A stretch of 64,000 nucleotides of DNA from Mobula hypostoma (Eukaryota), in assembly GCF_963921235.1 (NCBI RefSeq), contig NC_086108.1, positions 67,520,001 through 67,584,000 on the forward strand. The letters are read 5' to 3'. A program made the position numbers and the translations under genes. Positions 1 through 64,000 of the stretch are shown piece by piece (the first letter of the stretch is position 1; every line of letters starts with the position of its first letter). A model generated the notes under the pieces. The model made no database searches and was not told the DNA's origin. It worked only from the letters and a program-made list of their open reading frames with translations.

Positions 1-28
1 TGTACAATCTTTGTTTCTCTGCTTTACC

Positions 29-1335
29 AGTTGTGGTTCATCCATCGTCGTCGATGAAGACCTCAACACCATTAGTCACATTGAGACTGGATGCGGTGTG
101 TCCAAAGATGACTGGTCAGGCCAATTCAGGCACGGAATGTCCTGGCACATGTTGGGCAGACATGTGTAGGTACTGCAGTTTTTGCGCAGGTGGCTCTGGA
201 CTTGCGCAGTTTGTGCTTATGTTGTGCTTCAGCAATGCGCCTTGCTTCGAAAGCTTGACAGGCCTTGTGGATGAGGCCACGCCAGGTAGGGCCGTTTTGT
301 GCCAGCATTTCCCAAGAGGTCATGTCTATGTCAAATGACTTCAGGGAGGCCTTTAGTGGGTCTTTGTAACATTTCTTCTGTCCTCCATGCGAGCATCTCC
401 AAGCAGAGAGTTCCCCAAAAAGGAGCTGCTTGGGTAGGCACTCATCCGACATGCGGATGACATGATCTGCCCACCGGGTCTGTGCTCTCATCAGCAGTGT
501 GTATGTGGACTGATGGCAGACTTGCTCTAGAGGGGAGTTCAGTGTCTGATACTTTACTTTGCCATCTGATGCCTAATATTCTGCAAAGACAAGTCATGTG
601 GAAATGGTGAGCTGTCTTGCATGTCTTCCATACACAGTCCACATTTCACAGGCATACAGGAGGGTAGTGAGTACCACAGCTCTGTAGACCTTCAGTTTTG
701 TTGCTGCACTGATTCCACAGCCTTCCCATACAGTGGAGCGCAGTCTACCGAAAGCAGAACTTGCCTTTGCTATTCTGCAGTTAATTTCTGTATCAATAGT
801 CACTGCTCAGGAGAGGGTGCTGCCAAGGTAAGTAAACTGGTCCACTGCCTGTAGTTTCTGTCCTTTGATTGTTATTTTGAGTTCTGTGTATGGTGCATGA
901 GGAGCAGGCTGGTGCATGACTTTGGTCTTTTTGATGTTGATGGTGAGTCCAAAGTTGTCACAAGCCGTGGAGAATTTGTCCATATTGACTTGCATCCCTG
1001 GCTCCGAGCCAGCATACAGGGCACAGTCATTGGCAAAGAGTAAGTCTCTCAGAACAGTCTCCTTCACTTTGGTAATAGCTTGAAGTCTCCTCAGGTTGAA
1101 GAGCTTCCTATCCACTCTGTTCTTGAGGCTGATTCCAGCATCACTGTCCTGGAAGGCATTATTCAGCATGGCAGTAAACATCATGCTGAACAGTGTGGGT
1201 GTGAGCACACAGCCCTGTTTGACACTATTGGTGACTGGGAATGCCTCAGAGGATTCTCCGCCATCCAGCACTCTGGCCATCATGGAACTGGCGTACCATC
1301 TAAATGAATTTGGCAGGGCAGCCGAACTTTGACAT
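29..1335 (-). mobile_element. RTE/BovB-clade LINE, 5'-truncated and frameshifted (RT C-terminal half plus 3' end)
   Basis: Minus-strand ORFs 807-1283 (VKQGCVLTPTLF...DLLFANDCAL, a degenerate FADD), 594-803 (RIAKASSAFGRL...TKLKVYRAVVLTTLLYACE) and 126-491 (RLPKQLL-like PKQLLFGEL, CPTCARTF) match RTE ORF2. The 3' end is near position 30. Confidence 0.85.
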
Positions 1336-2399
1336 GATCCTTCGGAGGTCTTGACTATTAATAAACTCCATTTTTGTTAATGCTACAAAATGTGTTTGTG
1401 TCCTGAATTTGGGTCCACCTGTGCTCCGCACTTGTGACAGAACGGTCTAGCCAAACATGGACCCAGCAGAGACAACCTCTGTTTTCTAAACTCTCGTTAG
1501 CCAGAATCCCTTACTGGAATCCCACCCAGAGCGCAACTTATAGAATTCAAGAAAGTGACTCAAAGTTCCCAGGTATCAGTTTAGGAAAAATTGTGTAATT
1601 ACAGCAACAGTCACAAAAGGTCAATGTGCTGTTAGCCCGTTTTCCCCACTGGCCAAAACCCCCTCCACCCACCCGGGTCATCGATAATGCGGGCAAATCC
1701 GTTAGTTCGCCTGGAGGCTCCCATTGAGGGCAGGGTTACTGTCACAGTCCCGATCGGTTATTCCCTGGTTCCCTTTAAGTTACCCTTGTGTCACAATCAT
1801 GACAATTGACTCCTTTTTTCCTTTATTTCATTGTTTCTCCGTATTTCTTGGGCTCTGTAATTAAAGGCACTTGATTCTCAGCTGAACGGTCAATGTATAG
1901 TGTCAGGCTTACAACTGCTTGGCGCTAGACCATCACCTCACGTCACCAAAGCAAGTGCGAGCAAGTCACCTTGCCGGAGTGAGACAAGTTACATCACCGG
2001 AGCAAATCTAGTCTCCTCTCCAAAGCGAGGGCCAGTAAGTCGCCTCTCCTCGCCGGAGCGAGCCCGTCAAGTTACCGCGCCTGAGCGACCCTGCTACGCT
2101 AACTCACCGGTGCGGGTCTGTCAAGTTAACCTGTCGGAGTGAGTCAAGAGCCGCTGCCGGTAGTTCTGGGGCCAAGTCGAGAGCTCGCCGCTACTTGGAG
2201 CCACTTCACGCCAAGATAAAGAACTGTCTATCGTTGTGTGGTTTTGTCTCTTGGTATGCTCACCTCCGCTGGGCAGGTCTGGGCGTTTGCCACTACCATG
2301 AGTTGGAAACTGTCTCTTTGTGTCCTCGCCTCTGCTGGGTAGGTCTGGCTGTTTGCCGCTGCCCTGAGTGGAGAACTGTCTCTTCCTGGTCTGTGTTCT

Positions 2400-2862
2400 T
2401 TGTCTCTGTATCCAAGGAAGAGCCCCTGCTCTGTGTCCTACGTCCAAGAAGAGTCCCAGCTCTGTGTTCTGTGTCCAAGAAGAGTCCCGGCTCTGTGTCC
2501 TGTATCCAAGGAAGAGTCCTGGCTCTGTGTTCCGATGTCTCAATTTCCAAGTCCAGGCTCTGATGTTCCGAGTTCCAAGTCCAGGCTCCGATGTTCCGAG
2601 TTCCAAGTCCAGGCTCCAGTGTTCCGAGTTCCAAGTCCCAGTTCAAGTTCAAGTCCGGGTCCCGAGTTCCCAGGCCAAGCCCAAGTCCAAGTCCGGGTCC
2701 TGAGTTCCGAGTTCCCAGGCCAAGCCCAAGTCCAAGTCCGGGTCCCGAGTTCCCAGGCCAAGCCCAAGTCCAACTCCGGGTCCCGAATTCCCAGTCCAAG
2801 CCCAAGTCCAAGTCCAGGTCCCGAGTCCCAGGCCAAGCCCAGTCTCTAAGTCCAGGGTCCGA
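2400..2862. repeat. Degenerate minisatellite (CCAAGT/CCGAGT-based units) inside the LTR
   Basis: Repeated TCCAAGTCCAGGCTCCGATGTTCCGAGT and CCCAGGCCAAGCCCAAGTCCAAGTCCGGGTCCCGAGTT units; these explain the many overlapping low-complexity ORFs. Confidence 0.9.
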
Positions 2863-3974
2863 TGCCAACTCCAGCCATGCATATTCCCGCTTCCGCTTCA
2901 TTTACTCCTTGATGTCTCTCTGTACAATCCTTGCTTCCCTCTTTCCTAGTAACCATTAATATTTTGTTAACGCTACAAAAAGTGTTGGTGTCCTGCATTT
3001 GGGTCCACCCGTGCTCCGTACTTGTGACAACTTCAGGCTACCAAACAGACACTTGAGCACCGTCACAACAAGAGATTAACTAAGTACGCTGAGGAAATGA
3101 TTCAAGTGTTCTCAGAGCTTCCTTGGAAATATGCACTGTGAAACTCTGGCCCATGACCACTCAAAATAGAGGAGTATTCAGGATGGCATTGAGTCCACAT
3201 GACAAGAATATACACAGAGTGTATCACTTCCCGAACTACCCATCAACCCTTCCTGTCGAGCATCTCTTGAGTCCCTGCTTTTGTATTCTATGCCTTGCTG
3301 ATAAAGCAAATATTCCTTCATTGCTTCTTAATTACCTTAGCCACATGTACTCCAAACTAATCCTGCTCCTTTACACTATTTACTTCCCTGGCTTGGTTGC
3401 GCTCTTCCCAACAATTAATAAACTGATTAATTACAAAAGACCAAATCATTCCAAGGGAGGTACTGACATTGGTTAAAACAGTAGCAGTTTAGTCAAGTCT
3501 CTCAGAGTTGCTTTGCAGACAGCTCCAGCTCCCAGCTGGCATGAGGGTCCCAAAGTCTGAGATGCATTTCATCTCTGTACCACCCACTCACTGCCTGAGC
3601 TTTTAACAACACCCAAGTGACTGCTCACCTCTTGGGTGCCATTTTGCATGAGGCAACCAGCAGTCCTTCTCTATCTTTCCAAAACCCTTTATGTGTCTGC
3701 GTGAGACCCAATGCCGCCTGCAAGCACTTATATTTATGCTCGTTCACAGTGCCCATTATCTTGCTTTCCTTGTTGACATGCAGTCCTGCCTGGTTGGATT
3801 TTCATCACCTTGAAACATATTGCTAATCAGGATACTGGAAAGTCAATGGAAATAAGCTCATTTGAGGGGTCTTTCCTTCCCCCTAAACCCACAATCAATT
3901 CAGATGACTTTAGCAATATGCCGGGTCTTCAGGTGTTGATAATGTGGGGGTTAGGTTCCTAAATCAATCATGAT

Positions 3975-4378
3975 TAGGACTTTATTCCCTAGAGTGTAGG
4001 AGAATGGGGAGACAGTTGATAAAGGTACACAAAATTATGAAGGGTACAGATAGGGTAAATGTAAGCAGGCATTTTTCACTGTGGTTGGATAAGACTAGAA
4101 CTAAAGGTAAAGGTGAAAGGTGAATGTTTAAGGGGAACATGAGTAAGAGCTTCTTCACTCAGAGCGAGGTGAGGGTGTGGAATGAGCTGCCAGTGGAAGT
4201 AGAGGATGCAGGTTTGACTTCAACGTTTAAGAGAAATTTCAAAAGGTACATGGTTGGTATGGGTATGGAGGGTTATGGTCCAGGTGCAAATTATGGGACT
4301 GGCAGAACAATAGTTAGGCATGGACTAGATAGTCCATAGAGCCTGTTTCTCTGCTGTAGAGTTCTATGACTTTATGAC
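3975..4378 (+). mobile_element. CR1-type LINE 3' fragment
   Basis: FFTQSEVRVWNELP motif (CR1 ORF2 C-terminus) and a CTATGAC-like tail. Confidence 0.75.
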
Positions 4379-4740
4379 CCAGGCGCTGTGACTTCCCCAT
4401 TAGGTTCTTCCCCCGCCCCCCACCACCAACAGTATCTAAAGTGGTATACTTATTATTGAGGGGAATGGTCATTAGGGTGCTCTGCACAAACTGTCTATTC
4501 TTTTTCTGTCTCCTGACAGTCACCCAGGTATCTGCCTTCTACAACTCAGGTGTTACTATCTCCCTGTAGCTCCTATCTATCACCTTTCATTCTCACACAT
4601 GAGCCCAAGGTCATCCAGCTGCAGCTCCAGTTCCTTAACACAGTCTCTAAGGAACTGCACTTTATACAGATGCGGTTATCAGGGAGACTGGAGGTCTTTC
4701 AAAGTTCCCACATCTTATACGAAGAACATATCTGGACCCA
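4379..4740 (-). mobile_element. CR1-type LINE ORF1 fragment
   Basis: Minus-strand IPLNNKYTTLDTV motif typical of CR1 ORF1, degenerate. Confidence 0.55.
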
Positions 4741-6811
4741 TTCTCACGACACAACTATGTACTAATAGACAAAGAAAGAAAATAAAACTTTATTCAGAGC
4801 CTATGCCTGTTCTCGCTGAAGTTCCTTGAGCCAAAGCTGGACCACTCTAACACTGTCCACTCCAACAATAGCCACTCTGTTAATACCTTGCTTCTTTTTA
4901 TCTGCCATACTGAATGCCTAAGAAATCATTATGATTGCAGCCTGTCAAACATTCTGAAAGGCCCCGAGCTCTTTTTAAGCTTCATATTGCCTGCCAAACT
5001 GCTTGTGACTTGCCTACTGAAAAAAATCTAATGTATTTCTTTCCAATAAATGGTAGCAGTATATTACCAGTGGTCCTCACAGAAACAGCTTCTATTCTGT
5101 ATATCGTTCAATGTAGTAAAATATTCTGTGCTCTAAAGACTAATCAGCATCTCGAAAGGTAAAATACGATACAACAATTAGTCGGTAATGCTAGCTAGTG
5201 GGGTGGGAGAAGAACACAGTGCAAGAATGGCAGACCATCCCATCTGGGCAACAAATTCACTCGCCAGATGGAGATTAGAGCATATTATTTTCCTAGCCTC
5301 AGCTGTGGTCTTAGAGTCGACTCTGCAGTGACAACATTAGTGCTGACCTGGTGCTTTAGATATCAAGTGGTTGTGGGCAAGATTCTTCCAGTTTTCAGTG
5401 GGAATACAGGATTTCTTGAGAAGTGGCTTGAAGGTTTTGCTGAATTGGAATTCTGGCTTTCCACGACTCAAGGCCCAATAAAGACCTTGGTTTTACACCT
5501 TAGTTTTCGGCTTCTGCTGATGTGTCCTCATACTCATATTGTTGTTACTCCAGTTCCAGATGCTTAATGCAATATTGTTTCCATGTCCATCCCAGTAGGT
5601 AATTTCTCCATCATCCACCCCACTGCTTTCTGTTTGGGAGACAGTAACTAGAGGGGTGCTGCAAGGATCAGTTGGAGCCAGTCTTTCACAATTTCTGGCA
5701 ATAAGGAGGCATGATATGCCATGCCTGATTGCGAGATTTTGAGGAGAATCTAGGGAAGCCTCAGCTGAATAAAGATAGGCTAAGTGAATGGGCAAGGCTG
5801 TGCCTGTGGACTACAATACAGAGAAGTGAGAGGTCGTCCATTTTGTCAGAAAAATAGTAGAACATATTTTTAATATGGCAAGGTGTTGAAACGTAGTGAA
5901 ATTCAGACAACCTAAGTGTCCTTTTATATCATTCACTGAAAGAATATAATACAGGTACAACAAGCAATTAGGAAAGTAATTGGTGTGTTGGACTTTATTA
6001 CAAAAATATTTGTACACCATAGTAGAGATGTCTTACTGTAATTATATAGGGGCTAGCTGAAACTACTTATCAATGTTATCTCCCTAAGAATGGATATAGA
6101 GGGAGTGCAGCATGGAGGGGTTGCCCAGGTGGCCAGTTGTCCAATGAATGAAAGTAGTCAGACTGGGTTTAAAAGAATAAGATGTGATCTCATTATTTCA
6201 TTGACACATACAAAATTCTCGGGTCGCTATCACAGCCATTCAAGACTAAGCTTAGAAAGAGATGTTTCATCCAGAAGATGATGAATCTTTGGAATTCTCA
6301 TAGCTTAGTAAATTGTGAAGGATAGCTCACTGAATATATCCCAGACTGAGATTGAGAGAATTTTTCTCTGTACGAGGGAATCAAGCAGGTACCACCGGAT
6401 GAGTTGCCTATTCCTGCTTCTGCTTTTCTCTTTCTGAATTTGGTCACTGACCTTATGTTCCTCCCTATGACCGCTTTCCTCTCCAAAAATTCTTGAATCA
6501 CTTTCCCAGCTCCTGAGTTCTTTTTCTGTATGACTGTCATCGACATCTTTGATCATTTTCTTTCCCTTGATGTTCCAGTTCCCTTCAATTTCTCTCCCTC
6601 TTCACTCAAACCCTCATGTTCACCAAACACTCCTCTCTCTTTTCCCTCCAGGCTGTATAGACAAAAAATACTTCAAAATTTTGACTGTTTGTGGTACCTG
6701 CAGGCTATAAAAGATGGTTAATATGTGGTGTATTCTGCATCTTTAATTGAAACCAATGATGTCAGCACACCCATTTACTTTATGGGTGTTTGCAAGAGTT
6801 CCTGCTCAGGA

Positions 6812-8085
6812 TACGAGCGAAGGCCAACGGCAGATCCGGCAAGTTCAGTAACTGAACTTATGACGGAGAAGGCAGATGAGCTACAACCTCAAATGACAAT
6901 GGCTACAGTATAGGCAGATGAGCATTTGGGAAGAGAAATGGCGATTTCTTCAGTTCGCCCAACGGAAGGCAATAGCAAACCACCATCGTTAGATACTAGG
7001 TTTCGTAGAATCTATTTGCTAAGAAAACCATGGTCAAACTCACAAAATGTATCGCACAACAACAGCGTCAAGAGGATCTTCAAGACAATTCTAAAGATGC
7101 TTCACTCGGTAGGGTTGATTCTGGGCAGCAGGGGATCCCCAACCATCATCAAGCTACTGCTCATAAAATTCAAGTAACACAAAAGAAAATTATTGCCACT
7201 TGGAATGTAAGAACCCTATATCAAGCAGGAATATTGGACAATGTAATAAATGAAATGGAAAGACTAAAAATTGACATCATGGGAATTAGTGAAGTTCGTT
7301 GGGCAGGTACTGGAACATGACAGAATAGAAATAAAATACTAATTTATTCTTATGGCACATCCCATACTAATGGAGTAGGAATTCTTATGGATGAAAACAT
7401 GGCAAAAAGTGTTTTAGTACATTGGGCAATATCAGAAAGAGTGCTCCTTGTTGGATTCAGAGGACAACCATTTCAGTTAGCAATTATACAGGTATATGCA
7501 CCAACAACAGATGGAACAAATGAGGATAGAGATAAATTCTATGAAGAGCTTGAACAAGCAAAGAATGGATGCAAATCTCAAGATATTGTTATTGTCATAG
7601 GATATCTAAATGCTAAAGTAGGACAAGGTGCTGATGGAAATACCATAGGAAAATTTGGACTAGGGGAAAGAAATGAAAGAGGCGAGAAATGGGTAGAATG
7701 GTGCAAGATGAGTAATCAGGTCATTATGAATACCTACGTTAAAAACCATCCAAGACGCCTGTAGATCTGGAAAGGTCCAGGTGATAGCACCAGAAATCAA
7801 ATTGACTTTATTACTATAAACCAAAGATTTAGAAACTTAGTGACTCAATGCAAAACATATCCAGGTGCAGACTGTAATAGTGACCATAACCCAGTAGTAT
7901 GTCATGTAAAAGTAAAACTTAAAAAACTAAAGAAGCAAAAACCTGAACAATCCCTTGACTAATCACAATTAATTAAAGAAGAAAACTTAAGACAAAAATT
8001 TACAATTGAAGTCAGGAATAAATTTCAAAGTCTAGAAATAGAATCTGTTGAAGATCATAGCAATCATGTAGAAATGAAGTTTAAT
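6812..8085 (+). mobile_element. RTE/BovB-clade LINE 5' portion (5'UTR plus AP endonuclease), with stops
   Basis: IATWNVRTL...IMGISEVRW, IIQVYAPT...FYEEL, LNAKVG, RNQIDFI and SDH motifs. The 5'UTR has a BovB-like GAAGGCAATAGCAAACCAC motif and a perfect palindrome AAGTTCAGT-A-ACTGAACTT at 6841-6859. Confidence 0.85.
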
Positions 8086-8089
8086 AAAT

Positions 8090-9450
8090 AAGTAAATCAA
8101 TTACAGTATATGTATATTCAATAGATTAAAAACATGCAAAAAACAGAAATACTGTATATTAAAAATAGTGAGGTAGTGCCCAAGGGTTCAATGTCCATTT
8201 AGGAATCAGATGGCACAGGGGAAGAAGCTGTTCCTGAATCGCTGAGTGTGTGCCTTCAGGCTTCTGTACCTCCTGATGGTAACAGTGAGAAAACAGCATG
8301 CCCTGGGTGCTGGAGGCCCTTAATAAGGGACGCTGCCTTTCAGAGACACCGCTCCCTGAAGATGTCCTGGATACTTTGTAGGCTAATACCCAAGATGGAG
8401 CTGACGAGATTTACAACCCTCTGCAGCTTCTTTTGGTCCTGTGCAGTAGCCCCTCCATACCAGACGGTGATGCAGCCTGTCAGAATGCTCTCCATGGTAC
8501 AGCTATAGAAGTTTTTGAGTGTATTTGTTGACATGCCAAACTCCTAATGAAGTAGAGCCGCTATCTTGCCTTCTTTATAACGACATCGATATGTTGGGAG
8601 AGATACCCAGGAACTTGAAACTGCTCACTTTCTCCACTTCTGATCCCTCTATGACGATTGGTACGTGTTCCTTTGTCTTATCCTTCCTGAAGGCCACAAT
8701 CAGCTCTTTTGTCTTTCTGACGTTGAGTGCCAGGTTGTTGCTGCGGCATCACTCCACTAGTTAGCATATCTCACTCCTGTACACCCTCTCGTCACTACCT
8801 GAGATTCTACCAACAATGGCTGTATCGTCAGCAAATTTATAGATGGTATTTGAGCTATGCCTAGCCACACAGTCATGTGTCATGTGTATATAGAGAGTAG
8901 AGCAGTGGGCTAAGCACACACCCCTGAAGTGTGTCAGTGTTGATCATCAGCGAGGAGAATATGTTATCACCAATCCACACTGACTGTGGTCTTCTGGTTA
9001 GGAAGCTGAGGATCCAACTGCAGAGGGAGGTACAGAGGCCCAGGTTATGCAACTTCTAGTCCATGCAGGTTCGGCACGGACTAGAAGGGCCAAGATGGCC
9101 TGTTTCTGTGCTGTAATTGTTATATGGTTATATGGTTCTCAATCAGGATTGTGGGAATGATGGTATTAAATACTGAGCTATAGTCGATGAACAGCATCCT
9201 GACATAGGTGCTTGTGTTATCCAGGTGGTGTAAAGTCATGTGGAAAGCCACTGAGATTGCATCTGCCGTTGACCTATTATGGCGGTAGGCAAATTACAAT
9301 GGGTCTAGGTCCTTGCTGAGGCAGCAGTTCAGTCCAGTCATGACCAACCACTCAAAGCATTTCATCACTGTAGACGTGGGTGCTACTGGGCAATAGTCAT
9401 TAAGGCAGCTCACATTATTCTTCTTAGGCACTGGTATAATCGTTGCCTCT
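8090..9450 (-). mobile_element. Rex1/Babar-like LINE, 5'-truncated RT fragment (a short CR1 tail is inserted at ~9058-9137)
   Basis: LKNFYSCTMESILTGCITVWYG...KLQRVV motif on the minus strand, similar to the element at 21610-25056. Confidence 0.75.
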
Positions 9451-9454
9451 CAAG

Positions 9455-10825
9455 TGCCAGGGTCAGCAATGTCTCAGATCTGGTTAACAGCATTCTACAG
9501 GGGAAGAGTGAACGACCAGAAGTCATGGTACATATTGTTACAATGACATAGGAAGGAAAAGGGAGGGGGTACTGAAGACAGAATGTAGGGAGTTACATAG
9601 AAAGCTGAAAAGCAGGACCTTCAGGGTAGCAATTTCTCAATTGCTGCCTGTGTCATGTGCCAGTGAGGGAAAGAATAGGATGAATTGGCAGATGAACGTG
9701 TGGCTGAGGAATTGTTGCAGGGGGGTAGGCTTTCAGATTTCTGGATCATTAGGATCTCTTCCGGTGAAGGTATGACCTGTACAAAAAGGATGGGTTACAC
9801 CTGACCCAAGTGGGACCAGTATCTTTGCTGGTAGGTTTGCTAGAGTTATTGGGGAGGGTTTAAATTAATTTATCAGGGGGAAGAGAAACAGAGTGATAGG
9901 GCCGAGGATGGGGCAATTGGTATACAAGTAGATACAGTGTGTAGTGAGACTATGAGGATAGAGAAGAAGATGATAGGGCCAAATTGCAGACAGTGGGATG
10001 AGTTGAAAGGTAACATCAGGGTAAAATTGAAAATGGTGATGAATACAAGACTGAAGGTGTTATAGTTTAATAGAAGCAGGATACAGAATAAGGTAGATGA
10101 TCTTGTAGCACAGTTACAATCCGCAGGTGTGATGTGTGACGAGGGAGTGCTTGTGAAGGATTCCCTAAAGGGTAGCTTGGAGGTTGGGTTGGTAATAAGG
10201 AACGCAAATGAAACATCAGCATTCATTTTGAGAGGAATAAAATATCAAAGCACAGATGTAATGCTGAGGCTTTATAAGGAAGTGGTCAGACCACGCTAGG
10301 AGTGTCATAAGCAGTTTTTGTGCTCCTTATCTAAGAAAGGATGTACTGGCATTGGATATGGTCCAGTGGAGGTTCACGAGAATGATACTGGGAATAAAAG
10401 GGTTAATGTACAAGGAGTGCTTGATAGCTCTGGGCATTTACTCACTGGACATTAGACGGGGATCTCATTGAAATCTATTGAATACTGAAAGGCCTAGATA
10501 GAATGGATGTGAAGAGAATGTTTTGGACCGGAGGCACAGTCTCACAATACAGGAACATTCATTTAGAACAGAGATGAGAAGGAATTTCTTTAGCTTGAGG
10601 TAGAAAATCTGTGGAATTCATTGCCACAGACATCTGTGTAGGCCAGGTCATAGGACATATATAAAGCAGAAGTTGATAGGTTGTTGATTAGTCAGGGCAT
10701 GAAAAGTTACAAGGAGAAAACTAGAGAATGGGGTTGAGAGAGATAATAAATCAGCCACAATGAAATAGCCGAGTTGACTTTATGGGCCAAATGGCCTAAT
10801 TCTGCACTTCTGTCTTATGGTTTTT
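9455..10825 (+). mobile_element. CR1-type LINE, internally deleted (ORF1 remnant joined to the ORF2 3' end)
   Basis: An ORF1-like region ending GGGGAGGGTTTAAA is followed by the RLYK.VVRP region and a TCTTATGG tail. Confidence 0.7.
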
Positions 10826-12029
10826 GATGGTTCAAGGAAATCAGAGTAAGGAAAAAATTACAATTATCACACTAAAGCATAGAAACATTTACTGTTAGCA
10901 AAGGCCAGATACCTTTACATATGGGACAAAGAGGATTACCTATGAGAGATCCATTTAAACAATGAACTGAGCAAAAGAGGTTTTCTTCTGCAAAACTAAC
11001 AGAACCATGCAAGTGGTATGTTTGCATCTGGCCACCAGCAACCAATTTTGTCATTTATGCACAGATTCCTTTGTTAATGCACCAACACTTTATTGTAAGA
11101 TGAGAACAGGTTCGTGAACTGCACTCTGATAATTGTCACACTTTGTTGGAGCTGAGCGTGAGTTGCAAGAAATCATTGAGAATTAGAATCATTCACCACT
11201 AGGTGATGTCCTTCAAAACGAATTAAGTGGATTTTTAAACCCCACCCCCCGGCTGGTTCACATCATGGAGGAACAAGGGAGAGTTTGATCAGGTCTGTGC
11301 AAAAGGTCCTTCAACAATTAAGATACAGAATCTTGACAAGTAGGGTCTTATGGAATCTTAAGACATTGCACAGTGATAAGGATCAGTCCATAGGGTCCAA
11401 AGCTTGACAGATTAGTTAGAGACTTACCCAGTAGCGGCCCTGGTCCACAGTTATGTCGAAAAGATCTCGTTATTCTGGAACTTCCCAGTAATATTCACTC
11501 CTGGGACAACTTAGTCCAAATTTCCTCATACTGAGTGGATTTATACGAAAAGGCCAAGAAATTGCCATGATCATATTCTACCTTTCAATCACCCAACACT
11601 GAAAGAAAACATAAACAGAATTAAATTTATTATCACTGAGCTATGCTGTGAATTTTATTGTTTTGTGGCAGCAGTACGTGCATGGCATAAAAATAGCTAA
11701 ATGAAACAAAACAAACAAATAAATAAATAAATAAATAGTGCAAAAGAGGAATAGCGAGGTAGTGTTCATGAATTCATGGACCACTCAGAAATCTGACGAC
11801 AGGGAGGAAGAAGCTACCCCTGGAACACTGAATGTGAGATTCGGACTCCTGCATCTCATTCCTGCTGGCAGCAATGAAAAGAGGGCATGGCCCAGATAGT
11901 GAGGGTCCTCAATGATGGATGCTACCCTCTTGAGACACTATATTTTGAGGACGTTCTTGATGGTGGGGAAGGTTGTGCCCATGAGAAGGCTGGATGAGTC
12001 TACAACACTCTGCAGCCTCTTTCCAAAAG

Positions 12030-12965
12030 ACATATTGTAGGAGCAGAATTAGGCCATTCAGCCCATCAAGCCTGCTCTGCAATTACATCACTGATGATTT
12101 ATTATCCCTCTCAAACCCATTCTCCTGCCTTCTCCCCATAATCTTTGATACCCTTACTAATCAAGAACCTATCAACCTCTGCTTTAATTATACCCAATGA
12201 CTTGCACTCCAGAGCTGTCTGTATCAATTAATTCCACAGATTCACTACTGTCTAGCTAAAGAAATTCCTCCTAATTTCTGTTCTAAAGGGACATCCTTCT
12301 ATTCTGAGGCTGTCCCTCTAGTTCCAGACTCCCTCAGGATAGAAAACATCCTCTGCATGTCTTCCCTATCAAAGCCTTTCAATACATCATTGGTTTCAAT
12401 GTAATCGCCCCCATTCTTCTAAACTCCAGTGTGTACAGGCCCAGAGCCATTAAATGTTCCTCATACATTAACCTTTACATTCCCAGATCATTGTCGTAAA
12501 CCTTCTCAGGACCCTCTCCAATGCTAACAGATACTTTCTTGGAAAAGGGGTCCAAAAATGCTCACAGTACAGTCTGACCAATGGCTTATAAAGTCTCAGC
12601 ACTGCATCCTTGCTTTTATATTTTTATCCTCTCCAAATTAATGTTAGCATCGCATTTACCTTCCTTACCACTGACTCAACCCACAAGTTAACCTTTAGGG
12701 AATCCTGCATGAGGACTCCCAAGTTCCTCTGCACCTCTGAAATTCAGAATTCAGTAAATAGACTATGCCTTTATTCCTTCTACCAAAGTACATGACCATA
12801 CCCTTCCCTACATTATATTCCAACTGCCATTTCTTTGCCCATTCTCCTAATCTGTCCAAGTCCTTCTGCAGTCCAAACTGTTCCTCAACACTACCTGCAC
12901 CTTCACCTATCTTCGTACTGTATGCAAACTTGGCCACAAAACCATCATTTCCACCATCTAAATCA
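12030..12965 (-). mobile_element. CR1-type LINE 3' fragment
   Basis: FVAKFAYSTKIG...LQKDLDRLGEWAKKWQLEYNVGK within ORF 12695-13363. Confidence 0.85.
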
Positions 12966-13096
12966 ACGTTCAAAATAAATTTATCATCAATGTGCGTATG
13001 TGCTTCCATGTACAACCCTGAGATTTGTTTCCTTGTGGGCATCTTTAATAAATCCAGTACCATAATAAAATGAAAGAAAGATCTCACCCAATAGCG

Positions 13097-13296
13097 CAAA
13101 CACGAGGAAACCTGCAGAGGCTGGAATTTCAAGCAACACACATAAAAATGCTGGTGAACGCAGCAGGCCAGGCAACATCTATAGGAAGAGGTACAGTCAA
13201 CGTTTTGGGCCAAGATTAGTCCTGACGAAGAGTCTCGGCCCGAAACGTCGACTGTACCTCTTCCTATAGATGTTGCCTGGCCTGTTGCATTCACCC
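13097..13296. mobile_element. Penelope-derived repeat in an inverted (fold-back) arrangement with a hammerhead-like core
   Basis: Arms ~13152-13215 and ~13232-13295 are near-perfect reverse complements. The core AGTC-CTGACGA-AGAGTCTCGGCCC-GAAACGTC-GACT lies at 13218-13253. Confidence 0.7.
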
Positions 13297-14446
13297 AATA
13301 GAATGGACCACCAAAATACAATAAATATGCAATGAATATTGATAGAATATAATCACAGAACACTACAGCACAGAAACAGGCCCTTTGACCTATCTAGTCT
13401 GTGCCGAAACATTAATCTGCCTAGTTCCATTGACCTGCACCCAGGCCATAATCCTCCAAATCCTTCTTATCCACATACCTATCCAATTTCCCTGAACTAG
13501 GCCCAGGTTTAATCCTCTGAGATGTTGATGCCTAGGAACTTGAAAAGGTAGTGACTTTTTGTGTGCAGCTCCCAGGGAATCATCAAGTATTCCTGTTTAG
13601 AACAGTTTTAACTAATTAGATTTCCTAGCAGCTGGTTATACCTGGGCCAGCCCAAAACTAGGTATTATAAACTAACGTACAATATAACAATATAATATAA
13701 ATTGTTCATAAAAAAAACCTTTGTTAATCAGAGGGTGGTGAGAATGCAGAACTCACTTCCTGCTGGAATGGTTGATGCAATTAGTTTAGATGCATTATGT
13801 AGTACACATGCCTCCATTTATTCCCTCGTGGAATGTTGCCATCACTGGAGGACCAACATTACTGGTTGTCCAGTTGTCCCTGAGAAAGTGCTGAATTTTT
13901 TTAACTGCTTCAATTCTTCACATTAATATAATCCAAAATATTGTTGACAGCACATTTCTTTGATTTAAACTCGGTGATAATTAAGGAGCCAAAATATATG
14001 TGTGACTTTGACTGGGAACCTGCATGTGGTGGTTTTATTTACTAAGTGCCATTGTTCCTTTCAGTGTCGGAGACACAAGTTTGGGAATCACTGTGAATGT
14101 AGACTGAATAACGAATGGCAACGCATTTCAGAATGGTGCATACCGTACATTAAATGAGCTGCTTTAACCCAGAGCACGCAAGCTGTTGAGCTTTTAAATC
14201 AAAAGCCACGTTGACAAAATGAGGGTACGCCTGCTGAGATGAAGCATAAACACAATAGAATGCTTGGAACAAATAGTTAGCAATGGTTGTCCTTAATTGA
14301 TCCAACAATTGCTGATGAGAAATAAAAATATTCAACTGCAAAAATTACCTTAGGTGTATAAAACATGTGAGGATGTCATAGCATCAGATAGTTCAAACTT
14401 CCAGTAATGTTGCCAACTAGAAATGACAACGAAAGTGAACACATAT

Positions 14447-15648
14447 CTACCAGGATAGCCTCTGACCTGACATCATGAATATCAATTTCTCCTTCCAGTA
14501 AAAAAATTTCCCTCCCCCTCCTCTCTTCTTCTATTCCCCAGTGTGGTCTCTTACTTCTTCTCACCTGCCTATCACCTCCCCCGGGGTCCTGTTCTCCCAT
14601 GGTTCCAGGTTAAGACGGCGCTACCAAACGCATGCAGCAGTTCAAAGGGCAAAAACAATGACTAAAAATATTACTAGTAGCACCTTTTCTGAAGTAAATT
14701 GTGGTAAATTATCACCGCAAACAATGAAGAGATGAGTGGAGGTGAAGCAAATTCGAGGGATGAACTGTGCTGGTACATTGCAGAATCAACGCAGATAGAG
14801 AGAGTCATTTGGAGACGTCAGGGCAGAGGAGTTCCAGTGCCTGTACAATTGGCCCGGGTGTGAAGTCGAATCACTCTGGGTGCCGAGCAGATTTGGAGAA
14901 ATCAAGAGCGGCTTCGGATTGGGCAGCGAAATCTGGGCCCGGAGGGAGTTGCTGGATGGCATGGTCTAGACACAGTGCACTTCACTATGCCGGGGCCAGG
15001 TCCTAGCGCGAGATATGATTCATTTTTGGACAATTTAAATGCCAGCCCAGATAGACTGGAAAGACATCATTCACTTTTCCCCAATGTTCACTCCTCTCTC
15101 CAAGGGGCTGAGGCTATGAAGTCTGCCCTGGTTGCTGTGCTCTGTGCCAGCTAATATGATGAACCATAGGAGTAGGAGTAGGCTTTGGGGCCTACTCCGG
15201 GGTTTAGATCTAAAGATTCATTTAGGCTCGCAATGTTGTTGCTCGCTTCTATTGATTGCATAATTTGTATTTCACCCCCTCCCCGTTCCCTTTCTCTGTG
15301 CATTGGTTGTTGGTCTTTATTTTATTGTTTTAATGGCTGCCTGTAAGCAAACAAATCTCAGGGTTGTATAATTTATACATTCTTTGATGATAAATGTACT
15401 TTGAAACTTTGGTCCACTAGCCTCTTCTACTAGATTCCTTCTTCTCCAACCCTTTGCCTACCCACCTGGCCTCACCTATCAACGCCTAGCTATCCTTCTT
15501 TCCCTGTGTCCACCTTTTTATTCTGGCGCCTTCCCTCTTCCTTTCCAGTCCTGATGAAGGGTCCCGACCAGAAACGTCGACTGTTTATTAATTTCCATAG
15601 TTACTGCCTGACGAGCTGAGTTCCTTCAGCATTTTGTGTGTGTTGCTA
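14447..15648 (+). mobile_element. Penelope-like element 3' fragment split by a second, non-autonomous insertion (~14603-15410)
   Basis: Pyrimidine-rich pLTR-like sequence at 14447-14600 resumes at ~15411 (CCCATGGT|...|GGTCCAC). It ends in the hammerhead motif and the CCTGACGAGCTGAGTTCCTTCAGCATTTTGTGTGTGTTGC tail. Confidence 0.55.
15546..15583 (+). ncRNA. Minimal type I hammerhead ribozyme-like motif (Penelope-associated)
   Basis: Stem I CAGTC/GACTG, core CTGATGA, short stem II (GGT/ACC), GAAA, palindromic ACGT stem III and a GUC cleavage triplet. Confidence 0.6.
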
Positions 15649-15799
15649 TCACGGCAATGTCTCCCTGGAAACAGAATGAGATCGAACCGGCCAATTACGA
15701 CAATTAACCAGTTAGCAATATAGTATTCCACATTTATTTTTTGCAGGGAACTGGTTATCCATGCAAAAGTAATCATCTGTATTCACGCATTTGGTAAAG

Positions 15800-16210
15800 C
15801 TCATGGCAATAAACATGAAGGGATCCGAAGGCACGGCGGTGTCAGGAATGGGTTATTTACCACGCCGGACCACGAAGTGGGAACCTCAGTTACAAGCCTC
15901 TGCTGCGCTGGGGACCGGGTTCCCGTGCTGAACGCTTCCGGAGTCGGTAAATGGCGATCCCGTGGAGCGTACGGCTGCGGCAGTTTGCAACGTAAGTATC
16001 GGCGTGGGAGTCAGTGGAACGGCGGCGGGGTACAGCGGTAACGGATTGTGCAGGCGCAGATCGGACTCAGCGCTGGAAATGAAGAATATTAGTCACAGTA
16101 GTGCACAAAGTCAGAGAGCCACCGGGACTCTGGCCTGCTGCTGAGGGCATCGAATCGGGAGGTGTTGGGGATGGGGGGGATGAAAAGTCTTTTTGCGGCA
16201 CGATCCTTGG
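15800..16210 (+). promoter_or_regulatory. CpG-rich promoter/first-exon region of MRPL55
   Basis: Local CpG/GC enrichment in otherwise AT-rich DNA. An ETS/GABPA-type CTTCCGG is at 15935-15941 and a YY1-like AAATGGCG overlaps the ATG. Confidence 0.65.
15951..15991 (+). CDS. MRPL55: Mitochondrial ribosomal protein L55, coding exon 1 (MAIPWSVRLRQFAT, transit-peptide-like)
   Basis: ATG in the CpG island; donor AC|GTAAGT is phase 2, matching exon 2. Confidence 0.8.
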
Positions 16211-17843
16211 AGTTAAACTTCATCTCCTGCTTCTGCCATGTATTTGAATCCTTTGTTGAAGTTATGCTCTCGGGTCAATTGCAATTGATCTTTAAAACAC
16301 CCTCCACATGCCAGGTGTAGATGTGCCTCAATTGTATACTCTTCCAATGAAGTTCATCCTTATCTGAAAACTTAAGGATTTGTTTTAGATTAGATTAGAT
16401 ATTAGATTCAACTTTATTGTCATTGTGCCGAGTACAGATACAAAGCCAATGAAATGCATTTAGCACTGACCAGAAATGCAAACAATAGTGTTATTTACAA
16501 AATAACTGCAAAATAAGTGATTTGTGATCACTAGCAAGAGAAAATCTGCAGATGCTGTGTGTTGTGATTACTTTTTCCTAAGCATTCACCCATTGACGAG
16601 TCTGTCACCTGACTATGCTCCTGTATAGCCCCTCCTCTAGTTGAACTATCTATTCACTGAGAAGAAACCCTCTGGTGCACCTGACAAATTCTGCCCTGTC
16701 TAGATCTCTTGCCTCTGTCTACATGGGGTAAGTTGAAGTCAGCCACTACAACAACCCTGTTACTTTAGCTCCTTTCCCTAATCTGCTTGCATATCTGTTT
16801 CACAATGTCCCAGTGGCTATTGGGGGTCTGTAGTATAATCCCATCAGAGTGATTACACCTTTCATATTTTCGAATTCTAAAGAAGTTTAGAGTAGAAAAT
16901 TGAGTAATAGAAAAGTTTAATTTCATCTTATTGCAATGCTGGTAAATGTGTTTAATGAACCAAATGCCAATTCATTAAATGGTTGACTATAAAATAAATC
17001 CCCTGTGTTTATTACTTTAGATTTTAGCCCCATGTCTAGTTTGGTGCAGCAATACAGTCATAGAATTGTACAACATGGAAATGGGCCCAACAGTCTGCTG
17101 GAGGAACTCAGCAGGTTGAACAGCATTTGTGGGAGGAAAGGAATTGTTGACATTTCAGCTCAAATCTGGATGCAAAGTTTCAACCGAATAATTCCTTTCC
17201 TCTGCAGAGCTTCTCCAGAGATTGTTCCCCCAGCTTCCAGCATCTGAAGTCTTGTGTCTCATGGAAGCAGACCCTTTAGACCAACTTGTCCACGTCAACC
17301 GAGATTTCTACTTGAGTTGGACCTATTTGCCTGTCATTATCCCGTAACCCAGCCTCTACTATCCATGTACTTGTCCGATTTTAAACTTTTAAATTCTACC
17401 AACATCTGCTACTTTCTCTGGAAGCTCATTCTCCCACCTTCTGTGTGAAAAGTTGTGCCCCTTTAAACCTTTCCCTCTCACCTTAAACCAATGCCTTCTG
17501 ATTTTCTACTCCCATGCCCTGGAGAACAAAACTGTTACCATTCATCTTGTGTATGCCTCTCATGATTTTATATACCTCTACAAGCTCACCCTCAGCATCA
17601 TAGGCTCAAGAGAAAAAAAAAGTCACAATCTTCTTGTTACTCAAGTTCTCCAGTCCTGGTAAAGTTCTTGTGAATCTTCTCAGCATCCTTTCCAGCTTAA
17701 TGTCATCCTTCCTATAGTTGGAGATGTTATACTTTGTATGGGATGTTTTACTATTATAATGTTTCAGGTTGACAAAAGTTCTGAACATTATCTTAAAGAA
17801 TGTGAGTTGCTCCCAGTAATCTCAATATTTATTCTTAAACTAT

Positions 17844-20650
17844 CGTAACGCGCTGTAAGGTTTCACTGCTAATCTAATGTTTTTTTTGTAATGTTCACTG
17901 CTGAAGTAACAGTTTCTCTGTAGCAGCAATGTTTGAGGTAAGGACGGACAACAACCGCCTAACTTATATCCTGACCTCAGTGAAACTGGATGCCACAGAC
18001 CATCTGTGATCGGCAGCGTTGTCTGCCTATGATTTCAGACTGAAGTACTGGCTGGGGAGCCGGAACGTTGATGCGAATGCTTTGTTCCGACGGGTGCATG
18101 AGGGACTGGACATGGACGAGGAGTGGGAGAGCGTTCCTGCCCCTGGGGTGAAAGCCATGTGTCAGTTTGCCATCACCATGAAGGCAGAGGAAAAGGAAAG
18201 GCCAGATCAAGCAGTGGATCAATTGGGGGCTTCTGATGATGCCATACCCCAAGTTTACTGTAACCTGACAGCTCTGAAGACAAATCCGTTGCCAGAATTG
18301 AGCTCTGGGGAAGTGGCAGCTGCTCAGCGAGATGATCCGGGCATTGGCACTATTTGGTCTGCGGTTGAAAGGGGAGACATGGCTCAGGCAGAGAAGATGA
18401 AACGTGTTTCGGTGCCTCCATTACTGAAAGAATGGCCTTGGTTGGAGCTGAAGAACCAGATCTTATACTGGGACATGTCACCCCCGGACCAACCTCGGCG
18501 ATGCCAGCTAGTTCTGCCCGAGAAGTATCAGAGGATTGTGTTGAAGTCACTTCATAATGGTTCTGGATATTTGGGGATGGAAAAAACCTATGGATTGCTC
18601 AGAGACCAGTTTTACTGGCCCCGAATGAAGTTGGGAGGTTGAGGAATACTGCAAGTCATGCATTCGCTGCATACAGCGGAAGACACTGCCTACGCGAGTA
18701 GCTCCCTTGTCCCATTTGCAGAGTGCGGGGCCTCTGGACCTGGTGTGTATGGATTTCCTGTCCATAAAGCCAGAGCCAGCAACATGGCGAATGTCTTAGT
18801 CATCACGGACCACTACACCAGATATGCTCAGGCTTTTCCTACCAAGGACCAGAGGGCGACTACAGTGGTAAAAGTGTTATGGGAGAAGTATTTTGTTTAT
18901 TATGGCCTTCCCAGGCGGATACATAGTGACCAGGGACAGGATTTTGAGATCAGACTCGTCTATGAGTTACTGGGCATGCTTGAAGTCGAGGACCACACCC
19001 TATCACCCGCAGGGCGATCCCCAACCTGAGAGGTTTAATTGGACCTTGCTAGACATGCTTGGGACCCTGGAGATCAGCAAGAAGAGCAGGTGGAGTCAAC
19101 ATATTGGGCATCTGGTTCACAGTTACAACTGTACGTGAAATGAAGCTACTGGGTACTCGCCATATTATCTGATGTTTGGGTGCGAGGCGAGGTTGCCCTT
19201 TGACCTTTGCTTTGGGATTGACGAGGGTGACTTACCACCGAAGCCTTATTTGAAGTATGTGTCTGATATGAGGGGAGAGCTGAAAGGGGCTTATGAATTG
19301 GCTGGGGTCGCAGCCACCAAGCAGAATCGAGGAAATAAGAGGAAGTATGATCAAAAAGTGAGGTTCTCCCAACTCCTGCCAGGAGACCGAGTCCTCATAA
19401 GGAACTTGGGGATACCTGGAATGCACAAGTTGGCTGACTGCTGGGCGGCCACACCCTAAGTGGTGGAGCGTCAGGTGCCAAACCTACCAGTTTTCCGGGT
19501 GAAACCAGAGGAGGGGAATGGTCCTGTCAAGATACTCCACCGGATCCACCTGTTGCCCCTGGGACGAGAGGTACAGGTAGACCCAGAGCCCGACTTGGAG
19601 CCTACACCTAGTAAGAGGACTCTGCGAAAATGTGGGGCGACTGCAGGGCCCACAGCAGGAGAAGCTGGGCTGGGCCCCGTCCATGAGAGGGATACTGATT
19701 CGGAGGATGATGATCTGGATGTGTGGTACATGCTGCTGTTCGCTAACTCCCCATTGACTGAGGCAGAGACTCCTGGCCCTTCTTCCACTGAGTCAGGTGA
19801 AGTGGAGGGGTGCTATCTGTGGGCAGCCTGGGTTACAGCAGGACCCTGAAGGAGAGAAAGCGGTGCCTGGACACGGGATAGGGGGCTCCGAGTGGCAGGG
19901 GGACATGAGTGATAGATCGGGAGGGAGGACTCGCCAAGTAGACCCGAAGAATCTACAGTCGCGTCTGAGCCTGAAGAGTTGGGTGAGGAGGTATGGAGGT
20001 CTCAGAGAATTAGGAGACCACCGGATAGGTTGGCTTATGTGGCGACTGGGGAACAGGGCGTGATCCCTACTGTTTTGGGGAGCTAGGTCACTGCCTTTTG
20101 CACCTGGATTGGGCTTTGTGTTTTGCAGGAAGGGTTGGCGAACTATCTCAATGTCATGAGGACATGACTAAATTTGGTTGGGGGAGAGTGTAATGCGCTG
20201 TAAGGGTTCACTGCTAATGTAATGGTTTGTTTCTAATGTTCACTGCTGAAGTAACAGTTTCTCTGTAGCAGCAATGTTTGGGTTGTGGCTGGAAATAACA
20301 GGATTATGGATGCTTGTTAGCCAATCAGGATTTTGTTGCCCTGTCTGGTGAATCTGGAAGCAGTTGATTTTGCGGGCTTTTGCCAGAGAGAGAGAGAGAG
20401 AGAGAGAGATGAACAAGAGGTGAATGGAGAGAGTTGGTAGACCGCCGGACAGGGTCTCTACTAACTACATTGTCAAAGGAAGAGTTAAAAAGCTTAATTG
20501 TTTAATTGCATATTGTGTACTGTTATTTTGGGGTACTGATTTGTTACGGGACACATCGCGCAGCATCCACCCAAACGAGAGTTCTTAAGTTTGGCCGGGC
20601 AGGGAGTTATCACCCCCTATATTAAGCTACTAGGCGAAGCGAGTGTTACA
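17844..20650 (+). mobile_element. Deleted Gypsy LTR retrotransposon (RNaseH end plus integrase, partial 5' LTR, 3' LTR) in MRPL55 intron 1
   Basis: The LTR start (C/T)GTAA(C/T)GCGCTGTAAGG occurs at 17844 and 20189. PPT GGGGGAGAG precedes 20189 and the LTR ends GTTACA at 20650. Frameshifted pol motifs: [54 protein letters not shown]. Confidence 0.9.
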
Positions 20651-21159
20651 ATAATATTAAATGGACTATTTATCTAGTCCTTACTGGATTATGGTAGCTT
20701 GCTTTGCACTAATTGTCTGCTATGAGATAACGTGCACTTTGAAAGCACTTTACCATATTATGCTGTGGGATGTCATTGAGTAATTCAGCACAGAACTGAA
20801 ACTTTTAGCCATCATGTCATGCTCATATCTATACTAATTCCACTTACCACCACTTGGCCTATAGCCTACTAAAGTTATGAGGCAGAGCAAATTGGTACGT
20901 AAGTGCAAGCCTATTATTTCCCAAAGGAGTATTAGAAAAATTATGACTGTTTGGTAACACTGTCTGTTTTGGTATAATCAAAGGAGCAGAACAGAATTTC
21001 ATTTCAGAAGTCAATTATAACTTTGTCAGTTCAATAAATACTTAAATCTAAAACTTCATCATGATAGAAGTTCTCAGTCGGGCTTGGATATAATGAAGTT
21101 TGTGGTTAAAGTTTTTGGGTAATATTTAAATTTTTTTGACAATTTTTTTTTTTACATAG

Positions 21160-21361
21160 TTTCTTACAGCTAAATGCTTCTGAAAGGTTGCTTCCTGCCA
21201 CATGTCCTTGGCAAAATCTGCCCAAACGAAACAATTCAAATAGAACGTCAGTAGTTCGCATTGGAAGGCAGGTCTACGCCAGGATGTATCCTGTTCTGCT
21301 GGTTCGACCTGATGGTTCTACTATCAATATCCGATACAAGGAGCCCAAAAGAATTATCACT
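21160..21361 (+). CDS. MRPL55: Mitochondrial ribosomal protein L55, coding exon 2
   Basis: Acceptor poly-T...ACATAG|T, donor ACT|GTAAGG; encodes YARMYPVLLVRPDGSTINIRYKEPKRIIT. Confidence 0.95.
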
Positions 21362-21411
21362 GTAAGGATTTACCAATTAATGTTTAACTTGAATTAAGTT
21401 CTTTTATAAGT

Positions 21412-24400
21412 TGTTACATACCTCATGGGTATCTTGTGACTGTCTTATGACCATGAGGTAATTGAGTAACTTGTGAGCATGATGTAATGGTCTTATGATG
21501 GTGGGGTGATTTAATTTTCCCGCCAGTGTGAGGTCACGTGATGACATGTTCCCAATAGGTGTTAAGGGAAACCCTGTTGTGACGCAGCTAGTTTTCAGTT
21601 TAGTTCGTCAGTTACTCCGTTATGCTGCGTACTCTGGACCACATCTGGACCCGACCAGCGAGGCCCACCACGTTCCGGGAGACCTGCGGTCTGCTACTGT
21701 GCCGGAGCGCTTGGAGACACGGCCCATTCCGACCAGCACCTCTCCGGAGCAGACGACCACACAGAAGAGACGGCGGAGACCTCAAGGTGCCCCAGACACT
21801 TCCCCGGAGCGACCACCGTAAAGCCCTGTTGGTGGCCATCCAGTTGCCGGAAGTGAGGCCTCCGCCGCCAACCTCGGAAATTGAGCCCAAGGCTCGGCTG
21901 GAGCGGAGGCCTCCATAACCATGACTCGACTTACGGACTTGTTTCAGCCAGGAGCCCAGCCATCCGGGATTAAGTGTTGGCTTTGGCGCCCAACCCAATC
22001 GACAGCCTGGGCCCCCGGCAGCTGGAAATGGCAGCGGAGCCTCCCCTGTTACTTGGCCCGACCCGGAGCGCACGATGAGGCAACCGGCCAATTGATTCCC
22101 GCGGGACGCATCCACCAACATCAAAGAGCTGACAACAACACACTGCATCGATGGAGTTCTGGATAGATGCACTACTTACCGAGGAAGCGTGGGAAAAGAG
22201 CTGGGCTGCTGGTCAGATTGAAGCTGAGGGGCTTCAGGGTCCCTATGCCCACCATCCTACTAGCTAATATGCAAGCCATAGAGAACAAGGTGGATGATCT
22301 TAAAGGGAGACTCACCTACTGCAGGGAGATGCAGAACTGCTGTGTATTCTGTTTCACCGAGACCTGGCTCTCCCCTGCCACCCCTGACTGTGCCGTCCGA
22401 CTGGAGGGATTTTCGATCCATCGGATGGACAGCACGGTGGTGTCTGCCTACTGATCAACACTGGGTGGTGCTCTGACACAGTGGGACTGACAAGCTCCTG
22501 CAGCCTGGACCTGGAACACCTGTCAGTAAAATGTCATCCCTACTATCCGCCATGGGAATTCACCTCGGTCATACTGACAGCGGTCTACATTCCCCCCAGG
22601 CAAACGTGAAGTGTGCTCTGAACCTACTGTATGCCAGCATCAGTGAACTTGAGACCAGGTATCCGGAGGTTTTGCTCATTACAGCCAGGGACTTTAACCA
22701 GGCCAACCTCAGAAAGGCGCTGCCGAAGTTATACCAACATGTCTCCTGCCCCACTAGAGGCCCGAATATACTTGACCACTGCTACACAGCAGTCAAGGAT
22801 GCCTACCGTTCCGTCCCACGACCTCACTTCAGAAAATCGGACCATCAAACCGTACTCCTCCCGGCTTACAAACAGAAACTGAAGCGGGAGGTCACGGTGT
22901 CAAAAGTAGTGTCGCGTTGGAGGAGGAAACGGATGAGGTCCTCTGTGACTGCTTTGAATCGGTGGACTGGTTAGTATTCAAGGACTCGGCAGCTAACCTC
23001 GATGGGTATGCCTCAGCTGTCACGGACTTTATTTGGAAATGCACGAAGGACTGTGTGTCTCGCAAGACGATCCGGGTATTCACTGACCAGAAACCTTGGA
23101 TGAATTATGAGGTCAAGTCCCTTTTTAAGGCTGGAGCTGCAGCTTTTAGGTCTGGGGATACCAGTCGTTACATAGAATCCAGGCGTGAACTCCGGAAAGC
23201 CATTAAGGGCGCCAAGATGCAATATCGAGCCAAGTTGGAAGCCCAGGCTAACCAAAGGGATGCTAGTAGACTATAGCAGGGTCTAAATGAGATCACTGGG
23301 CGCAAAGAAAAGGCTGGGAATGTCAATAACCGTGGCGCTTCTCTTCCTGACGAACTTAACATATTCTATGCGGGATTCGATCAGAAGTGGAGCGTCCCGC
23401 TCCCTCCGGATGAACCGGACCTGGTGGCATCGAGATTCATCGTCACTGAGGAGGACGTTAGAAGGGTCTTCCTGAAGATAAATCCAAGGAAGGCAACGGG
23501 CCCAGATGGCGTCCCAGGACGGGTTCTCTGGGCCTGTGCAAGCGGCTAGCTGGAGTGTTTGCTGACATCTTCAGCTGCTCCTTGCTTCAGTCTAAGATCC
23601 CCTCGTGTTTTAAGAAGGCAACGATAATCCCAGTGCCGAAGAAGAGCAAGGTGGCATGCCTGAATGACTATCGACCTGTGGCTCTGACATCAATTGCTAT
23701 GAAGTGCTTCGAAAGATTGGTTATGGTACACATCAACCACAGCCTACCGGTCAACCTCGATGCTTTGCAATTCGCATACCGGAGCAACAGGTCAATGGCA
23801 GATGCCATCTCTCTGGACCTACATTCCTCCTTAGAACACCAGGAGAATAAAGACGCATACGTAAGGCTCCTTTTCATTGACTACAGCTCTGCCTTTAATA
23901 CCATCATTCCAAATAAATGGATTCCTAAGCTCCAGAACCTGGGCCTTAGCACTCAGATCTGCAGCTGGATCTTCAACTTCCTCACAGACAGGACCCAGGC
24001 TGTAAAAATAGGGGACAGGCTCTCCTCTACAATCACTCTGAGCACCGGTGCCCCACGAGGCTGTGTACTCAGCCCCCTGCTGTACTCACTGTACACCCAT
24101 GAATGTGTAGCCAAGTTTCCATCAAACTCGATATATAAGTTTGCTGATGACACAACAATTGTAGGCCATATCTCGGGTAATGATGAGTTTGAGTACAGAG
24201 AGGAAATTAAGAACCTGGTGTCATGGTGCGAAGACAATAACCTATCCCTCAACGTCAGTAAGACGAAAGAATTGGTTGTTCACTTCAGAAGGAGTAGCGG
24301 ACCACACGACCCAATTTACATCGGTGGTGCACAAGTGGAACAGGTCAAAAGCTTTAAGTTCCTCGGGGTCAATATCACAAATGACCTGACTTGGTCCAAA

Positions 24401-25714
24401 CAAGCAGAGTTCACTGCCAAGAAGGCCCACCAGCGCCTTTACTTCCTGAGAAAACTAAAGAAATTTGGCCTGTCCCCTAAAACCCTCACGAATTTTTATA
24501 GATGCACCGTAGAAAGCATTCTTCTTGGGTGCATCACGACCGGGTATGGAAGTCCAAGACGGAAAGAAGCTGCAGAAGATTGTGAACACGGTGCAGCACA
24601 TCACACAAACCAATCTTCCGTCTGTGGACTCACTTTACACCGCACGCTGTCGGAGCAGTGCTGCCAGGATAATCAAGGACACGACCCACCCAGCCAACAC
24701 ACTTTTCATCCCTCTTCCCTCCGGGAGAAGGTTCAGGAGCTTGAAGACTCGTACGGCCAGATTTGGGAACAGCTTCTTTCCAACTGTGATAAGACTGCTA
24801 AACAGATCCTGACCCGGATCTGGGCCGTACCCTCCAAATATCCGGACCTGCCTCTCAGTTTTTTTGCACTACCTTACTTCCTATTTTTCTATTTTCTATT
24901 TATGATTTATAATTTAAATTTTTAATATTTACTAATTTTAACTATTTTTAATATTTAATATTTGTAATCCAGGGAGTGTGAAGCGCAGAATCAAATATCG
25001 CTGTGATGATTGTACGTTCTAGTACCAATTGTTTGGCGACAATAAAGTATAAAGTATTCGTCTCATGGCGCAGTTTCGTTTTAAAGTGGAGTTCTACTTT
25101 CTATTGTAAGGTAAAATCATTGTGCCAGCAGTTTCACCAGTTGCTGCCAGCTTTGGTGTATCTTTGATTTACCTTTACAGTAGTATTGGAAAGTGAAGAC
25201 CTTACTAAAGTACGGGAATTTGAAGGATCGAATGAAGTTTGAGTCGTTTGGCGGTTTTATAAAGGATCGACCTTATTGAGTCTTTGTTCAGAAATAGTGA
25301 CCTGTATCTGAGATAACTCCTGCAAGAACAGGGAAGTTTGTGCAGTGTTCACTTGCCAGAAAAAGGTCAGTTCCTTTAAGCCATTTTATTTCCTTCATCG
25401 TGAGTCCTTTGGAGAATCAGCAGTAACGTCACGTCTTTGAAGAAATCCGTTTCCAGAGAAGTCTCTCCTTATTGACTGTGTAAGTCACTTGGACTTTCGA
25501 ATTTACCATTTTAAGACTGCGTTCAAATTTACCACTTTAAGAATTGTTTTCAAGTTTACCCTTTTAAGAACTGTTCCAGAGTTGCCGTATAGCAGTTAAC
25601 TTCCGGTTAAGTTAGTTGTTTGAATACTTTTCTCTATTGTTGAGCAGAGTTTAATAAATGTTTGTTTATAAAACTTGACTCAATTCTACATACATTGTTG
25701 TTGATGCCGTAACA
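21412..25714 (+). mobile_element. Solo LTR with a 4-bp target-site duplication, interrupted by a LINE
   Basis: TGTTAC (21412) to GTAACA (25714) termini, flanked on both sides by AAGT (21408-21411 and 25715-25718). AATAAA lies near the 3' end. Confidence 0.8.
21610..25056 (+). mobile_element. Near full-length Rex1/Babar-like LINE (endonuclease plus RT), with a few frameshifts, stops and deletions
   Basis: EN motifs ILLANMQAIENK, FCFTETWL, DFNQANL, TRGPNILDHCY, SDH. RT motifs [38 protein letters not shown]. Tail AATAAAGTATAAAGTA. The 5' boundary is uncertain by ~20 nt. Confidence 0.9.
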
Positions 25715-26938
25715 AAGTAGTATAAAGTTTAGAAGAGTTTCATCATATTTCCAAGAAATATATGCTAGAACACACTAAAATAGGAACAGGGGTCGTGCCA
25801 CCAGGCCCCCACCATTTTATGTGAACGTGACTGATCTGTGCTGGCCTCGATTTCTCTTCTGCACCATTTCTCCAAAACCCAGTATTCTGCAATCTAAAAA
25901 TTATTTCTTGGCCTCTACTCTAAATACCCCTGATTATCCAGCTTCCAGCTGGGGCAGAGATTTCCAGAGATTTACCAACCTCCAAGAGGAAAAAAATGTA
26001 AAGTTTATTTCAGTTTTAAATGACTGGCCCCTTATCATGTTGTTATCACCTCTTTGCTTGAGACTCTCCTACTAGTGTGATAAGGTACCATGAGTCCATA
26101 CTTCTGTTTCTTTCATTAGGGCATTTTCACAGTTTTTAACTTAACTAATTTAATTTTTTAATTAATATTACTTGAAGTTAAATGTCCTCTTTAAACTGAT
26201 GTTTTTTTTTAATAGATCAGTGTTGTTAGTTTAATATAATCTTGAGACTGGGCACTATAAAGTAAAAGGGATGAGTGCAAGTGCCTGTGAAGATAATGAA
26301 TTTTCTTAAAATATATAATTTATCATTTATATTGTGTTGTTTTCCTACCTCCATGCATTCCAAAACCTGGATATGGAATGAGCTGTGGGCAGGATAGTCC
26401 ATTGAGAAGACAGATAGGCTGGTGAAATGGAAAGATGAGATTTAATTGTGAGGAATATTGGTAGGAAGACTGAAGAGGAAGTGTAAGCCAGAAAGCACAA
26501 TTCTAAATGGGATGTAAGGACAAAAGGGGTTCAAGGTGAGATGTGTATTTTTCTTTGAAAATGCAAGGGTTGGTAAAGAAGATGCATGTATTTATACATT
26601 CTTACTTCATGGGTTTCTAGGTTCTTCAGTTTTCTCCTACATACATAGGTTGTTAGGATTAATTGATTATTTTCAATTCCCCTAGTAGTGGTAGGTGTTA
26701 GGAGAATTGCGAAGGAGTTGATGGGTATGTGGGAGGGAATAATTACTAGGAAATAAATTAGAGGAGTGGGATTGCTCTGAGAGACGGGTGTAATAGCTTC
26801 TGTGAAGAATATTTTGACACAAAATATATCCTCTGTCCATTCACATATGCTTGTAAGTACATTATGACTATTGTTGTGACACAGGTATTGGGTTGTTTGC
26901 CATAATTTTGAGAATACTCTGAAAATGATTTGTTACAG

Positions 26939-27085
26939 ATGCCAGTGGATGTTTCTCTTCTACCAGAAGCTGAACGGAAAGCAAGAATGCGCAAACGTGG
27001 CCCCAAAAAAGTCAAAGTAAAAGAGGAGCAATTTGAAGATGAATTTAAAGTTGAAGATTACAGCAAATTCTGGAAGAAAAAATAA
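26939..27085 (+). CDS. MRPL55: Mitochondrial ribosomal protein L55, coding exon 3 (terminal)
   Basis: Acceptor TTGTTACAG|ATG; encodes MPVDVSLLPEAERKARMRKRGPKKVKVKEEQFEDEFKVEDYSKFWKKK, then TAA. Confidence 0.95.
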   Translation: MPVDVSLLPEAERKARMRKRGPKKVKVKEEQFEDEFKVEDYSKFWKKK

Positions 27086-27246
27086 TCTTCAGATTGTTGG
27101 GATTTGGAAAGGCAAAGCGATTAGTGAAAGACTTGACATGTCAACAGCACTAGAATGGCAGATTGACAGTGCTCATATATCATATATAAGTCTCAATACA
27201 TTTATTGATGATTTAGTGAACTTTGTATTTCTATATGAGCTTGGGG

Positions 27247-27252
27247 AATAAA
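27247..27252 (+). terminator. Probable polyadenylation signal of MRPL55
   Basis: First AATAAA after the stop codon (~160 nt downstream), followed by T/GT-rich sequence. Confidence 0.6.
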
Positions 27253-27344
27253 GCAATGGATTCTTATTGTATTTCTAGACCAGCTGCTAGGAGAAATGTT
27301 TTTGAATATTAACAAAATGTTGTCCTCCAACTATCATATGCCAG

Positions 27345-27545
27345 CTTAGATTCCTTCCCCTCCCCCCACCTTCTTATTGTGATTTCTGCACCCTTCCTTT
27401 CCGGTACTGATGAAGGGTTTCAGGTTTCAGCCTGAAATGTCGACGACTGTCTACTCCCAACCATTGATGTTGCCCGACTTGCTGAGTTCCTCCAGCATTT
27501 TGTGCACATTGCTCAAGATTTCCTGCGTCTGTAAAATCTCTTTTG
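27345..27545 (+). mobile_element. Penelope-derived repeat with a degenerate hammerhead core
   Basis: CTGATGAAGGG...CCTGAAATGTCGAC followed by the same CTGAGTTCCTCCAGCATTTTGTG tail as other copies. Confidence 0.55.
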
Positions 27546-30391
27546 TGGGCCCAAAACGTGTAATACTCCAAGTGCATTCTGACCAATACTGTATAAAGCC
27601 ACAGCATTACAGCCTCGTGTTTATGTAATATTTCTTTCTATGCCTTTTCTGTCTACATTATAAGAATTTGACATGCATGTATTTTGATAAATTGCTCAGT
27701 GCCACAAAGAACTAGTTAAATTGGCTTGAGCGTTATGTTAAACGTTTACAATGTTATTAGGCCATTTAACTGAAATATTACAGTTAATTTCATTTTATTA
27801 TCCTAGAGATAGAACAATATGTATAACAATCACAATCTTAGTAAATGAACGAATAATAGTTTTGGTACTAAGATTACAGTCTCATACTTTGTGATCTGTT
27901 GTATGTTGCTTTACTCGGATAGAAACAGTTATAGAAGAGTGGGAAGAAATCAGCTAGTCAGGCAGCATCTGTGGAAGAAGAAACCAGTCAATGTTTTAGG
28001 TCAGTGACCTGACCCTTCCCCAGCATCACATCAGTTCTGAGGAAGAGTTGCTGATCCAAAGCATTGACTGGTTTCTCCTACTTATGTTCCTTAACTCAGA
28101 GTTCTTCCAGCATTTCTGTACTTTTTTGCCTTGGATTCTAACATCAGCAGTGTTCCTTGTTTTCTTTTACTAGGACAGGAGAGTGCTGTGAATGCTCTGG
28201 CCTCATTAACATAAATCATGCCACATTTAAAACAGAAGTATGAGTTTGTTTTAACACCGACAATGCGACAAAAATGGAAGGGTGGAAAATTAATTATATG
28301 GATAAGTTATCTACATAGTTCATTTGCAGTTTAAAAAAGGCCAAAGAATGCCAAAGTTTACACATGCTATAGAATATATGATGGTAAAAATATGGAAATT
28401 GAATTGAGTATTATGTCTGCAACTGGTCTCTCATTAAAGTTTGGAGAATATTTGAATGAATGTCAATATTTGTTATCACACTGCTTTGATTACTTAAACA
28501 AGCTCAAAACATTGTGAAATAGGAAATAAAAATTGTACCCCAAAAGACTTTGATTTGTAATATCTACTTAAACATAGATTTATTGCAGTTTTAAAAATAC
28601 AAATTTAGAATAGTGCTTATAAAATATTGATTGTTGAAGTAAGAAATATGTAAATGCCCTTTATTGCCAGTTAAACTATCAAAACTGCCGAACTGAACTA
28701 ATACCATTCTGCATTTGGCTCATATCCCTCTAAACCTTCCCTTCTAAATGCCTTTTAAATGTCATCATTGTACCTGTTTACCACTTCCTTTGGCAGCTTG
28801 TTCCATTTATTGCCACATTCTGTACTGTGTGTGGGGAGGGGAGGAAGTTGCCCTCAGGTACCTGTTAACTCTTTCCCTGCTCAAGATAACAAAAATCCTG
28901 ACAAGTGCTGGGAGGAGGCTGGCTTGCTAAAGATGCTGAGAAAAACAGAACAAAAGTGCAATGAAAAAGAGCACGAGATTGACACCCAGTGAAAGCATAG
29001 CTGAGACAGCTTTCTAGCAATATGCTTTGGATATGAGAAACAGTATTAATAAAATAGTGTTTGGAAACAGCCATTCTCTGAAAGGACAACTTGATGAGGA
29101 AAGTAGAAACAGGCATCTTAACTGAAAGAAAATGTGTTTTGTTTACCCATTCACGAGGGAATCTGCAGATGCTGGAAATCCAAAGCAGCACGTGAAATGC
29201 TGGAGGAACTCAGCAGATCAGGCAGTATCTAAAGAGTAAACAGTTGACGTTTTGGACCAAGAGCCCTAATCAGGGCTATTGAGCAGTAGTATCAAAACTA
29301 AGCCCTCTAGTTTTGGGCTCCCGTGTGGAAAAGACTGGCTACTTAATTCATCTGTGCTCTTCATGAGATAATAAGCTCTATAAAGTCATCCCTTGGCCTC
29401 CTACACTCCAGAGTAAAAAGTTCTAGCCTTCACAGCCTCTCATAAACCCAAGCCCTCCAGTACAAATAATATTCTCGAGCATTTTTGCAGTCTCATCGAT
29501 TCAGAAATCGCTTCTTTCCCTCTGCCATCAGATTTCTGAATGGACATTGAACCCATGAACACTACCTCATGACTTTTTTGCACTACTTATTTAACTTTTT
29601 AAGTATATATATTACTGTATTTTACCATTTTTATTAAGTATTGTAATGTACTGTGGCATAACAAATTTTGGGCTATATGCTAGTGATATTAATTCTAATT
29701 CTGTAAGATGACATCCCAACTCCTGTACTCAATACAGTGAAGAACACCAGACACCACCTTCACCATGCCCTCTTCCTGTGTTGCCACTTACAAGAACTAT
29801 GCAGCTGCACTCCTCGGTCTTTCTGTTCTATAACACTCCACAAAGCCCTGCCATTTACTGTGTTAAGTCTGGCCCTGGTTCTTACTAAAATGCAAAACCT
29901 CACATATACCTGAATTAAATTCCATCTGCCATTCCTCAGTTCCCTAACCAATTGATCAAGACCCTGTTGTGATTTTAACTAACCTTCACTGTCCACTATA
30001 CCACCGATTTTGGAGTCGTCCGCAAACTTACATGATTTGGAGAACGAGCAGATTCAGACTTGCATGATTGTTTGTCTTAGTAGTTTGATGATGGCATCTG
30101 AAAAGTAACAATTCCTGAAAGATTCATAAATTTAATTAGTCTCAATTTTAGTTTTGCTTCAAGCTAAACTAAAAAATATTTTTAAACTAGTTTCCTGTCA
30201 TCATCTGAAACTGCATCAGATCCATGTTAATAGGGAGTTGTTTTGCTTGACAGCAATGTACAACTAAAACAATGGGCTTTTCATGAGAAACTTGAATTTT
30301 GGTATGGTCATCCAACAAGAAGCTTAGCAGATTAATAAAACAAAAGTGATTGCTACATCTTGGCAATGACTGTAACACCTTACTTCAATAT

Positions 30392-30419
30392 GTTAATAAT
30401 TAAATGTGTCCAAAGTTCA
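30392..30419 (+). promoter_or_regulatory. Adjacent HNF1-like and HNF4-like sites in the SLC5A9 proximal promoter
   Basis: GTTAATAATTAAA (30392-30404) matches GTTAATNATTAAC at 12/13 positions. TGTCCAAAGTTCA (30407-30419) is a DR1/HNF4-type site. Both are ~50-75 nt upstream of the ATG. Confidence 0.55.
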
Positions 30420-30465
30420 ATTTCAAAAGAACACGGCTTACAAAATTCAATAGTGAGACTACAGA

Positions 30466-30567
30466 ATGGAACCGACTCCCAGAGTTTCGAGAATATTTGC
30501 TTTGGAGATACCAGATATAATTGTGGTTGTTATTTACTTTGTGTTTGTTATGTGTGTTGGAATATGG
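30466..30567 (+). CDS. SLC5A9: Sodium/glucose cotransporter 4, coding exon 1
   Basis: MEPTPRVSRIFALEIPDIIVVVIYFVFVMCVGIW|GTGAGT. Confidence 0.88.
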
Positions 30568-31374
30568 GTGAGTGCAGAGTACTTTGGAACAAGCAGTTCT
30601 CAAAATGTGATAGTTGTACCCTTGAACTGTGACGTTTTTAGAGTTGATGTTTAAATATCTTCCACTTGATGTTTATACTTTTCAACTTGAACTTCTTATC
30701 ACCTCTGAAGTTTAAAAACCCTTTGATGTATTTTGATATGTCAGTATAGTACAATATGGTTATAAACAAACTGCAACAGTTACTAATTTAGAATAACTAA
30801 GTAACATAATTAGTTGCCTGAAATAACATTAATTTTGCCTAAATTTGTCTTTTCTTATAACTTTAGCTCTCTTATTTTTATTGGTATATATTATTTCAAT
30901 GACATGCGTAAAATCAATTGCTGACTGCCAAACTTCTGTTCTCAAAACTTGCTACGTTGTTAGTGATTACATATGGATTGCATTTAAAAGTTTGAACCAA
31001 AGTTAATCTTTATGTTACAATACGCTGAAAATTAAGCTTGTGAAAATTTCATTAATTGAACTATGCTGGAATTAATGCAAAATATGAGAAACAGATTACA
31101 ATAATTTTTGCTGAGTAAGTTAATGCCTGCTGGTTATTTCTTGGCTCATTTGATTAAACTAAAATTTAAAGAAATATAAAACCAAGTATGAATTTAGAAA
31201 GCTAAAGAAATGCTGTAATAACATTGATTTGAAACAGTTCATGATTTCTGAATATAAAATCTTAAGTGTGTTCCAAAGGCCTTGGTGCCTACAGTTTATT
31301 TTTAACTGGTCTATAGTTCCTTTTCATTTTGGACTTTGATTAAGAGAATTGACATTCAAATCTTTCTATATTAG

Positions 31375-31446
31375 TCGTCTATGAGAGCCAACCGGAACAC
31401 TGTGGGAGGATATTTCCTTGCAGGAAAATCTATGACATGGTGGCCT
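31375..31446 (+). CDS. SLC5A9: SGLT4 coding exon 2
   Basis: TTAG|SSMRANRNTVGGYFLAGKSMTWWP|GTAAGT. Confidence 0.93.
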
Positions 31447-31684
31447 GTAAGTTCATAAATATAATTATTTTTCTGAAGTAGGTTAATATTGGTTGTGGAT
31501 TAGTACAGTGTTCAATCAGTGACAGTATTGTGCATTTTGTCTTGCTAAATGTTACTATTTTTCCAAAGTTTCAAAGAGCATTTATTATCAAAGAATGTAT
31601 AAATTATACAACCTTGAGATTTGTTTGCTTCCAGCCAGTAAGCAACAAATCTCGAGATTTTTAACACTTAATCAAAAAATAGCA

Positions 31685-32102
31685 TGAACATTGACTTCTC
31701 AAACTTCCACTAATGCCCCACCTCCCCCTCGTACCCCATCTGTGATTTATTTGTATACACACGTTTTTTTCTCTCTCTCCTTTTTCTCCCTCTGTCCCTC
31801 TGAATATACCCCCTGCCCATCCTCTGGTCCCCCCCCCTTTTTTTTCTACCTAGGCATCCTGTCCCATGATCCTCTCATATCCCTTTTGCCAATCAACTGT
31901 CCAGCTCTTGGCTCCATCCCTCCCCCTCCTGTCTTCTCCTATCATTTCGGATCTCCCCCTCCCCCTCCCATTTTCAAATCTCTTGCTAGCTCCTCTTTCA
32001 GTTAGTCCTGATGAAGGGTCTCAGCCCAGAACGTCGACTGTGCCTCTTCCTAGAGAAGCTGCCTGGCCTGCTGCGTTCACCAGCAACTTTTATGTGTTTT
32101 GC
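31685..32102 (+). mobile_element. Penelope-derived repeat with a hammerhead-like core (GAAA mutated to AGAA)
   Basis: Pyrimidine-rich body, then AGTC-CTGATGA-AGGGTCTCAGCCC-AGAACGTC-GACT at 32004-32039; same subfamily tail as the 13097-13296 copy. Confidence 0.6.
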
Positions 32103-32231
32103 TAACTTTTATGTGCAGTTTTGTCAAGGATTTTCTCAAATTTTAGAGGAGACCATTCAGCTATCATGCTTGTTCCAGATTATTCCCATTCACTGTTCTT
32201 TCCCCATAGTGAATGTAATATTTGAATTCCT

Positions 32232-34725
32232 GGACCATAAGATACAGAGTAGAATTAGGCCATTCAGCCCATCAAGTCTGCTCTGCCATTTCATTCATAG
32301 GTGACTTATACCTGTCAAACCCATTGTCCTGTCTTCTCGTAACCTTAGAAACTCTTACTACTCGAGAGCCTATCAACTTCTGCTTTAAATATAAGACCAT
32401 AAGACATAGGAGCAGAATTAGGCCATCTGGCCCATCGAGTCTGCCACTCAATCATGGCTGATCCTTTTTTTCTATCTCCTCCTCAACCCCAGTTCCTGGC
32501 CTTCTCCCCATAACCTTTGATACCATGTCCAATCAAGCACCTATCAATCTCTGCCTTAAATACACTCAATGGCCTGGCCACCACAGCTGTATGTGGCAAC
32601 AAATTCCACAAATTCACCACCCTTTGGCTAAAGAAATTTCTATGCATCTCTGTTTTGAAAGGACACACCTCTATCCTGAGGCTGCGCCCTCTTGTCCTAG
32701 ACTCTCCCACCATGGGAAACATCATTTCCACATCTACTCTGTCTAGGAGGCCATTCACCATTCAAAAGGTTTCAATGAGACTCCCCCCCCCCCCCATTCT
32801 TCTGAACTTCAGTGAGTACAGACACAGAGCCATCAAACATTCCTTGTATGATAACCCTTTCATTCCTGGAATCATCCTGTGAACCTCCTTTGGACCCTCT
32901 CCAATGCCAGCACATCTTTTCTAAGATGAGGGGCCCAAAACTGTTCACAATACTTAAGGCGAGGCCTTACCAGTGCCTTATAAAACCTCAGTATCACATC
33001 CTTGCTCTTGTATTCTAGACCTCTTGAAATTAATGTCAACATGGTATTTTCCTTCCTTACCACTGACTCAACCTGCAAGTTAACCTTCGGGGTGTTCTGC
33101 ACAAGGACTCCCAAGTCCCTCTGCATCCCAGATTCCTGTATTTTCTCCCCATTACAAAATTGTCTGCACATTTATTTCTACTACCAAAGTGCATGACCAT
33201 GCATTTTCCAACATTATATTTAATTTGCTACTTTCTTACCCATTCTCCTGATCTGTCTAAGTCCTGCATCCTACCTGTATCCTCAACACTACCTGCCCCT
33301 CCACCAATCTTCGTATCATCTGCAAACTTGGCAACAAAGCCATCTATTCCATCATCTAAATCATTTATATGCAGCATTAAAAAGAAGTGGTCCCAACACC
33401 GACCCCTGCGGAACATCACTAGTCACTGGCAGCCAACCAGAAAAGGATCCTTTTATTTCTACTCGCTGCCTCCTACCAATCAGCCAATGCTTTAAATGTG
33501 TTAGTAACTTTACTGCAATACCATGGGCTCTTAACTTGGTCAGTAGCCTCATGTGTGGCACATTGTCAAAGGCCTTCTGAAAGTCCAAATATACAACATC
33601 CACTACATCCCCTTTATCTATCCTACTTGTAATCTCTTCAAAGAATTCTAACAGTTTGTCAGGCAGGATTTTCCCTGCTGACTTTGTACTATCTTGTCCT
33701 GTGTCACAAAATACTCCATCACCTCATCCTTAACAATTGACCCTTAACATCTTCTTGACCACTGAGGTCAGGCTAACTGGTCTGTAATATCCTTTCTTAA
33801 AGAATGGAGTAACATTTGCAACTTCCCAGTCCCCTGGCACCATGCCAGAATCCAATAATTTTTGAAAGATCATTTCTAATGCCACCACAATCTCTAACGC
33901 TGCCTCTTTCAGAACCCTAGGTTGCAGTTCCTCTGGTCCAGGTGATTTATGTACCTTTAGGCCTTTCAGCTTTTTGAGCACCTTCTCTCTTGCATCCACT
34001 TCTCTTCCTTCACACACTACAACATCAGGCACACTGCTCGTGTCTTCCATAGTGAATACTCATTTAGTACATCAGCCATCTCCTTGTCCCCTGTTATTAT
34101 TTCTCCTGCCTCATTTTCTAGTGGTCCTATATCCACTCTCATTTCTCTTTTATTTTTAACATACTTGAAGAAACTTTCACTATCCACTTTGATATTATCT
34201 GCTAGCTTGCTTTCATATTTCATCTTTTCTCCTCTAATGATTTTTTTTAGTTGCTCTCTGTAGGTTTTTAAAAACTTCCCAATCCTCCATCTTCTCAGTA
34301 ATTTTTGCTTTGATGTATGTCGTTTCTTTTGCTTTTACAATAGCTTTGACTTTCCTTGTCAGCCACGATTGTACTATTTTACTATTTGAATATTTCTTCA
34401 TTTTTGAAATACACGTGCCCTGCACCTTCCTCATTTTTACCAGAAACACATGCCATTGCTGCTTGTTGACATACCTGCCAGCAGCTCCTTCCAATTTAGT
34501 TTGACCAATTCCTCTGTCTTACAACTGTAATTTCCCTTACTCCATTGAAGTACTGCTACATCAGACTTTACTTTCCTCCTGTCAAATTTACCAGTGGCTT
34601 GGCCTCGAAAGCCACCTGTAGCAATGAACTCCACAGATTCTCCTTTTTCAGGCTAAAGAAATTCCCCCTCATATCTGTTCCAAGGGGACATCCTTGTATC
34701 TTGAGGCTGTGCCCTTCAGTCCTCT
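32232..34725 (-). mobile_element. Nested CR1 LINEs: a ~2.2-kb ORF2 fragment (~32393-34590) inserted into another CR1 3' end
   Basis: DVVYLDFQKAFD, VPQGSVLGPLLF, VAKFADDTKIGG, FFSQRVVNLWN. The outer copy breaks at ~32392 and resumes at ~34591. Confidence 0.85.
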
Positions 34726-35994
34726 GGCATCAGTCCCTTTTATAGGGAGGAGATTCTCCCTCCCCACTTTACATTCTGGGATGCATCTCTTCCACTTCTG
34801 AGCATCCCCATTCTGTTAAATAGTTCCTTTATTTTTAATGAATTCAATATTGCTATTGCCCCCTCCATTATTACAGCATTGGTAGCATCATCTTGATTTA
34901 CTAAAGGTGTACATAATGTTGTCATACCAGACTTCAGCCAAGCCCTCTGTTTCAACAATATGATTTTTGTCTTTAATCTCTTCTTTTTGTCTAGATTTTT
35001 GTCTCTAATCACTGGTTTACTCTTAAGATATTTATGGATGACTTTTCTTTTGTGTTAAGTAGTTTTATGCTAACTCTTTGCTCCTCTTTTTAAATCATCA
35101 ATGTAGTTGCCTATACTAAACTTTATTCTCTACTGCATAATGAAACCTTTTTAAACCTAATTCAGTTTTAATCTGACCTTGATCTTTTTTTACCCATCTC
35201 TTCAGCCCTTTGCCCTAAACAGGATTAACTTTAATGTTGCATTTAATGAAATGAATTGCCGCAAGCCATAGAATATTATTAAACAAAATGAGGAGCCACA
35301 TATTTGCATTGGCCTAATCATTTGTAAGGTCAATGCTTATTGCTCATAATTGTCCATGAACTGAGTGGTCTTCAAAACTGCTCAGTTCATGGACAATAAT
35401 AAACAAGACTCAACAGCATGCAATGAATCTGGAGTTGCATCTAAGCCAGAGATTGTAAGATTATCTTTAATAAAGCATATTAGGGAAAACTAGTACAACA
35501 ATCTGATTGTTTCATGAGCACTATTTCCAGATTATTTTAATTCACTTGTGGTTAAGTTCCTATCTGCCCTGTGGGGATTTGATCTTGACGCTCTATATTC
35601 CAAGTCAAACAATTAATAGTTTTGCTATGGCATTGCAGTCCTCAAGGTATTAGAATAGATGTCCAAGTGCTTGTCTGAGAGAAATATTTAATGTAGTGCT
35701 TTCCACAAAGAGTAAAACAGCAGTGTATTTTACACAGGGAATTCCGGAATAGCAGTCTCAGCCATGTTGTTAGTTTTCTACTGTATGTATTATGTGCAAC
35801 TTGCCTACCTTACATTAGACTGTCTGATATTTGTTTAGCTGGTCCTACATATTTCTGACCGATTCTTTGCTGCTATTTAGCTCTCTTTAATGCCTACACC
35901 ATGTTTTACTTCTTTAATATTTTATCACAATGTTCATCCCCTGGCAGAATAATTTAAACCCTTTTCAGTTAATGTTTCATTTTCTGCAAGTATT

Positions 35995-36475
35995 CAAATT
36001 CAAGTTCAGTTTGTTGTCATTCATGAGTACACATGCATACAGCCAAATGAAACAACATCCTTCCAGGCCAAGGTGCACAACGCAGCACACATAACTCATG
36101 CACAACACAGAAAGTAATATTGCCACAAATAAATTAACAATTAATAAGGTGAATAAGGTAATATCATGAAAATTAAAAAGTAAACAGTATTATGCTGCTG
36201 GCGCTTCATACGTAATAAGACCTGAGTGGTGGCAGGGAGTTCAGTAGTCTTACAGCCTGGGGGAAGAAGCTGTTTCCTACCCTAACACTTCTTGTCCGAA
36301 TGCTATGGTACTTTCTGCCTGATGGTAGGAGGTCAAAGACATTGTTGGATAGATGGGAGGGATCACTGACAATGCTAAGGGCCCTGCATGTGCGGCAGTC
36401 CTGCCAAATATCTCTAATGGGTGGAAGAGGGACCCTGATGATCTCTGCAGTATTGGTCCCATCCACAATACCCTT
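35995..36475 (-). mobile_element. Rex1/L2-like LINE 3' fragment
   Basis: DPSHLS...LLPSGRKY...NSFFPQAVRLLN motif. Confidence 0.75.
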
Positions 36476-37350
36476 CAGCCTCAAACATGGTCACATTGCC
36501 CCAGCTATCTGAAAAACTCCCAGAAACACTTTCCTTTCACCAATCAATTATTCCTCCTAATGCTATATTCACTTATGCACAGTCTGAGAATTGTCTTGAG
36601 GTAACTACCTTAAAAGTCATGCTTTTTAACTCACCTGCTAATTCCTGAAAATTTTAATGTAGAACTTCAGAACTTCCGAACTTCCTTTCCGTAACATTAT
36701 GTCCTGTGTAGGTCACTGCATCTGGGTATATTGGGGGTTCACCCTTGTAACATTCTAATAATGCCCTGACTACTTCATGTTAGCTGCCAAAAAAAAATAA
36801 ACATGGCTAACTGATAAAAAAAAACTGGAAGAGATATTACTGCTATCTCAAAGTCTCTTAAAAAATAGTTTTATTTTTATGCTTCCTTTGATTGGCAGAC
36901 TGTTTATAAAGCCTGCTGCTTTCTAGACCAGACTTTAGTTTGAAGCTGCTTCATCAGTTAGGCAAATCAAAGAACTTTTAGTTGTTTATTTGCTTGCCCA
37001 TACCCGAATCAGGTTTATTATTATTTGTTTTTCTGTTATGAAGTTTACAAGATCAAATAGTTATAAAAGCTAGAAATAATGACATTAGCTCTACTGTCTT
37101 CATGATAATGATGATAAAATGCACAGGGGTAAATTAATACAGGAAACCTTATCTTCATACTAAAGAAAATAGAAAATACCAGTAAATGTTTATATTAGTT
37201 GGATAAATGCTTAAGAGTTGTAATCGAATAATTGAATAATGATACATTTCCACAATGATGCAAGTCACAAGGAAATGCATATATAATGACATGTTTAACA
37301 CTGGAACCAGTGCAGCATCTTGATTTTATCTGTTTTTACTTCGTGAACAG

Positions 37351-37455
37351 ATTGGGGCTTCTCTAATGTCCAGTAATGTTGGGAGTGGCCTGTTTATCGG
37401 TCTGGCAGGCACTGGAGCTGCAGGAGGCATTGCTGTTGGTGGTTTTGAATGGAAT
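37351..37455 (+). CDS. SLC5A9: SGLT4 coding exon 3
   Basis: [45 protein letters not shown]. Confidence 0.93.
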
Positions 37456-38709
37456 GTAGGTTTGGTTGATAGATTTACAAAATGCACACAAAATTGAATT
37501 CATAAACAACATATACTTTTAAATTAATCTATCATCCATTGTATTCTTGATCTTAGTTCAAAATCTATTCATCGAAATTTCAATTTAAATTTTAAATCAA
37601 TTGCTCTTTCTAAACATTAGCGGCTACAAAATAAAATCAACAAATCTTACAGTAATAAATCTTTGAATTTATTCATCACTGCACCCTTGTCATGATATAA
37701 TGTTTATTTGAATGTGAATTAATTACTCTATTGGAAGGACAATATTTTCACCTAGTACGGTGTTACTTGCATTGAAGAATGTGCAAACAAATCAAAATGG
37801 GATTAGAATGTCTTTACCTTGATTTTCTTGTAGGTCCTAGTACAAAATCCATGGAAAATAACAAAAATAATTATTTCAACCTAATATTCAAAGTACAGCT
37901 TATATATAAAAACATTTTGTTAATACACAAATGCTCATTCAAGCTTATTTAAATGACATATATTCAGTGGCCACTTTATTAGGTACAGCAAGCATCTGTG
38001 TCCAAGTGTAAATATGATGGATGCCACATTTAAAGTAGAAACCTGTAGTTTACTAATTGCTGACAGCTTGGAGTTCTGCTTTGGATAATCCCACCTCTGA
38101 GAAAACAGGCCGGAAGATAAAATATATTTTAAAATAATCAAGGGGTTTTATAGGATGAATAGTGTGCTGTATAATATGGGACTACTTTATGTTATAGGGA
38201 CAAGTTGTTGCATGCGCTATTAGGCACGTATTGATCTGTACGTGTGTGTTCAGTTCGGTTTCAGTCAGTAAAGAGCCCTGTTAACTTAGCTCCTCTCTCC
38301 AGCGTTTTTATTTATAGCTTTGTTGTGTAACCCGGCCACTTACACAACAAATTGGCGACGAGGTTAATGAACCTACATCATATCGGAGCGTCGTGTTTTA
38401 ATTGTTAATGACACTCAAAGAAGAGCACAAGGTAGGAGCCAAGGTAGAGCGAGGCTGCAAGTCCGAAACAAAGTGGGAGCACAGCTGGGGTCGGGAACGT
38501 CGGGAGACCAAGAGACACAGTTGGAACCGCAGCATGTCCAGGCGAGACAACAGCCAGCGCTGAACCCCAGGGACTGAGGGTCTGCCTGCCCCAGAAGGGA
38601 GATAAAAAGAAGCGACACACACAATAGATGGAGTGCACTCGTGGCGCTAGCAAAAAGGTGACCTGAGTCAAAAAAAAAGGGAGAACAGGGCTAAATTAAC
38701 ATAACAAAG

Positions 38710-39885
38710 ATGGCGATGATTGGAACCATTACAGCATTTGATAGTAGCATTGAAGACTGGGCAACTTACATTGAAAGAGTGGAGTTACGTTGTGAGGCTA
38801 ATGGTGTTATTGATGAAAAGAAAGACAGTGTTTTACTCAGTATTATGGGAGCAAAAACATACGGCCTGCTACGGTGCTTGTTAACCCCTGAGAAGGCAGC
38901 TGACAAAACGTTCAAGCAAATAGTAGACACTCTCCAACAGCATTTAAGCTCCAAACCATGGGTCATGGCTGAAAGATTTAAATTTCACAATCAGAATCAG
39001 AGCAAAAATGAAAGCATTTCTGAATATTGTGCAAATTATCAGAATATTGTCAATTTGGAGTGGGTCTATCGGATGCATTGAGGGACAGGTTAGTGTGTGG
39101 CATGCACTGTGAAACCACACAGAAGAACAGAAGAAGCTCCTGTGTGAAAAAGACCTTACATTCGAGAAAGTGCCAAACACCTCAATATAAACTGAAACAG
39201 TGGCACGGGGTGCTTCCGAGATACAACGAAAATCTCTGGAATATGCCACAAATAAAATGTCACTGAACAGAAATGAAGGAAAGAAATGTTACCATTGTGG
39301 GAACATGTCATATGACCCTGATGACTGTTGGTTTAAAGACAAAGAATGCAGAAACTGTGGCAAACAGGGCCACATTGGCAGAGTATGCAAAGCCAGTAAA
39401 TAGCAGAAAAAGGACAAAATACAGAGAGAGAAGAAACCCCAGAAAGGAAAGCACAACAATGTACACAAAATGGAAGAAAGCAGTTCTGATGAAAATGACT
39501 CAGACAAAAATGAATTGTCTTGTCTGCAACTTCACAGCGTGAAAGAGGCAGATGATTGAAGAGTAATAAGGATCACTCCACAAGTGGCAGGTGTGAGACT
39601 GAAAATAGAGTTGGACACAGGCTTAGCTTTAACAATGATCTCTGTACATGACTACAAACGACTATTTTTTCACATACCTCTGAAATGAACTAAACTACTG
39701 CTAAAGACTTACACAGGACAGAAAGAGCGTCACAAAGGTAAAATTAAAGTGACAGTGACCTACGGAGACAAAACACAGCAGCTGAACCTCTATGTACTGG
39801 AAAATGGAGGGCCACCATTGTTGGGACGTGAATGGCTCAGGAAAATCCACTGGGATTGGCACACCATCAAGGCACTAGTTGTGTC
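38710..39885 (+). pseudogene. Decayed Gypsy gag-protease
   Basis: EDWATYIERVE...LLSIMG, ALRDRLVCG, CYHCG...C and [29 protein letters not shown], with frameshifts and in-frame stops at 39401, 39557 and 39686. Confidence 0.85.
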
Positions 39886-39913
39886 AGCAAAGGAGGGCAG
39901 CTCGGCGGGGAAG

Positions 39914-40573
39914 ATGTCCGCAGCTCTCCTCTCACCTATTGTCAACTATTACAATGACAAGGAGGAGCTAGACAGCATCGACAATGAGGACGAACACAGT
40001 ATCTGTGGCCGTGACTCAGATGAAGAGGATGCAAGGGAGACAGATATTGCCAATAAGCAGGATGATGAAGACTATCTGGAAGTAAAAGAGCAGATGTACC
40101 AGGAGAAATTGACATCTCTCAAAAGGCAGCTACAGCAGTTACAGGAAGGCAGTTTGCAGGAGTATCAGAAAGGGATGAAGAAACTAGATCAACAATACAA
40201 GGAAAGAATACGAAATGCAGAGCTTTTTCTGCAACTGGAGACAAAACAAGTGGAAAGGAAATATATTAAAAAGAAGAAAGCAGCAGTGAAGGAATTTGAA
40301 GATAAAAAGATTGAGTTAGAAGAAAGAAAAAATGATTGAGAATGAGAGGCTAACAATGGAACTCACAGGAGATTCTTTGGAGGTAAAGCCAATAATGACC
40401 AGGAAACTAAGGAGGAGACCTAATGACCCTGTTCCAATTACAGACAAAAGACGAAAACCTGCACCTGCACAGCTAAATTAACAGATGAACAGATAAAGGA
40501 AGATCTGTGAACTCTAAATAAGCTTAAATCTCTGAAAAGACCAGCATCTCTGTCTTCTCCTGAACAATTTCCT
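39914..40573 (+). pseudogene. SUDS3: Processed (intronless) partial copy of SUDS3, a Sin3-HDAC complex subunit
   Basis: MSAALLSP...[60 protein letters not shown]...[13 protein letters not shown]. After a frameshift it continues [49 protein letters not shown]...TDEQIKEDL*TLNKLKSLKRPASLSSPEQFP. There are no introns. Confidence 0.92.
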
Positions 40574-41374
40574 TGGGAAAGATCCATGAAAATTGAGCAT
40601 CCTTTAAAAACTCTTGGACAGAATCAATTCCATTCAAACAGAACAGCTTTCGCACAAGGTAAATCTTGAACCAATCATTTCCTCTATTGAGAATCATACA
40701 CTTAATCCTTTGCAGGGAAGTTTCTTTTGCACATACATAGTTTGAATCCTCAGCCTATGTGTCTTGTTTTGCTCAAAGAAGTTGGGAAACAGCATCAAAA
40801 CAGAGGCCAATTCTGGCAACAAATTGTAAGGTTTCTATTGTATTTTCACACTTGTGCTGAATGTGCATCTGAAGGAATTCTCCCTTTTGAGCCAGGTAAG
40901 CAATCTTTTCTTGCACTGTGCACAACTGGGATTTTTCATACATAGAATCCTCCAAACAATTCAGAAACAGTGCATAGAATTCAGTCTCATTTTCTTGACC
41001 ACGATTTGTTTTTTGAACTTCAGACAGATAGCACTGCAGGTAATCCTTAATATCAGCGAAACTGTACTTTAGCAGCAGCTTAAGAATAACGGAACGAACA
41101 ACAGGATTTCGATCAACTGCTTCATCAAACAGCGAAAGATTACTAGCAAAGTGCTGAACTTTCTGTGAGTCATTGGATTGCCTCGACTTTTAAATAACGA
41201 GCAGAGACAGCAGATCACCAACCACTTCTTTTTTGGTGGCAAGTCATTTTTGAAGCAGACCATGGAAACCAAAGCTACAAAAAATATATCACACCTCTTG
41301 CGAAATATAGCTAATTTTGCTACAGCTTCACTTATTTCTTCTGTTACTGCCGGTACATAATCATCATCTGGAGA
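40557..41374 (-). pseudogene. RNF213: Processed (intronless) internal fragment of RNF213 (mysterin), the region just C-terminal to the RING
   Basis: Manual minus-strand translation: PDDDYVPAVTEEISEAVAKLAIFRKRCDIFFVALVSMVCFKNDLPPK/EVVGDLLSLL...FDEAVDRNPVVRSVILKLLLKYSFADIKDYLQCYL...TEFYALFLNCLEDSMYEK...TIETLQFVARIGLCFD...NDWFKIYLVRKL...WIFPKEIV. This matches recalled RNF213 motifs (TPVIRSVILKLLLKYSF, LFINCLEDS, NDWHRVYLVRKL, WVFPKDVV). One frameshift and three stops. Confidence 0.88.
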
Positions 41375-43364
41375 AGTACCGCACCGTGGGCAGAGTCCTC
41401 CCCCAGAGACTTGCGTTATAAATGGGTCTTAGACCAATCATAAAAAAAAGGCTTGTTATAATTTTATATTATTATGTTACTTTGTTATAATTTGATATTA
41501 TTAAGTTACTAAGTAAACAATTGGTAGGCATTTGTATGTTAAAGGTAAACATATTTGTTTAGCGTAGTGCCCCAGTAAAAAAAAGTTGATAGACTATTAA
41601 AATACAAGTGGAGGAGTGTACTGTATAATATGGGACAACTTTATGTTGTAGGGACATGTTGTTGCATGCGCTAATAGGCGCGTATTGATCTGTACGTGTG
41701 TGCTCAGTTCAGTTTCGGTCAGTAAAGATCCCTGTTAACTTAGCTCCCGTCTCCAGCGTTTTTATTTATAGCTTTGTTGTGTAACCCGGCCACATACACA
41801 GCAAGTATGAACAGCCATATTTTACTTCTTTATTCTGACAAAAATTGCTTTAAATTGTGTGTTAAACATGGAAATGCCAATTAATGAGGAACCAGTTTAG
41901 GTTTCAATAGGTACATTTAATGCCAGAGAAATGTATACAATATATATCCTGAAATTCTTTTTTTTTGTAAACATCCACGAAAACAGAGAAGTGCCCCAAA
42001 GAATGAATGACAGTTAAAGGTTAGAACCCAAACCCCCCCTCTCGCAGCTCCCCCTCCCACACACAAGCATCAGCAAGGCAATGACCCCACCACCCCCACC
42101 AGCAAAAAAGCATCAGCGCCCTCCACCGAGCACTCAAGCCTGCAGCAAAGCATCAATAAACACACAGGCTTGCAGTATCCCGATGACTACTCATTCACCT
42201 GTTAATTTGACATACCGCAGGCTCTCTCTCTCCCTAATAAGGGAAAAAGAGGTTTCCCCGTTTCACAGCGAGAGGGGAGACATTACAAACAACGCTCCGA
42301 TTTACGATGTTAAAAGTTTGTTGCGTCGCCTTTTCTGAACTCTGCTCCATACAGTCGGCCCCAGAAAGGCTCAGATCTCTGGGCACACAACCCACAGCAG
42401 CTAACCCGCTGCTCTCGGTGTTCTGTATTCTCTCGCGACGCCTCAGTCATGGGCTCCTGCCTAGAATCAGCATGTCTCCAGAGCCACAAAAAAGCAACGT
42501 GTCCTTATGATGGAAAAGCTACAGAGCAGCAAAAGCAAGTCAGGATAATCGGACAGTATCAAACCAACACAGGACTACCCGTACGCAGAATCAACAGACC
42601 CAGACATATTTTTTGTCTTGTTAGATGTATCACGGTGTCTCAGCTTTATTGCTGAGCTCTTTATTGCCACAGCTTAATCTACAGGCAACTATTGCTATGA
42701 GATACAAAATGACCCATCAGCTGACTAATTTTAGGTACCCTCATATTTTCCATATCAGTCAATTTGCTTCGCATTAGTCTGCAATGCTGTCTTTACTGAG
42801 ATATCTCAATATATTCCACACTGGTGACTCAGAAGTGTCAATGGTTTTTAGAATTTTTTGATACAATAGTATCACACCCACGTTATAGTGAGTGCCACAA
42901 TGCTACTATTCGACAGCAGACTTCAAAAAGAAGCATTCTGCTCCAAAATTTGTCATGGAAAGTGATTACAGTATTAGGTGGACAAAGGATGGGGTTCAAG
43001 GATATGCTCAAAGTCTCCTTGAAGATTTTCAACTACCCCACTAAATCCTGGAAATATCTCTCAAAGTGAAAAAAGCACCTTGGGTGGCTTTGAGAACCTC
43101 GGGGTTATACATTGGAAGCATAGAAAAATCCCGCATACACACAGACTATCCACACCTGTCCTGATGAACATCACCTAATCTTCCTGTATTAGTCTCATTT
43201 GCCATACTCCTAAAATTCTACATGAAGTCACATTGGCTGTTTGACAACTGAAAAACAATAAGCCCTAGGGGTCACTTGGTATTTCTGCTGAAGCCCTAAA
43301 TCGTGGTTGAGAAGAATTTCGGTCGCAATAAACAACCTTATCTTCCTCGTGTGGGAAGAGGAAA

Positions 43365-43768
43365 AGAATGAGAGGAGATCTCATAGAAACATAAAATTAT
43401 GAAAGGGATAGATAAGATAAAGGCAGGAAGGTTGTCCACTGGTAGTTGAGACTAGAACTAGGGGACATAGCCTCAAGATCCGGGGAGTAGATTTAGGATG
43501 GAGATGAGGAACTTCTTTCCCCAGAGAGTGGTGAATCTGTGGAATTCTCTGCCCAATGAAGCAGTGGAAGCTGCCTCAGTAAATACATTTTTCGTACAAG
43601 GCTGGATAGATTTTTACATAGTAGGGGAATTAAAGGTTATGAAGAAAAGGCAGGTAGGTGGAGATAAGTCCGTGGCCAGATCAGACATGATTCTATAGAA
43701 TGGCGGAGCAGGCTCGATGGGCCAGATGGCCTACTCCTGCTCATATTTCTTATGTTCTTATGTTCTTA
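43365..43768 (+). mobile_element. CR1-type LINE 3' fragment
   Basis: EMRNFFPQRVVNLWNSLP with a (TTCTTATG)n tail. Confidence 0.85.
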
Positions 43769-44574
43769 ATCTTTAATATAGAGGATCTCATCTCCCATTC
43801 ATGGGTTACGGTACATGCAAGCTCAATGCCAGATGGGTGAAGTAGACATTTTTACTCTGGGATCCATCAGGGAAAGAGAATACAGGTGGACAAAAGAAAT
43901 AATCAAAGAATGTTTTCAAAACCTTCCAGGAAGAAATTTAAGATCTGCTCTGACTTCATGTGCTTACTCATATCCATCTGATGGGAGTACACAAAAGTCC
44001 TATGTAAACAATGGAAGGAACTCAACATTTCCCAAACTATCTAGCAACTTTGCTGAGCATGTGACCAAGTCCAATAGCCTCATTTGTGACCTTGAGACTC
44101 AATGAACTGCAAGTCATCCTTGATTCTAGGGGATGGTGTCAAACAAAATTATGCAAGGATTCCATTCCCTGTCTCTGTTAATCATTTTCAGTCTCTGCTG
44201 TAATCATTTTACACACCATTATCCCAGCTCAGAATCCAATTACAGAAGCCACAGCCAGGATAATTGCTGAGTAAGGAGAGATATACATTGTTCTTAGGCC
44301 TGGTGCCTGTCAGTTGAGTAATCCTTAGAGACGACACAAAAGAAATTCACAGGACGTTAGCAGAGATGAGCAATGTGTAGGGGAGATGTTGAAATAGTTA
44401 TATATGTCTCCTTTTTAAAAGAGAACATTAAGAGGTGAACTCATAAAGATTTTTAGGACCACGTTTTATTGGAATGAATAAAAAGAAGACCTCTTTGGAG
44501 CAATTGGACTAATAGCCAGAAGTCAGATTTTTGTGTACTCCCATCAGATGGATATGAATGAGCACATGAAGTCA

Positions 44575-45104
44575 GAGTGGATTCCAGTTAATTGGGACAC
44601 ATCGGGACCAGTACATTTTGGCCCAGTGAAGTAGCTACCTCAAATAGTTGAATTTTTATTGGAATGGTTAAAAAAAGACAAACAGCCATTTAACTGAGTA
44701 ACGAATTATGTGTTTAAGTGAAATACAGAAAAAATTAGAACACCACCAATACTACTACAGTACTACAAAACTGTGATTTGTTCCTAATAATTGGTTTAGT
44801 GGTTGGCTGGCTATCTAACAATGACAGAAAACCTGTGGAGGAGAGTTCTGCAATTACTCACTCCTGGCCACTTCTGGCATCTCCAATCCTGAATTCTTGA
44901 AACTGCAGTGAGCTTGTGTCTAACAGCCACACAAATGGCTGCCCCAGAAGTTAGAAACTGTTCAGTAACAGTCTCCTGCCCCAATTAAGGGGCATAGTGT
45001 CTCAAAAAAAGAAGAAAATCCCAGCTATTTTCTCAATTAATTTTTGCTCACTAAGAGTTGTCTCAAATAAGTTAACTGATGGACCAATTAACCAGAATCC
45101 ACTG
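44575..45104. mobile_element. Non-autonomous Tc1/mariner-pogo (Tigger-like) MITE
   Basis: Terminal inverted repeats AGTGGATTCCAGTTAATTGG and CCAATTAACCAGAATCCACTG; the right one is followed by TA. Confidence 0.65.
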
Positions 45105-45916
45105 TAACTGAGAACTGTGTAAAAAAGAGATGGTTTTTTTTTTCATCTCAAACGAGCTCAATTAGACCTGAAATGGTGACAGCAGGGTGGAACTCAAGCA
45201 AGCTGGAAAAGGAGATGCATTGAGAAGTTCAAGTGGACCTGATAGGGTAAAGGCTAGATGGAGCTCAGGTAGACCTGGAATGGTAATGTCCTACTGGACT
45301 GTGGAGTGTGAGCCAGAAGCAGGGATGAATAGAGGGGGAGGGGAACTTTGACTCAGACCATGAGAGGACAGAGCAGAAAAGCAATTAACCAAGGAATGTA
45401 TAAAAGTAATGAGCCATAGGGTGAAACAGGGAGAAAAGGGTGATTAGAATTGAATGCAAAGAGTGTGTGGACAAGGCAGGGTGAAGCAGAAACGATGCAG
45501 ATTACTAGATTAGTGTAGATGGGACAAGGACAGCATGGAAAAGGCAGGTAAAAGGGCCGGATTTTTCATGCTGTCTAATTCGACGACTATGACTTGAGAT
45601 TGTCAGGAGCATGAATGAGTTACCAAAATAGTGTTGAAATTTGGATCAATGTAATTTTAAAAGGAGCTGAAAAAATAATTAAAGATGAGAAGCTGGTAAG
45701 TTTATAATCATAAAGCAGAAATAGAGAATTAAGCAACACTATTCTTAGAAGGCATTACAAATTAAGTGGGCTCTTATGGTGCAAGTTTCTAGTTTTATAC
45801 AATGTCTTTTTAGTAATTACTGCTAGGAATTAATAAATATTTATCAAATTAATGTTTTTTCTAAATGTGAAGATAATCTGACTTGATCTCTCTAATTATA
45901 TATCATCTTACTTTAG

Positions 45917-46081
45917 GCTACTTGGCTTCTTGTGGCACTTGGTTGGATTTTTGTTCCAGTGTACATTGCTGCTGGTGTGGTTACTATGCCTGAATATTTA
46001 CAGAAAAGGTTTGGAGGACAAAGAATCCAAATCTACATGTCTGTATTATCTTTAATCCTGTATATATTTACTAAGATATCG
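45917..46081 (+). CDS. SLC5A9: SGLT4 coding exon 4
   Basis: [65 protein letters not shown]. Confidence 0.93.
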
Positions 46082-47277
46082 GTAAGTGAGACATTATAAG
46101 TGCCTGGAGAACCCTTATCTCTTGTACTAGAAATTTAGTGAACATTGTTGAGGGTTGTAGGAGTGTCCATTACCATGAAAAATATAGTGTTTTGGTTATT
46201 GAAAACTCAGCACACGTCTGCCGGAAATGTTTCTAATTTCACCAGTTACAGGGGTTGGTGTGCCCTTTAGTACGTTCCATTATGTGATTGTATTTTGTTT
46301 TGAAATGCTAAAGCAGGGTAAAATACTGCTGTATGTCAGCTGATTAAGAGCATGGTTCATATTGATGGGAGGAAACAGCAAATCGAATCGTGTCCATGGG
46401 CATTATAGTGAAGAGATGATCAGCAGAAAATATAATTTGCTACAGACCATTGTTTGACATGTTATCTAGAAATCATCCTAATATTTTGTTTTCTGGAATG
46501 TATATCCATAGTGACAATACAGGCAGATTAGCTAGTTGCAAACTTCCACATTTAACAATTCTTTATGAAATGATAAATGGTGAATTAAACAAGTTTAGGT
46601 TAAATACTGCAAGTTCTCCCTCATACATTCACCTCAGAAGAGAAGAGTTCAATTGGTAATACCCTACCAATTGGGCAAGTTATACTGGACAAAGCTTTGA
46701 ATACATGTGTTATGGTCAACAATAATAAGACATGAATAATTCTACAAATAATTCTCATAATGATTTTTGAAGGGATGGATAATCTTGGGAATAAACTTGC
46801 CATGCATTGAAATAATCCGGGTTGTGTCCTCAAAATGGTATGGAGCTATTATCATTTTCCTGATTTTCACAAGACAGGCTGTTATTAGATCCATATCTTA
46901 GCAATTGAAATTAAGAATAATTTATTCATCCATGAGGTTTATGTAATGGAATGCCAATTTATTATTTATTAAGTTTACATCAAAAGCTTTTTGAGGATGT
47001 TGAACTTGTTTAGATAAAATAAATAATCTCATATAAATTGCACATTGTATTCATAATTTCAAAATGTGAAGTATTATTTTTATGATATCAAATACATTTG
47101 ATTAGTTTTTTGTTGTCGTAATCATTCTTTATTCAATAACTTAATTCTGATGTGGTATTTTCACCAATGTCTTTTTTAATGGTTTCCTCAATTTTCATGT
47201 TCTTTCTGTCTTCAATAAGTATATTAGTAATGTAGATTATATTATTGTTTATGTCTTAATTGTAATCCTTCTTTCAG

Positions 47278-47383
47278 ACTGACATTTTCTCTGGAGCACT
47301 TTTTATCCAAGTCTCACTGGGTTGGAACCTCTACATTTCTACAGTAACTCTTCTGGCAGTGACTGCCATTTACACAATTGCTG
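47278..47383 (+). CDS. SLC5A9: SGLT4 coding exon 5
   Basis: TCAG|TDIFSGALFIQVSLGWNLYISTVTLLAVTAIYTIA-G|GTAATT. Confidence 0.93.
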
Positions 47384-47904
47384 GTAATTACACAACTTGA
47401 TTTCTTCATTTAGCAACATAAAACTGTAATCAAAAGAGGAACCATTAAAGCCAGAAAGAAATCTGTCAAAAGTACAAAGGAAATATTTTCAGCCAATAAT
47501 TCTGAAATCAAATCACTTTTGCAGATAATAAATTGCTGCCTTAAGAATCATAAACAACTCTTTCTTTACATTGAAATGGCTACTTGTTGTAAGAGTCTTT
47601 TCAAGTGATCCTTTATGGAATATTTCTATGAAGAAGTCAATCATGCAGCATAATTTCATTTGTGATGTATTCTTGAAAATCATTGGCAATAAAAGAGCAA
47701 GAACAGCTGCAATGCGTCTCTGTTCTACTTCCATTCCCAAGGCCTTTAAAGTGTTGCTTTATGCTTGTGGAGTTTGTTTTCCATCACTTGACAGAAAGCT
47801 CATTTAATTTCCTGTCATTTGCTGGAGATTAAGTCAGCCATTATGCAGAATTAGTTCAAAAAGATTTTCTCCACAGAAAAAGCATATTTTCAAACTAAAT
47901 TTTC

Positions 47905-48185
47905 ATTTGGTTAGCATAACGCTTTACAGTTTCAGCAGTCGAGGTTCAATTCCTGCTGCTGGTTGTAAGGAGTTTGTACATTCTCCCTGTGACCATGTGG
48001 AATTCCTCCACATCCTCCGGTTTCCTACCACATTCCAAGGATGAACAGGTTAGAGAAAGTAAGTTGTGGACATTTATGTTGATGCCCGAACATCCCCAGA
48101 TTCTGTTGGTCGTGGACACAAGCGACACATTTCACTGTAGGTTTCACGTTTCAATGTACATGTGACAAATCAAGCTGATTTTTAA
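47905..48185 (+). mobile_element. tRNA-derived SINE (V-SINE-like)
   Basis: tRNA-like head with a B box GGTTCAATTCC, then a GGAGTTTGTACATTCTCCCTGTG...CTCCGGTTTCCT core. Confidence 0.65.
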
Positions 48186-49419
48186 TCTTCAGATACAGCT
48201 GAAAAGTATCAGTACATTCATCATGTTAACATTTGGTGAAATTCTGTTAAGCAATTTTGATGCCTTAAGTAAATCTGATGTTTGAACATATAAATGTGTA
48301 TATAAGAGCAAGGACAGACCACTCAGCCCCTCTAGCCTGTCCTATCTTTCAAACAGATCATGTTTGATATATCTGTATCCTCACCCCCATGTTTCTGCTT
48401 GTTCCCAATAACCTTTCAGTCCTGATCTCATCTGGAATCCGTTCAATTCTGCCTTGAAATCATCAAGGATTCTACTTCCACCATCTTTCAGGAAGAGAAA
48501 TCCAAAATTTATAACACTCTGAAAGTAAAAATATTGCTTCATCTCTGTCTTCTATTGATATCCCTTATGTTTTAACCCTGACCACTAGTTCTAGATTCTC
48601 CCCCAAGAACAGGCATCATTTCCACATCCGCCCAGTTAAAATCACTCAGAGGTATTAGCTGTTACAACCCAATCACCTTGTACTCTTCTAAACTTCATTT
48701 GAACCTTGCACAAAGATGTTACAATATTCAAACAAACTTCTCATATCAGAGTCTGCATTATGGATAACTTGGTAGTATTAACCTGGATTTAACTAATTCA
48801 TAAAATATAACAAGAAAAGAAAGCAATAATATGTACCTTGTTAACTTTCAATTAAGAGCAGATGCTAAGCAGCTCTGGAGATAAGTAGCTGATGTGGCAC
48901 TTTCTTTGGAATTTCACTAAAAATCTATTGACACTGCTAGCAAACAAAAGTCAGACGCAAAGTCCTTAGTTTTCTATTGTCAGTGAAGAAAGAAAATACC
49001 CAATGGAATGATGTCAAGAATAATAGGTATTTTAAAGACTTCTATTTAAGTATGCATATTACTGGAGTTTTGATTGGATACCTAAACCCAAAGGGAATAG
49101 TGCAATAGTTAATCTTATATAACACTTTAACTGAATAGAAGTGTATTTATAAACACAAGAGGTACTGCAGATAGATGCTGGAAACCCAGAGCAATACACA
49201 CAATGTGCTGGAGTAGCTCAGCAGCTCAGGCAGTATCTATGAATGGGAATAAACAGTCGACGTGGGTTTCAGCCCAAAACGGCAACTGTTTATTCCCATC
49301 CATTGATGCTGCCTGACCTGCTGAGCTCTTCCAGCACATTGTGTGTATTATTTAAATGGGATGTTTACATTTGGATCAGTTTAAGTCAGTCAAATGAAAA
49401 GAAAAATGTAGATATTGCA

Positions 49420-50655
49420 TACTCTGGTGTGTAGTCCGTATGGTCCAGGTGACTTAACTATCTTCAGATCTTTCAGCTTCCCAAGCACCTTCTCCTTAGT
49501 AATAGTAACTACATTTCTGCCCCTTGCACTCTGAAATTTTTGTCTTACTGCTGGTGTCCTCCACAGTGAAGACTGATGCAAAATACCTATTAAGTTTGTT
49601 TGCCATTTATTTGTCCCCCATTACTACTTCTGCGGCACCATTTTCCAGTGGTCCGATATCCACTGTCAGTTCTCTTTTACTCTTTATATATCAGAGAGGG
49701 CTTTTGGTATTCCCCTTTATATCATTGGCTAGCTCACCTTCATATTTCATCTTTTCTCTCCTTATGGCTTTTTTCGTTCCCTTCTGTTGGTTTTTAAAAG
49801 ATACCCAATCCTCCAAATTCCCACTAGTTTTTGCTACATTATATGCCCTTCTATTTTGCTTTTACACTGGCCTTGACTTCCCTTGTTAGCCGTGGTTGCC
49901 TTATCCTCCCTTTAGAATACTTCTCCTTTAATATGTAAATATCTTATAGCCTTATAGAGAGAAAATAGATTAGCTGTGATGAAATAGTGGAATGGACTCA
50001 ATGGCCTAATTCTGCTCCTATATCTTATGGTCTTATCCTGTACCTTCTGATTGCACCTAGAAACTCCACCCATTGTTGTTCTGCCATCATCCCAGCTAGT
50101 GTGCCTTTCCAATAAAATTTGTCCAGCTCCTCTCTTATGCCTCTGTAACCCTCTTTACTCCATTGAAATACTGATACATCTGACTTAGCTTCTTCATCTC
50201 AGACTGTAGGGTAATATCATATTATGATTACTCTTTCCTTTATCTTAAGCTCCCTAATCAAATCTGGTTCATTACACAATATCCAATGCAGATTTGCTTT
50301 TGTCCTAGTGGGCTCAACCACAAGCTGCTCCAAAAAGCCATCTTGTAGCCATTCTACAAATTCCATCTCTTAGGATCCAGCACCAACCTAATTTTCCCAA
50401 TCTACCTGTATATTGAAATCCACCATGACTATCATAACATTGCCCTGTTTATACCTTTTCTATCTTCTGTTGTAATTTGTATCCCACAGCCTGTCTTCTG
50501 TTCAGAGGACTGTATATAACTCCCATCCCTATCAGGGTCCATTTACCCTTGCAGTTTCTTAACTCTATCCACGAGGGTTCGACATCTTCTGATCCTATGT
50601 CGCCTCTTTCTAAGGATTTGATTTAATTACTTACCAACAGAGCCACCCACACCCC
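49420..50655 (-). mobile_element. CR1-type LINE ORF2 internal fragment, degenerate
   Basis: VLGKLKDLK..KSPGPYGLH motif; similar to 33700-34590. Confidence 0.7.
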
Positions 50656-52090
50656 ATGAATATAAAAGTTCAAGGGAAATTCACAATTGGTATAATATTT
50701 AGATGTCAAAATTAGGTGAGATGAAAATAATATTTCATTTATCTCTCTTATGCGTAATGGAATGACATCGATCTTTGGTAATAACCCAAAAAAAAACATT
50801 ACTACAAACCAACAGCACCAGTTGTGTCTCACCAGTTTTATTTTTATTTTTTATTCCACTGACATTCAAGACATTCCTTGTGTTTATTTCTTCTGATTCA
50901 ATTAAGTCATCTTTTGTTTTTCTATTTGATATTCTTTACTCTTTAAATTTACAGAGCAGTTTCTACATTTAAAATTTGGTTTAAAATTCTCCAAACACTA
51001 TGGGTACTAGAAATCTGGAATAAAAACAGAATATGCTGGAAAAGTTTGGCAGGTCAGGCAATATTTGTTGGGTAAAAGAGCTTATGTTTCAAATCAAATG
51101 CTTTTCCTCTTGTTAGCAGTATGCAATTAAGTTCTTGAAATCCTTAAAATTACTGAGTTAAATGATGCTCAGTGATTTCTTTATGAATATTTTAAATCTA
51201 AATTGGTTTACATATGCCAATTCATAACCTAAATTAGGCGTTATAATAAGATTTTAAATGCAATTAAAATTTTATAGGTTGACAACTTTGCTCAGCATTG
51301 ATGCATTTTTTATCAGTATGCTACAGTGGGTTGGTGCACTAATACATGGAGCACAAGAGATAGACATGCGTTTGATTTTTACTTTTCTTTACATGGTAAT
51401 TTCAAGATAAAAACATTATTATGAAGAAGAACCGAGGGTGGGGGGGAAGCATCAGTAGGTCATAAATGAATGAGTTGCTCTGAGGCATTTCTCCAGCAAA
51501 CAATTCCAGAAATGTACAGAAATACAAATGCATGAACAGACATCTGGAGCTAAAGGAAGACTTGGCCTCCACAGCCATCTGTGACAATGAACTCCACAGA
51601 TTCACTACCCTTTGGCTAAAGAAATTGTTCCTTATCTGTGTTCTAAAGGGATGTACTTCTATTGTGAGGCTGTCCACTCAGTCTAGGTCTTTCAAAATTC
51701 CATAGGTTTCAATGAGATGCCCACTGATTCTCCTCAATTCTGGTCACTGTAAACTGCATTGAGTGTACAGATAAGCTGTAGTGAAAAGCAGAATGGAAGT
51801 GCAGAGAAAATAGGATAAATGTAAGAAGGATGTAACAAGGTAGCTATAGTTGGTGCTGCATCGGAAATCTGTGTTGGAGTCTTAGAGTAGCTAGTCATAA
51901 ATGAAATTAAAAGAAGTTGAAAACTAATCTATATTGCACACAGATCCACAGCCTGAGCTCAGAAAGATTTATCTTCATTTGAATTCTTCAGGGAGTAACA
52001 TGACTACATTTACGGCAGATTTATTGCATACAATCTGGGATGATGTGTTTGAAAACTCAGTAAATGGGTACTTTGCCTTCTCGCTGGCAG

Positions 52091-52171
52091 GTGGTTTGAC
52101 CGCTGTGATATATACAGATGCCCTTCAGACTGTGATTATGGTGACAGGCGCACTCATCCTTATGTTCATTG
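52091..52171 (+). CDS. SLC5A9: SGLT4 coding exon 6
   Basis: GCAG|(G)GLTAVIYTDALQTVIMVTGALILMFI-G|GTGAGT. Confidence 0.93.
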
Positions 52172-54794
52172 GTGAGTTCCTTGTATGAACAAACACAAAC
52201 TTTTATGAAGTATTATGGAAATGAAGGCATCCATATTGAGTAGCAAATTCAGTTTAGTGACGTTGAAGCCTGCACATCCACCATTTATCTTTCAGCCGGA
52301 ATTGAAAGCTTTAGGCTGAACATTAATAAGCTTTTAATATAAACAGACTGAGAGCTTCAAACTACATACTCAGATAGATAAATCATAAAAGGTATTTATA
52401 TTGCATTGTATCAGTATATTGCAAATCTAATCTGGTATTCGTGTGTATGTCATATGATGTAATTTATCATCAAACTCTTTTTTTCTTATTTTTTATTACA
52501 ATACTTCCAAATACATGATGTTGTCTCAAATGCATCAGCCCACAGCCATTTTTGTGCAATTTGCAACAAACCCCCATGTCTCCCTAATAGTAGTGTTTGT
52601 GGGCCAGCCCCTCTGTCAGAATGCCTGGGGAAGTCTGTTTTCACTAATTTCTATTTTCTATCCCACTCACACTCCTAGCTTCTTAGATCAACAATCACTG
52701 CCCTCCACTCATCTGCCTTCAGAATCACTTATAGCTCCTGAAATGATGACAATTCTAATGACATTCTGCTTGAAACACGATTTACTGGCAGAGTTACCTC
52801 ACTCTGAGGCATTGCAGCACAATAACCACGTGTTTTCCAACAGTAAAAAGTGATCACAAAGTTCTAATGTGACCTCAACAGTGAACCTGTATGAATCTGT
52901 ATGTCTACCTTTAATTCTTGTATTATAGAGTTGAAGTGCAATTATAATCTATACTTTTCTAAAAATTGCCTAGGATACAGTCACAAAACTATTGCTAGTC
53001 CCATAGGTTCACGCTTATCTACGATGCTCCATATTACTACATCCTGACCTAAATACTCCCTTCAGTGCTTTAAGCAGTATTCTCTTTTTCTCTGCTTTAC
53101 CTCTTCCCTCTAACCAAGCTTCCCCTGTAAGTTACTGTCAGTAACTGCACGCTGACACCGAGATCCCTTTGTCACTCAGGACCTGTAGCCTAAAATGAAT
53201 CCATTATTTTCTGACATATCCTACCCCACTATATTCCACCAGCACCCTATGTTAACTTTTTCATCGATATTCATCTCTGTGTCACTTGAAGAAATAGATG
53301 GAAAATAGGCAAGAAGTTGTTAAAATACAGAGGGAGACAAAAGCAGCAATATGAAGATAATATCTATAGATAAGAGGGCTGGAAATGTCCTCAGATTTTC
53401 TGTGTACATCACTGGATTGTTACATGTAAATGTTTAAGTAGAGAAGGCATGCTAATATCAATGTAATTAATTATTAATTTACCAGTTAATATCTATTGCT
53501 TAACCAGCCTAAAGGTATCTGTAGTTCATTCATTGTCATTGTAATTATCATTAATGTTTAAGGGTTCTTCTTTCATTAGGTTAGCAGTTCCCCTGAAATA
53601 TGTTCCATGAGAATATACTTTGCCTACGTCACTTAAGCATTTAAAGGGTCAGTAATGCTGTTCTGCTAACTGAGCAGAGTTGGAGATTACCAATCAAGCC
53701 AGAGTGGATTAGGGTAGAGAACAGAGGAGATGCAGATCTTACTGGTTCCAACTGCGATATTTTTCCATGGTTAACCCAATTTCTTTCCATGGCTTGAGGC
53801 TCATTTGTTATGGAGGGAGGCTGATGGCAGCATCTCTTTTCCCATCAAAAAGTGAAAAGTCTGATAATGCTGCACTTAGCTGAAAGGGTGACCATAAAGA
53901 AAAACAGCACATAATTGTTTACTTTTTAACTAAAGCTAAGATGGAGACCTAAAATATTCTATTTGCTAGATTATGAAATAATATCAAAGTAGTAGCTCTT
54001 TCTTCATGGGAAGGAACAGAGGTTACTTCAAGTTGATTTACCACTGCCTTCCCTTTGGGTTAATTCAGCTTGTTATCTGAGGAACAGTTAAAATAAGCAA
54101 GAAAAATGAGGGTTTGCTAAATACTATGAGCACAGGAATTGAGTGAACTCACTGGTAAGTCTCCACCTGATTTTTTTTCACCTACAGGCATAAGTATCAG
54201 TGGGTTTGATCAGGAGGCAGGAATCTGAGATCACAGCAAAATCTACACAAACAGACTGTCAGTGGAGTCAATGGTTAATAAGTATGGCACGGATTAATAA
54301 TCTAACCAGCAACCTTGTCAATGATATGGCCCAATGCAACACTGGAACAGGTTACCGATAAATTTTAAGCAATAAAAGGTACAAGATATAAGAGGTGGAA
54401 GCTGCTCAATGTTTAAGCCTTGACTGCCTTTTAATCCTGCACCTCAACACCATTTTCCTGCTCTGAACCCAGAAGCTTTGATTCATCCAATCAGAAAGGT
54501 ATCAGGTTTAAATGAAATCAATGATTTGGCTCCGACAGCCCTGTGAAGGTAGAGAATGCAGAAGATTCCCCACCGAGAGATAAAATGTCTTTTTTTATTT
54601 GACCTAGCCCTTATTTTGAGACTGCAACTCTTACGTCTGAACTCCTCAGCCAGGCAAAATATGCTCTCCTCAGCTACCTTATCAAGTTATCAATCTATCA
54701 AGCCCACTGAATGTTTTCGTAAACTCAATATGGAGAAGCCTCATTTATTTAAAGCTGTCTTACGAGATGAAATGGGAATATGTTATAAATAAAA

Positions 54795-55276
54795 ATTATT
54801 CATGCCCCCCCTCCCGGGAAGTTATCATGTTTTATTGTTTTCCAACATTGAATCGCAATGAATTTAATTGGGCTTTTTTGACACTGATCAACAGAAAAAG
54901 ACTCTTTCATGTCAAAGTGAAAACAGATCTCTACAAAGTGATCCAAATTAAATACATATATAAAATACAAAATAAATGATTCCATAAGAATTAGCCCCCT
55001 TCCCCCTTTAACATGACACACCAGATCATCACTGGTGCAACCAACTAGTTTTAGAAGTCACATAATTAGTTAAATGGAGATCTGTTTTTGGAGACCTGTG
55101 TGCAGTCAAGGTATTTCAACTGATTATAGTAAAAATACACATGTATCTGAAAGGTCCAACTGTTGGTGAGTCAGTATCCTGGCAAAAACCACACCATGAA
55201 GACAAAAGAACACTCCAAGAAACTCCGCAAAAAGATTATTGAAAAGCACAAGTCAGGAGGTGGATACAAGAAAATT
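54795..55276 (+). mobile_element. Tc1-like DNA transposon 5' fragment
   Basis: Repeated ATT(C/A)...CCCC direct-repeat motifs typical of IR/DR Tc1 elements. Transposase N-terminus MKTKEHSKKLRKKIIEKHKSGGGYKKI starts at 55196 and is cut off by a CR1. Confidence 0.7.
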
Positions 55277-57850
55277 AAGAACATAAGAACATAAGAAATA
55301 AGAGCAGGAGTAGGCCATCTGGCCCATTGAGCCTGCTCCGCCATTCAGTAAGGTTATGGCTAATTTGACCATGGACTCATCTCCACCTATCTGTCTTTTC
55401 TCCATAACCTTTAGTCATAGTCATAGTCATACTTCATTGATCCCAGGGGAAATTGGTTTTTGTTACAGTTGCACCATAAATAATAAATAGTAATAGAACC
55501 ATAAATAGTTATATAGTAATATGTAAATTATGCCAGTAAATTATGAAATAAGTCCAGGACCAGCCTATTGGCTCAGGGTGTCTGACCCTCCAAGGGAGGA
55601 GTTGTGAAGTTTGATGGCCACAGGCAGGAATGACTTCCTATGACGCTCTGTGTTGCATCTCGGTGGAATGAGTCTCTGGCTGAATGTACTCCTGTGCCCA
55701 ACCAGTACATTATGTAGTGGATGGGAGACATTGACCAAGATGGCACACAACTTGGACAGCATCCTCTTTTCAGACACCACCGTGAGAGAGTCCAGTTCCA
55801 TCCCCACAACATCACTGGCCTTACAAATGAGTTTGTTGATTCTGTTGGTGTCTGCTACCCTCAGCCTGCTGCCCCAGCACACAACAGCAAACAGGATAAC
55901 ACTGGCCACCACAGACTCGTAGGACATCCTCAGCATCGTCCGGCAGATGTTAAAGGACCTCAGTCTCCTCAGGAAATAGAGACGGCTCTGTCCCTTCTTG
56001 TAGACAGCCTCAGTGTTCTTTGACCAGTCCAGTTTATTGTCAATTCGTATCCCCAGGTATTTGTAATCCTCCACCATGTCCACACTGACCCCCTGGATGG
56101 AAACAGGGGTCACCGGTACCTTAGCTCTCCCCAGGTCTACCAGCAGCTCCTTAGTCTTTTTCACATTAAGCTGCAGATAATTCTGCTCATACTGTGCAAC
56201 AAAGTTTCCTACCGTAGCCCTGTACTCAGCCTCATCTCCCTTGCTGATGCATCCAACTATGGCAGAGTCATCCGAAAACTTCTGAAGATGTCAAGACTCT
56301 GTGCAGTAGTTGAAGTCCGTGGTGTAAATGGTGAAGAGAAAGGGAGACAAGACAGTCCCCTGTGGAGCCCCAGTGCTGCTGATCACTCTGTCAGACACAC
56401 AGTGTTGCAAGCACACGTACTGTGGTCTGCCAGTCAGGCAATCAAGAATCCATGACACCAGGGAAGCATCCACCTGCATTGCTGTCAGCTTCTCCCCCAG
56501 CACAGCAGGGCGGATGGTGTTGAACGCACTGGAGAAGTCAAAAACCATGTCCCTCATAGTGCTGGCTGGCTTGTCCAGGTGGGCGTAGACACGGTTCAGA
56601 AGGTAGACGATAGCATCCTCAACTCCTAGTCGGGGCTGGTAGGCGAACTGGAGGGGATCTAAGTGTGGCCTGACCATAGGCCGGAGCAGCTCCAGAACAA
56701 GTCTCTCCAGGGTCTTCATGATGTGGGAGGTCAATGCCACCGGTCTGTAGTCATTGAGGCCGCTGGGGCGCGGCGTCTTCGGCACAGGGACGAGGCAGGA
56801 TGTCTTCCACAGAACAGGAACCCTCCGGAGCCTCAGGCTCAGGTTGAATACATGGCGAAGTACTCCACATAGCTGAGGGGCACAGGCTTTGAGCACCCTG
56901 GTACTGACACTATCCGGTCCTGCAGCCTTGCTTGGGTTGAGACGTTTCAACTGTCTTCTCACCTGTTCAGCTGTGAAGCCCACCATGGTAGTTTCGTGTG
57001 GGGAAGGAGTATAGTCATGAGAGCAGGGTGGGGGACTGTGAGGAGGGGTAGGAGGGGAGGGTGGAATATGTGTTGGTTGGGGGCCGACAACAGATGGCTC
57101 GTGTGGGGGATGGGCAGGGGCCACAATGTCAAATCTGTTAAAGAACAGGTTAACTTCATTGGCCCTGTCCACACTGCCTTCAGCTCCTCTGTTGCTAGTT
57201 TGCCGGAACCCAGTGATGGTCCTCATCCCCCTCCAGACCTCTCTCATGTTGTTCTGCTGGAGTTTCCACTCAAGCTTCCTCCTGTACCTGTCTTTAGCCT
57301 CCCTGATCCTGGCTTTCAGGTCCCTCTGTATTGCCCTCAGCTCCTCCCTATTTCCATCTCTAAACGCCCTCTTTAATTCCCTTAATTCCCCTACTAAGCA
57401 AAAATCTATCCGGCCTTGTTTGAAATATATTTACTGGGGTAGCCTCCACTGCTTAATTGGGCAGAGAATTCCACAGGTTCACCATTCTCTGGGAAAAGGA
57501 GTTCCTCCTCAACTCCATCCTAAATCTAATCCCCAGAATCTTGAGGTTATGTCCCTTAGTTGTAGTTTCTCATATCAGTGGTAACAACTTTCCTGATTCT
57601 ATCTTATCTATCCCTTCCATAATTGTATATGTTTCTATAAGATCTCCTCTCATTCTTCTGAATTCCAGCAAGTACAGTCCCAGGCGATTCAATTTGTCCT
57701 CATAGTCTAACATCCTCATCCTTGGAATCAACCTGGTGAACCGCCTCTACACCACCTCCAAAGCCAGTATAAACTTCCTCAAGACCAAAACTGCAAACAG
57801 TGCTCCAGGTGTGGCCTCACCAGTACCCTGTACAGTTGCAGCATAACCCC
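55277..57850 (-). mobile_element. CR1 3' fragment (55277-55412 plus ~57374-57850) split by a Rex1-like LINE
   Basis: An (AAGAACAT)n tail is at 55277; the CR1 sequence resumes TTAATTCCCCTACT at ~57380. Confidence 0.75.
55413..57373 (-). mobile_element. Rex1/Babar LINE, 5'-truncated, young-looking RT
   Basis: ORFs 56291-57247 ([38 protein letters not shown]) and 55565-56164 (KGQSRLYFLRRLRSF); (TAGTCA)n tail. Confidence 0.9.
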
Positions 57851-58640
57851 CCCTCATGTTATAGTAATTTCAAGTCTGCATTTGGCTTCTTGAGCTCCCA
57901 TTAACATTACTCAATGACTTTTACGTAACTCTATCACATCCCTGCAAATGTAAACCTCAACATCTTTCCTCTTGCAGAACTGAACTCCTGTGGTTCTTAT
58001 CTCTTAACAGCAGCTTCTGTTCTAGAACATCCTCCCCTCTCACCAACACTACAATGTTCTCCTTCATCAATACTGCCACACTCTCTCCTCTCTTTCTACT
58101 CCCATCCTTCCTGGTACCCAGGAACGGAGACACGAGAGACTGCAGACGCTGGGATCTGGAGCAACAAACATTTGGCTGTAGAGTTCCTTCAGCAGACTGT
58201 TTGGAGTATCCACGAATACTTAGAACCCAATTCCTGCCCTTTTCCTTAGCCTGGTATCTTGTAATTCTCACAGCATCATAAAGCCACACGGTTACTCGGA
58301 GGTTGAGTGGAACCAGTTGCAATTGATACAGTGGCAAGTGAACTGACTTGCTAATATTAATTTTTGAATGTAATTTATTCTGAGCTGTTAGTTAATCCAT
58401 ACCTTGGCCTTCTGCATAAATTCTGTAAACTCATATTTTGAAATTGTTGAAGTATAATAGCAAGATCATGGTCTTTAAGACAGATTAGAACCAGCTTAGA
58501 ATTTATTCATATTCATAATGTAAAATATATTCTAGATATTAAGAAGTTGTGCTTCGTTGTAACTTTCAGATGAAATTTATGAATTTATTAATACAAGTTT
58601 GCTTGGTACATGGAAATAAAATGTGCCTTTTTGATTTCAG

Positions 58641-58846
58641 GTTTAAATAAAGTTGGTTGGTATTCAGGATTGGAAGAAAAGTACTTTCATGCAATTCCTA
58701 ACATTACTGTGGCAAATACTTCATGTCACATTCCACGTGCTGATGCTTTCCACATGTTTCGAGATCCAGTCAATGGTGACATTCCTTGGCCTGGACTCAT
58801 ATTTGGACTCACAGTACTTGCCACATGGTGTTGGTGTACTGATCAG
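58641..58846 (+). CDS. SLC5A9: SGLT4 coding exon 7
   Basis: TCAG|(G)[74 protein letters not shown]. Confidence 0.93.
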
Positions 58847-60412
58847 GTAAATCTCAACAGTCATCATGGAAAATTTAATAGCAATTAAAATTATTTGACC
58901 TCCACATGCTTGGATATCTCATAATTATTATGGAAGTTAACTATACAGTGTTTTTTTTTCCTTTTTCACATTTTGATTTTCCTGTTTAATGAGCAAATAT
59001 GCTGTCCATTCATAACATACAGCCAAATGAGTTCCCATATTGCTAGAACCCTAATGAGTAATTTAAGATTGAAATGTTTTTTCTTGGAAAAGGGTAGGTA
59101 TTAAACAAATCAGATTCTCTGTTGTGTTAAATCAATGTTATTATTGATGGCAATCTGGACTTCCTTGTATGTCCCTTGTTATTAGACTTGAAACTAATGC
59201 AGATGATAATAGCAGATACATGGTGAATTAATTTGTACCATATTTCTTTATTATCATAACAAGCATTGTCATAGTCATTGTCATAGTCATACTTTATTGA
59301 TCCCGGGGGAAATTGATTAGAAATATTAAGAATATACCCAACATTATTGCCAATGGAAGTGACACCTACTGGCCCTGAAATGATGATGACCTGAAATGTT
59401 TATTGTTGGAACTGGTATTTTCTGCTTGTTAGCCCAGAGTGAAAACACTAAGCCATTTAACGTTCACTAAATTACAACAGAATTCATTCAAGCTAATCAA
59501 AGATCCTCACCACGCCCCCACCCCCCACCTGGCTATGCTCTTTTCTTGCTGCTGCATTCAGGTACAGGAGCCTCAGGACTCGCACCACCAGGTTCAAGAA
59601 CAGTTACTACCCCTCAAGCATCAGGCTCTTCAACAAAAGGGGATAACTACACTCATTTAAGGACTCTTTTATCTCATTTTTCTCATGTTCGCTATGTATT
59701 GCTATTTATTTTTTATCTGCATTTGCACAATTTGTTTACAGTTTTTAGTTCCTGATGTTTACAGTTTACAGACCTTTTTACAGTTACTGTTCTATAAATT
59801 TGCTAAATACTGTATGCCTGTAGAAAAAGAACTTCAGGGTTGTGTGTGGCGACATGTATGCACTCTAACAATAACTTCTACTATGAACTTTGAACTTAAT
59901 TCATTCAGAGGATGTATGATGATATAATGTGAGAGTCAATGTCTCATTGTCCGAAAGGCAGTTAGAGCAAACCATGGGAAAGGTAGTTATATTGAATTTA
60001 TTGGCCTGGCTCATTATTTCCATTCCCCATTCTACAACCTCACCTCCTTTGGATTATGAAGAATAATTTCTTGGGGTCTTGATTGGCCAAGAGCCAAGTG
60101 ATGAAGTCTTGAATGGTGGCAAGGCCTCAGAAAACATGGCGGAGTGATAAAAGTGAGGAAGTACAAGACTTGCAGGTGAAACTCCTTTGAAAGTCTGGAA
60201 GCTGGTAAAATGCCTCCACCGGAGAACTTTTGGACTCCTTCAAAATTTCTGACATGGAATTAAATAAATCATTTGAAAGTGTTTGTAAATAACGGAAAAT
60301 ATAGAAACAATTATTGAATAAAAAGACATTACATGCTATTTTAATTCCTTCCTTCCAGTCCTACTGTCCCCATTCAATGAAACATTTGTAGATCTAGTGT
60401 GGCATTGGATTC

Positions 60413-60770
60413 ATAAGACCATAAGACATAGGAGCAGAATTAAGCCACTTGGCCCATCAATTCTGCACCCATATGCCATTATGGCTGATTTATTATCCCA
60501 CTGATTCTTTTCCATGTAACTTTTGCTAATCAAGAACCTATCAACCTCTTAAATATGCCCAATGACTTGCCCTCCACAGTCATCTGTGGTAATGAATTCC
60601 ACAGATTCACCACCCTTTAGCTAAAGAAATTCCTCCGCATCTCTGTTCGAAAGGGATATTAATGTATTCTGAGGCTGTGCCCTTTGGTTCTAGACTCCCC
60701 TACTATTGGAAACATCCTTTCCACATCCACTCTATCTAAGCTTTTCAAAATTCAATAGGTTTCAATGAGA
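60413..60770 (-). mobile_element. CR1-type LINE 3' fragment
   Basis: CATAAGACCATAAGACATAGGAGCAGAATT tail and CR1 3' body. Confidence 0.8.
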
Positions 60771-61009
60771 GCAGAATCCTATACATTATATAAGTCCTGA
60801 AGTGATGTCACTTACACTGACCAATGCCATAACCTCTTTGCTTGGCTACTCGAGCAGATGTTTGGTCATCCAATCCAATTCGATGGCTGGCATTGGAAAT
60901 CACCCCTACTGTAGAAATACTGGCTGCTTGCTGCTAACAGACCCTAATGACTTGATATGTTGTCCTATAATTCACATATAATTTACTTACAATTGTTTCC
61001 TTTCCTTAG

Positions 61010-61145
61010 GTAATCGTACAGAGATCCCTTTCAGCAAAAACTCTTTCCCATGCCAAGGGGGGATCAGTTTTGGGAGGTTATCTGAAGATGTTGCCCATGT
61101 TCTTCATTGTCTGGCCTGGGATGATCAGCAGAGCACTGTATCCAG
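61010..61145 (+). CDS. SLC5A9: SGLT4 coding exon 8
   Basis: [56 protein letters not shown]. Confidence 0.93.
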
Positions 61146-61266
61146 GTGTATATAAAATTTGTGTTTTGGAGATTTTGGTATAAAACTGTCAGGCAATTAT
61201 TATTGTTGTAAAACATGTTTTTCATAGAAAGATAATTAAATATTTAAGTATATTTTAAAGATCTAT

Positions 61267-62987
61267 TTGAGGTCCTAGCTCATCTGCCTTCTCCGTCATA
61301 AGTTCAGTTACTGAACCTGCCGGATTCGCGGTTGGCCCTCGCCCTTCCAGGTGCTACCGTTCCAGGTCAGAGTGGCTCTGGAAGCAATGAATGACTAAGG
61401 GGTAATTCCACTTTTTCCAGAGCTCTGAAAGTCCCCAGTCAGAGCCTCATCACCGGTTGCAGTTTAGCAGTCCAGAAATTAAGAAGGTCCAAGTATTTTA
61501 AAATCTGAAGTTCGTAATGCAATAAATAAGATGAAGAAATGAAAGGCAGCAGGTCCTGATGAATTAGTAATAGAACAAATTATCGCCCTTGAAGATTATG
61601 GAATTGAAAAACTTACTGATTTAATCAATGACATTCATGAGACTGGAATAATACCAGAAGAGATGAGAAAATCAGTATTTAAAACTCTTCCTAAGAAACC
61701 TGGAGCAATGGAATGTGAAGGACCAGAAGTTTAATGATACTTCTAAGAGTTTTGATGACGAGCTAAAAGTAAGATACAAGCTGAGATAGGTAAAGAACAA
61801 CGTGGTTTTGTGCAAGACAAAAGTACAAGAAACACAATATTGATGTTAGGGATACTATCAGAACTAGCTATTCAGGCGCAAAAAGATTTGTTTATTTGTT
61901 TTATTGACTACACAAAAGCATTTGATAAAGTGAAGCACAATAATTTATTTGAAATATTACAGGAAACTCTAGATCTAGATTCGAAAGACCTCTGCCTAAT
62001 CAGAAATCTGTATTGGGAACAAACTGCCGCTTTAAGAATAGACGGAGAAGTGAGTCAGTTTATGAAAATCAAGACAGGCATTAGACAAGGGTGTGTTTTC
62101 TCCTCTGGTTTGTTTAATGTGTACAGTGAAACAATATCACAAAAAATAAGAGACATCTTAGGAATCAAAGTTGGCAGTGAAAACAGCAATAATTCTAGAT
62201 ATGCAGATAACTGTGTTAATTGCAAGTATGGAGGAAGAACTAAAAAGTTAATTGATATAGTTGTTGAAGAAAGTGCAAAAATTGGTCTATCTATCAATTG
62301 CAAAAAGACAGAATGTATGGTGATATCAAAAAGAAGGAGAATCCTATCTCAGGCTGAGAATAAACAGGGAAGACATAGAACAAGTACAGAACTTTTACTA
62401 CTAAGGAAGCTGGGTGACATCAGATGGCAGGTGCGACTTGGACATCAAAAGAAGAATAGGGATGGCAAAAGACACCTTTACAAGAATGAAGAGTATACTG
62501 ACCAACACTAAACTAGGCATGACAACCTACCTCAGAGCACTGGAATGTTGTGTTTATCCAGTTATGTTATATGGCTCAGAGTGTTAGACAATATCTAGTA
62601 ACATGAGGAAACCAATTGAAGCAGCAGAGATGTGTTTTTTGAGGAGGATGCAAAGAATATCATGGACAAAATGAATATCTAATGAGGATGTCATGAACAG
62701 AGCAAGCACAAAAAGAGAAATAATGTATGAGATCATGAAAAGGCAACGTGACTTCATTGGACATGTGATTAGGAAAGAGGAATTAGAATGCATGGTAACT
62801 ATGGGAAAGACTGAAGGGAAGAGAGCAAGAGGAAGGCAAAGACAAATGATGATGGAGACAGCAGCCAGAGAATGGGAAGTGAATACCAATGAATTGATCC
62901 ACTTGACCTGAAACAGGAGTGTGTGGGCCATGGCAGTCAAAGCTCAAACTGGGCACGGCACCTGATGATGATGATGATGATAATAAT
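61267..62987 (+). mobile_element. RTE/BovB-clade LINE with an inverted 5' segment
   Basis: The forward RT/3' part (~61480-62987) has FIDYTKAFDKV, GIRQGCVFS, RYAD, EGKRARGRQR and a (TGA)n tail. Positions 61267-61345 are the reverse complement of the RTE 5'UTR at ~6815-6893. Confidence 0.85.
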
Positions 62988-63194
62988 ATCTATGCAGACA
63001 GCACAATAATGAGTAAATATGTGTCAGGATGAATAACGATGTCATTCTGTGAACGTGCCAGGTCCCAGGTAACTGTGATGGTAACACTTTAACATCAACT
63101 TTATCAGTGTTAACTGTTTTAAAATGTTTAGAAGGTATTCACTTGAATTTCTGAAGTATTTCCTTTGTTAATAATTTATGTTGAATATTTCCAG

Positions 63195-63302
63195 ATCAGG
63201 TGGGCTGTGTGGATCCTGATATTTGTGAGTCAGTCTGTGGAGCCAGAGTAGGATGTTCAAACATTGCATACCCCAAGCTGGTAGTGGAACTTATGCCTGT
63301 AG
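63195..63302 (+). CDS. SLC5A9: SGLT4 coding exon 9
   Basis: CCAG|(D)[42 protein letters not shown]. Confidence 0.93.
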
Positions 63303-64000
63303 GTGAGGCTGTATTTATTATCATCTTGAATACTGATGAACGGTGCATCTATTGTTTGTCGTCCGCTCAACCTGTCAGCTCCCATTATAAACACAGCACC
63401 TTGCTCATTCATTTCACAATTATTCCTGGTGTATTCCAGCCTCCATTTATTCACCCTTATAATTAAGGTGCCCATTTTCCATGAGGAAAGAGCCAGACAA
63501 ACCATTCAAGCCATTGTTGGTATAATTCATTGTTTGCCGAAGTGGCACATGAGGAGCTGTCTGGTCTCCATCCAAGTTCTTTGCTAGAATCAAGAACTTA
63601 CAAAATCATTCCAAATGGGAAGACTACGTTTGCATTATAAGTATTTCTACCATCTGCAACTTTCACAATCAAGAACACCAATGCTAAGTGTAACCAAGTG
63701 ATAACTTGAGACAAAAATTTGTTAGGGAGAAGTTGATCTTGAAGACTTTGAAGCAATGTGGCAGACGAGGGGTTAAATCTCAGATGGGAAATATCCCTTC
63801 TCTCTGGTTGAAACAACCAAAACAAAGTAGCAAACATTTCTGCAGAAGGGGAAGTAATACTCCAAATTTAGGAAAATATAGAAATTTACCATTAAAATAA
63901 ATATTATTTTATTGTTCCTATACACTGATTATTCATCAATCTGCTACCACCTTGAAAACCTCACACAGAAACTGAAACAGATAATACAAACTAAATGTCA

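Follow-up and report, generated by a model that had tools for sequence, protein, structure and literature searches.

The window, by which we mean the whole 64,000-nucleotide stretch of Mobula hypostoma DNA analysed, holds a dead, non-autonomous Ty3/Gypsy element without reverse transcriptase (RT), RNase H or integrase (Table 1). The LTRs, primer binding site (PBS), gag, protease and polypurine tract (PPT) of a preliminary description are all present, and its figure of 14 mismatched sites in 187 between the 5′ and 3′ LTRs was reproduced. The PBS-like motif also lies 3′ of the 5′ LTR in copies L009, L019 and L056. The gag-protease region (zf-CCHC, Pfam E=4.4e-5) aligns with a gag-pol relative encoded by a single ORF, over residues 1-404 of the latter, whose residues past 404 find no match anywhere in the window, in agreement with the described loss of RT, RNase H and integrase. 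In their place, 2,702 nt (the J1-to-J4 interval in the pol-bearing copy L058, about 2.7 kb of pol) have been replaced by cargo. The two inserts were correctly named from the start: the sense insert is SUDS3 (Pfam Sds3, 8.9e-9; PDB 4zqa, 9.2e-25) and the antisense insert is RNF213 (PDB 9jwg, 7.3e-12; six host exons matched at 88-96% DNA identity). A pol remnant had been placed at about 41371-41421, read as EKYRTVGRVLPQRLAL*; most of this peptide is antisense RNF213, the host exon match reaching 41397, and only the portion from about 41398 to 41421 is retained as pol. A search of the window for tRNA genes found none. Several LINE-like RT frames can be read by eye elsewhere in the window.

Table 1. 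Features of the SUDS3/RNF213-bearing element in window coordinates.
Feature	Position	Strand	Remarks
Candidate degraded 5-bp target site duplication (TSD)	38158..38162 (left); 41804-41808 (right)		AATAG left, AGTAT right; 3/5 match
5′ LTR	38163..38349	+	187 bp, TG...CA
PBS-like TGGCGACGAGG	38353..38363	+	read from sequence
gag	38710..39560	+	frameshifts near 39030-39125, and stops
Two CCHC-type knuckles in gag	near 39287-39390	+	Pfam scores the second; the first is decayed and read by eye
Aspartic protease (ELDTG) and linker to point of pol loss	39561..39901	+	stops inside
Junction J1	39895..39901	+	GGGCAGC common to pol and SUDS3 5′ UTR
Spliced SUDS3 mRNA	39895..40563	+	19 nt of 5′ UTR, exons 1-9 and start of exon 10
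Junction J3	40557..40563	+	CTCCTGA common to SUDS3 and antisense RNF213
Spliced RNF213 mRNA fragment	40557..41397	-	six exons; RING finger end and following E3 region
Junction J4	41389..41395	+	GGCAGAG common to antisense RNF213 and pol 3′ end
pol C-terminal remnant PQRLAL*	41398..41421	+	cf. PQRLEL* in pol-bearing L058, PKRLDL in P0138
PPT	41606..41616	+	
3′ LTR	41617..41803	+	187 bp, TG...CA

Both cargoes are spliced, as alignment to the two host genes, each of which could be located, makes plain. Copy L020 joins 12 SUDS3 host exons that span 59 kb, an AT-AC intron being removed along with the others, and the six RNF213 exons of the window copy span 17 kb in the host gene; a second RNF213 layout found elsewhere in the family joins eight. 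The SUDS3 ATG at 39914 is in frame with the protease, a frame kept in all nine copies read. A 24-nt in-frame SUDS3 deletion near 40311 runs through the family, being carried by 28 of the 30 copies examined while the other two do not cover the site, and the undeleted form of the motif occurs once in the genome. The SUDS3 copies very probably stem from one founder capture. Their majority form holds full-length SUDS3 with a complete coding sequence and no RNF213, and this cargo ends within its 3′ UTR, the mRNA 3′ end being missing. The window copy has private SUDS3 frameshifts near 40326 and 40477 and, with frameshifts and stops in gag, protease and SUDS3 alike, is as decayed as had been claimed.

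That the element might form a family had been anticipated. The pol|SUDS3 junction J1 has 304 genomic matches, the SUDS3|RNF213 junction J3 has 55 and the second RNF213 layout 35, while the pol-bearing parent matches 203 times at the J1 site. These figures were obtained by pattern searching, in which up to 3 mismatches were tolerated, and must be read as minimum values; reversed-pattern controls for the counts of 304, 203, 260, 55 and 35 all gave 0, and raw candidate figures of 630, 402, 1184, 347 and 2397 overcount and are not taken as copy numbers. Among 19 protease matches sampled, nine continue into RT and ten into SUDS3. The pol-type copies carry protease (PR), RT, RNase H and integrase domains, in the order gag-PR-RT-RNase H-integrase in L056, L057 and L058, which have the backbone in common at 7-10% distance. 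In nine other copies the TSD is an exact 5 bp (L009, L056), 4/5 (L008, L013, L019), or absent or unclear (L004, L006, L011, L018). No 5′ LTR was found in about 1.9 kb upstream of L014, L017 and L020. L007 and L041 are mosaic copies, and one family copy carries RPS8 as well. Beyond this genome, contigs of other organisms bridge J1 (X2 and X13) and J3 (X13), and none of the contig pieces listed bridges J4. X1 has an exact 191-nt match, which we do not use as evidence of expression because X1 is only guessed to be RNA.

The copies represent one old, star-like burst followed by decay. A backbone tree of 20 copies (L015, L016 and L019 were dropped from 23 for low coverage) is star-like, with 2 of 17 inner branches well supported and the subfamilies unordered, and the order of events given below therefore rests on structure. 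We give no age, because dividing about 4% decay per copy by the epaulette shark rate of 7e-10 per generation (PMC10587355, in excerpt) yields about 57 million generations, too many to be credible here. As for affiliation, the best five matches are fish single-ORF Gypsy gag-pol proteins annotated as 'K02A2.6-like', 55-59% identical over gag-protease, with one ORF of about 1,310 aa, a similar C-terminus and, as here, two CCHC arrays; unlike them, the window copy is devoid of RT, RNase H and integrase. Both arrays are readable in the L056-L058 translations. Two CCHC nucleocapsid arrays mark the Mag clade but occur in Micropia/Mdg3 too (PMC2577118, in excerpt) and are thus not diagnostic, so Mag is a candidate clade by nucleocapsid type, to which we do not assign the family as a member.

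The preliminary description read the locus as LTR-mediated transduction of two host mRNAs. The non-autonomous element and the spliced cargo stand; the captures, however, were sequential, full-length SUDS3 first and RNF213 later, and the window copy is derived, because SUDS3 copies without RNF213 are the majority. It had further argued that inserts lacking poly(A) and a TSD of their own are not of LINE type. In the window copy neither insert has poly(A), and SUDS3 has no insert-specific TSD, so for SUDS3 the argument holds; at the family level it fails for RNF213, because the second layout places RNF213 within SUDS3, 10 nt of which (SUDS3 mRNA positions 729-738) stand on both sides of the insert. 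All three junctions of the window copy, J1, J3 and J4, show 7-nt microhomology (chance about 0.0006 each). The SUDS3 3′ UTR/pol junction of L014, L017 and L020 shows at most 3 nt and the second layout 3 nt at both junctions, a length expected by chance 6% of the time. J3 sits at the exact 3′ end of one RNF213 exon, and to its left similarity is seen solely with the next exon as joined by splicing, the intron showing none. The RNF213 cargo is an internal mRNA piece without the mRNA 3′ end. Of the 18 near-fixed differences to the host that could be tested, 16 are present in both RNF213 layouts.

We propose that this is, very probably, a non-autonomous Gypsy family built step by step, of which the window copy is a dead member. 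It would have begun from the pol-bearing parent family, with which the cargo copies share a common backbone. It is highly likely that RT then switched onto SUDS3 mRNA and back, so that RT, RNase H and integrase gave way to the whole spliced SUDS3 coding sequence with pieces of UTR, and this single founder would have been trans-mobilised to about 300 copies. Next, a plus-sense DNA 3′ end within SUDS3 probably paired with sense RNF213 mRNA, of which at least 1.2 kb would have been copied into a spliced antisense insert, a structure that the usual minus-strand switch to a co-packaged mRNA does not produce. For the venue of this pairing, plus-strand synthesis within the particle is a serious candidate, if short of an even chance. 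Later microhomology switches between co-packaged family RNAs may have trimmed RNF213 into the window and other layouts, the cargo presumably remaining passive as the copies decayed after the burst.

The other venue, a chromosomal copy, is a possible but less than likely one. Here RNF213 would have entered a resident, transcribed SUDS3 element by LINE-type target-primed reverse transcription that was primed at an internal site, or by break repair on an RNA template, and the LTR machinery would have spread it afterwards. The antisense orientation, the interruption of SUDS3 with its repeat in the second layout, and the LINE-like RT frames read by eye are in keeping with such an entry, and the pairing at J3 fits priming by the 3′ end of a target. 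The two layouts combined would imply a duplication of 15-22 nt, a size typical of LINE insertions, but backward re-entry during a template switch yields the same duplication. The insert also has no poly(A), and RNF213 sequence 3′ of J3 does not occur outside the host gene, the exon directly 3′ of the insert having one genomic match. Moreover, the ancestor combining both layouts is deduced rather than seen: by eye, the 55 J3 sites adjoin none of the 40 listed (46 candidate) far-end sites of the second layout.

It is rather unlikely that the antisense insert arose by a normal minus-strand switch onto an antisense transcript of an older RNF213 processed pseudogene, since lost or missing from the assembly. 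The standard mechanism would then suffice, and RNF213 does lie further from the host than SUDS3 (7.8% against about 5%), with 25 near-fixed differences. But 15 of these differences are non-synonymous and 10 are synonymous (a ratio of about 0.41, private changes giving about 0.78-0.79), a pattern that fits change in the host gene; the residual RNF213 divergence per copy, at 4.8%, is close to the SUDS3 value; and no free-standing processed RNF213 copy was found in the genome.

We further regard it as improbable that SUDS3 was selected as cargo, in the form of a Gag-protease-SUDS3 polyprotein that releases near-complete SUDS3 minus 8 coiled-coil residues and, for example, blunts Sin3/HDAC silencing. 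The conserved frame with the protease, the complete coding sequence of the majority form, a founder deletion that keeps frame, and 304 cargo against 203 pol copies are what such selection would leave, and changes shared among copies lean synonymous (10 non-synonymous, N, and 8 synonymous, S). This lean, however, is not significant (Fisher p=0.18), two frame-keeping events have a chance of 1 in 9, the family also spread to at least 55 and at least 35 copies in forms whose SUDS3 is truncated or split, and shorter non-autonomous elements often outnumber their helpers. Private N/S is 0.62 in SUDS3 and about 0.78-0.79 in antisense RNF213, transition bias uncorrected, and shared and private changes do not differ significantly. 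Very doubtful is the joint case, in which Gag-protease-SUDS3 drove the spread as a host-derived counter-defence (an altered Sin3/HDAC subunit) and the second mRNA was copied in plus-strand synthesis; if true, that copying leaves the fossil of a rarely documented switch. An assembly chimera, or independent LINE retrocopies landing one by one in resident elements, has a negligible chance of being right: nothing but the weak TSD of the window copy speaks for it, and it is refuted by junctions that recur unchanged at 304 and at 55 dispersed loci, by the bridging of J1 and J3 in contigs of other organisms, and by the 24-nt deletion common to the copies.

The mechanism of the family is a known one; what is unusual is its copy number and its spliced antisense insert. 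In the LTR-mediated animal retrocopies of Tan et al. (2016, Genome Res 26:1663; PMC5131818, in the text accessible to us), as here, spliced host mRNA replaces the internal ORF between LTR pieces, with microsimilarity where the template switches (a median of 6 bp in that study), multi-gene chimeras and later non-autonomous rounds. Unlike those, the present family has about 300 copies, more than its helper, carries a complete coding sequence, is old and is found across organisms; RNF213, the cargo acquired second, lies antisense although it is spliced, and one of its layouts breaks into a continuous element and leaves a duplication, a type of insertion not seen in Drosophila according to that text. 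Its main text nowhere uses the words orientation, opposite or inverted, and antisense cases may be listed in the supplements. Two further systems are known to us through the same source. Maize Bs1 likewise unites exonic pieces of several host genes in one LTR element with common switch points, but at 1-5 copies and with a reported functional hybrid gene, against hundreds of copies here, all decayed among those examined. The HERV-K capture of FAM8A1 likewise joins a processed mRNA to a vertebrate LTR element with microsimilarity, on a retroviral backbone and from one parental gene, whereas the present backbone is Gypsy and its cargoes derive from SUDS3, RNF213 and, in a single copy, RPS8. No description of this SUDS3/RNF213-carrying LTR family was found in the open-access literature.

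SUDS3 has been ranked as a top retrocopy parent in cartilaginous fishes, in a study that relates the abundance of retrocopies to non-LTR elements and to selective filtering (bioRxiv 10.64898/2026.06.26.734816, as excerpted); in its main text 'Gypsy', 'RNF213' and 'Mobula' have 0 occurrences. That study reports the SUDS3 excess for whole lineages; in the M. hypostoma genome the excess very probably traces to a single capture amplified by an LTR family, which offers another explanation of this rank. SLU7, another top parent in that study, shows no amplification in this genome, its 5 matches falling at one locus. The effect probably extends to databases, where at least six 'SDS3-like' proteins from two Mobula species carry the 8-residue deletion of the family and are, judging from sequence, likely element copies; the motif KE[NS]L[IV] is missing in 7 of 120 proteins, one of which, P0099, has a substitution only. 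One capture followed by LTR amplification can thus yield hundreds of retrocopies of a single gene, and therefore retrocopy rankings are not necessarily a measure of LINE activity, expression or selection. The dispersed insertions with 5-bp TSDs are usable as markers of ray phylogeny, and the spliced antisense RNF213, whose priming end pairs with the spliced mRNA, offers a natural archive in which to ask whether a plus-strand DNA end can prime the copying of a host mRNA by RT.

The position of the Gypsy LTR element, 38163..41803, stands as the preliminary description gave it, and the two LTRs differ at 14 of 187 sites. Its interior is bounded by a PBS-like motif and a PPT, and gag and protease align over residues 1-404 with a Gypsy gag-pol protein encoded by a single ORF; the rest of that protein had no match within the window. 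The proposed SUDS3 insert was confirmed by agreeing Pfam and PDB matches (nearest proteins from ray, 89%), and that of minus-strand RNF213 by PDB and skate protein matches. A suggested pol C-terminal remnant was mostly wrong: only about 41398-41421 is pol on the plus strand, and the sequence up to 41397 matches a host RNF213 exon on the minus strand.

Comparison with the parental loci bore out the view that both inserts derive from spliced mRNA, since the host introns are absent from them. Host SUDS3 comprises 12 exons across 59 kb, which form a single open frame once joined; exons 1-9 and the beginning of exon 10 are joined in the window copy, and all 12 plus 3' UTR in the copy L020. One intron missing from the copies has AT-AC ends; together with the donor ATATCCTT, these ends of host intron 7 are typical of the minor spliceosome. 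The window RNF213 piece joins six exons that together span 17 kb in the host gene, at 88-96% identity.

The expectation of a multi-copy chimeric family with a pol-bearing parent was also borne out, by junction counts and by sampled protease matches, 10 of 19 of which run into SUDS3 and nine into reverse transcriptase. Protease, RT, RNase H and integrase domains were found in the longer pol-type copies, every one broken. A 24-nt in-frame SUDS3 deletion is common to 28 of 30 copies examined, that is, every copy covering the site, indicating one founder of the SUDS3-bearing family; the undeleted motif has a single match in the 3.48-Gb genome, at the host SUDS3 gene. Six proteins that databases name "SDS3-like", belonging to two species of Mobula, share this deletion. 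Contigs of four organisms from four studies cover all 30 bins, J1 being bridged by X2 and X13 contigs and J3 by one X13 contig; these contigs represent family copies, not the window locus.

Features of the window, the family and the host loci. Counts are from genome pattern searches with at most 3 mismatches; reversed-pattern controls gave 0.
Feature	Position	Genome matches or loci	Remark
LTRs	window 38163-38349, 41617-41803
U5 end of each LTR	window 38320-38351, 41773-41804		imperfect inverted repeat, potential hairpin
pol/SUDS3 5' UTR junction (J1)	window 39895..39901	304
pol uninterrupted at J1 site		203
SUDS3 uninterrupted past J3		260	host gene and second layout may be included
SUDS3/antisense RNF213 junction of window copy (J3)	window 40557..40563	55
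Antisense RNF213/pol 3' end junction (J4)	window 41389..41395
Far junction of second RNF213 layout		35
Second-layout loci		L079, L080, L083, L084, L085	SUDS3 split by antisense RNF213 with internal deletion
Very high-copy repeat	window 41890-42300		starts about 90 bp past 3' LTR; contig depth far above that of the element
LINE reverse transcriptase-like frames	window 807-1376, 23462-24925, 55565-57430, 61759-62511		read by eye
Gypsy-type integrase-like region	window 18010-18642		read by eye; unrelated to the element
Host SUDS3 intron 7	G000:C78:8398854-8395736		AT...AC ends
RNF213 exon duplicate	G000:C68:48834131-48834226		degenerate, 74%, within intron of host RNF213
Second RNF213-like gene	C68:41.29 Mb		more distant; same contig as host RNF213
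RPS8 cargo, sense	G000:C50:14925395-14925900	L013, L065, L071	about 500 nt, intron-free coding sequence; single copy
Early SUDS3 exit into one common sequence	G000:C21:61044380-61044880; C1:10759620-10760120	L051; L053	translates ERAQE..P.QTGLS.NHL

At each of J1, J3 and J4, 7 nt are common to both source sequences, a level reached by 0.06% of random junctions between the same sequences. Through J1, the SUDS3 ATG is in frame with protease in all nine copies read. In three copies (L014, L017, L020), which lack RNF213, SUDS3 extends past the stop codon into some 340 nt of UTR, and RNF213-bearing copies retain J1 and the 24-nt deletion, indicating that RNF213 was captured second. The SUDS3 3' UTR/pol join of these three copies shares at most 3 nt, as do both ends of the second layout, weaker than J1, J3 and J4.

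In this second layout, found in five of seven further loci fetched, antisense RNF213 interrupts SUDS3, the same 10 nt of which are duplicated on either side of it, and extends two exons further upstream than in the window copy; the SUDS3 3' UTR gives way to the pol end at one of two mRNA positions, 1134 or 1363. J3 is present in the other two loci, where the insert is longer and joins the pol end at a different point. Neither layout contains all of the RNF213 sequence found in the other, and of 18 near-fixed differences from host RNF213 that could be tested, 16 are common to both. The simplest reading is that both derive from a single, longer ancestor, 1.2 kb or more in length, cut down by later switches; this ancestor was not found among J3 sites compared with second-layout far-end sites. 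Frequent recombination among family members is supported by two mosaics, L007 (antisense RNF213, SUDS3 3' UTR and a pol-type end) and L041 (a pol-type front and a SUDS3-type end).

Other cargo was also seen. RPS8 takes the place of the 5' LTR end, PBS and part of the leader in L013, with GAAGAG common to both at the RPS8/leader join and a short inverted U5 piece at the left join; both LTR ends are retained, with a TSD of 4/5. The common sequence of L051 and L053 is possibly another cargo or another repeat.

In the established route of capture (Tan et al. 2016; PMC5131818), reverse transcriptase leaves its template during minus-strand synthesis for a co-packaged sense mRNA and then returns; SUDS3 was very probably acquired by this route. 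A spliced antisense insert cannot arise in this way unless an antisense spliced RNA existed. For RNF213 we favor the inference that pairing at J3 let a plus-sense DNA end prime synthesis on the sense mRNA. J3 lies at the final base of an RNF213 exon; to its left, similarity continues into the exon that follows in the spliced mRNA (8 nt exact, 11/12 with one gap), with none into the intron. Priming in the particle during plus-strand synthesis is a tentative reading, with somewhat less than an even chance; priming at a copy in the chromosome, through the RT of a LINE or through break repair, seems rather unlikely, and the short SUDS3 duplication fits both. That RNF213 was copied from an antisense transcript of a since-lost retrocopy is improbable: exon and protein-level searches of the genome found no free-standing processed RNF213 copy, and the exon adjoining J3 has one genome match, the host gene.

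Nine LTR pairs diverge by 5.5-9.0% (mean 7.5%). Between the pol, SUDS3 and RNF213 forms, backbones differ by 7-10% and their tree is star-like, indicating a single period of spread for all of them. A calendar age based on the one measured shark rate (PMC10587355) was rejected because the figure was implausible. An exact 5-bp TSD flanks L009 and L056; it matches at 4/5 positions in L008, L013 and L019, and at 3/5 in the window copy. Later insertions push the 5' LTR upstream in L005, L006, L011 and L018, the inserted end being similar in the first two. Private changes look neutral, and shared SUDS3 changes lean synonymous, not significantly (p=0.18).

The SUDS3/RNF213 element is real, a variant of known LTR-mediated gene capture; a literature search at the level of listings found no published description of the family. 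By the tests for LTR-mediated retrocopies of Tan et al. (2016; PMC5131818), the SUDS3 capture is one, and the whole family works alike. According to the same paper, maize Bs1 likewise carries several genes but has 1-5 copies, whereas the ray family has hundreds. A preprint (bioRxiv 10.64898/2026.06.26.734816) lists SUDS3 as one of the five genes with most retrocopies in cartilaginous fishes and ties the load of retrocopies to non-LTR elements and to selective filtering. In the Mobula hypostoma genome, the LTR family is a simpler cause of the SUDS3 retrocopy excess.

Follow-up and report, generated by a model that had tools for sequence, protein, structure and literature searches.

Acutely transforming retroviruses carry gag-onc fusions, in which a host cDNA stands in frame behind gag, pol has been lost and propagation depends on a helper. 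The src gene of RSV and v-kit are mentioned in a study of crocodilian endogenous retroviruses (ERVs), which themselves captured KIT-ligand and nectin3, are present in 9 and 6 copies, respectively, and were reported to be under purifying selection (PMC4299795). LTR-mediated retrocopies, as described by Tan et al. (2016; PMC5131818), comprise partial mRNAs and multi-gene chimeras, and can be co-transcribed and re-duplicated. The Drosophila transposon TART-A, which is of the LINE type, carries sequence of nxf2 and acts via piRNAs (PMC7785250). Also, a survey of 244 genomes counted SUDS3 as one of the top five sources of retrocopies in cartilaginous fishes, and tied the abundance of retrocopies to non-LTR elements as well as to expression or selection; the accessible text of this survey names no LTR carrier for SUDS3 (bioRxiv 10.64898/2026.06.26.734816). 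No printed description of the element reported here was found in the literature searched, in which subscription journals were thinly covered and the supplements of the survey may list copies. The accessible text of a mobulid genome preprint does not mention SUDS3.

The window, a stretch of 64,000 nucleotides from Mobula hypostoma, contains a non-autonomous Ty3/Gypsy LTR retrotransposon with the structure LTR-gag-pro-SUDS3(1-230)-antisense RNF213-LTR (features on the + strand unless stated otherwise). The element is 3.6 kb long and is bounded by two LTRs of 187 nt, at 38163..38349 (5' LTR, TG...CA) and 41617..41803 (3' LTR), which differ at 14 of 187 nt (K2P 0.079). A primer-binding-site-like motif, so named from its position, lies 3 nt past the 5' LTR (38353..38363), and a polypurine tract occupies 41606..41616. 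The N-terminal part of gag (38710..39127) is spread over three frames when aligned by tblastn with the open relatives P0177, P0181 and P0193, with two frameshifts between ~39030 and 39125. It is followed by the C-terminal part of gag with two CCHC-type knuckles (39128..39580; stops at 39401 and 39557), then by an aspartyl protease and a protease-RT linker (39581..39901; LDTG at 39611, stop at 39686). The protease matched Pfam PF13975 at E 7e-5, under the curated cut-off. Beyond it come 12 nt of captured SUDS3 mRNA leader, translated S-A-G-K (39902..39913), codons 1-230 of an intron-less SUDS3 (39914..40566), an intron-less RNF213 fragment captured in antisense (40556..41397, - strand) and an AT-rich 3' internal segment (41398..41605) with a short A-run near 41445. 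A TATAAA-like motif stands about 20 nt ahead of this A-run (41420-41452), and may be what remains of the 3' terminus of a captured transcript.

RT, RNase H and integrase are absent from the element, SUDS3 starting at the usual place of RT, and no env was seen in it. The nearest relatives are Gypsy-type K02A2.6-like proteins. In the open relatives P0177, P0181 and P0192, gag, pro and RT form a single ORF, and P0175 and P0177 carry RT, RNase H and integrase domains; gag-pro of the window element is 78% identical to P0192 and 54% to P0181. The features expected of Ty3/Gypsy elements are present, namely TG..CA LTRs, a primer site, a purine tract and a gag-CCHC-protease region akin to that of elements with RT, RNase H and integrase.

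The element is inserted in sense within an intron of a gene of the SLC5A family of sodium:solute symporters (Pfam), between approximate exons at 37348..37461 (SSF profile 12-49) and 45926..46084 (SSF profile 51-103). For a possible target-site duplication, the 5-nt flanks agree at 3 of 5 positions. Contigs running from the flank into the LTR at 38163 were found in run X1 (organism A, 0 differences) and in run X6 (organism B, 3 differences and 1 gap), and the insertion is common to these two organisms. The window copy is dead, its damage amounting to four frameshifts and four internal stops. Elsewhere in the window, the 5' flank holds a short bit of an unrelated, very abundant repeat (37955-37988; depth ~25000 in X2), units of 28 and 38 nt are repeated in tandem at 2531-2867, and several decayed copies of one dispersed repeat, probably of LINE type, occur at 12000-13000, 32200-34800, 49500-51800 and 57400-60800.

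An earlier note on this DNA, made from the letters alone, had proposed that the zinc knuckles, the protease and SUDS3 share one reading frame. Translation and frame arithmetic bear this out: the zinc-knuckle ORF (39200), LDTG (39611), the ORF at 39749 and the SUDS3 ATG (39914) lie in a single frame, whose only stops in 39200-40339 are the three then listed (TAG 39401, TGA 39557, TGA 39686) and a final TGA at 40337. In its two remaining frames, this interval contains 23 and 29 stops. Pfam recognized zf-CCHC and an aspartyl protease on the shared frame, both below their curated cut-offs, and Sds3 above. The linker ahead of SUDS3 is indeed read through without a stop, but its first five letters belong to the element and not to the SUDS3 leader. 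The capture joint is most likely at 39901/39902, between two codons and 12 nt ahead of the ATG, because two contigs of run X2 depart from the window sequence past 39901 (8-letter loose end) and because the alignment to P0192 places it there. Relative to the open relatives, the gag start at 38710 is cut off from the shared frame by the two frameshifts, so that in the window copy the polyprotein is already interrupted before the first of the stops is reached.

The in-frame joint is ancestral and not private to the window copy, since in a predicted gene model of Hemitrygon akajei, P0326 (XP_072884955.1), from which most of gag-pro is missing, gag, the protease end, the identical SAGK linker and SUDS3 are all read in one frame. 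This was the sole protein with both gag-pro and SUDS3 parts among the 350 fetched. P0122 was considered as a gag fusion and rejected, its long N-terminus not being gag-like. Stop 39401 is lacking in at least 99% of the aligned depth in all four runs, and stops 39557 and 39686 stand opposite ordinary residues in the P0192 alignment. The frameshift at 40326 is lacking in 701 of 760 of the X2 depth; for X6 the listed share without it is 11 of 1652, and for X13 it is 13 of 229. The founder probably encoded an open Gag-Pro-SUDS3 frame, which would have been translated. The ancestral polyprotein of the earlier note is hence upheld as regards the joint (P0326, the open relatives and stop 39401), but not as regards an engagement of silencing machinery. 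Its caution that an in-frame joint is a 1-in-3 draw also stands, and the shared frame still counts as a single event, because all copies descend from one capture.

No whole Gag-Pro-SUDS3 protein occurred among the best 120, 71, 120 and 150 matches of three homologue searches and one HMMER search, which is weak evidence, since annotation discards transposon ORFs. A metagenome scan gave 2 loci among 184 candidate stretches, neither of them across the joint. No contig bridging 39870-39920 was present among the 30 pieces listed (of which there were 20715 more), and this has no bearing on expression.

SUDS3 is a subunit of the Sin3L-HDAC silencing complex. Its captured part is 89% identical to ray SUDS3, and does not end at 40339: it runs on in other frames to codon 230 (40566). 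It carries a 6-nt deletion near 40023 and a family-wide deletion of 24 nt near 40311, is frameshifted near 40326 and again near 40478, and has a stop at 40508. The second frameshift and the stop fall within the Sin3-binding segment (residues 196-219, structure 2N2H), and the C-terminal capped Tudor domain is not present. Residues 137-144 are missing in all 9 copies that span the site, window included; only a parent-type contig of X1 has the corresponding 24 nt, which the three DNA-type runs all lack. These eight residues lie inside the solved coil (4ZQA, residues 81-163), to which a role in dimerisation is ascribed (PMC8800102). The Sin3-binding segment is almost unchanged in most annotated full-length copies. 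Host SUDS3 proteins of Mobula and Pristis are identical over residues 1-214.

The RNF213 fragment measures 842 nt and corresponds to about residues 4071-4353 of the human protein (PDB matches at E 9e-27, 7e-12 and 5e-7). This antisense capture had been omitted from the earlier note. Its ends were set by the parent-type contig 7 of X1, which covers 40556-41397 with 66 differences. It overlaps SUDS3 by 11 nt, the SUDS3 side being placed from the parent protein, and this overlap has the look of the mark of a template switch. Inside the insert lies a cryptic intron of 128 nt on the element strand (40896..41023, +), with a splice donor and a pyrimidine-rich acceptor. All three DNA-type runs (X2, X6 and X13) contain an intron-less DNA form with the joint 40892>41021 (GT..AG), at ~12, 11 and 2 times flank depth. 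A DNA form without this element-strand GT..AG intron shows, indirectly, that the RNF213 cargo has passed through transcription and recopying as part of the RNA of the element. RNF213 depth is 26-63 times flank (subfamily ~55), a figure to which host RNF213 exons add. Also, two Hemitrygon akajei loci, P0184 and P0326, annotated as YBX1-like, are SUDS3-YBX1 chimeras with SUDS3 residues 1-50 or 1-57, and YBX1 is a further capture by the same element family. The subfamilies spread after truncation of SUDS3, the RNF213 type without the Tudor domain and the YBX1 type without nearly all of SUDS3.

The window copy is not alone. Eleven annotated SUDS3-like or SUDS3-YBX1 models were found at separate loci in four ray species (4 in Mobula hypostoma, 3 in M. 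birostris, 2 in Hypanus sabinus and 2 in Hemitrygon akajei), the LTR context of most being judged from common marks. Depth points to hundreds: summed contig depth over flank was ~750, 720 and 350 for gag-pro in X2, X6 and X13 and ~410, 430 and 160 for SUDS3, about half as much, ratios that give an order of magnitude only and no copy number. Non-autonomous copying continued after the capture, because all 9 spanning copies have the deletion in common and because of these depth ratios.

Selection on SUDS3 was assessed by scoring 11 copies (10 proteins and the window, with ends trimmed to the SUDS3-like part and P0326 not included) against 157 orthologues. Changes occurred at 150 of 1670 conserved sites (9.0%) vs 66 of 651 variable ones (10.1%; Fisher P 0.38), whereas the orthologues changed at 1.4% of conserved and 39% of variable sites. 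The SUDS3 copies are thus without visible constraint, and would be decaying neutrally. Among well-sampled residues, arginine had changed most often (23%), which fits the prediction of CpG decay. In the window copy, 12 amino acids have changed, where LTR divergence would give 12-13 (ratio 0.92-0.97, range 0.58-1.77), assuming that both LTRs date one insertion. Changes common to most copies concern residues 43, 187 and 271, all in columns at least 99% conserved, a pattern with P 7e-4 under orthologue-like constraint and 0.38 if neutral. Against neutral decay speak the private changes, which lean to variable sites (5.1% at conserved vs 7.2% at variable sites, P 0.059), the mostly in-frame deletions within SUDS3 and the frame-keeping contig 5 of run X1 (both described below), and the near-full SUDS3 ORF retained in P0006, P0008 and P0009, although ~16% would be expected by chance from substitutions alone. 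The decay of copies says little on the replicating founder lineage, since any element copy would decay once inserted; the founder differs from the parent at a handful of residues, too few changes for more than low power.

We propose that SUDS3 is a passenger in a Gag-Pro-SUDS3 element and decays like junk, rather than being a tool, a reading to which we give a probability of about 0.65. A single template switch in an ancestor of mobulid and dasyatid rays would have joined a spliced SUDS3 mRNA, from its leader onwards, to a Ty3/Gypsy element directly past the protease, SUDS3 taking the place of RT, RNase H and integrase. This joint would have been in frame by chance, so that the gag-pro ORF of the founder continued into SUDS3 and was presumably translated. 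Keeping its LTRs, primer site and purine tract, the element reached, by depth, hundreds of copies, presumably via the enzymes of intact relatives acting as helpers. SUDS3 would have lost eight coil residues early, and later have been cut by antisense RNF213 in the window lineage or by YBX1 in the stingray, while decaying neutrally within each copy.

Run X1 is RNA-like: it contains intron-less parent-type contigs, its flank depth equals that of X2, and gag and the unrelated repeat stand at 4% of their X2 level. Our guess is that X1 is an RNA run; its contigs cannot rank expression. Contigs identical to the ends of the window copy had the depth of the flank (14 and 10), in keeping with their being carried along as host intron. 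Contig 5 of X1 (394 nt, depth 238) belongs to another copy, 85% like the window copy (32 differences in 216 nt), and is placed at 39323-39538, at 40024-40044 and, by reading of its loose end, from ~40246. It runs from the zinc-knuckle region into SUDS3 and leaves out the protease, with indels of +3, -474 and -201 that all keep the frame, and its joint is absent from the joints listed for the three DNA-type runs. It is doubtful that the family includes either a working Gag-Pro-SUDS3 anti-silencing device with a mis-dimerising HDAC-complex subunit or an old copy that is now a host gene encoding a Gag-zinc-knuckle-SUDS3 chimera.

A selected anti-silencing fusion, in which the protease frees a near-native SUDS3 that binds Sin3, assembles badly and weakens Sin3L-HDAC silencing of the element, we consider unlikely. 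Release by the protease would be plausible from the position of the joint at the RT start of the open relatives, the almost intact Sin3-binding segment of the full-length copies would suit such a role, the common changes at invariant sites could be adaptive, and SUDS3 is present at about half of the gag-pro depth. Against this, the copies are without constraint, subfamilies spread that lack the Tudor domain (RNF213 type) or the coil and the Sin3 segment (YBX1 type), and none of the 350 fetched proteins has whole gag-pro plus SUDS3. Thus, the suggestion that the fusion engaged silencing machinery or was selected is not supported, in view of the missing constraint, the eight lost coil residues and the spread after SUDS3 truncation.

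The frame could instead have been favoured mechanically, translation stabilising the RNA or aiding cis packaging, or the coil helping the protease to dimerise, with the chromatin role irrelevant. The in-frame joint would agree with this, as would the family deletion of 24 nt and the deletions within SUDS3 of other copies, 5 of 6 of which are in frame among the joints listed (P 0.057 against the 43% of 5-nt repeats that are in frame). However, of the short repeats in the sequence 39-55% are in frame anyway, and the antisense RNF213 capture closes the frame, yet its subfamily spread; we regard this proposal as improbable. Another proposal dispenses with protein: copies would feed small RNAs that lower the mRNA of host SUDS3, a silencing-complex subunit, and, in antisense, of RNF213. 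It predicts neutral protein decay, and has a precedent in TART-A and nxf2 of Drosophila (PMC7785250, PMC13534243). It is nevertheless very improbable, ray SUDS3 not changing fast (see the Mobula and Pristis proteins above) and YBX1 and RNF213 not being silencing machinery. Finally, ordinary LINE-made SUDS3 retrocopies, one of which landed in an LTR element by chance, would agree with the tie between non-LTR elements and the abundance of retrocopies in vertebrates (bioRxiv 10.64898/2026.06.26.734816), but this scarcely credible reading is already largely refuted, as RT, RNase H and integrase are replaced and not interrupted, the joint also occurs in a species of another ray family, and one deletion in 9 of 9 spanning copies is unexpected of independent retrocopies.

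Among vertebrates, the family is an example of LTR-mediated retroposition on a large scale. Should a single LTR family with one captured mRNA account for most SUDS3 copies of rays, the rank of SUDS3 in the survey would be due to the amplification of a transposon, and several ray genes annotated as "SDS3-like" or "YBX1-like" would be copies of the element. The family also offers a natural series of mRNA captures, useful to ask whether captured cargo is ever selected.

Like gag-onc retroviruses, the ray element has gained, at the expense of pol, a host cDNA that continues the reading frame of gag, and it would depend on a helper. Unlike them, it has no env, moves by germline retrotransposition and carries a cargo without sign of selection. 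The label "v-onc-like" is therefore apt for the host cDNA in frame with gag, but not for a retroviral origin or env, given the Gypsy K02A2.6-like relatives and the lack of env, and it remains an analogy. TART-A, as described in PMC7785250, is likewise a transposon with part of a host silencing gene, but it is a LINE acting via piRNAs, whereas the ray element is of LTR type and is known from DNA sequence and contigs. The crocodilian ERVs of PMC4299795 are, similarly, old vertebrate LTR elements that multiplied with captured host mRNA; they are retroviruses with a separate cargo ORF and reported purifying selection, whereas the ray element is a Gypsy element with a fused ORF and no constraint seen. 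The LTR-mediated retrocopies of PMC5131818 share with it a partial spliced mRNA in a discontinuous LTR element, several parent genes per locus and recopying as a non-autonomous element: SUDS3 1-230 (~650 nt) and RNF213 (842 nt) lie between LTRs from which RT, RNase H and integrase are absent. Their short common sequence at the switch point may have its counterpart in the 11-nt overlap at SUDS3/RNF213. Unlike those retrocopies, for which the accessible text describes a few insertion sites, the ray family numbers in the hundreds by depth and extends over two ray families, and its host ORF is continuous with gag-pro.

Follow-up and report, generated by a model that had tools for sequence, protein, structure and literature searches.

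A reversed RNF213 cDNA fragment, probably passive cargo of a multi-copy, non-autonomous LTR retrotransposon family, within an SLC5A intron of a ray

We propose that the RNF213 sequence on the minus strand of the 64,000-nt stretch of DNA analysed here (the window) travels as passive cargo in a non-autonomous Ty3/gypsy retrotransposon family that gained its host sequences stepwise, a reading that we hold to be probable. RNF213 is an immune gene that encodes an antiviral E3 ligase, and the fragment described here belongs to a multi-copy family that carries it along, and is not a feature specific to this locus. The underlying mechanism, LTR-mediated retroposition, is known; what varies here is the reversed orientation of one cargo, together with the amplification. 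The features of the element and of its host intron are as follows.

37351..37455, plus strand: SLC5A (SLC5A9-like) host exon upstream of the element (AG/GT ends, translation)
38163..38349, plus strand: 5' LTR of 187 nt, TG...CA (repeat comparison; bridged to its flank by a contig of organism B)
38353..38363, plus strand: primer-binding-site-like motif, 3 nt past the 5' LTR (sequence)
38710..39403, plus strand: broken gag with a CCHC zinc knuckle (zf-CCHC, E 4e-5; frameshift and stops)
39560..39901, plus strand: aspartic protease remnant with a DTG motif and one stop (gag-asp_proteas, E 6e-6, just below the Pfam cut-off)
39902..40563, plus strand: captured SUDS3 cDNA, comprising the end of the 5' UTR, the ATG at 39914 and the first ~240 codons (Sds3, E 9e-9; PDB 4zqa, E 3e-25)
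40560..40572, no strand assigned: SUDS3/RNF213 junction (4-nt shared word, 10/13 similarity, inferred RNF213 exon end)
40560..41395, upper limit possibly 41410, minus strand: captured RNF213 cDNA fragment (PDB-chain and protein-database matches, profile extension)
40896..41023, plus strand: cryptic GT-AG intron of 128 nt in the anti-RNF213 sequence (joint in DNA runs X2, X3 and X13)
41411..41616, plus strand: high-copy 3' region, perhaps derived from the pol tail or a UTR, with a 29-nt tandem pair and a polypurine tract at 41606-41616 (repeats, sequence, contigs)
41617..41803, plus strand: 3' LTR (LTR comparison)
45917..46081, plus strand: next SLC5A host exon (SSF, E 5e-15; SGLT1, E 3e-23)

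The element lies inside an SLC5A intron, on the same strand as the host gene. An earlier note on this DNA had described the RNF213 sequence as antisense both to the element and to the host gene, and this is indeed the case: gag, protease, SUDS3 and the two flanking host exons all read on the plus strand and RNF213 reads on the minus strand, the paralogue name SLC5A9 being one that we presume from a motif. The two LTRs differ at 14 of 187 sites (K2P 0.079), and the target-site duplication outside them is imperfect, with 3 of 5 bases matching. The primer-binding-site-like motif resembles what we take to be the 3' end of tRNA-Ser; the window itself holds no tRNA gene. The gag region also gives a weak PNMA match (E 0.003). 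No RT, RNase H or integrase was recognisable by eye in the three plus-strand frames between the LTRs, and the cargo occupies 39902-41395, so that the internal ORF has been replaced rather than merely interrupted. At the left edge of the cargo, seven contigs from DNA run X2 diverge from the window at 39901 into what appears to be a continuation of pol. A frame check places the SUDS3 cDNA in frame with the protease, with deletions and frameshifts arising later, and a contig from run X1 (40091-40563) goes on into SUDS3 C-terminal sequence. On its sequence features, the element is a non-autonomous Ty3/gypsy retrotransposon whose RT, RNase H and integrase have been swapped for a sense SUDS3 cDNA. 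The same intron also holds, at 43943-44582, a MITE-like pair of 57-nt inverted repeats (91%) lying 526 nt apart.

The identity of the reversed cargo is clear. Translation of the minus strand yields two RNF213 pieces, one of 58 aa (41228-41401) and one of 223 aa (40563-41231), linked by a single frameshift at an A-run near 41228-41236, with exactly three stops within the longer piece. A search of PDB chains aligns with RNF213 all 223 residues of the longer piece (chain 4126-4351, E 2e-42) and residues 3-58 of the 58-aa one (chain 4071-4126, E 8e-11); for each piece, all nine of the distinct sequences matched in this search are RNF213. The top protein-database match of the fragment is an RNF213-like protein of Leucoraja erinacea (E 4e-83, 67% identity, 100% cover), and 18 of 18 matches are homologous across the fragment region, all of the gene-named ones being RNF213. 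The minus-strand RNF213 reading with one frameshift and three stops, put forward in the earlier note together with a best-match check, is therefore borne out by translation and by both searches. Its extent needs correcting: the fragment is real, and its upper limit of 41374 was set too low, the homology reaching 41395 and taking in the last RING CxxC along with the E3 region downstream. Above 41410 there is no significant RNF213 homology (890 of 2000 random windows scored equally high). The earlier note had called the fragment missed by the ORF track, but a stop-to-stop listing of ORFs does pick up two pieces of it (40773-41189 and 41069-41428). Stops, frameshift and fragmentary length rule out a functional RNF213 paralogue. 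Among the copies listed, two of the three stops arise from bases that the others do not share, and the frameshift at the A-run is missing from many of them, so the decay is later than the capture. Metagenome scans contributed little, since the skate RNF213-like protein gave 0/21 confirmed stretches and the fragment itself 2/52, at 30-33% identity, which were left unused.

The fragment corresponds to about residues 4031-4312 of human RNF213 (chain offset 40; 5247 vs 5207 residues). This offset rests on the residue count and variant positions, and on a human length that we take to be 5207. The positions R4062, R4131 and K4185 all fall inside the matched segment. In human RNF213, as tabulated in PMC5472300 (Table 1), they belong to exons 45, 46 and 48, respectively. 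By human numbering, at least three introns are thus gone, which argues for a spliced-RNA source. In addition, the rabbit and lumpfish RNF213 models both break directly after NCLE, where the window continues in a stop-free frame. The fragment therefore appears to have come through spliced RNA, with intron positions taken from other vertebrates, and the same would hold relative to the RNF213 gene of the ray itself. The crossing of parental exon junctions, which had been suggested as a check, is in this way borne out by orthology, from human exon numbering and the breaks at NCLE, and the contrary case of a segment inside one parental exon does not apply, at least three exon junctions being crossed by human numbering. 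For the exon 49/50 boundary of human RNF213, no usable position was found in the literature consulted. Neither end of the fragment carries a poly(A) tail or an mRNA 3' end, as fits an internal segment of the transcript, and a LINE-made processed pseudogene was rejected for want of a tail.

That the fragment travels with a family is evident from the contigs of four of the 24 listed sequencing runs, which were compared with 37300-41612 at 85% likeness. In DNA runs X2, X3 and X13, depth over unique flank is ~69x, ~72x and ~41x for the anti-RNF213 sequence, ~620x, ~560x and ~180x for SUDS3, and ~820x, ~815x and ~310x for gag and protease; these are rough figures, summed contig depth not being copy number. 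They suggest tens of RNF213-bearing copies among hundreds with SUDS3 in three organisms. A contig of organism D crosses the SUDS3/RNF213 junction with 47 differences over 415 nt. Secondary retroposition as a non-autonomous element is accordingly supported by the multi-copy depth, by the bridged junction and by a spliced-out DNA form described below. Further recurrent deletions (39976-40033, with the joint 39982>40034, and 40549-40628, with the joint 40548>40629) appear in DNA contigs from at least two organisms and mark subfamilies, the second of them taking out the SUDS3/RNF213 junction. For the insertion itself, a contig of organism B (37965-38233, 3 differences) joins the flank to the 5' LTR, so the insertion at the SLC5A intron is older than the split of organisms A and B. 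An absolute date was rejected: with the epaulette shark rate of 7e-10 per generation, as given in PMC10587355, K=0.079 would mean ~56 million generations, which is implausible, and dating is relative only. One contig at single-copy depth departs from SUDS3 at 40247 into a stretch that starts with GT and may mark a SUDS3 intron.

Database proteins of other rays allow the captures to be put in order. A Mobula birostris "SDS3-like" protein (XP_072098599.1) combines a protease-side lead-in with the whole SUDS3 C-terminus, and shares with the window an 8-residue deletion and two substitutions; with full SUDS3 in element context, it indicates that the SUDS3-only form arose first. In Hemitrygon akajei, a pair of "YBX1-like" models (XP_072884955.1 and XP_072920092.1) consist of the SUDS3 N-terminus, the YBX1 cold-shock domain and then a plus-strand reading of the anti-RNF213 sequence, with Gag preceding SUDS3 in one of the two, and they are likely mis-annotated element copies with a third cargo. 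A change from S to R is common to the window and both Hemitrygon models and missing from the Mobula protein which, together with the anti-RNF213 tail, indicates that YBX1 was the third cargo, taken up by the subfamily that already carried RNF213. The order would thus be SUDS3, RNF213, YBX1. A protein search with the 40-residue plus-strand reading of the junction gave two candidates, neither of which passed; it was weak, and missed even the part-carrier XP_072884955.1. Separately, a Hemitrygon SUDS3 model (XP_072921551.1) has two extra segments, the first of which matches repeats of the window (e.g. 13217-13297) and appears to be a false or alternative exon of repeat origin.

How, then, might these captures have come about? 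In the scenario that we favour, a gypsy element would have exchanged its RT, RNase H and integrase for spliced SUDS3 mRNA, in frame with Gag and protease, and the resulting element would have multiplied through the enzymes of intact relatives, a form of trans-mobilisation. One SUDS3 copy would then have gained a spliced RNF213 segment in reverse through a jump of the RT at a short similar patch, either by copying sense RNF213 RNA in the plus-strand phase or by copying RNF213 cDNA in the minus-strand phase. This RNF213 subfamily would have retrotransposed to tens of copies, some losing the cryptic intron by splicing and some gaining YBX1, and the window copy, which has since decayed, would have entered the SLC5A intron ahead of the split between organisms A and B. 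The earlier note had held that antisense capture requires a switch onto an opposite-strand template; such a switch may have occurred but need not have, since plus-strand-phase copying, a splice-made junction or the DNA-level insertion of a cDNA would give the same orientation.

These routes can be weighed at the SUDS3/RNF213 junction. There, the RNF213 sequence and the continuation of SUDS3 are similar at 10 of 13 positions, the best value among 824 positions of the RNF213 fragment, and the 6/9 match beyond the 4-nt shared word has P ~0.012; of the three cargo junctions, microsimilarity could be partly checked at this one only. We put capture by a microsimilarity-guided jump with reversed polarity at about even chances. 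The same junction also falls at a probable exon end, a coincidence that runs against a jump in that microsimilarity switching does not predict it. The RNF213 reading of the window stops at the 9th residue of a W-x-F-P-x-E-x-x-x motif, in CAG; the carp RNF213 model skips an exon that starts just past this residue, and the lumpfish model resumes within one codon of it. By chance, junction and exon end would coincide about 3% of the time (a rough figure from mean exon size), the exon end being deduced from these two bony-fish gene models. A chimeric or circular sense RNA serving as template in the plus-strand phase would account at once for the reversal, the missing introns and the end that coincides exactly with an exon. 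In one version, an intron of RNF213 harboured a SUDS3 element in antisense, and the donor of an RNF213 exon was spliced to a cryptic CAG|G on the antisense strand of that element; in the other, a back-spliced, whole-exon RNF213 circle was copied once round and the copying re-entered SUDS3. The antisense strand of SUDS3 does read CAG|G at the junction, and mouse has circRNA-derived pseudogenes that are flanked by LTR sequence (PMC4897178). We nevertheless regard the spliced and the circular version, taken jointly, as a tentative possibility only: the supposed acceptor is purine-rich (~7/20 pyrimidines, by eye), the exon end comes from just those two fish models, the upper RNF213 end of the window copy lies within the RING and not at an established exon start, with no back-splice junction seen, and the 10/13 similarity speaks in its own right for a jump here.

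The RNF213 transcript is longer than 15 kb, and the fragment is internal to it. Somewhat less probable, and in our view unlikely, is a patch at the DNA level, in which the RT of a LINE or of another source made an RNF213 cDNA that filled a break in a SUDS3 element in random orientation, and the patched copy then retrotransposed. The orientation would need no special cause, and remnants of LINE RT are plentiful in the window, but the lack of a poly(A) tail or mRNA 3' end speaks against it, and it leaves both the junction patch and the coincidence with an exon end without explanation. An assembly artefact or chance similarity we consider next to negligible. No run had half of the words of the stretch, and no listed contig covers the whole of it; against this stand E-values of ~1e-83, the bridging of the junction in organism D and the RefSeq models of Hemitrygon akajei that end in the same plus-strand tail.

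Was the anti-RNF213 strand ever transcribed? The 128-nt cryptic intron is retained in the window copy and missing from other copies in DNA, the spliced-out form having a depth over flank of ~13x, ~12x and ~6x in the three DNA runs. Its donor (CAG|GTAAGC) is the sole AG|GTRAG on the plus strand of the 3267-nt element interior, and its acceptor is T-rich and ends in TTCAG; a strict acceptor scan of the plus strand of the element (at least 13/18 pyrimidines) returned 0 sites, the acceptor at 41023 lying below the cut. Intron-less copies in DNA imply that anti-RNF213 element RNA was transcribed, spliced and re-inserted, and such RNA would thus have existed in the past. Less probably, the joint may be a deletion at a 3-nt repeat instead of splicing. 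Skipping of an RNF213 exon was rejected as its source, the splice signals being on the plus strand. Contigs from run X1, whose status as RNA is a guess, cover the fragment, with an exact match over 40940-41130 and the joint 40894>41024, and are unstranded and give no level. The suggestion that element transcripts complementary to RNF213 mRNA are produced thus holds for the past, through the spliced-out plus-strand intron in DNA, with the present day lying outside that support.

If the fragment is carried and was at one time transcribed, might it also regulate RNF213? A functional antisense regulator would feed piRNAs or endo-siRNAs against RNF213 mRNA and be kept by selection on host or element. 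In its favour are the past transcription of anti-RNF213 RNA (the spliced-out form), the tens of copies, and the siRNA cross-talk that gene capture brings about in maize elements (10.1101/777037, in the portion consulted). Divergence from the window copy points the other way: it is 160/1516 (0.106) for the anti-RNF213 sequence, 264/2480 (0.106) for gag and protease and 105/1056 (0.099) for SUDS3. The figures come from the 21 longest contig pieces listed, out of more than 21,000, with exact matches, pieces that span a junction and the contig resembling SUDS3 mRNA set aside, and test neutrality only weakly. The anti-RNF213 piece shows no extra conservation, and its divergence equals that of gag and protease, as neutral cargo would show. 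If the divergence from the true mRNA is taken as 7-11%, perfect matches would remain for only 9-22% of 21-mers, which leaves some room for cross-talk, and copies exist with deletions or with the YBX1 replacement inside the RNF213 piece. For the capturing maize elements, no gain in copy number is reported in the text consulted of the same study (10.1101/777037). Small-RNA action on RNF213 as a selected function is thus unlikely, and a regulator maintained by selection is, in our judgement, improbable. More doubtful still is the combination in which whole-exon backward capture through a splice-made or circular template is followed by a spread to tens of copies whose germline transcripts feed anti-RNF213 piRNAs, with SUDS3 and YBX1 in sister copies; if true, it would extend capture-driven epigenetic conflict to a vertebrate, with an antiviral E3 ligase as the target. 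Passive cargo remains the preferred reading.

Among known systems, the closest are the LTR-mediated retrocopies, or pseudo-LTR retrotransposons, of animals (Tan et al. 2016, PMC5131818). As in those described there, the ORFs here have been replaced by partial spliced mRNA with both LTRs and the PBS and PPT kept, one element draws on several parental genes with in-frame fusion, and there is intronic insertion and secondary retroposition. Microsimilarity marks switch points in that study and may do so at the SUDS3/RNF213 junction; one fly family described there switches near an exon-exon junction. Unlike those, one cargo here is reversed relative to the element (a word search of the main text of PMC5131818 turned up no mention of cargo orientation), and the copies number tens to hundreds across several species as against a few fly insertion sites. 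The circRNA-derived pseudogenes of Dong et al. (2016, PMC4897178), as far as described in the portion consulted, are likewise multi-copy, made of internal exons without poly(A) and associated with LTR sequence. In comparison, only one end here is an inferred exon end, and the window copy has no visible back-splice junction and is reversed inside an intact LTR shell. As with gene capture by maize transposable elements (Muyle et al., 10.1101/777037, on the part consulted), small RNAs from captured pieces of host exons could act back on the donor gene; the maize case involves a plant system of 24-nt siRNAs and DNA methylation. Finally, according to a recent preprint (bioRxiv 10.64898/2026.06.26.734816), SUDS3 ranks with the leading parents of retrocopies in cartilaginous fishes, and this high copy number agrees with our contig depths. 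The numbers there are tied to non-LTR elements and selective filtering, unlike the single LTR family here, and RNF213 and YBX1 are absent from the text of that preprint that was available. In the full-text literature searched, we found no description of this SUDS3/RNF213 LTR family, nor of antisense capture from a template that was circular or made by splicing and was copied in the plus-strand phase, though the supplements of papers could hold antisense cases or the family itself.

The family offers a clear vertebrate example of serial capture (SUDS3, reversed RNF213, YBX1) by one LTR family that went on multiplying. Its many copies let the junctions and the order of events be read directly, and make the question of how antisense cargo enters an element testable, the exon-exact SUDS3/RNF213 junction deserving the closest attention. 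If it were true that the element regulates RNF213, this would matter more than the capture itself. The family also plausibly explains the rank of SUDS3 among the retrocopy parents of cartilaginous fishes, and bears on annotation, since the RefSeq models labelled "SDS3-like" or "YBX1-like" in rays include copies of the element.

Elsewhere in the window, 17845-20293 holds another LTR element, whose 104-nt repeats are 88% identical and which contains broken integrase-like frames at 18010-19849; it is too short for a full pol and hence internally deleted. Head-to-head repeats lie at 13153-13295 and 49193-49349, as near-perfect inverted pairs of 63-71 nt with spacers of 15-17 nt, and a tandem array of a 38-nt repeat occupies 2621-2867.
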